Positions 1 through 64,000 of a stretch of 64,000 bases of DNA are shown piece after piece. The number at the start of each line of letters is the position of its first letter. Within the stretch, counting starts at the first letter, position 1. The translations under genes were made by a program, and so were the position numbers. The notes under the pieces were generated by a model. The model worked only from the letters and a program-made list of their open reading frames with translations, was not told the origin of the DNA and searched no databases. Source of the DNA: Chiloscyllium plagiosum (taxonomy: Eukaryota); assembly GCF_004010195.1 (NCBI RefSeq), contig NC_057714.1, positions 7,866,492 to 7,930,491 on the forward strand, in the 5' to 3' direction.

Positions 1-192
1 GAGGGATGGGGAATAAAGGGGAAAAAAGAAAATTTATCTCGAAAGGCTATGTCATCTGACTAGCTCTTTTATTCGGACAAACCTTGAACTCGTGATAATT
101 GCAGTGCAGACAAGTTGCTATGGCTTATCATCACTGGAGTCAATGACATGCATTCAGATCGCGTGAAATCCTGCACAGCGATAATAAAGAAC

Positions 193-202
193 CCGCCATT
201 TT
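193..202. promoter_or_regulatory. YY1-like site upstream of miR-196
   Basis: CCGCCATTTT matches the YY1 consensus. This is a motif match only. Confidence 0.35.
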
Positions 203-486
203 TAGTAGGGAACCAACAATTATTCTCGTGCTGAATTTACAATTAAATCTATTCATTTGAATACCATTCCGACCTGGAATGCAAGAACTGAATTACTTGG
301 GAAATAATTTCAGAGACTACAAGATTGCAGGTTAAAGGAATGTCTTTCGTGTTTGGTAAACTGCATGCGAGTTTGTGACGAGTAACATCATAATGTGATT
401 TTGTTTTGTTTGGGTAAGCTTGTTGAATTTGCATTTAGATTAACCTATGTATGTACAATGATAGGAATCTAAAGAGCTGAGATAGA

Positions 487-569
487 GCTGATGTGTGATT
501 TAGGTAGTTTCATGTTGTTGGGGCTCAAGTCTATCTCTACAACACGAAACTGCCTGAATTACTGCAGTT
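487..569 (+). ncRNA. mir196: pre-miR-196 hairpin (HoxA-linked locus, position of mammalian miR-196b)
   Basis: The mature 5p sequence TAGGTAGTTTCATGTTGTTGGG lies at 501-522. The complementary 3p arm CTACAACACGAAACTGCCTGAA lies at ~537-558. The flanks pair, and the position upstream of Hox9 is canonical. Confidence 0.97.
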
Positions 570-1593
570 ATCCTCTTCGCCAGTGAGTTCTGTCGCTGGT
601 TTGGAAAGAAACCGCAGTTACTTAATAATCACGTATAAGTAAAATGTTTTGATTTTCTAAGACCAACAGTAAAATGGCATGTTTTATGTCAAAAATAATT
701 ATGCTTTTTTTAATAGCAAATGTTTTTTTTCGAGAGACCGTTTTCAAACTGATACAACTTTGTATATTATTTTGCAAAGAGCAGCATACCTTCTAATACT
801 CTGCAGGCAAATACTGAATCATTATTCCTTAACCTCGTGTTAATTGGAGTTTAATGAATGCAATGCTTTCCATTAGATTTGCTATTTTTTCTCTAAGAAC
901 GATCAAGTTCACGTTTCAGATTTCCTGTCAGTGCATATGTGCTACTGAATGATTATTTTAAAACACAGATGCAGGTCGGCACAATGCTACTGCAAATAAC
1001 TGCAATTTCATCTACACAGCGGCGTAATCGATGCATTGCAGATTTCGTCTTTGTCAGTGATAAATATTTCATCATATTTTAATATCGCCTAAACGGAACA
1101 ATTTTTATAAACAACTGATCTTGTACTTCCCGGTGAAAAACGAAAATAAAAAGGAAAGGCACCAAGCGCGTTGGGATATGCATTTTAGGTCTATATATTC
1201 TGCCATGTGCAAGACAAAGAAATTACTTGAAAGCACAAGGCCTCGGTTATGATCATTACATGGCGCCTAGGCGAGTAAATTTGTGTTGTTCTTCGAAACA
1301 GCGACCTCGGCGGAGTATAGTGGAAGCGCTGCTCGGTCGGCGGCTCCTGCCTCTGCAGGAAAACTAGACTAAACACAGAAAGCAGACTTGTCCCATTATA
1401 TTGGCTGTTTAGGCGAGACAAACAGAAGCTTTAATCTAAGCAAAGCAAGTAAACAAACACAATGGCACTTTATTCTGTTCGTCTTGTGATTTGAGTAGAC
1501 CATCCGATTGGAATTACTCAATTTTAAATCTATGAAGCTAGGTGATTGTCGCAGGATAAATTCTGTGCTCGTTCATGAATGCAGCACTAAATT

Positions 1594-1642
1594 TATATAT
1601 ATATATATTACATATTATATATATAAAACACACACACATATA
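1594..1642 (+). repeat. (TA)n/(CA)n microsatellite
   Basis: TATATA... and ACACAC... arrays. Confidence 0.8.
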
Positions 1643-4600
1643 TGCATAGACTGTAGCTTTGCTACGCGGAGCTAAGTACAGCGGATTCGCTATGAGAATT
1701 TATTTTAGTAGGAATTGCTTATACGTGTAATTTTCCAAATGCCCATGTAACTGAAATTACTGTTATAAATAATCCATAGATATTTAATTCGAACAAAACA
1801 AATTGCGCATTTACAATATTAAACCATATCATCCTCTTTGTTAGGTTTATCACTGCATGGCGTACTGTAGAAGGATACTTTGCCCGAGTTAAAAACATTT
1901 ATCTTGACTTTTTTTTTCAGCGCAATACAAAAGGATGTCTTCGGGAAAATGTAGGCTGTTGTGCATTCGAGGCGTGATGTTATCCTAATATGATTTCAGA
2001 AGCTGCAAACTGTCTTTGGCATGGTTTAAAAATTCACAAAGAAAAAGCACAGTCAAGTTTGTGCTGTTCAAAACACCACTGCTGACAGCGGTCAGGCCCT
2101 CTTTAAAAGGCAGTTCAGCACAGACCTTTAGCTCAGCGCCTTCCCATTCATTTGTGGAGTATTGTAATTCGAACGCGTTGGCAAGAAATCAGAAATAATT
2201 CTTTAGTTGTTACATTTTTGAATAAAGTGTAGAATGTGGTTTTATTTAGGTACTATTAATGAAGAACAGCCTTTCTCAATTTAAATACACTGAAGTATGT
2301 GAGGTCCGTGCGCTTCCTTCCTGTCATATTTTCACAAATATAATGGTAACATTTAAAAATTACACTTAAATATCATTCGGCTAACACTACGATTTTTATT
2401 GTTTACTGGTTGCCCGCAAAATTCTCCCGAGGCTTATGTGATTTATAGGCTTTATATATAAAAAAAAGGAGCCGCAGTAGTTTTGTACTTTCCTTTTTAA
2501 TCTCAAATTAGAAGGGTTGGCTTTGAAAAGCCGGTACATGTGGTCCAGTTGCACACTTGTAAATTGAGTATTTCATTTCAAACCAATGAGGATGAACCAG
2601 AAAGCGTTTCAACCTTTCGTAAGCAACCAACATCCAACATAACACTTGGTATTTGAGATATTCTTCAGTCATGACTTTACTGAAACTAAACCCGTGAATG
2701 TGACCACGGGAGCGGCTCGGCCAGATTTGAAACCTCTCGCGCAGATGCCTGCAGGATTTAGTTAGTCTTATTTTATGTTTTACATACATCTTGTAAATCT
2801 TTGCCAAATTATACGCTATACGCCAATTAGACTCGAAAATGATGAAAGCACTTTGAACACGCTGTCGTCATTGCACACTGCAAGCCCACAAATTGGCTTT
2901 GCAACTTCACACAGATGTTATCTGAACGGAAATAAAGGCGTCAACGCTTAAATTTTATTCTAAACGATACAGTGAGAATGCCAGGAAATTTCACCTATCG
3001 AATGTGGTGTCTGCCTTGAACCGTTCACTTTTAGCCCAGGTTTGGAATATTTTTTAAAAATAATTTGTATTTTTTTCTGGCTACAAGGTGCATTCACTAA
3101 ATAACCCTCTTGGCTGGATTGTGTCGCAAAGTGTTGAGCAGTTTGTAAGCGATGCGAGTCCTGCATTTTGACGGACGTCTTAAGTGCTGTAAACGTTGCA
3201 TGAATTAATAAAATATTTTACAACTCACATGTTACTAGCACAATTCTCAAGGTAAGTTGACCGACTCCAAACAACACATGCATCTATAGCAGTCTAGCTT
3301 CATTATCGCTCCACTCGCTTTGCTATAAAATGACAATAGGGTGAATTCCGGTAGTCTGCTGTGGATCTTAAAATGAAAATGGGTGAATTCTTGTATTTTT
3401 GACTATTGCTGAACAGTCTGTGCTGGTTTGGAGTGATGTCACTAATTTCTTCCTGAGACCTTTGGTGAGTTGTATCCAAGTATTTTAAAGGCTTTTTGTC
3501 TCGGTCTAGTCTTTTTTTTTAACAACACGTCGCCCAGAGCTGTAATTTGTAAGTTAACATGCGAGTTTCCTGTGTTGAACGTTAAAAAAAAGCCTCAGAT
3601 GAAAATCTAAACTAGCAACTCACCAAATTTCATAAGTTATCGGTTTTTTTTTTGCGAGAAAACAGTGCTTCATTTGAGCCTGAGAATTCGCGGTGCTAAT
3701 TGTAACGAAATCTACAATATCATTTTAAAATCAAACATTTCGTACACATCTATAAATCTTTATGGAGCACAGCAAGACGCGGCACATTCCAAGGTTGTTG
3801 GCAAATTCTTTCAGGCGTTTTAATGGTGGCTTGATTTTATATATTTTTTCTCTCTAGATTTAAATAAAACTACATTTCAAAGAGAGGAACTGCTGTTTTA
3901 AGCGTTATGCAGTTTCAGAGCGCCTTAATTTCACTTTGTAAATATAGAATCTACATTTGAATCCTAATTTCAGGCCATCTGCACAGGAAACACAAAACGG
4001 TTTCTTTCTAAGGCTCAACACTGGACTTGAATGGTTCTCGATTTTGCTCTAGACCTTAGCACTCCGCCAGAGACGCTGTAACACTCCGCTGACCAGATAG
4101 TCAATGCTGACTCAAAGGCGACAGAATGAATCTTCCCTTCTCCATAAGGAATGCACGGAAATCTAAAGAAAGGTTGGGATATAGAGGACCCAAACATCGA
4201 GGGAATGAAATTGCATTTCAGTTAACCGTAAAGATTTTGAAATAAGGGTACATGCAGCTAGCGGATGTTGGAGGGGGAGGTGTGGGGGGTGGGTGGTGGT
4301 GTTGGGTAGCTGCAGCAAGCGATTCACGACCGTCGCCAGCACTTTGGTCTAATGTAGGATAAGAAAATTGTCTTTGTTTAATGGATAGTTGTATGTTGTG
4401 TGATCCACAAAGCAGATCAACAACTTCAGGATAGTTTTTGAAGATTTGGGTTTTTATTTAACGCGGTTGCTCCCGTCGAGATGCACCGTACGTATTTTAA
4501 ATTAAACTTGTTGTAGCACGAGTTCTCAAAATGTTCGCATATGATATAGTAAAATAACAACAATGAAATAGAAAATGGGCATTAAGACCACAAGCCTCAT

Positions 4601-6087
4601 TTGAAAACTAGGTAGTGCAGATACCAAGTAATGCTACTTGTTGTCTTCAAAGATCTAAGTCTTTCAAAAATTGGAGAATGTTGTATTGAATTGGAATACT
4701 ATTGCCAATGTTACTTAGAATTTTGAGTTACTGCATACATTAAAGATGTTTCAAAAGGAGTAGCGCGATGGAACACAACCCAGTGTCACATTGTCACAGC
4801 GCTTGCTAAATCCTCTGGACTGAAATTGGATCAACAAATGCACTGACGCCTATCTCTTACACGTGAAATGAAACATCGCATTCTATAATTGCATTGATTA
4901 ATTAAGCTAACCGAAAAAATAGCAGCAACAACACATATCATTGTGTGCAGTTTTTTGTCTTCCGGATTTTTAATTCATTTTCCAAACAAAACGTTAAAAC
5001 CATGCCATCTTAAACCACAATGTTGGCCTTCTGGTTTCCATCTTAGTTGTTAATTTTATTAACTGTATGTAAGTGAAATCGCCCATCGTTGTAGATATAT
5101 TTATACCCAGAACGCATGTGAGAGAGGCCTACTTAGTTTTTAAGGCACAGTAATTAGTTGCACATGCAATGTTTAATAGGCCGATTATGCAGTAATATGA
5201 ATGTTTTCTAATTTTGTTGCAATACAACTCTTATATTTATCTCTGCTTATATATCTAACCGTTTGTTTGTATTTGCCATTGAAAGGAACGCATCTTAGGC
5301 ATATCACAGATTGGCTCTCCGAATATAGTCTGTGCGGGAGAGCTTCCCGATTTACTGTCCACAGAATATACCAGTGAGTGACTAAAGCAAAAGACAAACC
5401 ACACGACCCTGAAGAGAAGAACGGTAGAATTGTCCGGTGTCCCAAGAAATGTATTTTGCCTGTATATTTGCATCTGTCAACTAAAAAAGCGTGTTGAATG
5501 CGGAAGTTGGAGTTTGTTATGATTTCTTGGAGGTTAAAAAAAACCTTTTTAGAATGGCTGTGGCTTGCTAACATGTAGTTTTATTGCTCAAACTGTTATA
5601 AAACGGAGATGGTCACAGTGTGCTTTATGTGCGCTTCGTTTTCCTTTTAAATGAGAGATCTTTAGCAGCTGCAGGTACACGCTACTTTTCAGAGGTACGC
5701 TTTAAAACTTCGTCAACGATTTTTATTTGTCAAGAATGCGTTTTTAATTTTATTAAGCATGAATAATAAATACCTGTCCAATCTCCTTCTTCGTTGTTAT
5801 TTTCTGCAGTTTATAGTTTCACTCTTTCCATAATCTTTTATGTGAAGGTTAACGATTATAAGGTGTTCGTTAAAAAAAACGAGCATCTGATGGGAAGATT
5901 GATTATGATATAAAATAGTCCCCTAAAAAAAGAACTGCAACCGAATACTTGCTTCACATTTCAGCTGGCAACAAAGAAATCAGCTTCCATATATAGAGGT
6001 GATTATATCCCTTTGCATAAAAAAACATACGGACTTGCTATATAAAATGTTCCCTATAAAAGATTGACCCTGTTACAAGCTGCGGAT

Positions 6088-6212
6088 TGATTTATACTTT
6101 ATTGTTGTATTTTGAATCACGTGAGGAGCCTATCCAATGGTGAGGAAGTGCGTCTGCACCATATTAGCAGACTGTACTTGTCGCGGCGGTAAGTTGTTAC
6201 ATTGAAATCTGC
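6088..6212 (+). promoter_or_regulatory. HoxA9 proximal promoter / conserved 5' region
   Basis: PBX-HOX site TGATTTAT at 6088-6095, E-box CACGTG at 6118-6123 and CCAAT at 6134-6138. AGTTGTTACATTGAAATCTGC (6192-6212) resembles the start of mammalian HOXA9 mRNA. Confidence 0.8.
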
Positions 6213-6254
6213 TCTTTCATATTTTCAGAGGGGCTTGCGGTGTCATTGCCGAGA

Positions 6255-6795
6255 ATGTCGACATCAGGGACTATCAGCAATTATTATGTCGACTCCCTTA
6301 TCATGCATGAGAACGAGGAGCTGCTGTCGTCCAGATATGCCTCGGGTCCACTGGCTCAGTCTTCCAGACAGACAGCTCTTGCTGAGCACCCCGACTTCTC
6401 CCCATGTAACTTCCAGTCCAAAGCCACTGTGTTCAGCACCTCCTGGAGCCCAGTTCATGCGCAGAGCTCTGCCAGCATGCCCACTGTTTATCACCCGTAC
6501 ATGCACCAGGCGCCCATTGCCGCCGCGCCCGATGGTAGGTACATGCGCTCCTGGCTAGAGCCCATGCCGGGAACCCTGTCTTTCACTGGGTTACCTTCCA
6601 GCAGACACTACGGCATCAAGCCCGAGCCTGTAGCGGCTCGCAGGAGTGACTGCACCACGTTTGAAACACACACGTTAGCCCTCTCAGATTATACTTGTGG
6701 ACCTTCTCCTGTCGACAAACGTGTGAGCGAGGTTTCCTTCACTGAAAATAATGGAGAGATTGAGTCAAACGCAGATAAGCTCCATATGGATCCAA
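6255..6795 (+). CDS. HOXA9: Homeobox protein Hox-A9, exon 1
   Basis: ATG at 6255 gives MSTSGTISNYYVDSL...DGRYMRSWLEP...HYGIKPEP (Hox9 activation domain). Donor CCAA|GTAAGT at 6796, phase 1. Confidence 0.97.
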
Positions 6796-7459
6796 GTAAG
6801 TGTGGAAACATTACGTTTTTGTATTGCTTTTCTAGATAAAGACTCGAAATGCAAACTGTTATATATTCCTACATTGTACAGCGAAATAACAAAATCTCTT
6901 TGCAGTTTTATGGGATGGGTTTTTAAAAATTACGTACCTCAAAATAGTTATCAAAAAATTGGTTAAGCTTTAGCGATGTACATTTCGGTAGTGACATGAA
7001 CACAATTTGGATCTAAACTCAACTATTTTCCATTCATTGTAGAAGACAGAAGGGGAGACATTGAGCGTAATTGACTCTAATTCAGGTGTATTTGTTGCAA
7101 AAAAAAGCTGATGAGGATAAAGCTGCTGGACAAACCTCTACAACATCTAATTGAAGCACAATTGGCAACATATTAGATTATTTATGTCTAATTTACAGGG
7201 CCGTCACAATATTATATCTTTCTAACTTATTTTGGGCTCTGTTCATAGAGTTTTTCATTGAGCAAGGGGATTAGCATTAAGAGTTGAAATGTCAGTGAAA
7301 ACATCTGGAAGTGTAGCAGCCAACCTCATTCATCCAGTACAGTCTCAGTTTTTTTTTTATTTGTTTATCTCAACCGGTGTTTGATTCTGAGAATGTCGCA
7401 ACATTTTGACTGGCATGTAAAAGGAAAATATATTAAATGTGTTTCCTTCACACTCCCAG

Positions 7460-7701
7460 ATAACCCTTCCGCCAACTGGCTGCATGCAAGATCTACAAGA
7501 AAGAAACGTTGCCCCTACACCAAGCATCAGACCTTGGAGCTGGAGAAGGAATTCTTGTTTAACATGTACCTCACACGAGACCGCAGATATGAAGTCGCAA
7601 GGGTCCTTAACCTCACCGAACGGCAAGTTAAAATCTGGTTTCAGAACAGGAGGATGAAGATGAAAAAAATCAACAAGGAACGACCGAAAGACGACCGGTG
7701 A
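7460..7701 (+). CDS. HOXA9: Homeobox protein Hox-A9, exon 2 (homeodomain); spliced protein 260 aa
   Basis: Acceptor CCCAG at 7455-7459. Encodes [47 protein letters not shown]...[17 protein letters not shown] at 7699-7701. Confidence 0.98.
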
Positions 7702-7947
7702 CACGAATTAGAATATTTCTGTGTGCGAGAGAGAGAGAAAAAAGACTAAATCACAATTACAATCGAGTTAGGCCCTGCTTCAGAAAGACTACGTGTACAT
7801 TTTGTCATCCCATTAGCACAATTTATTCCTTTGCCCGTTCTGGACTGCATTTGGTGGGTAAAAGACTGATACACTTGTTAGTTGGGAACCAAAGAGGGAG
7901 ACATTTACGGCAAGGTTAAGTATGTGGCTACGGAATCTACCTTACTT

Positions 7948-8574
7948 CACATGAAAACTACCTTTTCTTAATCCACCACTATTCAGTGTGGACAGTAATT
8001 CAGTAATACTGTACTCGTTTAATATTTACTTGTTTTACATGCAGCAAACGAGGCTGCTTATATACTTGAATCCTTGTGTCTGTTGTCGTGATTATCCCTG
8101 TGACTGGGCCTTTGTGCTTGGGCGGTGTCCGAGTAAAGATCGTGTAAACAAAAAGAAAGAAAAATCTCAATTTAACTCAGGATGTTTAATATAAAGAGAA
8201 CAGGCTGTGTAGTGCATATGAAATGTTATTTTCGTGGTGAACTTGGAACATACATTGTATTATTTTCACTGTGAATGAACCTGTAGAAACTCCAGGCTTT
8301 CGCTGTCTTTGTGAGACTGAGTAACGGCCTTGCCCGGGGTGCATGACGATTGTGTTGTTCTTCAGAAATTATATGAAACTGATTTGCATAGAATGCTAAT
8401 ATAAGTTGTATTTCAAAGAGCAGCGCTGAGCATAATGCTACACGATACTCTTGTCTGTTGTGAGAAAAGCACGAATAAAGTTCTCAGACACTTTGTATTT
8501 ATCGGTGTTGTGGTGCAAAGAAAAGTGTAAGATTTGGTTTAAAACTACCTATATGTATAACTAGTAACTACCTA
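7948..8574 (+). promoter_or_regulatory. miR-196 target sites in HoxA9 3' UTR
   Basis: ACTACCT at 7957-7963 (extended match CACATGAAAACTACCT). 8mers ACTACCTA at 8544-8551 and 8567-8574. Confidence 0.75.
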
Positions 8575-9949
8575 TGTTTTGTGTGTAAGTGTCGCCCTTA
8601 AAATTGTTTTGACACATTTATGCGATGGAATAAATAAACAAGCAACATTGTCAATAAATGTAATGTGTACAAGTAAAATGCCTGGGTGCAATAGAAGGAA
8701 CATATACCACCAATGTGTTTTAAATGGGGAGGGGGTTGTCTTTAAACCTGTAGAGCAACACATTTACACTTGTGTACACGTTTGAAATGATTACCTCGTG
8801 TCATATTGACCAAACTATACTGTTTGTAATGAAATGTCATTTTATTTGTTGTCTAATAAAATATATGTTTGACTACATATAAAATATGGTCTCTCTTTCT
8901 GAAGCTCAATATATGCAAACATCTCGCATGGAACTCCTCAACTATATATTTTTAAAATTTCACCAGCACTGCAGGATCCCCAAAGCTCCCCATTCGGAGC
9001 AGAAAAATTTTAAAATGTGCACATTTCCTTCTACCGTTATTTTAAATAGGTGAATCAAAATTTAAACTGTCAGGCGAACAAGTTAATTAAAATATGTCAT
9101 GGCAATAAAAATAATCCAATCCCCTTACTAATATTAAAAACAGTGTCCGTAATATCACCCAATTGCACTGTTTGCAAACATTAATGATGTACTTCATATT
9201 CAATCTTTGGATTTTACCACAAACTATGACATTGAAAACGTGACTTAAAGTTTGGCTTCTCCTTAGTAAATACTGCAACGAAATGTTATCACCACTGTTG
9301 ACATAACATGACTTAAGAGGGGTAACTAACTTTGGCATAAGATTGGAATTTATGGAAAAGGGAAGAAAATACTAAGTGTGATCTAACAACTTTGGCTTGG
9401 AAGCGGATATCATGACAAAGATGCAGAATGCGATTGAGTTTAACGCCCGGTTATCACCAATTAACCCGAGAACGTACAAACCTGTGGATTAACAACTTTT
9501 ATTTGTCGCCTGGCCATGCGCCAAGGCCTCTGGTTATTTATATGATTTGTTGTGTGCTACTTATCCGAGAAATGCAGCACTTCTGCTGCAAGTGGAAATG
9601 AATAATCTTGAGTTGTTTGCCCGTGTGAAGAGGTTCAAAATTGTTGGGATTTTATCGGATTAAAACGAGGCAAATAATTCTAGAAAGTCGCACTGGTTCA
9701 AATCCCTGCCGCCATTTCTTTAACTGATCAACCAAGAAGTGTCGAATTCCTCAGAAGAAAAGTATACTAGTCTAAAGCGAATGTTGGGTAGCGCTTGGCT
9801 TTTTTTGTAACTTCCCTTCCAACTGCAAGATCCCTAGTAACTTTTTTTTTAAGACTCCGACGACAGTTTGGATAGATTTAGTGGGATTCAAATGATTTGG
9901 AAACTGAGCAGAGAGGCCTAAGTAGTTAGAAGTCTTGGCAGTGGCTGTT

Positions 9950-10330
9950 GTTAGTAAAATCCAGAGTGGTGTACCGCAATAAAAGCAAATGACTGCTGTA
10001 AGCGTTTATGGGGTGTAAAACGCTGGAGGTTAAGGGGCGAAGTGCATAAACACGACACTGACGATCTTTATTTGGAGTATTCTTCAGTATTTAGCGGCAA
10101 ACACTCGGATAGCATTGCAATCTTTGTTTTATTATTATTATTTCATTAGACAACGGCGAAATTGATTTTTTAAATTTTATTTTCAAACAAGTCCTCAGTC
10201 TGAGGGGTTATAATGTTGTGACGCCCTCTGTTGTTGCATCTGGAACTTCAAAGACTACACAAGGAGACTTGCAATAAAATGAAGGGTCTGGCAAGCCGTC
10301 TGGAATTCGGGTTTAATGAGTTTACAACTG
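9950..10330. promoter_or_regulatory. Cdx/posterior-Hox site cluster between HoxA9 and the HoxA8 relic (candidate enhancer)
   Basis: GTAAAA, GCAATAAAA (x2), TTTATGG, TGTAAAAC and TTTAATGAGTTTACAAC are clustered. They resemble Cdx-dependent Hox8/Hox7 early enhancers. Motif-level evidence only. Confidence 0.45.
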
Positions 10331-10667
10331 TCCAGCTACAATCAGTATTTTTCCAGAGAAGGCAATCCATTTGTTTTGTCTGGCTGCCTAGACAAAAGGG
10401 TCTGCGGAAATAACGACCTTTATTAGTCTCGTCTTTAACACGGGCCCCTCAAATATCGTTTTACTAATTTATTGCGTCTAGTGGGGAAAAAATAACAGGT
10501 CTTTTAGTTATTTTGAAGCGTGGTTTAACCCTATTTACAATTTAACGTGATAGATATAAGAACGAATATTGTGGAAAAACGGTGTAGGTATTGGCTTCTT
10601 TGCAGTTTAAAAAGGGTTTGTGTGCATTCTCAGCCTGCAATTTCACAGTTGCACTTTTACGTATTTA

Positions 10668-10682
10668 CCAGGAGATGGCAGT
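10668..10682 (+). promoter_or_regulatory. candidate CTCF site (HoxA7|9 boundary)
   Basis: CCAGGAGATGGCAGT has one mismatch to CCASYAGRKGGCRS. It sits in the interval where mammals have the A7|9 CTCF boundary. Confidence 0.55.
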
Positions 10683-11816
10683 GGTAATCCACAGAAGAAT
10701 TTAAAAACGGTGCGGCCAAGCTGCCAAAAAACGTACTTACTGCGATAAACTGGGATTTATTTATACAGAGGGTTGTAAATAGGATGAAAACATCTACCAC
10801 AAATGACACTTGTAAAAATGGACTGAGGTCGATGGAGTATATTCATTTTGAATCCATCAACTTATTTGTGGACAGATTAATTCCACTTGACACAGGGTTT
10901 AGAAATCCATTTGTACCTCAGTGTTTTATTTTTAATGCACAATAACATGATTTAAATTGATCAACTTCCAATTTGTTCCTTAGTCTACTCCGCTGTGTGC
11001 AACAGGGGATAGCAACTGGAAGTTAGGAGTAGCTCAAACTGAAATGACGTAAATTATTATACATCAATCATACTTAAAAGAGCATATGTTTATATATATA
11101 TATATAAAACCAGTAAAACGGACACTCATGCACATCCATTAACACGCATGTATGTGCACACATATTCAGGTACACATGTATATTATACATAAACACAAAT
11201 GAACCTACTCTTGTTTTCGCTGAAATTCTCCCAGTCAGAATCGGTTGTTAAATGTTGCATAGACCTGAGGTACAAATGCAAAATACATAATTACCTTTTA
11301 GTATATTTATGACTTGGCTTCAAATTGTAGTCATGTATAAAATTATATCTATCATCTCAGTGTTTTGAATTTTAATGGCATGTTGTAAAATGCTCGTTGG
11401 ATGCAAAGTACTGACTGGTAACTTTTACAATTTTCATAAAATGATTAATACTTTGATCAAGTGTTATAATGGTAAGAAATTAAGTCAGTTCGGAGGATAC
11501 TTTTTTTCTCATCCAGATGCCCAAGTTATATTTTCACCTTGAGTGAAACTGCAGCATATCTGCTGACTGTGCCCATTTTCGAGTGAAAGGATTTTGTACA
11601 ATCGTGCACATATTGGGAAGGATTGAATGAAAGAGCCGGTCGGATTTGTTAGTATTGCTTCAGAGAGGTTGGTTTATTTAAAGAACACCACTGAAGTTTC
11701 TACATTCATCAGAAAGTTAAAAAATGAAACTTAATGATTTGACGCTTTGGAAACTGAAACAGGTGGCTTCCTCACTTCCATAAAGTGAGTATATTAGTGT
11801 TAAAAACTCTTCCATC

Positions 11817-13790
11817 ATTGACACCCTTAACGATCACGTGAATAATAACAATAAATACCGTGGTAAGTGATAAAACTAATGACGCTCGGATTAATTAATC
11901 TTGTCAAGAAAACTTCAGTGCAATGTATTCAATTTTATTTTCAATATCGACATACATTTATAAAGCCTGGATACTTATTGGCACAGCGCAAAACCAAGCC
12001 AGAATTCAGACAGCAGCTAACAAGCTTCTACTTCCGTTAATATGCTGCATAGAAGGAATGGGGGGTACTATTATAGCCATATAATACGTTGGAAACAACA
12101 ACAAATGACGTGTAACGAAATCCGAGATCTATGTATTCCAAAACATACTGTCGGGAAAGTCTGCGTTATCAGTCGATGACAAATTCAAATAAATGCTTAG
12201 TGATCACTTTGCCATTTTGTCGATTGATACGCAGGATTCCCAGCTACAAATCAGGATAATCTGTTACTATGCAACATAATCATTAATGTTTCACATGTGC
12301 CTGTAGGCAGAGCAAAATAAAATTATAACAAGCTGTTCCAACTACTAAGAGAAAAAAAAAATAGACAACTTTACTAGACATAGAGCTGTGTCCGGAAATA
12401 TAGAAGACATTGGACTTTCAGAAATTTAGAAATGTACCATTGTCACTTAAATGTTGAGCAAAACATAACGCGTGGGACAACGTTGAATATTTGTCTGTCT
12501 GTGAAATTAAGAAGTGATATGAGTATACTCCAGATGGGTTTTTTTTCTTTCAGTCTCCAGGCTAAAAGAACAGAACCAGTTTGAAATTCTTCGATTCATA
12601 AACATATCATGGGTTACTGACCAACCATTTAGGTCAATTGATTTTGTTTCAAAAATACACGATAACCTTTGAAGTCATGGCTATAATAATTTGCTAATTC
12701 GTTTGAAAAATCCGTGGAGTTTTCTTTGTCTCTATACTTCCTCCGGCTCAAGCTGGTAATAGAATGTGATGGTGAATACGTCTCCAGATCCCGGATAATT
12801 AAGGTAAAAAAAACTATTTCAGATTGCTGCTCAATAAAGCTTCTACGTTATTGCCGTAGTGGAGAAATCTTATTTAATGGAATATTAGAATGCACAACAA
12901 ATTATGGTGTTCATTAAGATGTTGGGGTATGCATTTTAGTGATAAACATTGGGCCGTGTATTTGCAATGCTCGATGGCCGTCAGTGCGTGGAATCTTTAG
13001 GTCATGAGAAACGGCGAAATAAACAGCAATTTTTTTAAAAAAACTCTTTTCGCAGACATTTATTTCATATTATTAAATAATAATATTTCAGATGTGTGCT
13101 CGAGCAACAAACATTGTCCTTACTTTAACAGCGTTCATTTGTTATGTTTGGACTACAAACTCACAAGTGAAAATGTTGACTTTACTGGCAAACGGTCTAG
13201 CTATAGTGTACTTTCCTAAAGTGTCCTCTTTTCCTGATTTGTACTTCCCCGATTATTATTGGTGATTTATTTCCTTGCAGTTGAAGTGCAATCCGGAACG
13301 ATATTTTTTTTTAACCGAGAAATCTTTTGACCTGGAATATACATTTTTAAAAAGTTCTCCCATATTTCTGATAACTGACTGTATATTTTTTTTCTTATTC
13401 TGGACTTAGAAGGTAATAATAGCAATCGCCGCTGATTGCAGTGATGGACATTTTATTTATAAACTCTCACCATGTTTGTGTCTGGTAAAAATCGGCTTCA
13501 GACATATTTTAATAGAGGAAAGATCCGAATTCACACCGCAATCTAGAGCGCTTCCCGAAACATCTATCGTCCTTTCGTTGTAGGTATGCACAGGAGACAT
13601 GGAAGCATACAGATCGTGCAGTCTTTTTCCAGTAAGTATAGTTCTTTTAACGAGCGAGGAGCGAAGGTAGTGCAATAACTTCCTGATAAGCGTTTCTGCT
13701 GGTGTGAAGCCTGTCTGTTCAGCACAGAGATTGGGACATGCCAGAGGAGACTCCAGAGATCAAAAGAAAACAACATTTCCGAATAGCAGA
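11817..13790 (+). pseudogene. Highly decayed HoxA8 pseudogene
   Basis: Collinear relics, in order: ATTGA..TCACGTG (11817-11840); ACA-AGC-TTC-TAC-TTC-c-GTT-AAT-ATG-CTG ~ MSSYFVN.L (12020-12047); acceptor CCTTTCGTTGTAG (to 13583); homeobox fragments (13592-13733); AAA GAA AAC AAC a TTT CCG AAT AGC AGA = KENN..FPNSR (13763-13790), similar to the Hox8 tail KENNKDKFP.S. Confidence 0.75.
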
Positions 13791-14530
13791 GCAAACAGTT
13801 CCTAAAATATCCCAGACGGAAAGGCAGAAACATGTTTTTATTGTAATAATCCTTTACTATTAACACACCAGGTGCATACTTCCTAGACTGTCTAGCTGCT
13901 GTAAATGCTGGCTGTGCTTTCCTACGCCTAACCCTGACAAAATATGCCTATTAATGTGGAACATAAAAGCAACTGATCCGCTCGAGAGGAACGAAAACCC
14001 TAGACACAGTAACTGGTCAATATGCCCGGACATTGTGGACAACAGCTTCGGAGACAAGTTCTGTGATCTAACGAGAGGATTGGGAAAGAGCGAGCGAGAG
14101 AGAGAGAGAGAAAAAAGTTGTAAAACAGAAGGCGGAAACGATACCCGGGGTAAATCCCCTGTGGGGTTCCAATCAGATTACCTAGCAACTCTAAAAGGTT
14201 TCCGCGGAATAGTTGTTTCACTGAAACCCGCCAGAGGAAATGTGGTCACCCCCAAAGTGAACTCGTGCATTTTAATAAATCAATAGATGACCATGCTTGA
14301 ATGTTAAAACAAAAATCCGAGCGTTCGCATCAGAGGTAGCAATACAGCCATCTTGCGCTTTGATCCTGCAGCATATATCTTGTACCTATAACTCTCACTA
14401 TTTGCCTATAATTGATTTGTTTTATAATTTCGAGTTTAGATGTACATCCAATCTAAATTCAGCAAGTCTCCAGTGTCTCTGAAACTGTACAGTGCCTTGA
14501 TGGCATCGTTAGACAGCAAACAACTACACG

Positions 14531-14588
14531 GGGTTGGGGAGGGGGCGGGGGGGGGGGGGGGGGGGGGGGTAGCAAGGGATGTTGGGGG
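14531..14588 (+). repeat. poly-G / G-rich tract (G-quadruplex potential) upstream of HoxA7
   Basis: An uninterrupted run of more than 20 G plus flanking G-runs. Confidence 0.85.
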
Positions 14589-14992
14589 TAAAGAATAAAG
14601 AGAGAAATGCAACTGCTCACTTATTTTCAATTCTTCCACGTAACCTTTTCTTTTAAACCAAACATTACAGAATGTTCCTAAATGTTACACCAGTGCGACT
14701 ATACTAGTCATGATTTCTGCTTCTTTTAAAATGTAACCAAATCGTATGGGTCTCTTTGCACTTCCAGATTCATCACACATCTTATTCTCAACAATGTTGG
14801 AATCATACCTGCGTTCCTAAACATGTAAATGGCACAGTGGCTTGGGAAAGAAATTAACAGAAGACATTGACCTTTTAAGGTGACACAGTCTATCGACACT
14901 TCCAATATTAAAAGATTGTGTGCGATTTTTGTACAATATCTTTTTGAAAATAGTCGAATACATGCTATTTACCACCTGTGATGTGGAATGCT

Positions 14993-15156
14993 ATTGGGTG
15001 ACGGGATCACATGGCCAGGTCACGTGAATAGAAATAAGTCGGGCCGAAGGAAAATGGGTGCTTGGTGTAAATCGGGGGTGTAATGCTACCATTTATCACG
15101 CTATCTCGTAAAACCGACACTGAAGAGTCCTGGCCAACAAATCACCAGACAAAATT
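14993..15156 (+). promoter_or_regulatory. HoxA7 promoter / 5' UTR
   Basis: ATTGG at 14993-14997, CACATG at 15008-15013 and CACGTG at 15021-15026. Followed by TCGTAAAACCGACAC and CAAATCAC...AAATTATG, typical of Hox7 leaders. Confidence 0.8.
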
Positions 15157-15550
15157 ATGAGTTCGTCGTATTATGTGAATGCTCTTTTTCCCAAATATAC
15201 GGCGGGGACATCCGTTTTCCAGAACGCGAGTGGCTTTACAGAAGCAACTTCTTGCGCTTTTGCTACCAACTCACAAAGATCCAGCTATGGAGCGGGCGCC
15301 AGCGCCTTCCCAGCCCCGATGGCCGGCCTGTACAATGTTAACAGTGCAATCTATCACGGCCCTTCCATGTACAACACAGGTTATAACTTAAATTCCGATT
15401 CCTACAACCTGCGCTGCTCTGCCTTAGACCAGAACATTCCAGTTCTTTGCAGCGATCTGAGCAAACAGGGTTGCGAAAAATTGGATCAGACAAACGTGCA
15501 CCCTCAAGCAGAGAGCAATTTCCGGATTTACCCCTGGATGAGGAATGCAG
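15157..15550 (+). CDS. HOXA7: Homeobox protein Hox-A7, exon 1
   Basis: MSSSYYVNALFPKYTAG...FRIYPWMRNA. Donor CAG|GTATGG at 15551. Confidence 0.97.
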
Positions 15551-15635
15551 GTATGGGACATAGTGTAACATAGCGATGAGAAAACGTGCAAATGACCAGT
15601 TAAAATGAGCGCCACTACATCCTGAAGGTAGTTAA

Positions 15636-15745
15636 GAGTTTTAATGGTAGCTGAGGACCAGTTCCTCAAACGTATGTGGTATTGTAGGCAGATAGCAATC
15701 ATAAAACTTTTATTGCACAATTAATCAGTACAATCCTCGTAAAAG
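15636..15745. promoter_or_regulatory. HB1-type homeodomain-binding element in HoxA7 intron
   Basis: TTTTAATGG, CATAAAACTTTTATTGC, CAATTAAT and TCGTAAAA are clustered in the 5' part of the intron. Confidence 0.6.
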
Positions 15746-16476
15746 CACTCGACTTCCGCTCCTTTAAAGTTAACAGCAACTCACATATTGCTTGTTTACC
15801 CACTTTTATCAACATCAAATGAGAGCTATGTTCTTTACTGATACACGGGAAAAAAACACCGTTTATTCTTGAGAGGATGGGGATTGATACATTGCAGGTC
15901 TAAAGTTTGTTTACAGATTGGGCAAGGTCGTGGAACTGAAGCGTTTTCTCTCTTTGTTTTTCACTCCGTAAAAGATCTTTGGGTCCTTGTAAAACTTCCC
16001 CCGCCCCCTTTGTAGATACAAGTCCGTATTTGAAACGCATTACTTCGGTGCTATAACATACAAGCTCGAACCACCAGAGTAAAATTAGGCATTTCAATTG
16101 CTAGCATTAGAATCGAATAGATCTGGAACAAAACACACACACACATGCACATACAGCCTTACAATTTTAGTTACCTGTCATTCCTGTGTCTGAAATATTA
16201 ATATTCCAACCCTATATACTGGGTGAAATTTTATTCCGTCAGCCGCTTGGATGTAAATAAACTATTAAGAACACAAGTGATTTGCACTGGAAACTTATTT
16301 TTCTTTTCAAAAACCGTTTTGCTAGAAGAAGGTTCCTCTCAGATCCCAAAAGTTAATTTGCATTTTAACTCAGACCCTTGGCATCTGAGTAGTTGGTTCA
16401 GCCACAGATATTTCAATGGGGTTCTGTAAGAGCAGAGATGACGAGGGGATGTTGAAAGCAACAGGAATGGAGTTGA

Positions 16477-16797
<321 letters not shown>

Positions 16798-16920
16798 GAC
16801 TCCCACCAAAATCTTGAACTATGCGAAGAAAGTTGCTCTGTCGCCGCGAAACCATGACATTTGACTAGCTAACCACAATCGTGGACTATTTCAGAAATGG
16901 TGTGCGCTAGCGCTCATGAT

Positions 16921-17958
16921 ACTACCTATGTGTTTTAATAACCTCTTTCGAAATCATGTCTTTAAAAATTAAAGTTCGCTGATTTAGATTTCATCTTTTC
17001 AAAAAATAAATCAAAATCTTTATTGGCATTAGTAGAGAGCTAAGAATTGAGTCCAGAATCCATGTTTTCAGTAACAAAAGGAAAGTGGAAGGACTGAGAA
17101 CAATTGTCTGCAAATGTTACAAGGCAGGCAGTCAAATTGAAATGCTTGATTTCTCAAGTTTTAATTGAGAATCTCTGCCCGCAATATTACAAGGAACGCG
17201 AAAGAAATTCGAAATCCTTCTTCTCTATTGTTAAAATGAAATGAATTGAATTTGGATTCTGAATCTGCCATAGTGCAATTATCGGGATACATTAGCCGAT
17301 AAAACTAAATGTGACCATTGCTCTAACCTATGTAATGCAAAATTCAAATGTCATTGCGTGTTTTAAAATATATCTCATGCACTGAACTACTTCTCAAACT
17401 TACTTTACTTCTGTTAATGTCTTCTTCACGTGTTTTGAAATATTCTTGCACAGTATTCACAAAACAAAAATACCCGTGATAATAGATAGTCGACCCCAGC
17501 CCAATCAGAGACCAAGTTCTTGAGCCACTCTAACATACATAGCAAGAATGGCCAGAAGGCTAACTAGTCGAATAAAGTAGTTTATTTCTATTCAAATTTT
17601 CGTTCTTATTATTTTTTACATTACTTCTCAATTAATCTCTGAGTGTGCCACTATACACCGAGATGTACCGTTCTATTAACAAAATGAAGAAGATTTGTCT
17701 TTTCGCATAAGCAATGAAATGTAACTACCTAGACCACAATAGTGGACATCTTGCACGTCTTTGGAAACTACCTAAATGTTCGAATTAAATATTCGTTTCT
17801 TGACAGAGAGTGTTCTTGAAGTCTAGACTTTTCACACTTCTCTAAACAGTACCCATTATATGAGAACAAAAATGTGAATAATATTCCGATGTATGTTTTT
17901 TTTTTAAATGAGGTGCATATATAGCCACTTTATAACACAACATAATGATAACTACCTA
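16921..17958 (+). promoter_or_regulatory. Four miR-196 8mer sites in HoxA7 3' UTR
   Basis: ACTACCTA at 16921, 17724, 17767 and 17951. Distal AATAAA at 18024-18029. Confidence 0.85.
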
Positions 17959-19404
17959 GATACCGGTTTACATTTGACGCGGATGGAGTTGTTTCGTACT
18001 GTGCTTAAATACTATAATGTAAAAATAAACAGTAAAACAAGTTATATATGAATGGGGGAAATTGCTATATTTCTCTCTGATTGATGGCATTAAAATATAT
18101 ACCTGCTAAAGATTTCAAGCAACCATGTATCATTGAATGATGTAATTGTCTTTCTTTTAAGTTTGTTGTGTCAGTTGTCTTATACATGTGTACTGTCTAA
18201 ATTATAAACATTTTAAAAAACTGTAACCAAATGTAATAATAGAAATTTCGAGCAGCATCGTCGACTAGATATATTGTGGTTCCATATTCAGTATGGTATC
18301 TGTCAATGGAAAGTTTGCTTTGTAATATGTGTATGTGTTGTTAAATAATATCTGATGTTAAAGGTTTAAGGTGCAATCTATTTAAAATGCATATATTCGT
18401 TCCAGTCTTGTATACTTTGAATGGAGTCTCTGTAGACAAACAAAAATGAGAAACATTAAACGGTGCTTGAATAAACAGACTGTCTTTCCTGGCCTGAGCA
18501 GATTACCACCAAATGAGTGGCCCCATGATTCGTTAACACACAGAAGTACGATCATTAACAGCAGCAATTAAAAATAAATTATTTCAGAGTAACAAATACA
18601 TATTTCTATATTGTAGTCCATTCATTGCCATACAATCTGTTTTTCATAAAAGAACAAATGAATCCATAATTTTTGTCCACGAAATGGGCACGTTTCAAAC
18701 AGATTAAAACTGAATATGTCAAAGTCTTTTGTGCACATTATGCTCTGTTAATTATCGTTGACAATAATATTTTTAAAAAGGCCGTATTTGCGAGCAATGC
18801 ATTCGAATTAAGACGCAGGTTGGGTCGACGATGGGCTAAAGTTCTCATGAAGCAAGCTGGACCCGACGCCTGATCGAGCTCATTTCCCTTTCAGAGAGTC
18901 TAAGAAAAATGGAAAAGATGAGAACACAGTGAGCGTAGTGTCTGGTTTCATAACGACCAAAAATTAAAATCAAATTAAAAAAAAGAATCGAGTCGCTATT
19001 TCATCGCCGAGCTTTGAATGAATATTCGGACAGGCGCAGACTTTATTTGTAATGCATGCAGTGCGGCACTGTAACTTGTAGCTCGATCCCAAGATACGGG
19101 ACGAGCTCATTGCCATTTTTGAAATGCAACATATTCAAGAAACGAGTAAACCAGAAGAAATGTCGATAGAACAAATCTGATGATACGTAAACCAGAATTG
19201 ATTCGTTACAATAGTCGCCTGAAAGCAGAAACTAGTGATTTCTGTGAAAAAAAAGCACGGATTGCAAACGGGTGTTATGGACATATTAATGTAGCTTCAG
19301 AAATTACAAAATTATTTTTAAACCGTGGAAAAAATCTTTCATAATTTCACAATTTTAACCTGACTCTTTGTTAAAAATGGCGTCTAAGACCTGCCTCCTA
19401 ATAG

Positions 19405-19550
19405 TCATGGGGAAATGTCATAAATCCGTTGTTGTTTTATGAAAATTTACAACTTTGCAATAGAACTTTACGAGTTGTTCGGTTTTTCCATTGGCCACTG
19501 AAAGTCATGTGGAGTGTAACCGTGAACATGAACTTTTTATAATTTCCCTT
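19405..19550 (+). promoter_or_regulatory. H8/7-6 four-cluster conserved element / distal promoter of long HoxA5-HoxA3 transcripts
   Basis: GTCATAAATCCGTTGTTGTTTTATGAAAATTTACAACTTTGCAATAGAACTTTACGAG...CCATTGG..GTCATGTG..GTGAACATGAACTTTTTAT is recalled as the conserved block between paralog groups 7/8 and 6. YY1-like AAAATGGCG at 19374-19382. Confidence 0.75.
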
Positions 19551-19559
19551 GCGACTATA

Positions 19560-19976
19560 GAACTGCATTCTTTTGCTAAGCGCGTGTTGGTTCGGATGTG
19601 AGAGCTTGCGGGCTTTCAGCAACGCATATTTTGTTCTTTTTTCCCCCCTCCGAGCGCAGTGATTATTCGCCTATGGAGCTTCAATGCATCCAAGCTTTCG
19701 GCACAGATCCTATGGCTGGCAGCTACGAATTCCTCCACGGAAGGTGGAGCATTGGATTAAAAAGCGCCGGCTCTGATCCGCACGGCAGTTTCCTGCAGGT
19801 CGTCACCAAACGCCGCTGGCGGAATGCGAGAGCCAGGGGCCTGGGATGGAGCTGAACGGACAGCTGTCAAACTAGACATGGGCTCTGCAAACACTGACAC
19901 TGGGGCTCAGCAAATACCACAGCCGGTTTGTGCAGAGTCCGGACTAGCCAGACCGAGGGGAGGAATCTGCAGCAAG
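19560..19976 (+). ncRNA. candidate non-coding first exon downstream of the distal promoter
   Basis: A GC/CpG-rich segment ending in the strong donor AAG|GTAAGG at 19977. The start coordinate is approximate. Confidence 0.5.
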
Positions 19977-22900
19977 GTAAGGCCCATTCTCAGCTTTGCA
20001 GTTCTGCAAAACAAAAGTATTTTTAACAGGTCTTTCAAGCAAAGTTATTGTTAAAGCTAACCTTTAAAGATCTTTAATTTGCCAAAGTTGAAGAGTGTCG
20101 TGTAAAAGTGACGATGACCTTTGAATTGTGATAACTCGAAATGTAGCGTTTGTTGGGCATTTATTGAGTGTAATTTGACTGTTTTAGGGACAGTTGTTCT
20201 GTATTTGTATTTTTTTTGGAATCTATTTGTTTTGAAATAAGTGTGAATAATGTTTTTTGACGTCGTACGTTCTGATTGTCTCTGACCAACAGCCGTTCTG
20301 TTCGTTCAAAATGTTTTGCGTAAGGAACAAATTGACAGAAGTAAAACATGAACCTTGATTCAGTTTTTAAATGTCATGTAGGGGGAATCTGGGATGAGGC
20401 TTGTTGTAATGAAACCTATTGCAGATTCATTGCGGTTGAAAAAGAAACTATTTATTCAATTTCGAAATAAATAATCAGTTACGGTGCCCGTTCTTCAGTT
20501 AAATGGTTTATTTCTTTTGAATTACTGCTCTTCCTTCGCATGGTTTTCGATAAAGGTGCGATATATTCTAGTATCCACTTTTGTTATTTTGTTCAAACAT
20601 TTTCTGGTGGAGATCTAATCCACGTTTATCTGTGTTTATCTGTGAATCATCGTCCCTCGTTATTTGTGGTTAATTTCAGTGTTGATGGCTCCTCAAGAAT
20701 GAGAAATGATCAAAGATATCCTATTTCGGGTGTGAGCATGCAAATTTGCTGTCTGTTGTTTTTCTTACTTAACGCGGAGGTTGTCCTTCTGACACTGAGA
20801 CACTTAGAACCGTCTGACTGAGAATGTGTGTGTTCGTGTGGATATTTATTAATGTTTGCTGTCCTCTTTTGGACTCGTTGCTGCCACCGTGTGTTTGGAG
20901 TGTGAGCAAACTTGTGGTGCTGCTGCATAGCGTGTCTCTTGGTCATGTGTTACTGATGAAATGGTTGGCTTGCATTCTTAAACTAACCGTTCAATGTGTT
21001 GCTTGGTAGACATGTCCAGTAATCACAAATTTGCTTGTATAGTACCACGCACTAAACTTGACTGAATGGCTTTTCGAACGTTTTTGCATTAAATTATTTG
21101 TTTCGATTTAAAATGAGTGAAACTATGGGCTTTGCGCTCAGAAAGAAGAGACATCACGCGGTCTATCACTAAGACTATATTAGGCCTTTGAGTGTAATGT
21201 TTGTACGTATGAAATGCGTCCCACCAATTACTTATTTGACCCGCATTGATCGTTAGTAAATGTTTCATAATTGTGCTAAAGTTACAAGTTAAAATTTGCG
21301 TGTTTGTGGATAGAAACGGTCAAATACACTTTGATTGTTGATAAAGACTGGGAAATGGAGTTTACTTACTGAACACCTACGATACCCCCTTAATTATTTG
21401 GTTAAAGTGTGATAAGAGCCCACATTTGTGATGTTAGAGAATTTCTGAAGGATTTGTTTGCCTCGTGTAAGAAACATGAAATCGAATTAAACGAAGAATT
21501 TGAATGAATCACGGTTATACCATAACAAGAAACAGTGTCGTCAGTGAATCGTGATTTTAATGAATAGGCCTGTTTTATGGTGATAAAGCACAGAGTTATT
21601 TTAATCTGTCAGAATGCAGCTATTTATGTAAAATATAGCAAATAACATTCGATCATTTATACTTTCGAAGAACCGCCGTTCTGGAAGGGATTACAGCTAC
21701 ATCAAAGTAATTGGAACATTTATATTGTTTCCTTGCAATAGTCATAGTTCAAATTGCGGCAACTTGTTAACGAGATGTGAGCGTAGCAAAAAAAAAGTAA
21801 CGTAAGCGCCGGTGGGTGGAAAACTTGAAGCACGGCCTCGCAATTTCAAAGGAGGCATGTTGTTTCCTTTTAGATAAATTAGGTAAATGGATTAAATGCG
21901 TGTATAATTTTTGTTTTAGATACGTACATATACATACGTTTAAAAATATTACTTAGTCAACTTCACTCAGCCCAAACTAGGCCCCAATTCCACCTAATAA
22001 ACCAAGAGACATTCTGTCTGTAGTTGCTAATTAGGCTATATCAGTTCTGATCGCTGCAAGACTGAGTAACACTTGGGAAGAAATTTCCTTCTTCTTAACG
22101 ACATTCAAAATACGAATTTACACGCTTGTGGACTTTGAAATACCTCATCTTTCTTGTTTTCTTTAAATTTAAAAATGACATTCTCTTACTTCAACTGTAC
22201 TACCATTGAACACGTGGAGTTCCAGATCCCATCTGTTTAGAATCTATTATTTTATCTTATTCGGAAGGTTTGCTATCTGCGAGGAAATGGAAATACGTCA
22301 ACGGAAAGAATAAATCGCAACGTCAGTATTTTAGTCTTTTCCAGAGGAAAATTAATTGGTGCTTGATTTTTTGAAACTGCCATGTTATTTTTAAAAGTAT
22401 GAATTGCAAAATATAGTATTAAAGTCTAGGTTAGTGGTGAAAACAGTTCAATTGTGCGGCATTGTTTTTCCCCCAGAAGATACATACAGATCAAGTTATT
22501 ATTTGATATATTCTATGTGCTCTTTAGTAGCAAGTTTCCCCACTCTGTGTGTTGTTGGTCTCATTATATTGCCTTATTTTCTCTAGTTTTCCAAGCACAC
22601 AGTGCAGCAGCAGTGGCTATTAGCCGTTCAACCTAATTGGAAAATAATAGCCGTGGTTTACGCATTGCTCTTTTGTTCATCTTTCAATATCACCTTTTTC
22701 TGTTCTGTATTTCGGTCATTTCACAGCACAACTTGTGTGAAGATTCTTCATGTTAAAGGATGCAGCAATTGTGGGGGCTTATTAATCAAACGTGGAAGCC
22801 AAAAATAAAACACCAAAGCAAATCATAAACAGAAAAGATTCACGTTGACGAGAACTGTTCGAATTTATTAAAATTCATTTTACAATTGGAATTAAATGCA

Positions 22901-24799
22901 TAAATATTGTACATGATTAGAGGCTTTAGGGCAGAAACTGAGGAAAGCGGCAAGCGTCGGCCTTTCATTAAGAGGGGTCGAACTGGCTTGATCTTGCACA
23001 TTTTCCTCCATAATTGCTCTGTATTTATACTCACACTTCGAACAGATATAGCTTTTGATTTCGGCCAGCTCTCGGTTTGTTTTTTTTACATATAGCCAGC
23101 CTATAATTAAGAAAGAGAAACAGGTATAAGCTTTCAGGACTGAAAATGAACCTACTCGTGGTATTTTAATTACTTGCAATCACTGATGAGATATCCGTCC
23201 CAAAGAAACCTTGTTAGCTGTCGAAAATACAAAATTCTCCGACTACTAACAACCGCATTCACCAATTCTCCTTAATTTGCAATGATTGCCCTCTAATTGC
23301 CATGTTTCGAATTCGGCTATAGGTGCTGTAAAAGTGTTTACTCGAGGGCTGAAATATCTTTCTTGCTTAAAATATATAAACATCCTCTTCATATATTGTT
23401 TACTGTACCGCAGATATTTCAGTAAGAGATGTGACCATTGTTGACGGAAAGGAAACCTAACGAGATAATGAGATCTTTAGCAAGGAGCCCTTGGCTTCCG
23501 TCCTTTTACTGCGATCTGATGCCGCGCTCAGGGCGCAGCAAATGCTCTGTTATTGGAAAACACAAATGTCCCCATTGAGATGCTCAAAAATGCCTAATTA
23601 TTCGAAAGGAAACATTCCACTCTTTTATGGTCGATAAAACCTTAACAGTGTGCAATTATGGAAAATCGAAGTTGGGATTTGGGGAGTATTAGTGAATTTC
23701 AATCGTATGCAATTAAAACAACAATCTAATGGAAGAGAACCCTATATAAGGTTATCAAACATAAAATTGAGCTTCTATGTGTTTGTAGATCGCTTGGCCG
23801 TTAAAAAAAACCCGGCGAATTTTGGTTAAATACATGTTTCCCTGGAAGTACTGTGGTGTTTGTAAACTAAATGCACATGTATATGCATGCATGCTTTAAT
23901 GAAGAACGCTGGTGCAATAACAATTACTCCCACGCACCATTACTGTGAAATCTTTTAAAGCTGAGAAACTGCGTTGCGTTCTACTGTTGGGATTTTCTTT
24001 ATAAGAATATCAAAATTAAATCTATAAATCATGTCCCTGTATATATACTCTTACCATCAGGTTGTGTCTATTTATTACTGGTATGAATTTACTGAAGGCA
24101 CAATTCAGGGACACTTGATGTTGTGAGTCCCAGTACTTGTAGACGCTGTTGTTCTTTGTTTAAAATGGGCAGAGAAAAATATTATGGAGGTCTGTGGTCT
24201 GATGTTTCTCAACTAGAATACACAAGCTAGCAAAAGGAATGTTGTGCTTGCAGCATAACAAATCAAAATGGAAAAATATGTAAATACAAAACCTAAATTC
24301 TTACAGCTATTATTTACCCATCTAAAATACTATGTGCCTCTACCTGGAAGAGAAATCCACAGAACTAGTGATTTGTTGATTTATTTCTTCCTTCTCGATC
24401 ATCTATCTCCTAATTATTGTTGATCTAGCAATTGTGAGAATACGCAATGCACAGTCATAAGTCCATGTATGAATGTATCTAAAATATGTATGCATAGCTA
24501 TATCCTGTAAACTGATAGTGCTCTCATTTGGTCACTAATATTCCATTAAAATCACCTCTGTTATAGTTCAGAGCAGATTTGGTTGTTTGTAACTTTGCTA
24601 GCTCAGTCGCCGGATCTCCAGGGAATTTTTTGAACCAGAGTCGTTTTCTATTGGCCAGAGGCTGATCAGCTGGTTATATTTGCTGCTGTCGCTTTGGCGC
24701 TCGGCCATCCTGAAACAAACCACCTCGATGACTACTAATAGCTAAACCACATTGTGTACTAATACATAACAAATCATATTACTACAGAGTGTGGAGCAA

Positions 24800-25229
24800 A
24801 TGAGTTCGTATTTTGTGAACCCTACTTTCCCTGTTTCACTGCCCAGTGGCCAGGACTCCTTCCTCGGACAGATCCCACTCTATACAACGGGGTATGATGC
24901 TCTAAGGCACTTTCCAGCTTCCTATGGGGCAGCGACGCTCCAGGATAAGAGTTACTCGTCACCTTGTTATTACCAACAATCCAACTCAGTAATAGCTTGC
25001 AATCGGGCATCGTATGAGTATGGAGCTTCTTGTTTCTATCCTGAAAAGGATCTAACCAGTGTTTCGCCATCCGGGAGTGGGAAGCATAGAGCTCAGGATG
25101 ATTTCTTTTCCTCAGACCAACAGTACAAAACAGATTGTGCACAAAACAAAATTTTAAATGAGGAAGGAAACGACCGGAAGTACAGTACTCCAATTTACCC
25201 TTGGATGCAACGAATGAATTCAAGTTCTA
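24800..25229 (+). CDS. HOXA6: Homeobox protein Hox-A6, exon 1
   Basis: [24 protein letters not shown]...[15 protein letters not shown]...[10 protein letters not shown]. Donor CTA|GTGAGT at 25230. Confidence 0.97.
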
Positions 25230-25382
25230 GTGAGTATTAATAGTGGAAAATTACAAGTTAAAACTTGACACTTGGAACCAACTTTACGTAAAGAGTGCAT
25301 GTATATGTTAATTGTTACGTTAAATGCCGCACACTTTCTAGAGTCGGAAGATTGAGCAATAGCATTGCATTGGTAATGTTAG

Positions 25383-25688
<306 letters not shown>

Positions 25689-27381
25689 GAGCGCGAAACC
25701 ACAAGAAGTTAGTCTGGGCCTTTCTGTTTGGTAGTGAGTTCTTATTTGCTCATTCTGCTAAACAGTACAGAAAAAAATCGTATTTCAGTTTGTTTTCGTT
25801 GCCCCTCTCTCTTTGAGCTTGTGTTAATGTATAAGTGGTAGAGGAAGTGTCGCAAACACTCTGCATTCCACAGCACACTATAATTATACGGCATTTAGGA
25901 TTAATTGTTTTATAAGTGCGAAGTGTAAGTGTTTCTGCTTCTCTAGTCGTTACTATGTGATGATTTACTCCTCAAATTGTATTCTAATTGTTTCAATGGA
26001 TAGGTTTAAATATAATTTGACACCCTTCAAATGATGAACGTAGTGGATATGCCCATTTGCAAATGATAAATATGGTATTGTATATGTCAATAGTTTACTG
26101 CAAGGTTTCTTACTGCTTTTGGTTTTGTCTAATGAAGAGGACGCAGTGTTCAGTTAGCTTGTGCCATGTTTTCTCTACCAAGAGAAGCAAATATATTTGC
26201 TTGTGACTTGACAGCCATAGGATAAAACAAATTCAGCCTGGCGACGCTATTGCTTAAATTGAAATTTTGCGAATTAAAATTTCTTAAATCTATATTAAAT
26301 ATATACAGTAATATATATATAAATAAACTATCCGATTTCTAAAAGGTTAGCCTTCAATTATAGCTGCCGAAAAGTTTTTGTATGAAATAAGCTGTGAAAG
26401 GAAACTTAGCACTGTGAAATTGATCGGTAGATGTCCTTGTTTCAGAGAGAAAAAGATAGACAGAATACGTGGTAGGAATGACTATTTAGTTTCTAAGGCC
26501 ATTAAATACGGCAATTTTCACTGAATGCAGAATTAAAGACGTAGCTGAATCCGCGGGTAAATCATGAAATATTCTTCATGTTTATTGCAGCGAAGCTAGA
26601 ACCAGCATCGGACACAGAGCTCTTGTTTTGATTAGGTGGATTACTATTTGTTAAGTGGACCCTCTTTTGTTGGATCTTGCATAGCATTTCATCGTATCGA
26701 ACCAACACTAAACTGTGTGCAAAGAACTTGCTTCCACGTAAATTTAGGCACAAGATCATGTTTATTTTCCAATTAAAATGGAATTCTGGTTTAACATGTA
26801 CCGTGTACGAAAGTAAACTGGAACGATTTAAACTCATTTCCAATATACGTGACCTGATTTTTAAGAACGCAAAGGTTGGTTTAATAGTTTAGGTTCGCGA
26901 TGGCTTCAAATTTTCGCCGAAACGCGAATAAATGCTCAATACTATGAATTACACGGACTAAAGAGAAATTTGAGAAGAGTAGCAGATGAAAGAATTGGCG
27001 TTTTGATGTTGTGTGATGCCGTTTTTCCCTGAGCAAATCTCCGATGACATCCAAGACGTATAAAGACAGTAAGCGCATAATAACTACAATTAAATCTGTT
27101 TTTTTTAAAAAATCAAATCAAATCAGTGACAAGACACCCTCAAGTCCTATTTGTAACACTGTCAGCGGCAGCATATTTTTAAACATCTCAGCCTAGGGAT
27201 TGAACAACTGCAACATTGTCTGGCGTGAATCTTTTCTTTTTGAAAGATGCCCCTCCACATTGTTTTATGTGATTTATTCTACGAAATGTAACGGTTACGT
27301 TTGAAATGTGTGGGTAGCCTTAATTCGACCCAAGGCCGATTGCCCAGTTTATCAGAACCACAGGACTCATGGCTTCAGTCT

Positions 27382-27395
27382 CCAGAGGGTGGCGC
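27382..27395 (+). promoter_or_regulatory. candidate CTCF site (HoxA5|6 interval)
   Basis: CCAGAGGGTGGCGC resembles the CTCF core. Motif only. Confidence 0.4.
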
Positions 27396-27479
27396 GCAAG
27401 GACAACCCAAAGCTACTGCGGGGAGCCGGCGGCGCGCCCTGGTGCGCGTGCCCCACGCTCTTCCTTCCACGCAACCTTC

Positions 27480-27690
27480 CAGTTTGGAGCCACAGTGCAC
27501 GGATTTACCTCTAGAGGTCATCAGCGAGAATTTACGACTGGACAACAAAAGCACGTGATTCCAAGTCGTACCCCATATTTGGGCGCCTACGTAGGAGGGA
27601 ACGAAGTACATGTCCCAGTCATTTCCATAATTCATCATAAATTGTGCAGGGTGCTAGACGCACAAGCGACCAAGAGCCACAAATCAAGTA
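27480..27690 (+). promoter_or_regulatory. Ultraconserved HoxA5 promoter / leader
   Basis: GGATTTACCTCTAGAGGTCATCAG...TTTACGACTGGACAACAAAAGCACGTGATT...CCCCATATTTGGG...CATAATTCATCATAAATTGTGCA is near-identical to the recalled mammalian Hox5 upstream block. Confidence 0.85.
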
Positions 27691-27714
27691 AAAATAAATA
27701 AATAAAAAAATCAA

Positions 27715-28294
27715 ATGAGCTCTTACTTTGTAAACTCATTCTGCGGTCGCTATCCAAATGGCCCGGACTACCAGTTACATAATTATGGAGATCATAGCTC
27801 GGTGAGCGAGCAATACAGGGATTCTGCAACGATGCATTCCAGCAGGTACGGCTACGGCTACAATGGGATGGATCTCAGCATTAGTCGTCCAGCATCTAAC
27901 CACTTTAATGCCAGTGAAAGATCTCGAAGCTACTCTACAGCAGCAACAACAGCAGCAGCAGGACCAGAAGCAGGAGCAGACACCAGGTACAACCAACCTG
28001 CCACATCCACTCAGTCTCCTTCACCTGACCCTCTACCCTGTTCCGCCGTGGTCAGTCCGCCTGCTAGCGACAACCACCACGGAATCAAAAACTCCATAGC
28101 AAGCCCAACTACCTCCTCAAATTCCAGCAGCAGCAGCAGCAGTCTCATCAGTAGAGATGGGGTTGGCACATCGCCTGGTACTGAAGATGACACCCCGGCA
28201 AGCAGCGACCCTCCAAGTTCACAGAACGGGCAAAGCACAGCACAACAACAGCCTCAGATTTACCCCTGGATGCGAAAACTGCACATAAGTCACG
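27715..28294 (+). CDS. HOXA5: Homeobox protein Hox-A5, exon 1
   Basis: [37 protein letters not shown]...[13 protein letters not shown]. Donor ACG|GTAAAA at 28295. Confidence 0.98.
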
Positions 28295-28728
28295 GTAAAA
28301 TCCCTCCTCTCTTATCTTTTCATTAGTGGAGTCCTGAATTACTCTGAATGCTGAAAATCAAATTGCTAACTATGCACGCTAATGTTTCTGAATATCTCTG
28401 GAAGGGTCATCGTATTAAAGTTGCTAATGTATTTGGAACTATTTGGGTGGTGGGATATTTATTAGTAAGGTGTCTAGTTTTGTACCAGTAATGCAAATGT
28501 AAATAGGAATTGCTGGATAGAAAAAGGTGCGGTTTATGATGGGACAGCTTTGTCCAAGAGGGCACTTTCACATTTAGTTATAGTTAAGTTTCTAAAGTAA
28601 TTTTGGTATTAAGATACAGCAAGAGCGTAAGGGTTAGCGTAGACATGTCTGGGCTAGATTTCGGACTTCTGCCTTCTTTATGTGTTTTGTAATGTATTTC
28701 ATATTCGACAATGTACTGTTAGCACTAA

Positions 28729-29019
<291 letters not shown>

Positions 29020-29477
29020 TCAATAGAAGTACTGGGCAGTAGCTGACCAATTAGCATAATGTCAATACAGTACTGACTTCCAAAACTCCTCTCCCGTGTT
29101 ACTTCTATGAAGAAAACCATTCCCATGTTGCCCTGCCCCAATCTTTGAATCGTTAGTCTGTTTTCTGGTCGTACTGTTGCCTGTACAAGTAATCTGCTTA
29201 CAGTATATTGTCTAGGAGTAACAACAATGTTGTAGGAGTAGGATAGCCTTGTGAATTATAGCTGTTTAACTTATTTATATTAATACAAGCGGTGTTACTT
29301 GAAGTAACTGTATAAAATCGTCCAGTTAAAATGTAACAATGTGTTGCACTCTGCAAAAAAAGTGTATGTAAGTGTTAGTGTTGCTAAATGTCAAAATAGC
29401 TCCAAGCTTGCAATATGTATTTAATTTCAGATTATTGTCCTCTGTAATTGATATCGTAGTGTTAAATCACTGAGATG

Positions 29478-29484
29478 CTACCTA
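29478..29484 (+). promoter_or_regulatory. miR-196 7mer-A1 site in HoxA5 3' UTR
   Basis: CTACCTA lies upstream of AATAAA at 29713-29718. Confidence 0.5.
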
Positions 29485-30499
29485 TTCTGTGTTATTAGTG
29501 AGCAGTGAATTTTGTGAAGGATATTGCGACTCTGAACTGTATGTCTATGCTGTGCCTTTGTATGACTTTGCACGAACTCCAATAAGTGGCTCTTAGCGCA
29601 GCGTCAGTGTATGTTTTTGTGACAAAGGATAAATATAAAGCCTAAAAGACTGGCAGTTTAAGAAATTCGTGATGAGCTTTTGTATTTGTTTTTAAAACTG
29701 ACTGGAAGTTAAAATAAAGTTTCTATAGTAACTTTCCTGGACTTTGGCCTCCCAGATAAGTTTTTCTGCTGCGTCTGCTGACCTATGGTGTAAATTGTTT
29801 CGAATACTTCCGTGTATTACAGTTTCAGTTCAATACTCCCACTAAAACCAGTGAGTTTCTCCTAATTTGTTTAACTTCGCACAAGTCCTCCAGAGGGAAA
29901 ACCGTGCAGCTTGGGTTTACAACAGGCAATCAAGTTGCGAAAACTTATAAAGTCGGGCAATCAACAAGCAGATTTTCTCAATCTTTGGTTGTTGCAAATT
30001 TCAGAGTTTTGCAAGCAATGGCCAATACAGTACCTAAACGTCGTGCTATATTGTAATTTGGCATTTTTACGCAGTTCAAATTAAATTCGCCTCTTGCAGC
30101 ATTGTTTCATGCGCCTTGTCTTTTGCGCACTTCAGCACCGTTTGTTGAACCACACATTTCCCGCTAACACCCAATTTCTTTGTTGTTGTTGTTGCTAATC
30201 TTGCATTTACACACACCATCTTTGTAGACATGACTTTTCGGAAACTCTATAGTTTTGGTGTGAGGAAAAAGGGAAACCTGAAGCACATCAACCACTTTGT
30301 TCCGCAGGTAGGCGTTAGTCACGTTCTCTCAAGCACTCGACCAAAGCGTCGCGTAAACCTTTCCCAACAGGTATTTTTCACTTTATAGAGTTAACTTTAC
30401 TTACCGCGTGAAGGCAGGACAGAAAATTCGCCTCTTAGTTCCTGACAGCAAGGGGGATCAGCACTTTTACCCTTTCTGCTTAGTGAGTGCTTGTCCTTT

Positions 30500-30725
30500 A
30501 AAGTTATAATCAATAAACTTTTATACACCTCAGTTCCGGCTATATGACATTTGGGTGCCAAATGAATAGGGTTTTGTCTATGAATTAGATCGTAAAATCA
30601 TCCATAGCACAGACTGATAGCCTCACTGGCTATAAAAAATCACGTGGTGTCATTAAAGTAAGTTTTATGGTTTTGGGGAGTTGACAACCAACAGTATATT
30701 CTACATAACATATAATCTCACTGAC
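30500..30725 (+). promoter_or_regulatory. Conserved Hox5-Hox4 element / internal promoter
   Basis: TATGACATTTGGGTGCCAAATGAATAGGG...GATCGTAAAATCATCC...ACTGGCTATAAAAAATCACGTGG...GTTTTATGGTTTTGGGGAGTTGACA is recalled as a block shared by several Hox clusters 3' of Hox5. Confidence 0.75.
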
Positions 30726-30752
30726 GCTGGACTTCATTTGGTTCCTTTGCAG

Positions 30753-30861
30753 ATTGTGTGTGCAGACAGGCCACTCAAATGGCTAATTTTCATGTTCAGA
30801 GGACTATCCACAGCTCCACAACTCCAATGCACAGGAAAGTTGTGTTTTCTTGCAAGAGAAG
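30753..30861 (+). ncRNA. candidate non-coding exon of long HoxA3/HoxA4 5' UTR isoforms
   Basis: Acceptor GGTTCCTTTGCAG (AG at 30751-30752) and donor AAG|GTAAAT (30862) bound a 109-nt segment. Confidence 0.5.
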
Positions 30862-32455
30862 GTAAATTTTGTTGAAATATTAACGTTAATTACTTTTCAC
30901 GAGGAGTTTTGGCCCAGTAAAATGGATTAAACTGCACCCAGAGTGCACTGAGGCAGAAACATGTCTGGGAAAAGTGTTGGCTGGGTTCTTTCTGTGGTGA
31001 TATAGAACTTCTCTTTGGCAAATATATACGAATGAGCAAGATTAAAAAGAAATAACTTTTTGGAGACCAGTGTGTCCCAATTTAAAACTCTTTTATGTGT
31101 TAGAAGCTTGTACAGCATATTCAACTGATGTTCATTCAATGCCCTGGCATTGTTCAACATCTTAATACTTTTTTAATTCTTGACTTGGGTTACTTTCCCC
31201 CGCAATTTCTGTAGTGTCATTATTTACTTTTTTTCTTGAGGGTAGTGTTATGCTTCTGCCTACAGTTGGTACTGTTGAGACTTATGTATTTTCAGATTAC
31301 TTGTCATGCATTTTGGGTAATTGTGTAGCATTGGTACCTTAGTGCACATCGTGAAAGCATTGCAGTTAGCTTTTACTTTGAGCGTTCCAGCACAACTTCT
31401 GTCGTCACACAAGACCTGGCTGAGGTACTGTGCAATGCATTACATGCAGCAGTTCACGCAGCCAAATGTCTCACCCTTATTTTCAGTTTAAACTTTAATG
31501 GGGACAGACAACCCTCTCTTGAGGAATGAAAGTACACGGTTGCAAATAGATACGTTAATACAGAATAACATTAAAATCCTAATCCAAATTACCTGGAATG
31601 AGATATAGATATAAACAATCTATGAGTTAAAAGGGAGATCCTTTGAAATCCAGCCAGCGGAAGAGTTACTGCAACTTTAAATCTGACTGTTGTAACACCA
31701 ACATTGCTTTTAGTCAATTGCAGGTTTCCCACAGTTGTGACTGACGAACCATAAAGTTTATGACCGGCTTTTCATTCTTTGAAGCTTCCGCTAGTCTAGT
31801 GGGGTTTTGGAGATATGCAAGTATAATTTTCACCATTAATACGTACTGTTTTGAATCAAAAGTATAACATTTAGTAGATTTGGAAGATGTTCCTTAGTTT
31901 ATTTAGCTATTCAACATTTCTCTGTTAAAACAAATCCAAACTATATCACAAGGGAGTGGAGATGGCAGGCGGCCATACGTTTAAAAGGGATAATACGATA
32001 GCAAGCAATTACCCTGCAGAATTCCTACTCAAAACATTCCAATACAATTAGGTCTGTTTTACGATGTGCAATAAAGATTCAACAGTAAATAAAGGAAATC
32101 AGCACCAATATCACTATAGTAGTTCCGGATCGGCCATGCCAATCGCGTCAATCTGTTGTAATTTCCTTCGTATTAGTTTATATTTAAATATGACAGTTCA
32201 ATATATATCATCTGTGCAGGCCACTTAAATCCTTTTTACAATAAGGCAAAATAATTTTTAGTTTCACTCAGTGCTACACTGGCACACTGTATTCTGGTTA
32301 TAAAATTTGCAATTGATTTACTTGTAGTTTTTCCTAATCATTAGTGATAATCCATTATTTCGTTTCAATTTGCACAAAGGTCAGAGCTATTGATATATTT
32401 ATTTGCTTGCTGAAGTCTCTAAAACTTTTCAGTTTAAAAACCGAAACTCCGAAGT

Positions 32456-32522
32456 GGGACGGGGGTGGGGGGGGTGGCGAAGAGGGTGTGGTATGATGGG
32501 GGTTGGGGTTGGGGCAGGGTGG
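32456..32522 (+). repeat. G-rich low-complexity tract (G4 potential)
   Basis: Multiple G4-G9 runs. Confidence 0.7.
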
Positions 32523-35287
32523 ACGTGCTGCTAGAGTGGATGTAGTGTATTCAAAAAAACTAAACATGTAAATGTTTATTTAAACTTAGCAACAAAATCT
32601 GCATACAGAGTGTAAATAATCTGTGGACATCAGTGTAAAGACTCAGTATCATTATGGAGTTCCTTTCAAGAAGTACTAAATTCCCGAACTTTCTTTAATC
32701 AATAAGGTAGTTATGTATTCCCCAAACGTAGGGATTTTCTTGCTTCTGCATTTAATAAACATGTGGTAAGCAAGCTTTGTGTTTGTGTGTTGCGCAGAGT
32801 TTCTGAAGAGAATTGTGTGAAATTGTCTTACAGGAGATATCTTTCTTTGCTTAGGGCTGCTACCTTCTGTATGTGTGAATTGATACATTTTTAGGAGAGC
32901 GCGGGTGCTTTGTGGGACTATTTTACAAATTGTCTTTATGCAACCTTTTCACTGAAGGGAAACATGATCTGCAACTTAAAACCCATTTGTTCCATTGGTC
33001 AAACAGATTATCAATGAATTCTTAATTTTCTGTCACCACAGAGTGTTTAATCTGAAATCAGCGATTCAGTTTTCCCTCATAAGTCTCTTTTACAATAAGT
33101 AAATCTGATTGGCCAGTCTAAATCTAAATCTAATGTCTTTATTCTTTCTGAAATTAAGCTATTGGCAAAGTTTTGTTTGAGGCAATTAATCCGGAGCTAT
33201 CAGATATCATATCTTTAACACCGCAGCTCATTAATCAGTGTTTCTTTTAAAAAAATAAAAATAGTCATTGCATGGTTTGCCAAAAATTCTCTGGAGCGTA
33301 ACACGGGAAAGATACAAGTGCAAAACAACTAACAAGTTGCGGGTAGTAAAACAGGTCGCCATAAAATCTGGAATGTGACGTGCTGACGTTTCGTCTGTGC
33401 TAAGGGCATCGAAAGGACAGCACATTTTTCAATAGCGATGTATGCTAGTTTGTCTTTTGGACACAATAGAATTTTGCCTAAGCTTTGCAAATGAGCTTCT
33501 TGAAGAAATCCAAAGCTGGACCTACTGTTAGCTTAACGCAGTTTCCTAGCTGTAAATCTGTGCAGCTGCATATTATGTGAGAACGTGATGAATCTTCTTG
33601 GGCCCCCTTTCAGCGGTTTTAGGGGGTCCGCAGCATTGTGATTTTCTATTTGGAAGCAAAGTAACAGATAAATGTTTTGGCCTTCATTAACGCCGTTTAA
33701 TAACTCGAAAGATTAAGCATTAATTTTTCTTCATGAAAACAGTATTTCATTATCAGGGAAATAATTAACAATATGTGTATAGCAATATCGTCATGCATCT
33801 AGTATAATCTAGTATATCCTTTTCATATTACGTAATGATCAGGGTGGATACAGTTTTTATAGATTGGGTTTCTATTTCATTGATTACTATTATATCGGAT
33901 TTTAACGATCTGGTTAGTTATCATTGAGCTTTTAATGAAATCCTCCACCTTCTAAACATCACTATGAAGGCGTTTGATAGAAAACAATGCAACAGAACTT
34001 AAATAGGTTTCAGGGATTGTATCGTGTTTAGATTTTATTTCTTGCTCTCGTTTTGCATGATGCGTTTTGGTACCATTTACGAAATTAACTGTTCTTGAGA
34101 AGGCAAACAATGTGAGGAAGCAAATTGACACGAGATAGTCTCCTGTGAACTTCTCAGCATCGGAGATTCAGTTGCAGAACTACCTTGTCGCAATTGAAGT
34201 CGATCTAACCCTTCGCAAATGGTTTTATTAATAACTGCTCCATTTACTTGAATGCAAGATATTGCAACATAGAGTTGAAGGGTTGTGTTGATATCATTGT
34301 ATCATAGTAAAGTTGACATGGAAAGAAAAACATATGAACTCAGTAATTTTTAAAAATATTTCATTACCCCAAACAAATCGTTTCCTAAGAAAAGTAATTA
34401 TCAGCAGTTCACTTCTCCAAATAACGTATTATTACATAAAAGTAATAATAGCAACATGAATCGCAAAAGATATGTTTTTACATTAGTTAGGATTACAGTT
34501 TTCTTGAATAAGTGGCGGGAAAATTTAAGATTATTTTCAAGAAATGTGCACATTGAATCAATGCACAAAAGGATATTTTAAACTTAATTTTTGGTGTTTT
34601 ATTTGTTACTTCTTCGTCTGACAATTGCAGTTGCACTATATGCTATTTAACATTGCACTTTTTTTCTAAGGGAGTTGCCATTAAAACAATATCTCTCTGG
34701 CACTGTAATAAAAGAAATTGTGAACGCAACTTCTTGCATTCTATATAGAACTTAAATCGTAGTTAATCTAATTGTTCTATTAAGGTTTTTCGTTGTTTAG
34801 ATTGAAGAGGGAATGCGTTCAGGAAAGAGAGAGGGGGAGAGATTTACACGAAACTACATCTGCACACTCTGCGACTCACCAGCAGAGCTCGCTTTAGACC
34901 AAGTTCACAGTCATTTTGCATCAGCATGGACTGGGAGCTCACATATCCATTGTTCTATTAGTGCAACAGAAATAGACTCAAATGCTTAATTTTTTTGTGC
35001 TATCTATAATTCTAAGAGTTGGCTGATACGGTAAAAACTTACCCACTTTGGCACATCCAACTAAATGAAAGAGCACTTGAATAAACAGCTTGCAGACAGT
35101 TGAGGTTCATACCATTTTTGAGATTAAAGAAAGGTTTCACAAATGGGGTAGTGTGTTCAGGATTCCCAGACCTGAAATTAGCAGTACATCATGAAAATAG
35201 TGAACGAAAGGGGATATTATTTCAGTCCTCAGCGATGCTTTGAAAAAAAGGCTCCCTGTACCGCGGTTGGTAGGGCGGTACAACTTT

Positions 35288-35316
35288 AGGTCAAAAAGTT
35301 GAGGGTCAAAAGTTTA
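35288..35316 (+). promoter_or_regulatory. Cluster of nuclear-receptor half sites
   Basis: AGGTCA(35288)-n3-AGTTGA-GGGTCA(35303)-n2-AGTTTA. Confidence 0.45.
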
Positions 35317-37678
35317 CGTTTTGCACGACTTGTAATCATCTGCTCAGACAGAGTTTGATGTCAATGTTATAGCGCGATCTTGACTATCAGCACAAAAGAT
35401 AAAATAGCTTTGAGTTACTCGTGTATCATGCTATGGACTCCAGGTGAACCCGAGCGACTGAACGACCTCAATTACAGACGAAAGGAAAGAAAAAAAAATA
35501 TTCTTTTCATGATCGCGACACGTTGTATTTCATCTTGAAAAATCGACCACGGTAATTTTTCTATCTGTTGTGTATATGCAGCAGGTAAACTTTCAGCAAC
35601 TGTACGAAAAATGAAAATACTTCTCTTCACAACAAAAAGAAATCGAATTATTTTACTTTGGCTCGCCTTTTCCTCGCGTTTTTTTTGTTAGAGGTTTCAA
35701 TACAGCAGTCCTCCGCACGTCGGAGTTTATCCTGCTGTGGTGTACACCGTCTGACTGGTATTATTAGGATGGAAGTTGGAGCTATTTCCCCACAATCTGA
35801 ATTAGTTTTGAAAATGTGAACCCACTGGTATTAATTTAAAATTCAGGGACATTTCAAAAGCAAATTTGTTTGAATTGAGGTCCATTTTAAATAATCTAAT
35901 CAGAAGTATATAGGGCTGATGTGACATTCCTGTCAGTTCGCTCTAAATGCCACAGGAATGCTCTGAGACTCATGGGCGACAGAGAAACTACGTTTGAAGA
36001 GAAATTTTCTTGCTATAAATTCAGGAAATAACTCTTATTGAGGCCCTCCCCTTGTTTATATAAGACAACATCCGATTGCGTCTTTGCCTCTTTCTCTAAC
36101 TCTTAAAATGCATTCCCGCAACAGTATAAAATTTCGTCAACATTATTATGTTGATTTCTTCATTGCTAATACAAATAGACTGTTGCCATTTAATATGAAC
36201 CATGTCTCCTGATGTTTGAAATAAACGGTTACAACTGATTCAACATAGTTAGGAGGTTTTAGTGAAAACAATAGAACAGGTCTTGTTTGTGACACTAAGT
36301 GCTTCAGAGATTATTGCAACCCGGATGTAACAATTAATACCAAACCTAAGAATTTCTTTGCGCATTTTCCGTTGAATTATAATGAAGATAAAAGTCAAAT
36401 ACACTTAACGATGCCTCAATACAGTGTGAAATCATATGAATTCGCCAAGTTTGTATGCTATGTTACTTTCCTTTCTCTATATGAGACAAATTTGGAGTAA
36501 CAAGATACAAATTACTTATAAAACTGATCCGAAGTACAGCAGTGTTGTTCTTCACTATAGAGCTGGAGAATGTGAGCCTTCCAAATTGTAAACATTAGCA
36601 CACAGGTAATGGAGCAGTAAATAAAATATTTGCGGAGAAAAACGAAAGTGATATTTATTATTAACTTTTAAATATATATATAATATACTAAATGTTAACA
36701 GAAGGAAAATCCTTTAGCATTTGAGGCTGCCTGCAGTGCATTATTCAGTCAAGGAAGAAGCCATCTTTATCAGGGCTCCATGCAACGCTTTCCAAAACAA
36801 AACGCATTCCACTTGAAATTTGCAATATTACTTTAAAATAGACCCATGTCTGTTTCGGCCGATAGGATGACAGAGCACATGTCGGAAAATGGACAGGCGA
36901 ATAGAAAGCTCATTGATTTAAATGTAAATGGTCTCGTGTATTCGAAGTATTAGAGATAAAAATTAAGAGATAGAAGTACCCATTATAAAATGATCTGACT
37001 TCTTTATCTCCTGAGAAAACTAAAAAATCTATTCCAAACGAATAATTTCGTTTTATTAATTTGACACTTGTTACTAGATTAGCTTGTGTGACATTAAAAC
37101 GTATTCCTAAACGGCAAACAATAGATTAAGGTCGTTAGATTAATTTTTTTTTCAAAAAAGTTGTTGTCAGTTTTAAAACAGACAATTATGTAATAAAACT
37201 CCCTTCCCCCTTATATCTAACATTCTTTTAGGATTCGATTTTAAAAATAAATAGCAGCCTGTTTAAGCTTGTGTACCTAAAACACGCGGATGGAGGCACC
37301 AATGAGAAGAATTTGAAATGATCTGCAGATGTATTGGTAAAACAAGGCAGCCCTTTGTGTAACTTTTTTGCAAGTTAAATTAATTTACAAACTCCAAAAG
37401 AAAATTGTCTAATCACAGAAGCCGTTAACTAATTCCCAATATGTTCCCACTTCAATTGCTTTCCGGGACTCGTCAAGCCAAACATTACAAATCTATTGAT
37501 TTTTGCTAGAAAACGGGAGCATTTATTTACAAACATTTAAAGGCGATTATCGAGTGGACTATTGAAGCACTCTCATTTTGCCTAGCTTCCCCCTCCACAA
37601 AGGTAATGACCTGGGCAAAACACCCTGGTATTTGAAAGAGCACTATAGGCCTTTTAGAAATGGCTAAGTCCAAGGCCG

Positions 37679-37800
37679 AGGTGAAATTCAGGTCACCGCG
37701 TCTAACAAATATGAAAATGTCGCCTCACGAATGGCACGCCTTGTTACTTAACAAAGACTGTCAATGTATAAGATTAATAAGAAATAAAATGCACACGGTG
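37679..37800 (+). promoter_or_regulatory. HoxA4 5' DR5 retinoic acid response element and flanking conserved block
   Basis: AGGTGA-aattc-AGGTCA at 37679-37695, about 3 kb upstream of the HoxA4 ATG, as for the mammalian HOXA4 RARE. Confidence 0.88.
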
Positions 37801-40499
37801 TCACTTTTCGGTCACTTCCAAACTTAGCTTAGCGTATCCCTTACGAAATCTCATTTCATTGAATAAAATCTTTTGTTTTGTTTCCCGTGTTGAAGTCCAA
37901 TAAACGCACAGTTGTGCAGCTCTGTGGGATGTGGTGCAAGCTTGCTCGAAGATGTATCTTCGAAATGTGCCATTTTATTTGTTTTATTTTGTTTGTGAGT
38001 TGGACACCGGCTGTTATAACCATATGCCCCAGATAGAATGGGAAAACAATCACATTTTCATCATGGTACAATCTATCTGATAAATCCTGAGCCGTGCTGA
38101 TGGATTCAGTCGGTAAATGAAGAAATTATGACACTCCTTATCATCTAAACTACTGACTTGCTGTTCGGAGGAGAATTTAAACTGGTAAAGTCTAATTTCT
38201 GATTTATTAAACCGCCAAACAAATCTTCACTCCATGCTTCATAACTTGGTTAATCTTTTTTTTATGTAAAACCGATTTCCTAATCGCTAAATTTTCTAAA
38301 GTATAAATTTGATATAAGCTCTTAAATATACACGTTTTGGAAATGTCGTAAAATGCGTTAACATTGCCTTTCGCTTTAAAATGGCTGTAAATCTACCATA
38401 GTAGTAAAAATGTCAAATGTACACGCAGGCGAGGTAACACTTGGGGGTCCTGGCTTCATCGCTGTTTATTATGAAAAAAAGACTACAGAGACGAATGAAC
38501 TGCATTCGCTGTTCTGAAGCTATGCCTTTTACTTATGCGAAAAGAACCTTTGTTTTCCATTTTTTTCGCAACATGTTTCAATACATACATTGGTCCAGAT
38601 AATACTCGACAGCGCTATTTGAAGCCAAGTTACAGGAAAACGATGCACACACCATTGCCTGTCAAACAGAAGAGAACAGCAAATTTTAGAAGTTAAAATT
38701 TTATGAGACTTTCTTTTAGCGAAAATAAAGTTTTCTTTTAGCAAAATCAGTCGAATCGGTCCAAGACATAAAACTTTCGTAACAATTTATAGTATGAAGA
38801 ATGTAAATATAAATAGTTACACAAGATTTTCTTGGAGAATGAAATAAAACATTAAGACTAATCCCATGCAGATTTTCCTGCAAAGCCCCTTTGTATAGTG
38901 AGTAGTGGAAATGCACATCTGTTAATTGCACTGAGAATCAATTAATTTTGTTCCTGGATACTTAGTTGAAAGTATTCAAATGGTCGGTCATACTAAGCAG
39001 CAAAACTGGATTGGTTAGAATATGTATCCCACAACGATGTATTATAACGGCAGGAGACGGTTCATTCTAATTAAATATTAGATTCTGTGTCCAGATATAG
39101 AATATCGTCTAAATATTGTAAGAGGGTGTGAAGATGCACCCTTGATTGACAAGAACTCATGTTGTGAATCGGTTACGTTACGGGAAGAAGGCATAATGCA
39201 TATGGCTACTTTTTTGAAAGAAAATAACGTACAGTGCACCTAAATCGTCATTGTTCTATTTAGCCAAATTGATACTGCGCAACCTTTGAGTTGGATATTA
39301 ATTCCAAACTAAAAACGTTTTAAAACTTTATTCACTTTAACTAATCTAGCAAGCTAATTAGTTTTTTTAAGGACAGGTTAGTTTTGCTTCTTGAGAATTG
39401 AAATGAACATTCGAAAGCTTTATCAATCTTGTTGGAGTTTTTGTGCTTTGGAAACGGGTTGCAATTTTTGATATAATAAACTGTACTAGAAGCAGATTAA
39501 ATGTAAAGGTGCAACAGAATCATTTGAAATCTAATTGATACATTTAATATTTATTTATACAGGGGGTTGAAAGGAAGTTTTGCTAGCAATTTCAAATGTA
39601 CAATGGAAAGAAAAGGTCACTGGATGTCTTAAAATAGAGTTTGTATTCAAATGAATCGTTTTACAGAGTATTTGTGATTGCTGTATTTTTCAAAGATGAT
39701 GCGAATGATATCTGCTAAATTTGGTATCTCAGACATCAAAATATTCGTTATTTTATGCAAATCAATTTTATAGCGTCTGAAAAACTAACAGGAGAATATT
39801 TCATTAAATAAGCCATATTACAATCGAACAATTAAACAGTAATATATTTTAAGCAAGATTTATTAGGCTAAAAATCTCAATTGATTATATAACATTTACG
39901 CAGTATATACATCTGCAGTAAAGGGAGAAAATCCTCTACTGCTGCCTTAGTAATTTAACTCTTCAGTATATACTTTGAATTCATATGAGCCCCTGCAAAA
40001 GGTTTTCGCTTTTATCTGGGACTTTAAAATGCTTGTGTTTCATTGAAACAAACCAAGAATTTTCGCAATTTTATGAAAATTCTTCTTGCAAGCGATGAAC
40101 ATTAGAATGCCTTTGACAGCATCCTTGCACTAAAATGGACAAGCGTGTGCAATGAACTCTGGTAATTATTGTCCCAACTGTCTTCGTTCCCCCCCACGAG
40201 AATGTTCTGAAGCAATTTATTTTGTACAGAAGCATTCTTCTAAAAGAGTAAACTATTTCAAACAGTAGCGGATCTCTATTGAACACCATCTTCTGATGGT
40301 TTCTGCGTCAAACATGTATTTGCAAAATTTGCATTCGATAAAACATCATAACATCATTGTCCATTTTGGACGATTTTAAAATGAGCGTTTTCCTGATTGT
40401 TCCAAATTTTCCCTTTTTATGCAATAGCATAATTTCAGGGGAAACGAGATTTTGAATGATAATATGGAATTTTTGACTGGACTCCATGCATTCATCATT

Positions 40500-40657
40500 G
40501 GTGTATTTCCTTATCCGGGACCCACAGGCAATCACCCCATTGGCTGTTTGCATCACATGAACAGCTAACTTTATACACTTGACAGCAAGTAGGAGGGTTT
40601 TATGGAACAGAAAAACGACAACGCGAGAAAAATTAGTATTTTGCACTTCAGAAATTA
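40500..40657 (+). promoter_or_regulatory. HoxA4 promoter / conserved Hox4 leader
   Basis: ATTGG at 40539-40543 and TCACATG at 40553-40559. Followed by AGTAGGAGGGTTTTATGG..CAGAAAAACGACAACGCGAGAAAAATTAGTATTTTGCAC..CAGAAATTAATG, typical of Hox4 leaders. Confidence 0.85.
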
Positions 40658-41075
40658 ATGACCATGAGTTCGTTTTTGATAAACTCCAACTACGTTGAGC
40701 CAAAATTTCCACCTTGTGAGGAATATTCTCAAAATAACTACATACCAAGCCAATCTCCTGAATACTACGAGCGGCCGCGAGACCCTGGATTCCATCATGA
40801 GGCACTATACCCACAATCAAACTACCCAGAGCCGACCTACAGCTTCAACAATGTCCAAGGCACTGGCAACCAAGACATGTCGCAAAGGGGTCATGTGCAG
40901 TCGCAGGCTAGCCTCCAAAATCACATACCGAGACAGAATCAGCTTTGTGAAGTGGTCCCAGTAGCCACACCAGCTTTGTGTAGCCAGAACGCGAAAAATC
41001 CCAGTGCCCAGAAAGGTACTCTCAGCAAAGAACCCATAGTTTACCCGTGGATGAAGAAAATTCACGTTACAACCG
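40658..41075 (+). CDS. HOXA4: Homeobox protein Hox-A4, exon 1
   Basis: MTMSSFLINSNYVEPKFPPCEEYSQ...KEPIVYPWMKKIHV. Donor CCG|GTAAGT at 41076. Confidence 0.97.
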
Positions 41076-41151
41076 GTAAGTAAGTAAAGCTAACTGAAAC
41101 AATTAAAATTCAATTGAAGTCGGATGTGCGGAACCCTTTCTGTAACTAGTC

Positions 41152-41220
41152 CTTTCATGAGATTTACGATCACCTAACTGTTAGGTCGGTAATTACAGCG
41201 CCCATAAATTTCATTGCCCT
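41152..41220. promoter_or_regulatory. HB1 element in HoxA4 intron
   Basis: GATTTACGATC...GGTAATTACAG..CCCATAAATTTCATTGCC matches the recalled Hox4 intronic HB1 arrangement. Confidence 0.75.
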
Positions 41221-41426
41221 GGATCTTGCTCCTGGCCATGTGTCTTTGATGCTTTTCTAACCTAAATATCCAGAGCCATTTTATTGCAGTAGATTGTACG
41301 CCTTTGTCAGAACACTTAGAGAAAAAAAGTATTGTCTTTTAGAATCTTCATTCACGTGCATCTAATCCCATTATCAGATTCGTGGCTGTGTCTGTATTTA
41401 TGTTTGGATACTTTTGTTTTGTTCAG

Positions 41427-41752
41427 TGAACCCAAATTACACTGGAGGAGAGCCCAAACGGTCTCGAACTGCTTACACGAGACAACAAGTATTAGAGCTG
41501 GAAAAGGAGTTCCATTTTAACCGTTACCTAACCAGGCGTCGACGCATTGAGATTGCACACACTCTTTGCCTGTCTGAACGCCAGGTGAAGATCTGGTTTC
41601 AGAACAGAAGGATGAAATGGAAGAAAGATCATAAACTGCCTAACACTAAGATGCGTTCTGCTAGCTCATCATCTTCTACAAGCCAGCAAACACAAGTATC
41701 CTCCCAGGGCCCACAGCCAGATGGTTCAGCACCAAATTCATCAAGTCTATAG
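41427..41752 (+). CDS. HOXA4: Homeobox protein Hox-A4, exon 2; spliced protein 247 aa
   Basis: Acceptor TTTGTTCAG to 41426. Encodes [29 protein letters not shown]...[16 protein letters not shown] at 41750-41752. Confidence 0.98.
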
Positions 41753-44380
41753 CTGCTTCGTCTCTCCAACCCCTCTCCCACAACATAGTTTGGACCAAAA
41801 TGTGTTTGCCACATTACTGACTTGAATGAGGTGGGATTTCTTGCAGCGATATTTTTCCAGGGTAGGTGCTGTTAACCCCAAAAGGGACAAGCATTACTGT
41901 TCTGTTAACCCATTCCCTGCAGACTTTTAAAGTGTTTTCTGTTTGATAGGATACGTTCGGTATCCTTCATTACCTCCACATGAACTGATATAAGGTTCTG
42001 TCAAAGTGGCTTCTTCCATGATATTCAAAGCAAAAAGAAAAAAAAGGACAGTGAATAATAGATATTGTGAGGAACTGTAAGCGTCATAATCACAACTAGT
42101 GTAGTCTGTTGGAATATTTGTGAGAATTTAAGAATAAATCTGTTTTAGAAAATGAGAAAGGCAGCAATATGTGTGGATGTGGAACCTGGTTTTAGAGCAA
42201 ATAAACTGTCCAGATGCTACATATATAGGAAATAAATTATGTCGCCAGCGCTATTTAAGGTGTTTTTATTTTAAACCTGTATTCTCTATATAGTCGTGTT
42301 ACTGATATCACGAATGTGCAAGGATCTTATACAGAGATTTCAAATGAGTGGTTGTATATTTAACAATTTTGGTACAGTCCAAACTGTGACGAAACCATAC
42401 AAATCATTGGTAAGATTTGTGTATTTTTCTGTGGATATTTCAGTGTGCTATGTGCAGTGCCAAATGTTGCTAAAACGAAAGACAAAAATTGCAGTGTAAA
42501 ATCAAGCCACAGGCTTTAAATAAAATGTTAATTCGTGGACCAGCTCAGCTTTTATGTGTACAAATTACTTCCAGTCAGGATTTAGCGAACGCAGAGCGAA
42601 TTATTTTCTCGAATCCATAATGGGACTATGCGTTTAACAGATTTACTTTCAGTACATTTTTGCTCACATTCTTATTTTCAAAATAAAACCTTTTAACTCC
42701 TCCCCCCAGGTCCCTCAACAACCTCTCCCGCTGCCCCCACTCCCTCCCCCTTCACATTCACACGCAGCAAAATATTTTGCGTGGTTCTGAAGAATAACTG
42801 GGCGAAAGAGGATAAATTACTACATGGATCTACAATTCATCTTTCTACAGCCTCTCCACATCAAGTTCTACGTCACCGAGTCGTAAATAATGCAGTAAAA
42901 TGTGAAGCTATCAAATAATAAGTCATCGATAAGGTGGTAAACCCATTTTTTTATGGCCATAGACTCAACATTTCTGATCCCGAAATAAAATGTAATTATG
43001 TGGGATTATTTTTAATTTCACTTTGCATTCTGTTGTGCTTTCTCATGCATTACATAATGGAATGTGGCAACTGCATTTTAAATATAAAAATGCAATCATT
43101 GTTTGCTTTATTACACTTAATAATGGCTGATAAACTATAAATTGCAAGACTAAATATTCCAATATATACTTTGACTTCATTTTGTTAATCTTAGGGGAAG
43201 GGCGTTGAACAATTAAGCAAGAGTTACTACACAGAACATAAAATTGTAACTCGTGACTTTCGTGACTTCAAACATTATGAAGGATGATAGTTCTATTATG
43301 ATCTATTTTATTGATTGCTAAAAGACAGCACAAGCATCAGACTTCCTAGGGAAATGAAACAGCACATTGGAGGTTTTATCGTGTAAGAAGCAATGGACTT
43401 CTTCAAAAACATATTATTGATTTTGATACATCTGTATGACCCAGCAACATTTAATGCTCACAGCAGAAAAATTCGTTCATGTCTATCTTTTTCCTCTTGG
43501 AAATTTTTAGCATAGTAAATACAAACATAGAATTGAGAAGAACACACTACGATAGCGGCGGGGAAAATATACATATTGGCTACATTTTCTTCTAAAACTT
43601 GTTTAAAACTGAAGTACACTATAATAAACCAAAATTTTTCACAAAAATGTTTTGTCAACTTTCGATAGGGAGTATACGAAAATCGACTCCGTTTCCATAT
43701 CTCCTTTAGAAAAAAGAATATATTTTGCTACCCAGAATTGTTGCGCTTTTACAAATGACAAACAAAAACTGCTCACATTATCAGACACAGACGGTTTTAA
43801 ATATGTTTTGTATTGCGGTTTAAGAGGACTGCAAAAGTATATAGAAAGACAAAGAATCGCACGATGAGAAACTTCACCCCCATTAGGCAGTCGTGCTTGC
43901 TTATCTGTAAAAGGAATTTTAAACAGATTGAAAATACCAGATTTTGCTCGGAATCATTAATCACCTCATTCAATAAATACTTCTTTGTATACTTCAACAG
44001 CAAGTCTGAAGGGCGTTCTTTTGGAAAAGTGTGTGGACACATTGGATTCTCCTGAATAAAATGTGGCCATCTCGACGAACACCATTTTTCCCCACTTGGA
44101 GCAGTCCTGGAGTCTCTTGCTGGACCATTTTTATTACCACAGAAAATTATACGTACGTTATCTGAAGTAAAGGGTAATTATTACCTTCAAGCCTGTTTTG
44201 GAAAGGGCAAGTTTACTAAAACTTACCCTTTATATGGCAAAACTTTAGCTGTGTTCAGCAAATGAAAACCCTTTTGCATCTTTACTTCCTTTCTCTTTGA
44301 TGTTTGTAGTTTATTGTAAATCGAACGGTCTTTTGTAATAAAAAGTTGCATTGTTTGTCAACGGCTGGGCAACCAGAGTG

Positions 44381-44397
44381 AGTTCACCGAGAGGACA
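44381..44397 (+). promoter_or_regulatory. Hox4 3' neural enhancer DR5 RARE
   Basis: AGTTCA-ccgag-AGGACA has the sequence and position recalled for the Hoxa4/Hoxd4 3' RARE. Confidence 0.85.
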
Positions 44398-45649
44398 GAT
44401 TTTCTGACCGATTAGCCGCTTTTAGCGGTGCAGACTGACCCCTCAAACCCTTGACCTTTAAAAAAGGTCTCTTTCTACCATTTCCTACGCCTACAGATAG
44501 GGGTTAAAAATGTACCTTGTTTAAAACAAAACTTACAAAAATATCCAAATAACATATCCTGGAAACTCGTATTTAAGTTTATGGTGATAATGAGTGAAAA
44601 GGTTTTCTAAATATAGTGTATCTATACATATATAACTAATTTATAGAGTACATTTTATTCTATGGTAATTGTCTGCGTAAAAGAGTATTTGGTGATAATT
44701 TATTCGTAAGCTGCAAAAGTCTAACACAATTCTTGTGCTTAGTGAGAAACAATGTTTGTTTTAGGTCGTTTGGTTAATAACGTTTTGTAGCTAATTGTTG
44801 GTATCATCTAAAAGAATGGTTCAAATCCTTCCCTTGTTACAGTGAGATAATACATCCATTAAGAAGGCTCTTTTTTTCTGATTATTGAACAGAGAAGTAA
44901 CTAGTAGGTTTTGCATCAAATATAAGATTGCTTTTCAGGAACAATATGTGTGCGTGTAGTTCTTTGTGGCCGGAATTTTGGAAATTTATTGGTAATTGCT
45001 TTAATAAACAAATATGCAATAATTTCTGTTTTGTTGATTAGAACTATGTACACGCATATGAAAATGTATTATTTCGGCAAAGTCAAACACGACAATTTGA
45101 GTTTAAAGCTCATCTAAGACAATAAGCGAAATTGTCACCAACCATAACATTCACTGGGTCTATTTCTAATCAACTGTACAACATCATGTTCGTTGTCTAT
45201 GCAGTATGTTAATCAAGGGGTCGCAAATACCAGACACGATACAAAAACTAATACACATTTGAGTGGTATAATAAAGAATCGACTGTGGCTAGTAAGGGTC
45301 GATTTAGTGTCAAATTTAGCAGCCTCTGGGGGATGTAAAGGCATATATGAAAGAGTTGGTCTTACATGTGACTGTTATATATGCGGGGTACTGTAACAGT
45401 GAGCTCAATATCAAAATGTCAGGCAGACAATAAAGACAGCTTGAAGAAATGCCCAAGAATATTGGACTGAGGCAGTTCGAACTATAGGTGACACAAATGG
45501 CAGACCTGTCAAACAAGGGATCAGTCCAGGCCAGTCATTTTTGCATTATCACTTACCAGCAAGCATCCAAAGACTAAAAGAAAACCAGAGCAAAAAGATT
45601 CAACTAGGAAGGGAAGCAAAAAGAAAAAAAAAACCTCCACTCTCCAAGA

Positions 45650-45875
45650 TAAAGGGTCACGCGTCTCCTCTGTGTATGTATTGAAATTTTAATCTCCCCA
45701 GTCACGTGACTCATTAAATAATTAATGCAGCCGGTCCGGAATAGATATGTAGTCGTCAGTATTCGCACTAGATCTGTTTCAGTCTGATGTGAAAATGAAC
45801 TTTGCTTAAATATAAGTCTATATTTGGAAGACCTGTCTGAGAAAAGGAAGAGGCGCAAATCAGACACGAGTTGTG
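45650..45875 (+). promoter_or_regulatory. Alternative HoxA3 promoter and first exon
   Basis: GGTCACGCGT, palindromic GTCACGTGAC and CATTAAATAATTAATG, followed by donor GTG|GTGAGT at 45876. Confidence 0.6.
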
Positions 45876-48800
45876 GTGAGTAGTTTCTTCATGATGCGTG
45901 TTTTATTCTATGTTTTTACAGTATTTTTATTTCTTAATACTGTCATAAATGTGATGAATAGCGCCCTTTAGTATTCAGATTTAAATCACGGCATGTCTGT
46001 GATGGTGTTTAGTCAGTCTCTCGCGTGTCAGTAATATTTTAGATTTTTTCATGATTAATTGCAACAAATACAAACACATATGATGATGTTCTAGTTCACA
46101 GTATGTATGCCTGGATACCACGGTGTAGCTGTGCTGCTTTGTTCAATTTTCCTGTCGTTAATAAATCACCATCTCTTACATGCGCAGGGCTGAGAGGCAA
46201 CTGTAGACACCAGCATTTGGAAATGAAGAGGCATAAGCTAAATTCCTCTATGATTCATTAATTTGAGCGATTTACAATAAGTGGCAGAGTTATGATGCTC
46301 CAGCAAATGCACTAACATATGTAATTTCGAGTAAAGTGAAACACTTATTCTAGTTATATACTATTTTTCTGGTATATGGAAATAATATGCAACCCTGAGC
46401 TGAACAAAATATACTAGACCAAATGGTGTAGACAAACACTTGTCTTTATTTTTGTGTTTTAGTACACATTTAATGATTCTCCTTATTGTCAAAATCTTGA
46501 TTTCCTTCATTTCCATTCTATTGCTGATATAAGCTCTGCACCCATTCGGATGAAAGGATACATTTGATCTTCCTAAAGATCTTGCTGCTATTTAATGGGT
46601 GCATTTGATGTTGATACCTGACCAAACTAGATCCAGGAATGTGCATTGTTTGCACTCATAATTAAGTACCATTCCTAATATTTACAATAAAAGATCATTA
46701 GTAAAAGTACATAGCGCTTAATTAAATGTCTCATCACTCCAGTCAAGTACATTATATTATTCTTACTATTGGCTATGATCAATCAAAACAAGATAATTGC
46801 AATAACACAGCGGCTGATACAATATCTTCAGCTTCCGGGCTGGCATTCCAATAAAACACGTCTGTAATTGGATCCATCTCCTAAAATAAGAGCAATACAA
46901 ATACATTATGAGTTACCAATTGGCAATAGATACGCGGTGCTTTTTTTGTTAACGACAATAAATGTGCTCCTTTTAGGTCTAGTCTGTCTCTGTCCAGAAT
47001 CAAGACTCGTTCCAGGATAGTCTAATTGGGCACTGAGGTGATATAAGAGTCCTAATTTAAAAGGTAAAACATTTTGCTTTGATTGCTGTGCTGAAATCAG
47101 ATGTCTGATTTCAGGTGGAGGCGATCTATTTTAGTGTAACAGGTGGTTTGGTGCTGCAGTTCATTGGAATCGGTGACCACCATATGAAAACGTAATTTAT
47201 TTTTTTCAACTTTGTTATAAGATGAGAGGTTCCGTGCACTCGGCAGAGCTGATTCCTTCCACGTTGAAATGTCTCACCCAGCTGCAAAAGGTAGTCATGG
47301 AGTCATTGGAAAGTGTCAGGTCGGTGGTTATTTAAAGAAACAAAAGGCGAGGGTAATCCCTTTGTTTGGGGTTCACAACAACCTCAAAGAATTCACTTCA
47401 GCTAGAAACATAAAGCTTGATTTATCTTAAACAGAATATCCATTATCATTTTGAAAGGAAAGACAACGTGCCCTGTGATTTTATCAAATGATATATCTTT
47501 CATTTTGAACTCTGTATGGATTTGAAACCTAAAATTAACTGGGGAGAAAATCATTAAGCATTTACTGTAATTGTATAGGGTATGTTAATTTGTTGTCATA
47601 CAGATTGCCAAAATAAAAGTGCTTGTAACCACATTTAAAGGCTGGTATGCTTTGTACAACCACCCACTTTATTTTCATAGGAACCAATGACACCTCAATG
47701 CACTCTTGCTCAAAGTCTGCATTTATAATGTTGTATCCAATATTATCCCACTTACTTTTACATATGAAGTTAACACCCGAATGTACAGCTATAAACAACA
47801 AAACATGTTGAAGAGGTCTGACACCCCTCGGTTCGAGATGAACGTAAATTATGTCAGTTGTCTTTGTTTTATTATTAGGAGACTGACAACGAAAATGCAA
47901 CTAAGAAGCATTCTCCCCGTTTCGTTTGTCCCATCTTTTTATTTTGTGTAAATGTCTGAACACACAGACTTTCCGATTTGATTTGATTTTAACGAAAGAC
48001 CAAAAACATTGTTTAGAAATAAATGATTCTTTTGTTGCGGTTTGCACATCTGAAATTCAGTTCAAATACAAGTTTTGTACAAATACGAGAAAGCATGTCA
48101 AAATGCAAATCACACCAAAATTTTATTAAACCTTTAATAAAATAAATAAGTTCTCAAGTAAGAATAGACCGGGGTTTGGAATGTGGGGTAAAACGGCAAA
48201 CACATCTCTAATTTCCCAACACTCCAGAACATTCAACAATACGTCGGTAAAAGTAACATTTTGTCGGCATTAAATAGTGTTGTTAGACTTTGTCAAGTCC
48301 CAGATTAGGAAGAGTGCTCAAATTTTCTGCTTAATTTAAAGTGCCGTTTGATAACTAGAGTCGTTTTATTGCGGAGTGCAATAAATTACCCAACCTTAAC
48401 GCTTTGTTGTGATGGGTTTGTCAATTGCACCCGTATACAAAAATGAGTTTATTACAGGGCCACTCTTAAAATGGAAATAAACAGGACTTTACTGATGCTT
48501 GGCTGGTTCGCTTTTCAGACAGTTTCTGAGTGAAGTTTATGTAATATAGATTAAAATAAAACAATTGTTTTACTGAGATCACTCCTCCATTGGAATGCTT
48601 TCTCATGCTCCGAGCACGATCAACGTCGGCCTAATTCTTACATCAGATCCTGTTTCTTTTTTAATCCCCAGACTCAGAGTCGAATTTTTCCAACTAAAGA
48701 GTTTATTGGTACAAAGGAGTAAATAAACAATATTTAGCCGTGCTTAAACAGTGAGAAAAATATTATTTTCTAATCCATAATTTTACGTTTGTTACGAATT

Positions 48801-49418
48801 TATATCTAAATAATGCCTAAAAAAATGAAGAGTAAAATGAATCGTGTAGCAATGATTAGTGCATAACGTGCAAATCCCATTTGTTCTACCATGCTGTTCG
48901 ATTTCAACCTTACCTTCGTAACGTAATGGGACTTAGCTCTCCTCAAGACTGGAGCAGCTGTTTCCTAAATCAACTCCGCATAAATGTACTGCCAGTTTGC
49001 AAGCATACTAGCCTAACAATGAACCACAGAAACTTTATTGTATGTGCGTAATAACCAGATTTGATCCAGATTCTGCTAACAATTATTTTTAAGTCACGTG
49101 AACGGATTCCATAAGGGTTTTCTTCCCCCTCGATTTGGCCCAGCTTGTTTGCCGGGCTCCTTTTCTCTCTCTCTCACTTTAATGCATACATCTCACCGAA
49201 AACCAGTACCCCCCGACATCTGCAGAAGCGTATAAGGCAAATAGTTTGTATTTGCAGGACGCTGAATCAGTAGGAAGGAGTGAAATTTCCTTCTCCTGAT
49301 GGTCTGATTTGAAAGGATTTTGCAGAAAGAGAAGCCGTCCAGAGTAAGCAGAGAGCAATAAAGTCAAAACAGCCGGATAGCCTGGAACATGTAGACTCTT
49401 CAGTGTGCATTGAAACTT

Positions 49419-49452
49419 CCCCCCCCCCCCCCCCCCCCCTCTCGCCTCCCCT
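49419..49452 (+). repeat. poly-C tract
   Basis: A run of about 21 C. Confidence 0.85.
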
Positions 49453-49994
49453 TGTAAAGCACATTACCAATTTCGCAGCAGGCTTTATCTGTCCTCTGAG
49501 GATGGTTTGGATTTTGCTGAATTCTCAGGTAAGCTGGAAGATTTATTTGTAGCTCTGTCTATTTGCACACAGGATAAACTCCTGTCCAATTTGTAATTTA
49601 TGGCACAAAACTTGACTCAAGTGAAATTATTTCTTATCGTCAAACCCGATAACCCTTTCTTTTCGAATTCTTCTATTCTTATAATGTTCATTTCCATTGT
49701 AGTTGTGTCCTGGAACATTTCAAGGTTGAACTTTGCCAATTTAAAGTTTGTACTAGAATTGTAACACCACAACTAAATCAAAATTAACCATTAGTCGCTA
49801 TAACAGGAAGACTAGTCAACTTTGGGCATTTCAGCCTCAAGCCTCTTTGAGCTGTGAGAGCGAATTATTGCTTTGATATGTTCCACTTGCCCAACAACAG
49901 TGACTTAAAGATTTCTTCCAACTTTAGCCTCTGAATAATTGATCTTGTCTCTGTTCCAAAGTTTCTTGCATATTTCAAAGAAACACGGTTTAAG

Positions 49995-50066
49995 TTTCTT
50001 TCTTTCTCTCTATCTATCTCTCTACCTATCTCTCTATCTATCTCCCTATCTATCTATCCATCTATA
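49995..50066 (+). repeat. (TCTA)n/(TC)n microsatellite
   Basis: Imperfect TCTA/TCTC tandem array. Confidence 0.85.
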
Positions 50067-50139
50067 GACATGCATATGCTTATCCATATGTGTATATATG
50101 TACGTGTGTATACGTTTACGTTAAATTATTTCAGCACTA

Positions 50140-50345
50140 AAATGACGAACTTCACTTCGTGCCGTTCATCAATTATTCATTAATGTTTTACGCTGTGCGT
50201 TGAAAGTTTAACTATGGCCTTTGTTAGGCCATTGCATGGATTTTGTTCAGAGGGAAATTGAAGAGTCTATAACCTTTCTGAAATTTGCTGACGTTGTGAG
50301 ACCAAATAACTCGCCTTACGTTTGTGTCCTGACACTTTGAATTTG
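50140..50345. promoter_or_regulatory. Hoxa3 rhombomere 5/6 enhancer (kreisler/MafB + Hox/Pbx + Meis)
   Basis: Large-Maf half site with AT-rich flank AAATTTGCTGACG (TGCTGAC at 50286-50292), TGACA at 50330, and CATCAATTATTCATTAAT at ~50167-50184. The layout resembles the described Hoxa3 KrA enhancer. Confidence 0.6.
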
Positions 50346-51659
50346 CTGTAATGATTACAACTTAACTCAGTTTATTATTCGTTATTCTAAGCTGTTCAAC
50401 TTAAACTTTGAACGCACATAACTTTTCCACAACTGCAGAACGCGACGCTTAAAAGAACGGTGATCATTTGCGGTGCTAAACAATATTTGCAAATAAAGGA
50501 AGTGCTTAAAAGAAACGTGCCTCTACTGGGTGCAGCATATTGTAGTGAATATTTGTGGAACAACTTTCAGAGATGTTCAAAAATTACAATAAATATCAGG
50601 AAGCAAAGGTGGAAAGGGCAGAACAAAATCTAAACGACAAAAAGAAGGATCCTTGCTCAAGGCAGAATGTCCACGAACAAGGCGTGATTTATAATTAAAT
50701 TTGAATTGAAGAATTTAGATGATGGACTTGGTAATTATGAATCTCTCACATGAATATATCGTTTGAATAACTTCAGGCATATAGAAATTGTGGGTGAATT
50801 AATATTAAATCCTCCGCACTTTCTGCTTGGCCCTAAACTTGCAATAAGTGTTGCACTAAAGTAGGGCACATCTCGTAGAGACACAACCCAGAAATTTCAA
50901 TTATATTCCACAGATACATTATGATTTTTTTTCATTATTGGTCCCTCATTACAATTAACATCTATTACATTGGAATCTGTTTTGCATTTCTCTTCCACAA
51001 GAAGTTCCACGCATCACTCAATTGGCAGAAAGCGTGTAAGCACAGATTTTGCATGAAGGTCCCTACAGACACGATTTACGATTCCACTGGAAAAGAAATC
51101 AGAATCGTTAGATCGCTGTCAAGTCCACTCCTCACCCCGTGCTACCCTCAGTAAAATCACCTATGCTTTCTGGGACACTGCTTTGTCTTTGTCAGGTAAT
51201 TATAAACCTTTTCTAGTTTGAATAACTAGCATGGTGTAACGTGTGGGTGTTGAGGAAGTCCAGTACAATAGCACGCTCTGAAAAGGGAGATTCGTGTGGA
51301 AGCTTAACCATTGTAGGGCTTCTCTGCTTATTTGGCTGTTCTGGTCGAAAATGTGAAGTGCTCCCTTCTTCATAGGTCGATTTAAACACCCATTCTGGGT
51401 TTTAATGTGTTACAAATAGCTATTCATCTGTTCCAAGTAGTTGAGCCTACAGTCTCCGGATTGGGGTCTTTTACACTATGAGATACAGACGACACAACTT
51501 ACCGTATCGTGGATTTCCTGCACAGAATTCTCGCGGAGCAACCTTCTGCAACGTCAACAAAACTCTACTTAAGAAACTTCCTAGGTTTTGTTGGGTAAAA
51601 AGTTAGGTTTTGCTTGAAAAAGGTGCTCCTTTAATTATCTCCCAAATTCAAATAAAAGG

Positions 51660-51720
51660 ATTTAAGTTGACGTATGACCACGTGAGCACATAATACAGCG
51701 CATTATTGTGGCATTTGGAT
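51660..51720. promoter_or_regulatory. Internal E-box/CRE-like promoter between HoxA4 and HoxA3
   Basis: TGACGTATGACCACGTGAGC...GCGCATTATTGTGGC, with CACGTG at 51679-51684. Confidence 0.5.
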
Positions 51721-54700
51721 CGGAGACCTATGCTGGCTTCGGCTGTGATTACGCTTTTCCACTTTCTGTTAAGAGCCAGCTATTTTCTTCTAAAGAGATT
51801 GCACTCTGGGCACTGGATTTCACATGAAGGAATATATGCGAGCAGGACGAGATGCTGCATTTAGCGGAATGGATTTTATTTTGAGGTATTCCAAATGCTT
51901 CCGTTGATTGTTCATTAATATGGTGAGTTATTGCTGTTCAAGGCAAAGGTCAGTGAAAAGACTTACGGGTGTCAGAATGTACCAGAACACGCTTAGATTC
52001 CCCTTTTATCTTTGCTTCGGCACATAATCCATTTCCAATAATATTTTATCTCCAGATGGGAAATATAAAAGAAATTATTTCGTAGGATATTGCTCGGATC
52101 ACATGCATGTGTTGTTCCTTGAAACACGAACAATCGAATATTGAAATCCTGTCAATGGCCGCTCTATGCTCGAATATGTACAAACAAAACATCTTATGTT
52201 TATAACATTGAATAGGACGCCAATATAGCTAGCTCTAATACCTGTTAATAGGAATTACATGAGGATAAACACATACTTATTTATTCTGACATTTTATTCA
52301 TTAAGTAATGTGCTTCAACGAATGATTCTTCGTCCATTTTAGAAATCCAGTCAGCTAATTTGTGGATTGTAGTGTCTCTAGAATGAGGTTATTTAGGTTT
52401 AACGTTACTATGTGCGTTGTTAAAATCTCAATGAATCACACCATTTAATGGATGAGCACTGCATTTTATGCTTCTAAATGGGACGTGTAGTGATTTTGTG
52501 AAAGAATAAGATTGTTAATCAAAAGTTGACATTTTTTAAAAAAATCATTGTTGCCTAAAAATTGCCTCTATTTGCTCATCTTCACAATGGTAGCGTTTGA
52601 TTAATGTAAGGTTATAAACTAGGTTCAATCTGGGGATTATTTACTAGCAGGCCGTCGTTGCATTGGAATACTGATTGCCTGAAGAATTTAACGAAATAAA
52701 TTAAAACGCGAGACAGTATAGGCTAATTCTGTCTTTTTAAAAAAAGAATACATGCAAGATGAATAAAAGAGTGGAAAGAGATTCGTTATGTGATGCTGGG
52801 GGTGCAAGTGTTGTATGAAATTGCACCCACCAGCGAGTCCTCCTCAGGAAAGGTCAGGGTGTTGCGATTTGATTTATGTTTTCGGTGTGCTGGGACAGCC
52901 GTGCCAATGCAATCTGCTTTAACGAATGCTTTACTTTTTATATATGACAAATCACATTGGCAATTATTGATAGTCGGATCAGTACTCTACCGAAACTCTA
53001 CCAATCTCGCAAAATAAAATCAAATCGGCTGGGGTGGCTTGGGGTGTGGATAACAAAAAGATCCTGTGGATAAGCAAAGTTATCTTCTGTCCTATATATT
53101 GGGCCTTTTGCTACATATATCTGAATTCAATATATGTATTTGAGGATGTCATTAGTTTATCAGATATTATATTTCGAAATGTATAATGCCGGTGAAATTA
53201 TCATTGTTAAGAATTGATATTTTTGGCCTCATTGACTTTGAACTCTTGTTTCGGCCTCTCTGTTTAAATTTTTGCATTATTTCGCCAGTTTTTAGTCAGG
53301 CCCCACTCAATCCGGCCGATCCAAAGTTAAATGCAAACACTGGGCAAAGAGTTTTGGTAAATACATGTAAAATTTAATTACAGTTCGGTTACAGCATTTT
53401 CCCCTGATTTATTATCCAGTCCTGATGCAAACTTGACAATATAAAACACATATAAATAATACAAGTCTTCTACAGTGTTTGAGAGCAAATGAGAGTTGCA
53501 TTAGCACAAATGTACTTCAAAAAGATGCACACGTAAGAGTGCTTTATCACCGATGTCCTACAGAAAATCTGCAAGATCCATCCTCGGCTTCTAATTTTCA
53601 TACAATATTTCACAAAAAAAACCCTCAACGTGCCTCAGATAGCATTTTCTCTTTGATCAGAAGGCTATGTTAGGTTTAAAATTGATTCAAAAAGCTAGGT
53701 TGATTTATTTTCGTTAATAAGCCACGCAGATTTAGTCAAGGCAAAGATTGCTCAGTTTCTCAGTCGACCGACGCCTTTTTTTTTATTCGGTGGCAATTAA
53801 TGGTCTCTCGTTTCCGTTCCAGACGATATTCTAAATAACAATTCTACAGCCAGAGACTTTTCAGAGAGACTGACGAACTTTCGGTGAGTTGTCTATACTA
53901 TTCTGAATTTTAAAAATACATATGGTCGTTGCAATGGCACATGCTGACATTACAAGAATACTTTATTAACCCAACCGCGAGCGACCAGTGAAATAAAAGG
54001 ACCACACCATGCTTTTATGTATAGATTTCAGGATAGGTCAAAAATAAACATAAATGTAACAATTACAGAAGGAATTACATACAACCATAAAGCATGCATT
54101 CTAGGCCATAAAATGGATACTAATTCATAGCAGGCAGAATATGAAAGTATTAAAGATGGCTGGCGGAAATATAAACTTTTGGTTTTGGTCTTCCAATCTC
54201 GAGCAAGATCTTTTTAAAAATGGAAGTTATGGCTGTTGTAATAAATTATCAACACCTGGCATAAAAGCATAGCATCTTATCGCTCAAATCAACCCAAACG
54301 TTCTCTGCTCTCATCGTTCACTTGCTCTCTGCAAAACTTAGCGAGTGGACGCAGGGAGAGTCGGCAGTCCCGAATGGCGTAAAACGTTTCTAATCGAGAA
54401 TTTGAATTCACTGTAGCCAGCAAGCTCGCGATGATGTTGGAAGACACCCTCACAGAAACGGGCGCTTTCACTTTCTTTCCAGTCGCTTCTTAATTAAATT
54501 TCACTGAACTAGCCCAAGTTATAACAAGTATTTTTTTAAAATCCAGCATCGTGACGTTACTTAATGCTACCTTCGTGCGATCGCCAGAGAAAGAGGGAAA
54601 AAGTTGAAGTCAGCACTTTAAGAAAGTGCTAGGACTGTTCATTGACAATAAAGTGCTTCACTACAGATAGAACATTGAGCGGCTTACTTGAAAAGTTGCA

Positions 54701-55804
54701 AACGAGTGAATTTTTGTCCCTATCTTGCCTCCTACGCTGTTTGGCTTCCCCTTTCATGCAGTTGCATCGCAATAAGCGATAGGAGCAAGTGTTTTCACTT
54801 TAGTGCTCTGTTTACAGCCTTAGTGCATGAAGTCATAAATCTTACGTAGCCATAAACGACAGAAGCATTGGTATGCATTAGGGGTGACTATAGCTCCTTC
54901 AGTTCTCGCCTCCTTTGCCTCGGTTTTGCTTCTGATGTGTAACTTTTCGCTCCTATGTCTGAAACACTTTTACTTCAGCGTTGTTAACACCTTTTCTTCA
55001 TTGAATACGGAAGAAAAAAAAGGCCCTGCTTTAGAACCAATTGAACCTGTTTGAAACAAGGCTGTGTTTTCACCCTGGTGCCATATTTCTTCCGCACTAT
55101 TCTCAAGCTGTACTTCAAACAAAGGCTTTTCTTTACAACAAGGTGTTAATAAAAGTTAGTACAGTGCTCTCAACGCGGAAGAGTAAACGCATACTCGAAT
55201 AGTGCATTCCTTTATTTTACGTCAATATCAATATTATTAAAATGTGAGTTGTTTTAAAGGGTAAGGTTTTGATTCAAGTTATGATTGTAAAGATTCAATG
55301 ATTGCCAAACCAGTGTGCTTGTGTCCTCCGCGCTGGTTAATTTGCATAATTTTCACTTGTGACGCTATGTTTCGGGGGAGTTTACTGAGCCTGTCTGTTC
55401 AGTACTGCCAGACAGCAAATTTAAAATCCGCGCTTTGACCATTCAATATTCATAAGAAACATACCCCATTTCTTTGGTATTAGATAAGAGCAGCCAGGAA
55501 AGCTGATAGCAGTCTTATCTCCCTGACCAGGGCACGCTACCATAATCACAGGGCTGTCCATCCAAAAGCTAGAGTCTTCTCGCCTGTTCTTTGCCGCTCT
55601 ACTATTTTCCCTTCCCCATTTGTCGTTGTCGTCAACCAGTGACTTTCAGCGTGTAAGAGTAAACTGTTTGCCTTCATTCTACTTAATTTGGAAGTTTTGA
55701 AACTCCTGCTTATCGATTTCCCTGGTGAATCTGCAAATATTGTGCCGTGGTCCGCGTCTATCGTCAGAGGCTAAGGTAAGCTGGACACAAATAGGCTATC
55801 ACTG

Positions 55805-55876
55805 GTGAATGGCGGAGTTTATGTCCCAGTGATTTATGACCATATGACTTAAATCTCGGTTCAAGAAGAGTTCACA
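55805..55876 (+). promoter_or_regulatory. Hox3 upstream element: PBX-HOX site plus DR5 RARE
   Basis: TGATTTATGAC at 55830-55840. GGTTCA-agaag-AGTTCA at 55858-55874, the RARE shared by Hox3 paralogues. Confidence 0.88.
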
Positions 55877-58800
55877 TAGTATAGCTTCCTTTCAAATCCT
55901 GACTGATAACCGTAGGCATTGAATTCAAATCTTTTAATTCTACTTTCTGTTTCTGCTGCGCCGCTGATATTTTCTTCTCCATTTTCCAAGTTTTGTGAAT
56001 TTATTGCAGTCTACTGTCTCGCCTGAGGCACCTATACACATGCACCAAGAAACATTTACTCCTGCTCTGGTAGATTCTGAGCGCCAGTGTTTTCTTTTCT
56101 ACTTTTTTCCCCTTGTTTTTACCGTGTTTACACTTGGTAGTGTTGTGGAGAATGCGAAAAGTTGTTGAAAGGGGCAATTATATGTACAGATATATATCCC
56201 TGCCAGGGTTGGCTGGACAAGTAGTTGGAAAAGGTTCACATTAAAGCAATACATGTCAAAAGTTTGTCATTACTCCATTTCACTCCAACAGAGAAAGTTT
56301 TTTTCCTGCTTTGTTGTCTGATTGGCAGCGAGAAGAGTATGTTAGAGTAACATAGCTTGCGTCTTAGTAATACAACGTGTCAGTTTACAGTAACAAAGCA
56401 TGTCTACGTTGAAACATATAGATAGAATAGGAACAGTATTCCTGAGCGATGGTTTCTTTAAAAAAAGACGAGGGTAGTGAAGAAGTACTAAGGTGGAGTT
56501 GCGGAGAATGAGATGCGTTTGCACAGGTAAGCAAGCTTGTGTTTGCTGTTGAGAAAAAAAATGGCGGAGATCACGCAAGTCCGGGAAACCACAGGAAAAT
56601 TCTGATGTGTGGGCACCGATTATGAAAGATTGCCAATAACTCCTTTCACAACACAAGAAGCAATCCACTACATTTCCCCCTCACAGTTTATGGCTGCGTG
56701 CTTGAGAACGAATTCTGATAATATAGCAAGAATATTTCAAAATTAAATAGATTATTGACAACAGTTTTAAAGAGAAAGCCAATATTAAATAACTTGTGTA
56801 CTACTGTCCTCTACAATGGGAGCCAGCCCGTTAAACTAATCCAGAGGCCTGCGGATTCAGGCGCACCACTCCACAGTTGGGGGCTCACCACTTTTTAATG
56901 GTTTCAACTTTACAAAATGCTTCGGGAGCATTAAGTGCTCCAACCCACAATAATGGCAGGCCATTCAGTTTAAGGACAGGACATTGCAAAGATTTTTCAA
57001 AAGCACTTTCGTTGCTTCAAGCTTTCAGTCCCAGAAGCAGCAAAATGCACTTTAAAAGCTACATTTAATGCCACTCAGCCTTACATGGTGAGGTTCCTTT
57101 CTCTTACAGCTTTAACAAATACAGTAGATTTGAAGACAGCTCCAAGTTCAGGTCATATTCAATCGAAAGTTGTGAAATATGCTTTACAGAAACCTAAGAC
57201 TGTATCAGATTTGAGAAGGTTGGTCAATAAGTTTGAACACAACACGCGGAAGCATTGCTTTAAATGGCCAGGTTTAAAACGTGCAGTGAAACCTTATTCA
57301 CCAGGAGCTTGAAATATTTTCCTAACAGATCCACAAAATGGATGGGCTCGCTGTACCAGTGTATTCTCCTTTGTATGAGTGCGGCGGCAGCAAAGAAAGG
57401 CCTAGCAAACAATGGTTTGCTCGCCTAGGCCATATATCTTTCTTAAAATAAAGAAAAATCTCCTCATGACAACCGATTTATAGTCATCTTAACTGGCTAA
57501 AAAGGATACATCCGTGACAAAAATATCGGATTTTTTTTGTAGATGAAACAAAATTCACAGGCCCAAACTGAGCTTTGTATCCACAATGTAAAATTAATTC
57601 CGTTTTGTTCATTTAACTAATTTAGTTCCCTGCGAGAGGCAGATTAAACTACTTTTTAAAAGAGATATCAGGGCTATATTCTTCAAAAGATGATAATTAA
57701 ATGAACTGAGCGAAAAGAGTAGTGTTATTTGCTGCCGGTTTCTGATGATGCAGGCACTTTCTGTGGGTTGGGAGCTCAAGTTTTCTCCCGGCCCAATGAC
57801 CCCCATACATCAAATTAAGGGCAGTTTCAGAGACAGAGCCTATTATCGTTTGGTTGGAAGAAAAGTTCACACCGTGGTCATGCAGAAGTACGCCAGTTTT
57901 TCAGGTTCCTACTCCCTTCGCGATCCATCATGCTTTTAGCAGGTAGAATTCAAACATTAAAAGGAACGCTTGGAAATTTCCGCCAGACCAAATGGTGACC
58001 TGCTAAAAGTGGAACGAACAAAAAGCAAGACATTTCTGCTTGCCACTGTGGATAAATCTGGGAGCAAAAGCAAATACTAGTTTAAATGCCTTGATGTCAG
58101 CCACAGCGCACTTAATGTAGTGCTTGTTCCACGTCTCGGATTATAGCAAGGCGTAACAATATTTTAAAACGAGGCGCTTCTCTCGAGAAACAGTTTCATT
58201 GCAACACCAGTGGTGTCTATTACACGAGAGGAATGTATCTTAATGTCACGTTAACACAACCATTCAGACAGCAGCAACATCTGTAAATACCTATTTTTAA
58301 TGCTTTTTAAACAATAGCGTTTAAACAATGCGCCATAATCTAGCTGCTAGTTATCATTTGAATTTATGTAAATCCATACATAACGTAGAGCTTAACTATT
58401 GTGTTTCATTGTCGAGAGTTTGAACTGCTAAAGTTGGTTTCTTTCGTTTTCACTTTTAAACAAATCATTAACTAATCACTGACTAAAATTTCACGGCATT
58501 CGATCTGCTTGAGTTGCAACGAATCATATATTTGCATTTGAGTCCTGTTTTGCACAGATATACATAATGCAAAGTTTTAACATGCCCTAAACGTTGGCTT
58601 GAAAAAAAAATCTGTATATACAAACAGTGGTTCTTCTTTTCAACTACCTAAGAAGAACGCTGTTCCTGGTTGAACCTACCGAAGTCCATGTTTCATATGA
58701 ACCCTTATGTAGTATTGTATTTCCCCGATGAGACAAAATAAAAGTAAAAGGCTGGACTCTGCAGCTACCGATCGTTTGCTGCACAACCACACTGAGCAGT

Positions 58801-58970
58801 TACTGCTGAGAGTCAGTTTTAAACGATTGTTACACGCAGGTTGCCCAGGGCTAAAACTGTGTGACCAAATATTGCAGCACACTTTTTATGGCTTTTCATG
58901 TCAGTTGCTATTGAAAGTAAGATGGATTTGTACCATTTCGCCATTATGGTTTTGTTTCTTGTAACCCCAG

Positions 58971-59086
58971 GTCTACCCGAAGAGGCCATTGGAAGAAGAG
59001 AGTCACGTGACACAGGGTGCCAATGTTATTCTATAAGGGTGTCAAGACCCTGTCAGTTTGCGAAATAAATATTGGGAAACAACGAG
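58971..59086 (+). promoter_or_regulatory. HoxA3 5' UTR portion with splice acceptor and proximal promoter module
   Basis: Acceptor TTTCTTGTAACCCCAG (AG at 58969-58970), ATTGG at 58988-58992 and GTCACGTGAC at 59002-59011. Confidence 0.75.
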
Positions 59087-59546
59087 ATGCAAAAAGCGAC
59101 ATACTACGACAGCTCTGCAATTTTCGGAGGTTACACATACCAAGGAACAAATGGTTTTAACTACAATGCCAGTCAGCAACAATATCCGCCTTCTTCTCAT
59201 GTGGAAAATGACTATCATCGGCCGGCCTGCTCTCTGCAGTCACCGGCTAACACTGTCCCCCATCACAAACCCAACGATATCAATGAAAGTTGCATGCGAA
59301 CCAGTGCCAGTCAACCGAGCCACCACGCAGCCATTGCAGAGCAGCAGCAACAGAAGCAGCCACCACCTCCACCACCACCACCACCATCTGTCTCACCACC
59401 CCAGAATACCAGCAACAACTCGACCCAGTCCAGCACAAACAAAAATCCTACACTTACCTCACAAACAACTATCAGTAAACAAATATTCCCCTGGATGAAA
59501 GAGTCGCGCCAAAACGCCAAGCAAAAAACCAGCAGTTCCAGTTCAG
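59087..59546 (+). CDS. HOXA3: Homeobox protein Hox-A3, coding exon 1
   Basis: [16 protein letters not shown]...[11 protein letters not shown]...[17 protein letters not shown]. Donor CAG|GTATAA at 59547. Confidence 0.97.
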
Positions 59547-60529
59547 GTATAAAATGTCATGTCTAACCTTTTGATTACCAATTGACATAGCATTGTTACA
59601 GTGAGTGAAGTTACTAATTGAGCCAGTTGAATTTTATAGGCATTACCTTCATCTCAATAATATCTGCACAACTAAATCCTTTCAATCCTGTGGAACAGTG
59701 ACCTAAAATAATATATGGGTCATTATCAAACAATCATAAGGCATTTAATTAACGAAGAATGAAACTAATATGTATTCAGTTTAAGTTAGACAATTAAACT
59801 GTACAATACCAGGAAACAGTTGGACAAGTGTGTCTCAGAGGACCATAGGTGTTTTGTATATGTATATAATGGTATAGATTTAAGGAGATGCAACATATTT
59901 ATACATATTTACATAGACATTTCAATCTCCAGTAATGTATCCTCCACACACCCAGCCCCGTTTTTTCCCACTTTCCTCTTCTCTCTCTCTGCCTCGCCCT
60001 TTCCTTTCTTTCTCCCTTTCCCTCGCCCATCACTCTTCCTTATGAATGGACATTCTCACTGGTAGAAAATGGGGAGCCGGTGATGTAGGAATAATGTCAT
60101 TGCACTAGTAATCCAGAGCTGCAGGCTAATGTTCTGAGGCCAAGGATTCCAATGCATTTGTGGTAGAAAATGAAATGGATTGATATCTCAAATGAAAAAG
60201 CTACCTTAATGATACCCATGAAACCACAGCTGATTGTTGAAAACACCCACCTGGTTCACTAATGTCCTTTAGAAAAGGAAATCAGCCAACCTTACCTGGT
60301 ATGATCTGAACAGTGAAATAGTTTAACTCTTGACTGCCTTCAGGCAATTAGGAAAAATGATAAATGCTGGCTTAGCCAGTGGGACCCATGTCCCATGACA
60401 AGTTCAAAAAAATCCACATTTATTTTAACTTTCCCAGTTATATAATAATGACGTTTTATTTAAAAAAAGGTAAAGTCATTAAAGTCCCAGAGAAGCATTG
60501 ATGTTTTGCATATGCATATAATGATATAG

Positions 60530-60735
60530 GCAAAAGTGAGGACTGCAGATGCTGGAAACCAGAGTTTAGATTAGGGTGATGCTGGAAAAGGACAGCGGGT
60601 CAGGCACCATCCGAGGACCAGAAAAATCGACGTTTCAGGCAAAAGTTTCCTGATGAAGGGCTTTTGACCGAAACATCGATTTTTCTGCTCCTCCTATGCT
60701 GCCTGACCTACTGTGCTTTTCCAGCACCACCCTAG
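60530..60735. mobile_element. Short palindromic non-autonomous shark repeat (Penelope-derived/MITE-like) with 13-bp target-site duplication
   Basis: Inverted arms at 60572-60645 and 60661-60734. Direct repeat TATAATGATATAG at 60517-60529 and 60736-60748. The CTGCAGATGCTGGAAA start is typical of elasmobranch repeats. Confidence 0.85.
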
Positions 60736-61194
60736 TATAATGATATAGTTCTAAGGAGATGTGATGTATTTACATAACATAAACATTCAAATCTCTAGCA
60801 ATGTGCTTACATTTCACTCATTTCAGCTAAACATATTAAAAACCAAGGGTTTGGACTGAAGTGATATTATATATTGAATTCTTAGTTTTAATAGGATACA
60901 TATAGAATTGAAGTTGTAATGTCTATTGCTTATCAACATATATGGAAATTTATGCATGCAGATGATTCCAATTGATAAAAGAAGTGAGTTGTAAACAAGT
61001 GAGCTTGTATTGGTCAAAATGATTTTGTGAGGTTAAATATCAGATATACATTTGTGGGATTCAAATTAAATTCACAGAGATACATATATTAACTCAGAAC
61101 ATGTACATAACCAGTTGTCATCAATTTTGCATGAACTATAATAATTCTGTGGACTCCAATTAGTTAGGGTAACATAACTCAAAACATGCCATAT

Positions 61195-61492
61195 TCAGAT
61201 GTTGAAAGTATGAAATGAGACAGATAATGCTAGAGAAAACAGAAGGCCTGGCAACATCTGTGGGAAGAGAATCAATGTTAACATTTCAGATTGGTGATGT
61301 TTCCTTAGTACTAGGATAAGTTATAGATGAATAGCTATTAAGCTAATTCTTTGTCCAACATTTTCCCTTTCACTTAAAAGAATATATTACATTCTAACTT
61401 TTCTCCAGTTCTAATGACCTGAAATCTTAATTTTGTATTTCTCTCCAGAGATGCTTGCTGTGTGTTTCCAACATTTGCCATGTTTACTTCAA
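61195..61492. mobile_element. Older degenerate related palindromic shark repeat
   Basis: GGCAACATCTGTGGGAAGAGAATCAATGTTAACATTTCAG pairs loosely with CTGAAATCTTAATTTTGTATTTCTCTCCAGAGATGCT. Boundaries are approximate. Confidence 0.65.
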
Positions 61493-62140
61493 AATTATGA
61501 TGAGAAGATTTGATTCACCAGTACTTGTAGTTGGCACAAAATCAAATATTGCTCGTCAAATGTTTCTTAGCTGTCACACAATCATTTTAAGATGATCTTT
61601 CTTATCATTTTTGATACAATTGTGGCATAAAGGAGTGAATTCTTATGAATGGGGGAAGGGCAGTCACAGTTGTTGGCTTATATTTGCATGTAAGTTGGTT
61701 CAGGTAACAAAGAAGTCAGGTTTACGTTTAAGAAAATGCCCCCAATTAGTAATTAGATATCTATGTAAGCTGCCAATACAATGCTCTTTGAATATATTGC
61801 TGTTTTTAAAATGCTGGTTCTAGTGATTGTAGCACAAATCAAATTGGAGTGTTGTTTTGGCATTCCTGATTCAAAACAGAACATTCTAGTTGAGATAGCT
61901 AATGGTTTGTGCATGATCATATCTCTATTATTAAGTGTGATAGCTGAAGAAATTAGTAAAATTACATATATTTTTGGAGATAGAGAATATGTAGTTATGA
62001 TTTTGGATTAATATGTTAATGTAAGTTATTGAAAATAATTCAGGCAATGTCATAGAGTTTTATTCTATACGTTGTGTGACATATTTGCAACATCTAGAAT
62101 TCCCAATGACTGATGGAAACTTTGTTTTCTTTATCTCCAG

Positions 62141-62913
62141 TTGAAAGTTCTGCTGGTGAAAAGAGTCCTCCGGGTCCAGCCTCCAAGAGGGCACGCACAG
62201 CATACACCAGTGCCCAACTGGTAGAACTGGAGAAGGAATTTCACTTTAACCGCTATCTTTGTAGGCCAAGGAGGGTTGAAATGGCCAATCTGTTAAACCT
62301 CACTGAAAGACAGATTAAAATCTGGTTCCAAAATCGGAGAATGAAGTACAAAAAGGATCAAAAAGCGAAAGGCATGCTAACTTCTTCTGGTGGACAGTCA
62401 CCCTGTAGAAGCCCCATCCCACCATCAGCTGCTGGAGGATATGTAAACTCGATGCATTCCTTGACAACCAGTGCTCCATATGACCCACACTCGCCTACGT
62501 CCTTCAGTAAACCTCATCAAAATGCCTATGCTATTCCTACGTCTTATCCTGGGCCCCTCAACAGTTGCCCACCTCCACAGAAGAGGTATGCTGGGACTGC
62601 AGCTGTGACGCCTGAGTATGACACACACCCTCTTCAAGGCAATGGTGGCTATGGAACTCCTCATTTACAGGGTAGCCCAGTCTATGTTGGAGGAAACTTT
62701 GTGGAATCCATGCCAAGCTCTGGGCCTTCCCTTTTCAGCCTAACCCACCTTGGTCATCCTTCCTCTGGAAATATGGACTATAACAGTGCAGGGCCAATGA
62801 CAAGCAACCATCACCATGGACCTTGCGAACCACATCCCACTTATACAGACCTTTCTTCACACCATCCTTCTCAGGGAAGAATTCAGGAAGCACCCAAGCT
62901 GACCCATCTGTAG
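62141..62913 (+). CDS. HOXA3: Homeobox protein Hox-A3, coding exon 2; spliced protein 410 aa
   Basis: Acceptor TTTATCTCCAG to 62140. Encodes [40 protein letters not shown]...[16 protein letters not shown] at 62911-62913. Confidence 0.98.
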
Positions 62914-63187
62914 TGGACCAGTTAGCTCTTGGTGGACTATCACTTTCTCATGCTTTTATATCACGTTATCTATGATTACATCCCCTCTTCCACCTTTCCC
63001 TTTTTTCTTTAGTATCAACCCTTATAGTTTACATGTAATGTACCTAATGACAACCAATCTTTGCTTGCATTGCTCTGTCACTGGTTAGTGGTTGCTCTTT
63101 TCATGGACTCCAGCCTTAACATTCAGTAGTAGAAGTGAAGTACTAAGGCTTACAGAACTTTGCATATATAATCTTCTACTTTATGGA

Positions 63188-63333
63188 ACAGGGTATATGA
63201 ACAAATTTTCTAAAAAAAACTTAAACGTGAATTTGTTCGTGCTTTATTTTTCCTTACGAGGAATGGTAAAATGGTTTATATTGCACTTCTTTACATTGAA
63301 TAGTTAAACAAGATCAAAGCGCTTGTACAGGGT
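63188..63333 (+). promoter_or_regulatory. miR-10 target sites in HoxA3 3' UTR
   Basis: 8mer ACAGGGTA at 63188-63195 and TACAGGGT at 63326-63333. Confidence 0.75.
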
Positions 63334-64000
63334 CCCCCTGGGCAAATAAGAGTTCTTGTCCATCTTTCAGTATGTATGTATGCTGGTGAACATTCAAATT
63401 TATTTATTTGCTCTTGCAAAGGAGAATATTCTAAGTGTTTAAAGTATTATTTATCCCCATTGACGCATATTTATAAATAGAACTGTACATTGACTATTTA
63501 CTTGGTTCTGTTCAGTCTTCTGTTTTAAGTCATGGTAAATATTTTTTTTAAATTCCTGTAAGATACACAGAAAAGTAGTTTTCTGTTAGTAATGTATTCA
63601 TTAAAAACGCAATTTGGTCAATTGTGGGAATAACGCCAAGAAAAGGGACTTAGTCTGTAACTGTAGTATTCTTAAAATGGAACACAAAATTGCCACAATT
63701 TTGTTTTAGGTATGCATTCCATGCTGCAAATGAGATATCCGTTGAACAGCTAGTTCTGACGAATAAATTTTTTTGTCAGCAATACTGTGTTGCTTGTAGT
63801 GTTAATTTCAACGAATTGCATAGTATGTTTTTCTTCTAAAATATTTGCAAAATATGTAAATTCATTCAGTAATACACAGCATAGCACACAGCTCAGTAGT
63901 CAGGTTCCTTTGTGTTGTGTGGCTATAACCAAGTGCCTCAACCCCCACACTGTAACATCATCCATTATCATGTGGCTTGCATCTGTCTCCAATGCTGCAT

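Follow-up and report, generated by a model that had tools for sequence, protein, structure and literature searches.

Between HoxA9 and HoxA7 of Chiloscyllium plagiosum, positions 13562-13790 on the + strand probably represent a decayed, non-coding HoxA8 exon 2 that has drifted neutrally. Positions are those of the window, the 64-kb stretch of DNA that was analyzed. The candidate sits at the place expected of a group-8 gene, carries an acceptor-like site and a block in register with it, and has broken reading frames. Since its position, its acceptor phase, and an in-register block covering helix 3 and the tail all fit, no other single reading is as likely as a decayed HoxA8 exon 2. The original prediction had described a legible HoxA8 fossil, wording that overstates a faint match.

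The homeobox exons of HoxA9, A7, A6, A5, A4, and A3 mark the + strand genes of the window, and mir-196 (492-565) is its only Rfam match. A search of the same genome with the A7 exon (80 matches; 150 of 172 candidates scored) retrieved three Hox clusters on three contigs, which we labeled A, B, and D from their translations, using the features of the paralogue groups. No C cluster appeared among those 80 matches. Three clusters without C match the elasmobranch pattern reported in PMC3707753 and PMC5054437. Both the B and D clusters hold an intact group-8 gene ending in KENNKDKFP, and the HoxB8 and HoxD8 queries were thus taken from the same animal as the candidate. From the end of A9 exon 2 (7701) to the start of A7 (15157), no intact homeobox motif was found.

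The position of a group-8 gene can be anchored on an element upstream of Hox7:

15062..15153, + strand: Hox7 promoter element, common to clusters A, B, and D

In blastn, window 15062 is matched by B 15886 and by D 10369 (region coordinates), and the element reaches z values of 32 and 13 when the B and D gaps are tiled on the A gap. Codon 1 of the candidate lies 1470 nt upstream of it; for the homeobox start, this distance is 1762 nt in B8 and 1369 nt in D8. The candidate also has the place and strand of an unprocessed Hox8 pseudogene, on the + strand between Hox9 and Hox7, and no + strand site of the A9-A7 gap scores better in any of the six parameter sets of the acceptor-model run or in separate profile scans. 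The chief alternative is that HoxA8 was deleted or decayed beyond recognition, and that a purine-rich, slightly GC-richer patch following a pyrimidine tract mimics a homeobox exon by chance; we regard this as possible, at roughly one-third. Deletion is allowed by the length of the A gap, which at 7.4 kb from the A9 stop to the promoter element is shorter than both gene-bearing gaps (8.5 kb in D and 11.7 kb in B). A chance match, however, would have to account for the best site of the 7.4-kb gap falling within the narrow zone, a few hundred bases wide, that two other clusters predict, and position played no part in choosing the site.

The putative exon divides into the following parts:

13562..13583, + strand: acceptor-like site of phase 1, made up of a pyrimidine tract and an AG, 8 nt upstream of codon 1 of the putative homeobox
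13592..13605, + strand: first five codons of the putative homeobox, reading R R H G S compared with R R R G R
13606..13726, + strand: middle of the putative homeobox, with unstable alignment and a stop in the acceptor frame at codon 29 (13676-13678)
13727..13774, + strand: best-preserved block, putative codons 46-61, EIGTCQRRLQRSKENN, gapless and with zero net offset from codon 1
13775..13790, + strand: possible FP-S tail, after an ~8-nt deletion

The original prediction included an intact acceptor, and this is borne out as far as sequence can tell. Scored with a matrix built from 29 Hox/ParaHox acceptors of the same genome (which themselves range from 6.0 to 16.1 bits), the AG at 13582-13583 reaches 9.0 bits and ranks fifth among the 404 AGs of the gap. 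Its spacing and phase are of the Hox7/8 type: the assigned distance from acceptor to homeobox is 8 nt in A7, B7, and D8 and 11 nt in B8. An unprocessed pseudogene should retain a remnant intron-exon boundary in the right phase, and the predicted acceptor would be such a boundary. By eye, the junction at 13583 can also be read as donor-like (AG/GTATG).

All strings on which the prediction had been built are present in the order given:

13571-13583, + strand: CCTTTCGTTGTAG, acceptor string, with the AG at 13582-13583
13592-13605, + strand: AGGAGACATGGAAG, start of the homeobox
13640-13651, + strand: AGTTCTTTTAAC
13654-13667, + strand: GCGAGGAGCGAAGG
13704-13709 and 13714-13733, + strand: GTGAAG, then TCTGTTCAGCACAGAGATTG
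13763-13790, + strand: AAAGAAAACAAC-A-TTTCCGAATAGCAGA, tail string

The one correction concerns the spacer between GTGAAG and TCTGTTCAGCACAGAGATTG, which is 4 nt and had been given as 2 nt. Likewise, no open reading frame survives, as stops interrupt all three + frames read from the acceptor. An open 60-residue homeodomain with WFQNRR, expected of a functional group-8 gene, is absent, helix 3 reading GTCQRR, and Pfam returned no matches for five translations near the candidate. A repeat search of 12800-14600 found nothing overlapping the candidate, which is also a single match in the genome search and so gives no sign of a repeat family, although the tool cautions that a single match is no proof of rarity. 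Two further counts were set aside: the exact motif count in the window (1 compared with 0 in 100 shuffles) is circular as evidence, and a metagenome pattern scan gave a single match that is unrelated beyond the pattern itself. Of 24 listed sequencing runs, 20 contain at least part of the stretch; they come from three organisms, include no RNA run on record, and count neither for nor against the relic.

The two ends of the putative homeobox are better preserved than its middle. Codons 1-5 share 8 of 15 nt with D8 and 7 of 15 with B8, a likeness that is commonplace when taken alone (15,837 of 422,174 positions); for codons 1-23 together with the acceptor, 8 of 400 shuffles score as high. In an ungapped comparison, codons 6-45 agree with D8 at 24 of 120 nt, and the best gapped alignments of the middle to B8 and to D8 conflict. 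The fragments previously read there as EFLFN and RKRR find no support by themselves (codons 24-46; 155 of 400 shuffles as high). At codons 46-61, identity rises to 30 of 48 nt with D8, 28 of 48 with A6, and 24 of 48 with B8, and only 9 of 422,174 non-homeobox positions reach 30 of 48 to D8, for block bounds picked by eye after the data had been viewed. When the bounds are left free, D8 alone is equaled in 9 of 300 shuffles within the expected zone and 35 of 100 gap-wide, and a B8+D8 mix in 58 of 300 and 94 of 100, respectively.

The register of this block is exact, with E59 at 13766 falling 58 codons from codon 1 (AGG, 13592). The earlier mapping of the GTGAAG..TCTGTTCAGCACAGAGATTG fragment would cost an insertion of ~20 nt, whereas the gapless register at 13727-13774 costs none; part of the earlier mapping was probably in the wrong register. 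Codons 58-69 are matched in score by 36 of 400 shuffles, and the best D8-only segment ends at 13792. Among 422,174 positions, 1 combines acceptor, head, and tail in a single frame at zero offset, namely the candidate itself; the thresholds are post hoc, but the coincidence argues against a chance origin. Overall, 10 of the 61 candidate residues are identical to B8/D8, compared with at most 8 for any of 28 other homeodomains. The candidate thus resembles HoxB8/HoxD8 exon 2 in its location between Hox9 and the Hox7 promoter element, in a phase-1 acceptor-like site 8 or 11 nt before the homeobox, and in the RR.G start, I47, R52, R53, K58, E59, N60, and N61. It differs in missing an open frame, W48, F49, N51, and exon 1 and in its unalignable middle, and its gapless identity of ~34% over 183 nt compares with 73 to 83% among living paralogues.

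Tests that make no use of the acceptor show a weak coding likeness. Plain local DNA alignment against 30 homeobox exons was rejected as support for Hox8, since 150 of 200 shuffles reach the B8 score and 63 of 200 the D8 score. Frameshift-aware protein alignment at two penalties is equaled by 32 and 10 of 500 shuffles for B8 and by 50 and 60 of 500 for D8; D10 and B10 outscore group 8 in this alignment, and D10 is equaled by 5 and 0 of 500. With a pair-HMM and a B8+D8 profile, 6 to 14 of 300 shuffles reach the candidate over 15 parameter sets, its scores are at most 0.1 bit, and it ranks 24th among 536 real non-coding windows. Scores no better than those of shuffled sequence had been named beforehand as grounds for dropping the prediction, and that is in part what emerged: locally, only 14 of 1000 shuffles reach the candidate in a larger run of this profile, but gap-wide, the best site is as good in 12 of 30 shuffled gaps and, with the acceptor term switched off, as high in 41 of 60. 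These gap-wide null results favor chance. Tiling of the B and D gaps (195 and 142 tiles) on the A gap yielded no Hox8 exon or UTR tile that is significant at the candidate, and clear matches occur only at 9889-10394 and at the Hox7 promoter.

Several other non-coding features are visible in the same region. The elements at 9889-10060 and 10226-10394 are common to the window and the B9-B8 gap and were not found in D; they are candidate Hox8/Hox7 regulatory elements that may have been retained past the loss of A8. A further intergenic element, between Hox7 and Hox6 (19402-19579), is common to A, B, and D. A long G run (14536-14568) separates the candidate from the A7 promoter.

Adding a splice-acceptor term to the profile changes the outcome. 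This optional term belongs to a fourth scoring scheme, introduced after weaker ones, and its results are to be read with the caution that the site was originally chosen partly for its acceptor. Local shuffles score as high in 2 of 400, 3 of 600, and 3 of 800 cases, and real windows in 0 of 524 and in 1 of 1599 (overlapping, from ~220 kb of Hox-cluster DNA). Gap-wide, the score is reached by 2 of 40, by 0 and 2 of 150, and by 0 to 4 of 60 shuffled gaps (five settings). Similarity to Hox8 exon 2 across the gap is thus null without the acceptor and equaled by 0 to 7% of shuffled gaps with it, so that the claimed excess over chance holds only with the splice-acceptor term and fails for plain DNA alignment and the gap-wide profile.

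Real DNA provides a harsher null than shuffles. Among nine control gaps that cannot hold a Hox8 relic, one outscores the 1.8 bits of the candidate at 3.4 bits and another nearly equals it at 1.7 bits, and both beat 20 of 20 shuffles, which again favors chance. The control sites that score like the candidate lie in the B7-B6 gap and in the window at ~49050-49550, and we treat them as chance matches. From ~2 in 9 gaps and a zone of about a tenth of a gap, we estimate the chance of such a match within the expected zone at ~0.02. Further points for a chance origin are that log-odds are near zero bits under all models and that GC and purine skew are raised at 13575-13824, with six of the seven other paralogue profiles also peaking at or beside the candidate window.

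The assignment to group 8 depends on the test. In the acceptor model with each group given its own acceptor spacing, group 8 fits best, being equaled in 0 of 30 shuffled gaps compared with 1 of 30 for group 3 and 13 to 23 of 30 for the other six, which speaks against chance; in the protein alignment, it is group 10 that comes out on top.

Other parts of the gene left little trace. Exon 1, which in a functional group-8 gene would carry an N-terminal MSSYF and an FPWM hexapeptide, was not found in the gap, either as a whole exon (107 of 300 shuffles) or as six blocks (26 to 283 of 300), and there was no gap peak. Apparent exon-1 motifs that had caught the eye around 12770-12840 and 13270-13300 gave no signal and were rejected, and an upstream motif common to B8 and D8 has no match in the gap at up to 3 mismatches. 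The mutation pattern of decayed coding sequence, expected of an unprocessed pseudogene, was likewise not detected: codon positions 1-2, sites where B8 equals D8, and transitions show no excess (1500 shuffles, four alignments), at low power owing to the unstable alignment. The absence of both exon 1 and a mutation signature in these tests adds to the case for chance. Downstream, one weak likeness was noted:

13930..13954, + strand: faint resemblance to the B8 3' UTR miR-196 site, ~150 nt past the tail (~450 nt in B8)

With the B8 site, it ranks 6th of 4264 windows (three of the five higher ones being the mir-196 gene itself), and with the D8 site, it ranks 121st. It is equaled by 6 to 28 of 500 shuffles in the pair-HMM and by 222 of 1000 in local alignment, and it adds 0.5 bit to the model. 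Alignment of the whole 3' UTR gave a null result.

The faintness of the signal is itself expected of a very old relic. At fourfold sites between the paralogues, 140 of 396 are identical, giving a K of ~1.5, or ~0.75 per lineage, a rough figure near saturation. Exons simulated at K 0.6 to 0.9 score at or below the candidate in 9 to 98% of runs, depending on indel rate, with a likelihood ratio of 4 to 23 against shuffles, whereas relics simulated at K of 0.5 or less with few indels score far above it. Faintness of this degree is therefore what a loss soon after the duplications should leave, and under this model, a recent loss of HoxA8 is excluded. We combined a likelihood ratio of ~5, which takes account of model choice and of the stricter null that real DNA sets, with a prior of ~0.25 for a traceable remnant, a judgment based on three sister losses that are traceless; descent from HoxA8, whatever came after, emerges as fairly probable. 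By the same tests, no coding relic of HoxD6, D7, or A12 was detectable.

In the history we propose, a HoxA8 copy would have arisen through the vertebrate genome duplications and been inactivated around the time when jawed vertebrates arose, or earlier. Exon 1 would have been erased or deleted, and exon 2 would have decayed neutrally in place within a slow-evolving, repeat-poor cluster. Faint traces would persist on either side of a scrambled middle, the acceptor and first codons before it and the helix-3/KENN block after it, in a relic that codes for no protein and most likely has no role.

Alternatively, selection may have preserved the HoxA8-derived sequence, either for a regulatory role or because a non-coding or read-through transcript still splices it in as an exon, which we consider highly improbable. 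After ~0.7 substitutions per site, it would be somewhat unexpected for the acceptor to match 10 of 29 working ones in strength and for the net length to be unchanged. The candidate has neither an Rfam match nor a counterpart among the conserved elements of B or D, and chondrichthyan HoxA non-coding DNA evolves slowly overall, according to PMC2746220, so that persistence needs no function. A related reading, somewhat less remote though still improbable, is that the relic is real and unreported and that its acceptor and helix-3 block kept their register because, long after the duplications, HoxA8 still survived in the stem of cartilaginous fishes or was constrained there, serving in regulation or as a spliced non-coding element. 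In that case, the gnathostome ancestor would have possessed either a fourth Hox8 gene or a pseudogene that was still fresh, and the loss of HoxA8 would have come later or happened twice.

To our knowledge, HoxA8 was lost long ago by all jawed vertebrates. A group-8 pseudogene was reportedly found in horn shark HoxM/HoxA by Kim et al. in 2000; if so, the candidate would be its ortholog, and the finding would not be new. Hoxa8 is named as non-existent in a passage of PMC3394115. The main text of the skate and horn shark comparison PMC2746220 does not contain the words "pseudogene," "Hoxa8," or "Hox8," and no description of a HoxA8 pseudogene was found in the text passages covered, which included some from PMC4686793 and PMC9456325. 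The candidate is possibly already in print.

Hox pseudogenes of cartilaginous fishes are a known kind, and the neutrally decayed HoxA8 exon 2 that we favor adds no new mechanism. The Hox14 pseudogenes (A and B) of chondrichthyans and the HoxA7 pseudogene of bichir, as described in PMC3707753, PMC3509897, and PMC1845163, are in-place, unprocessed remnants of lost paralogues, as the candidate would be. Those pseudogenes are reported as recognizable, and some stem from lineage-specific losses, whereas the candidate is at the limit of detection, and its loss would be common to jawed vertebrates. If confirmed, it would be physical evidence that HoxA8 died in place and was not deleted, and it would rank among the oldest coding remnants detectable in a vertebrate genome. 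If sharks, batoids, and chimaeras had lesions in common, these would show when the loss occurred with respect to the jawed-vertebrate split, which gene counts alone cannot do.

Some minor observations concern neighboring genes. When the posterior D region was compared by blastn with the 60 kb upstream of the window, nothing matching a HoxA14 pseudogene appeared in the 29 kb that precede A13; such a pseudogene may be more distant or have decayed too far. CTACCTA, a miR-196 seed-type site, occurs at 8545 and 8568 past A9 and at 16922, 17725, 17768, and 17952 past A7, the latter in agreement with the A7 miR-196 sites given in PMC2746220. The D cluster (D8-D5 interval) retains the Hox7 promoter element (73% over 94 nt) though HoxD7 is absent. 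From that promoter to the next common element, the distance is 2.4 kb in D compared with 4.0 to 4.4 kb in B and A, so that the D interval appears about one gene shorter, as if D7 had been deleted and its promoter retained.

What the first reader, a model, noticed from the sequence alone, without database searches (positions are those of the whole stretch)
11817..12047. Relic HoxA8 promoter and first codons
Seen: ACAAGCTTCTACTTCCGTTAATATGCTG (12020-12047) aligns to ATG AGC TCC TAC TTC GTT AAT CCG CTG (MSSYFVNPL) with a dead start codon and a 1-nt insertion. About 180 nt upstream is an intact TCACGTG (11834-11840) preceded by ATTGA (11817-11821), a degenerate copy of the module found before every live Hox gene here. 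Inference: the whole two-exon architecture of HoxA8 (~1.9 kb) survives, and the intact E-box and acceptor may still drive or serve a non-coding transcript.
Basis: partly seen in the sequence, partly recalled or inferred. Interest (0 to 1): 0.72.

Follow-up and report, generated by a model that had tools for sequence, protein, structure and literature searches.

The report
Faint HoxA8 stump under antisense RNA
Between HoxA9 and HoxA7 of a shark- or ray-type genome lies what is probably the worn promoter and first 15 codons of the long-lost HoxA8 gene (the rest of the gene cannot be found), and in a close relative this spot is covered by a spliced RNA read from the opposite strand.

Summary
The nine-codon match alone is chance-level (44 of 200 shuffles). 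It extends to 15 codons, fits only paralogue group 8, and lies 186 nt behind a CCAAT/E-box-like module otherwise found at live Hox promoters. Module plus match was reached by 0 of 1000 shuffles (test framed after seeing the site, strength depends on the profile). A 5' stump of HoxA8 is therefore likely (about 0.6). The claim that the whole two-exon gene survives is not supported: the rest of exon 1 scores at background and the homeobox at 13584 scores no better than other nearby starts, where a gene decayed like the first codons would be obvious. Contigs of two probable RNA runs of a related species cover 11766 to beyond 14050, with three joints that are GT-AG only on the minus strand and none into 13584. 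So the transcript seen is antisense, coming from the HoxA7 side, in the same interval as human HOTSCRAMBL; homology is untested.

The parts
11817..11840 (+). Degenerate CCAAT/E-box promoter module (ATTGA, 12 nt, TCACGTG); the CCAAT core is broken, the E-box is intact
   Evidence: 7 matches of ATTGR-N8-14-TCASVTG, 0.82 expected; the other 6 lie at live promoters; pattern set after seeing the site; relaxed module: 13 sites, 4 of them at neither a live promoter nor here
11841..12019 (+). Spacer, the inferred former start region and 5' leader; no alignment to any live promoter beyond chance
   Evidence: 60 to 279 of 300 shuffles reach the scores; position inferred
12020..12065 (+). Probable decayed first 15 codons of HoxA8: dead start codon, one inserted base after codon 5
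12066..12500 (+). Place where the rest of Hox8 exon 1 should lie: no trace, no strong donor
13582..13790 (+).
11766..12300 (-). Last exon of a spliced antisense RNA (left end is the end of contig coverage, not a mapped 3' end); overlies the stump
   Evidence: runs X19, X20 of a related species; acceptor at 12301-12302 canonical in the window
12301..13164 (-). Intron of the antisense RNA, 864 nt, GT-AG on the minus strand; also seen retained
   Evidence: table 5 (X20, 1 contig, depth 7.9; absent from DNA run X15, which spans the stretch in one piece)
13165..13331 (-). Middle (skippable) exon of the antisense RNA, 167 nt
   Evidence: tables 5, 7, 8
13332..14808 (-).
   Evidence: table 7 (loose ends at 13334 in X19 and X20, at 12303 in X20, matching window 14812-14837 with one different letter)
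14809..14837 (-). Upstream exon of the antisense RNA, just left of the HoxA7 promoter; its far end is unknown (a possible acceptor at 14841-14842 would make it a 32-nt inner exon)
   Evidence: far end is prediction only
11673..11678 (-). Candidate polyadenylation signal (AATAAA on the minus strand) for the antisense RNA
   Evidence: use not shown
6255..7701 (+). HoxA9 coding region (left neighbour; 3' UTR to about 8880)
15157..16797 (+). HoxA7 coding region (right neighbour), promoter module at 14993-15026

Best explanation
11817-12065 is the 5' stump of HoxA8: promoter module, leader and about 15 decayed codons, on the right strand in the right slot. The body of the gene (rest of exon 1, homeobox) was deleted, replaced or decayed past recognition. 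The stump most likely no longer works as a sense promoter: its CCAAT core is broken while the E-box is intact, so I expect a USF-type bHLH site acting, if at all, as a cis element for the neighbours. The region is now crossed by a low-level, alternatively spliced, non-coding antisense RNA that comes from the HoxA7 side (either divergent from the HoxA7 promoter or the extended end of a HOXA-AS3-like transcript) and ends just past the module, probably acting in cis like other Hox antisense RNAs. Shown: the motifs, the statistics, the absence of a detectable body, the minus-strand joints in a relative. Inferred: descent from HoxA8, factor binding, the start, end and role of the RNA, its expression in the window's own species.
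For: Slot and strand. 15-codon group-8 profile: best site in the non-coding part of the window, both strands, at two of three decay settings. Joint with module 0 of 1000; with any E-box 1 of 400. Given the module, the match is in the top 0 to 26 of about 840 real non-coding windows for 9, 12 and 15 codons, six profiles, two lower decay settings. Column-permuted decoys do as well in 0, 0 and 2 of 150. Profiles of A3, A4, A5, A6, A7, A9 do not fit (399-400 of 400 shuffles). Body absent. Antisense RNA: three joints, all GT-AG on the minus strand, two studies, absent from a DNA run, all four splice sites canonical in the window; longest ATG-started frame in the two joined forms tested 48 codons.
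Against: The sequence match alone depends on the profile: 10-22 of 400 shuffles with HoxC8-containing bony-vertebrate rows, but 95-232 of 400 with B8, D8, B8+D8 or the four cartilaginous-fish rows, where a look-alike ending at 13645 scores higher. It fades by 20 codons (105-200 of 200). A relaxed module alone occurs in 252-287 of 1000 shuffles. Six of 37 other 15-codon Hox8 pieces also reach the 5% tail behind the module (none the 1% tail). The only real Hox8 gene in hand (teleost-type hoxc8a, L001) shows no such module in 338 nt upstream, and its first 60 coding bases do not find the site (57 of 60 shuffles). Spacing to the start (185) is longer than at live genes (83-163). A gene whose first codons survive while the body vanishes needs an extra event. 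RNA evidence is from a related species; the one own-species RNA run laid was uninformative.
Confidence: 0.55

Rival explanations
1. No HoxA8 relic at all: the E-box is one of the many in the cluster (an ordinary enhancer site or chance), the codon match is a chance look-alike, and the antisense RNA is unrelated to any lost gene.
For: TCACGTG occurs at 13 distinct places in the window, 9 not before a live start. Nine-codon match 44 of 200 shuffles; a second look-alike at 13645 outscores it with four of six group-8 profiles. No body found. Tests were post hoc.
Against: Joint occurrence 0 of 1000, decoys 0-2 of 150, group-8 specificity, correct slot and strand.
Confidence: 0.33
2. One reading: the whole two-exon gene lies in place (exon 1 from 12020, exon 2 from 13584), decayed nearly to saturation, with the 5' end better kept by constraint or luck.
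For: The AG at 13582-13583 ranks 3 of 549 plus-strand AGs on a crude score. Summed over alignments, a homeobox starting there is in the top 3.6-5.7% of background windows, and 12-23% of heavily decayed simulated genes score no higher. Overall span resembles a real Hox8 gene (about 2.1 kb in L001).
Against: Other starts in 12100-14800 score higher; 58-60 of 60 shuffles reach the best-path score. The rest of exon 1 sits at the background median and 0 of 40 simulated genes score as low up to decay 0.7, 1 of 40 at 0.8. No strong donor at 12400-12520.
Confidence: 0.08
3. The stump is still a working sense promoter giving an unspliced plus-strand RNA, alongside the antisense one.
For: Contig coverage begins at 11766 and 11809, close to the module, after a gap of 1.7 kb holding only repeat-type hits; unspliced coverage (depth 8-16) has no strand information. 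E-box intact.
Against: Coverage includes the module itself, which would lie upstream of a sense start; every joint is minus-strand; none enters 13584; the CCAAT core is broken; a minus-strand AATAAA lies at 11673.
Confidence: 0.12

Closest known systems
Hox pseudogene remnants in slowly evolving vertebrates: HoxA14 and HoxB14 pseudogenes of Callorhinchus milii (PMC3707753, passages; PMC3509897, passages), caecilian psi-HoxD12 (PMC4470032, passages), bichir psi-HoxA7 (PMC1845163, passages)
   Same: Leftover of a lost Hox gene in its original cluster slot.
   Different: Here only about 250 bp at the 5' end is detectable, no homeobox, and support is statistical rather than an obvious alignment; the loss would be older (HoxA8 is missing in all jawed vertebrates: recalled).
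NF-Y/USF composite promoter module (PMC7046753, passages: CCAAT downstream of the E-box at 17-18 bp; it cites the HOXB4 promoter work of Zhu 2003, title only)
   Same: Same two elements in the same order and orientation at A7, A6, A4, A3 and, degenerate, at 11817-11840.
   Different: CCAAT core has one mismatch and the gap is 12 nt against 9-11 at live genes; I did not convert the paper's distance measure; no binding data.
HOTSCRAMBL, human antisense lncRNA between HOXA7 and HOXA9 (bioRxiv 10.1101/2025.07.16.664824; abstract, sections 5 and 12, passages)
   Same: Same interval, same (antisense) strand, non-coding, low level.
   Different: The preprint reports low similarity outside mammals and no orthologues in other species; sequence homology, exon structure and function could not be compared here.
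HOXA-AS3 / HOXB-AS3 (PMC8330917, passages) and HOXD-AS2 (PMC8293171, passages)
   Same: Spliced antisense RNAs in the middle of Hox clusters; HOXD-AS2 crosses the group-8 position.
   Different: HOXA-AS3 is described as ending in the HOXA7 intron or before; the exons seen here lie beyond HoxA7, towards HoxA9. Whether they are its extension is untested.

Membership tests
HoxA8 pseudogene | Position between HoxA9 and HoxA7, same strand | tested here: met
HoxA8 pseudogene | N-terminal codons similar to group 8 beyond chance | tested here: inconclusive
   Alone 10-232 of 400 shuffles by profile; with the module 0 of 1000; decoys 0-2 of 150; post hoc
HoxA8 pseudogene | Closer to group 8 than to neighbouring groups | tested here: met
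   A3-A7 and A9 profiles 399-400 of 400 (five of these six profiles rest on a single sequence)
HoxA8 pseudogene | Rest of exon 1 with hexapeptide and donor | tested here: not met
HoxA8 pseudogene | Homeobox relic (exon 2) | tested here: not met
   heavy decay (0.7 or more) cannot be excluded
HoxA8 pseudogene | Promoter homologous to HoxB8/C8/D8 promoters | tested here: inconclusive
   one teleost-type hoxc8a locus only, no module in 338 nt upstream
HoxA8 pseudogene | Orthologous remnant in distant cartilaginous fishes | not testable with these tools
   no vertebrate genome collection; only close relatives
NF-Y/USF promoter module | Intact E-box CACGTG | tested here: met
NF-Y/USF promoter module | Intact CCAAT pentamer at the set spacing | tested here: not met
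   ATTGA, gap 12
NF-Y/USF promoter module | Binding and a transcription start downstream | not testable with these tools
   contigs cannot show starts; raw run X21 gave 2 reads
Hox antisense lncRNA | Spliced transcript on the strand opposite to the Hox genes | tested here: met
   in a related species; strand inferred from splice motifs
Hox antisense lncRNA | No long open reading frame | tested here: met
   longest ATG frame 48 codons in two joined forms; true ends unknown
Hox antisense lncRNA | Regulation of neighbouring Hox genes | not testable with these tools
   needs perturbation
HOTSCRAMBL orthologue | Same interval and strand | tested here: met
HOTSCRAMBL orthologue | Sequence or splice-site homology | not testable with these tools

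The most novel reading that the evidence does not exclude
The promoter and first codons of HoxA8, lost before jawed vertebrates split, were kept under selection as a regulatory element, and the antisense RNA whose last exon covers them is the cartilaginous-fish orthologue of HOTSCRAMBL. A lost Hox gene's slot would then have carried a cis-acting RNA since the base of jawed vertebrates.
Probability: 0.12. Interest if true: 0.82.

Novelty: new member of a known kind. Interest (0 to 1): 0.5.

Why it matters
If real, this is physical evidence that HoxA8 existed after the cluster duplications and shows how it went: body gone, promoter end left. It gives a testable case of a dead Hox promoter kept inside a cluster. 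Independently of the relic, a spliced antisense RNA in the HoxA7-HoxA9 gap of a cartilaginous fish is the positional counterpart of human HOTSCRAMBL, for which the preprint names no orthologue, and gives exact splice sites to test.

Tried and rejected
Whole-genome search: no genome held, so no HoxB8/HoxD8 DNA of this species. Pfam on 6 read-through frames: 0 families, control homeodomain found. nhmmer from the six live homeoboxes: no hit at 13584 down to E 100. tblastn with 13 Hox8 proteins: only chance-level pieces in the part of the output shown. Nucleotide-level back-translated profiles: neither site among the top eight non-coding hits of any of five models; one look-alike ending 13640 was. 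Pairwise promoter alignments: nothing significant, also not among live promoters, so that test has no power. Real hoxc8a DNA against the interval: 5-57 of 60 shuffles reach the scores. PDB search gave no group-8 homeodomain among the 60 shown. Sequencing runs: no RNA holder listed on record; 4 of 24 runs were laid; own-species raw run X21 (about 2 in 100 read) gave 2 poor reads and none on the HoxA9 3' UTR control, so it says nothing. Conservation: in the relative, 10 changed letters in 484 over 11809-12300 against 34 in 918 over 12274-13193, P 0.11: not significant; the variant table was cut (40 shown, 138 not), with no row shown inside 11817-11869 or, as a substitution, 12020-12065; one G of the run at 12060 is absent in both relatives. 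Rfam: only miR-196 at 492-565. Earlier findings: three look-ups, nothing. Literature: ten searches found no report of a HoxA8 remnant; Kim 2000 and Hara 2018 are not held. I have a vague, unverified recollection that early horn shark HoxA papers drew a group-8 pseudogene; this could lower the novelty. Supplements were not read; those of the preprint (its Figure S1 on conservation) are closed and bear on the HOTSCRAMBL comparison.

Full report
Setting. The window holds six intact Hox genes on the plus strand: A9 (ATG 6255), A7 (15157), A6 (24800), A5 (27715), A4 (40664), A3 (59087), with miR-196 at 492-565. The A7 first exon retrieves proteins named Hox-A7. First-exon sizes of A6 and A4 are close to those tabulated for skate and horn shark (PMC2746220, parts 1-2 of 4 read), so I infer an elasmobranch HoxA cluster. 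The finding lies in the 7.4-kb gap between A9 and A7, where HoxA8 would sit; that no jawed vertebrate keeps HoxA8 is recalled knowledge.

Observation. All three strings are at the stated coordinates. For comparison I obtained named group-8 proteins and aligned 13 of the 120 listed: five B8, four D8, four C8, four of them from cartilaginous fishes. Standard searches see nothing: Pfam 0 families in 6 frames, nhmmer no hit at 13584, tblastn chance-level pieces only. I therefore built codon-aware profiles that allow decay and frameshifts.

First codons. The match runs on to codon 15 (12065), where 3, 3 and 12 of 200 shuffles reach it and the site is the best in the window's non-coding DNA, both strands, at the two lower settings; 12 codons give 23-96, 16 give 10-51, 20 give 105-200, 30 give 122-200 of 200. 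A larger run gave 32 of 1000 for 15 codons. The strength depends on the rows used: 10-22 of 400 with C8 or all 13 rows, 95-232 of 400 with B8, D8, B8+D8 or the four cartilaginous-fish rows, where a look-alike ending at 13645 scores higher. Profiles of the six live paralogues do not fit (399-400 of 400). Sequence alone is thus suggestive, not sufficient.

Promoter module. Live promoters carry ATTGG, 9-11 nt, then an E-box: A7, A6, A4, A3 in this orientation, A9 exactly only in the flipped orientation, A5 only with a mismatch and flipped. The pattern ATTGR-N8-14-TCASVTG, which I set after seeing the site, has 7 matches against 0.82 expected; 11817-11840 is the only one not at a live promoter. 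Allowing any one mismatch gives 13 sites, 4 of them elsewhere, and 252-287 of 1000 shuffles hold one, so the degenerate module alone is weak. The design matches the NF-Y/USF module described genome-wide (PMC7046753, passages). The relic's CCAAT core is broken, its E-box intact.

Both together. No shuffle in 1000 had a 15-codon match this good 70-200 nt behind a module, at either setting; the same for nine codons; 1 of 400 behind any E-box. Among about 840 real non-coding windows of the same width, 0 to 26 do as well for 9-15 codons across six profiles at decay 0.3 and 0.45, 0 to 134 at 0.6. Column-permuted profiles do as well in 0, 0 and 2 of 150 trials; of 37 other 15-codon pieces of Hox8 none reaches the 1% tail and six reach the 5% tail. 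These tests were framed after the site was known. One real Hox8 gene, a teleost-type hoxc8a from a metagenome contig (1 of 131 pattern matches), shows no module in 338 nt upstream. I put a true 5' stump at about 0.6.

Rest of the gene. Exon 1 as a whole and exon 2 at 13584 are reached by 54-60 of 60 shuffles, while the four best live homeoboxes score 98-192 bits on the same local model. With a profile that leaves out C8, decayed copies of the real hoxc8a gene were always found at decay up to 0.45 (exon 2 minimum 22 bits, observed best 17.6 and not at 13584) and became invisible in about half of cases only at 0.7, where a 15-codon score of 12 is rare (0-12%) (40 copies per setting). Summing over alignments, codons 16 onward sit at the background median and 0 of 40 simulated genes score as low up to decay 0.7; a homeobox at 13584 is in the top 3.6-5.7% of windows but is beaten by other starts nearby. 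The AG there is a good acceptor by a crude score (rank 3 of 549), but no strong donor lies at 12400-12520. The two-exon claim fails unless the body is almost saturated.

Transcription. Twenty-four runs were listed, none on record as RNA holders; I laid four on 7750-14050. The own-species raw RNA run was uninformative (2 poor reads, none on the HoxA9 3' UTR). Two runs of a related species from two studies, guessed to be RNA, cover the HoxA9 3' UTR at depth 227-349, leave 10071-11758 empty apart from a repeat-type hit, and cover 11766 or 11809 to the end of the stretch at depth mostly 8-16. One contig skips 864 nt with ends CT..AC; loose ends at 12303 (X20) and 13334 (X19, X20) match window 14812-14837 with one different letter. 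Read on the minus strand these are GT-AG introns 13164 to 12301, 14808 to 13332 and 14808 to 12301, and all four sites are canonical in the window itself. A DNA run of another relative spans the stretch in one piece without the skip. Sides of the joints are short (25-29 letters), as expected of contigs cut at branch points; contigs give no strand, start or end. No joint enters 13584. The last exon overlies the stump; a minus-strand AATAAA lies at 11673; the longest ATG frame in two joined forms is 48 codons.

How it most likely works. HoxA8 was inactivated early; its body was deleted, replaced or saturated; about 250 bp at the 5' end remained. With CCAAT broken it is probably no longer a sense promoter; the E-box may serve as a USF-type site for the neighbours. 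A spliced antisense RNA from the HoxA7 side now ends over it and probably acts in cis. Binding, constraint and function are inferred; the conservation test available was not significant (P 0.11).

Known relatives and novelty. Hox remnants are known in slowly evolving vertebrates (PMC3707753, PMC3509897, PMC4470032, PMC1845163; passages). Ten searches found no HoxA8 remnant, PMC2746220 has no mention of a pseudogene, but the key horn shark paper is not held and I have an unverified memory that it may show one. Human HOTSCRAMBL is an antisense lncRNA in the same gap, with no orthologue named (bioRxiv 10.1101/2025.07.16.664824; abstract, sections 5 and 12, passages). HOXA-AS3 is described as ending in the HOXA7 intron (PMC8330917, passages); HOXD-AS2 crosses the group-8 slot (PMC8293171, passages). 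I do not file the stretch as a full pseudogene, since two defining features failed, nor the RNA as a HOTSCRAMBL orthologue, since homology was not testable.

Verdict. Observation partly confirmed; interpretation partly supported. Probable 5' stump of HoxA8, no detectable body, overlain by an antisense spliced RNA. New member of known kinds; interest 0.5.

Noticed in passing
window 11766-14837, minus strand: Spliced antisense RNA with three joints in a related species; same interval and strand as human HOTSCRAMBL. Worth a finding of its own.
   Followed up: partly
window 16175-16423 and 14809-14840, minus strand: Strong minus-strand acceptor (16425) and donor (16174) inside the HoxA7 intron, and an acceptor at 14841-14842, predict further antisense exons that could link the RNA to a HOXA-AS3-like transcript. 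Prediction only.
   Followed up: no
window 9482-9971: Low-depth contigs (5.6-8.8) in both probable RNA runs, separate from the HoxA9 3' UTR and from the antisense exons; strand unknown.
   Followed up: no
window 492-565: miR-196 precursor, plus strand, in its usual place upstream of HoxA9.
   Followed up: no
window 6101-6138 and 58988-59024: HoxA9 and HoxA3 promoters have a CCAAT box downstream of the palindromic E-box (A3 on both sides), a layout that could drive both directions.
   Followed up: no
window 11834-11844 and 15020-15030: The relic and the HoxA7 promoter share the 11-mer TCACGTGAATA.
   Followed up: no
window 30640, 45702, 49094, 51679: Further E-boxes away from coding starts, with no Hox8-like codons behind them; possibly promoters of upstream or antisense exons.
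   Followed up: partly
window 8630-8860: HoxA9 3' UTR contigs end at 8645 and 8854, next to AATAAA signals; the UTR differs from the relative by only 7 letters in 1105.
   Followed up: no
   Followed up: partly
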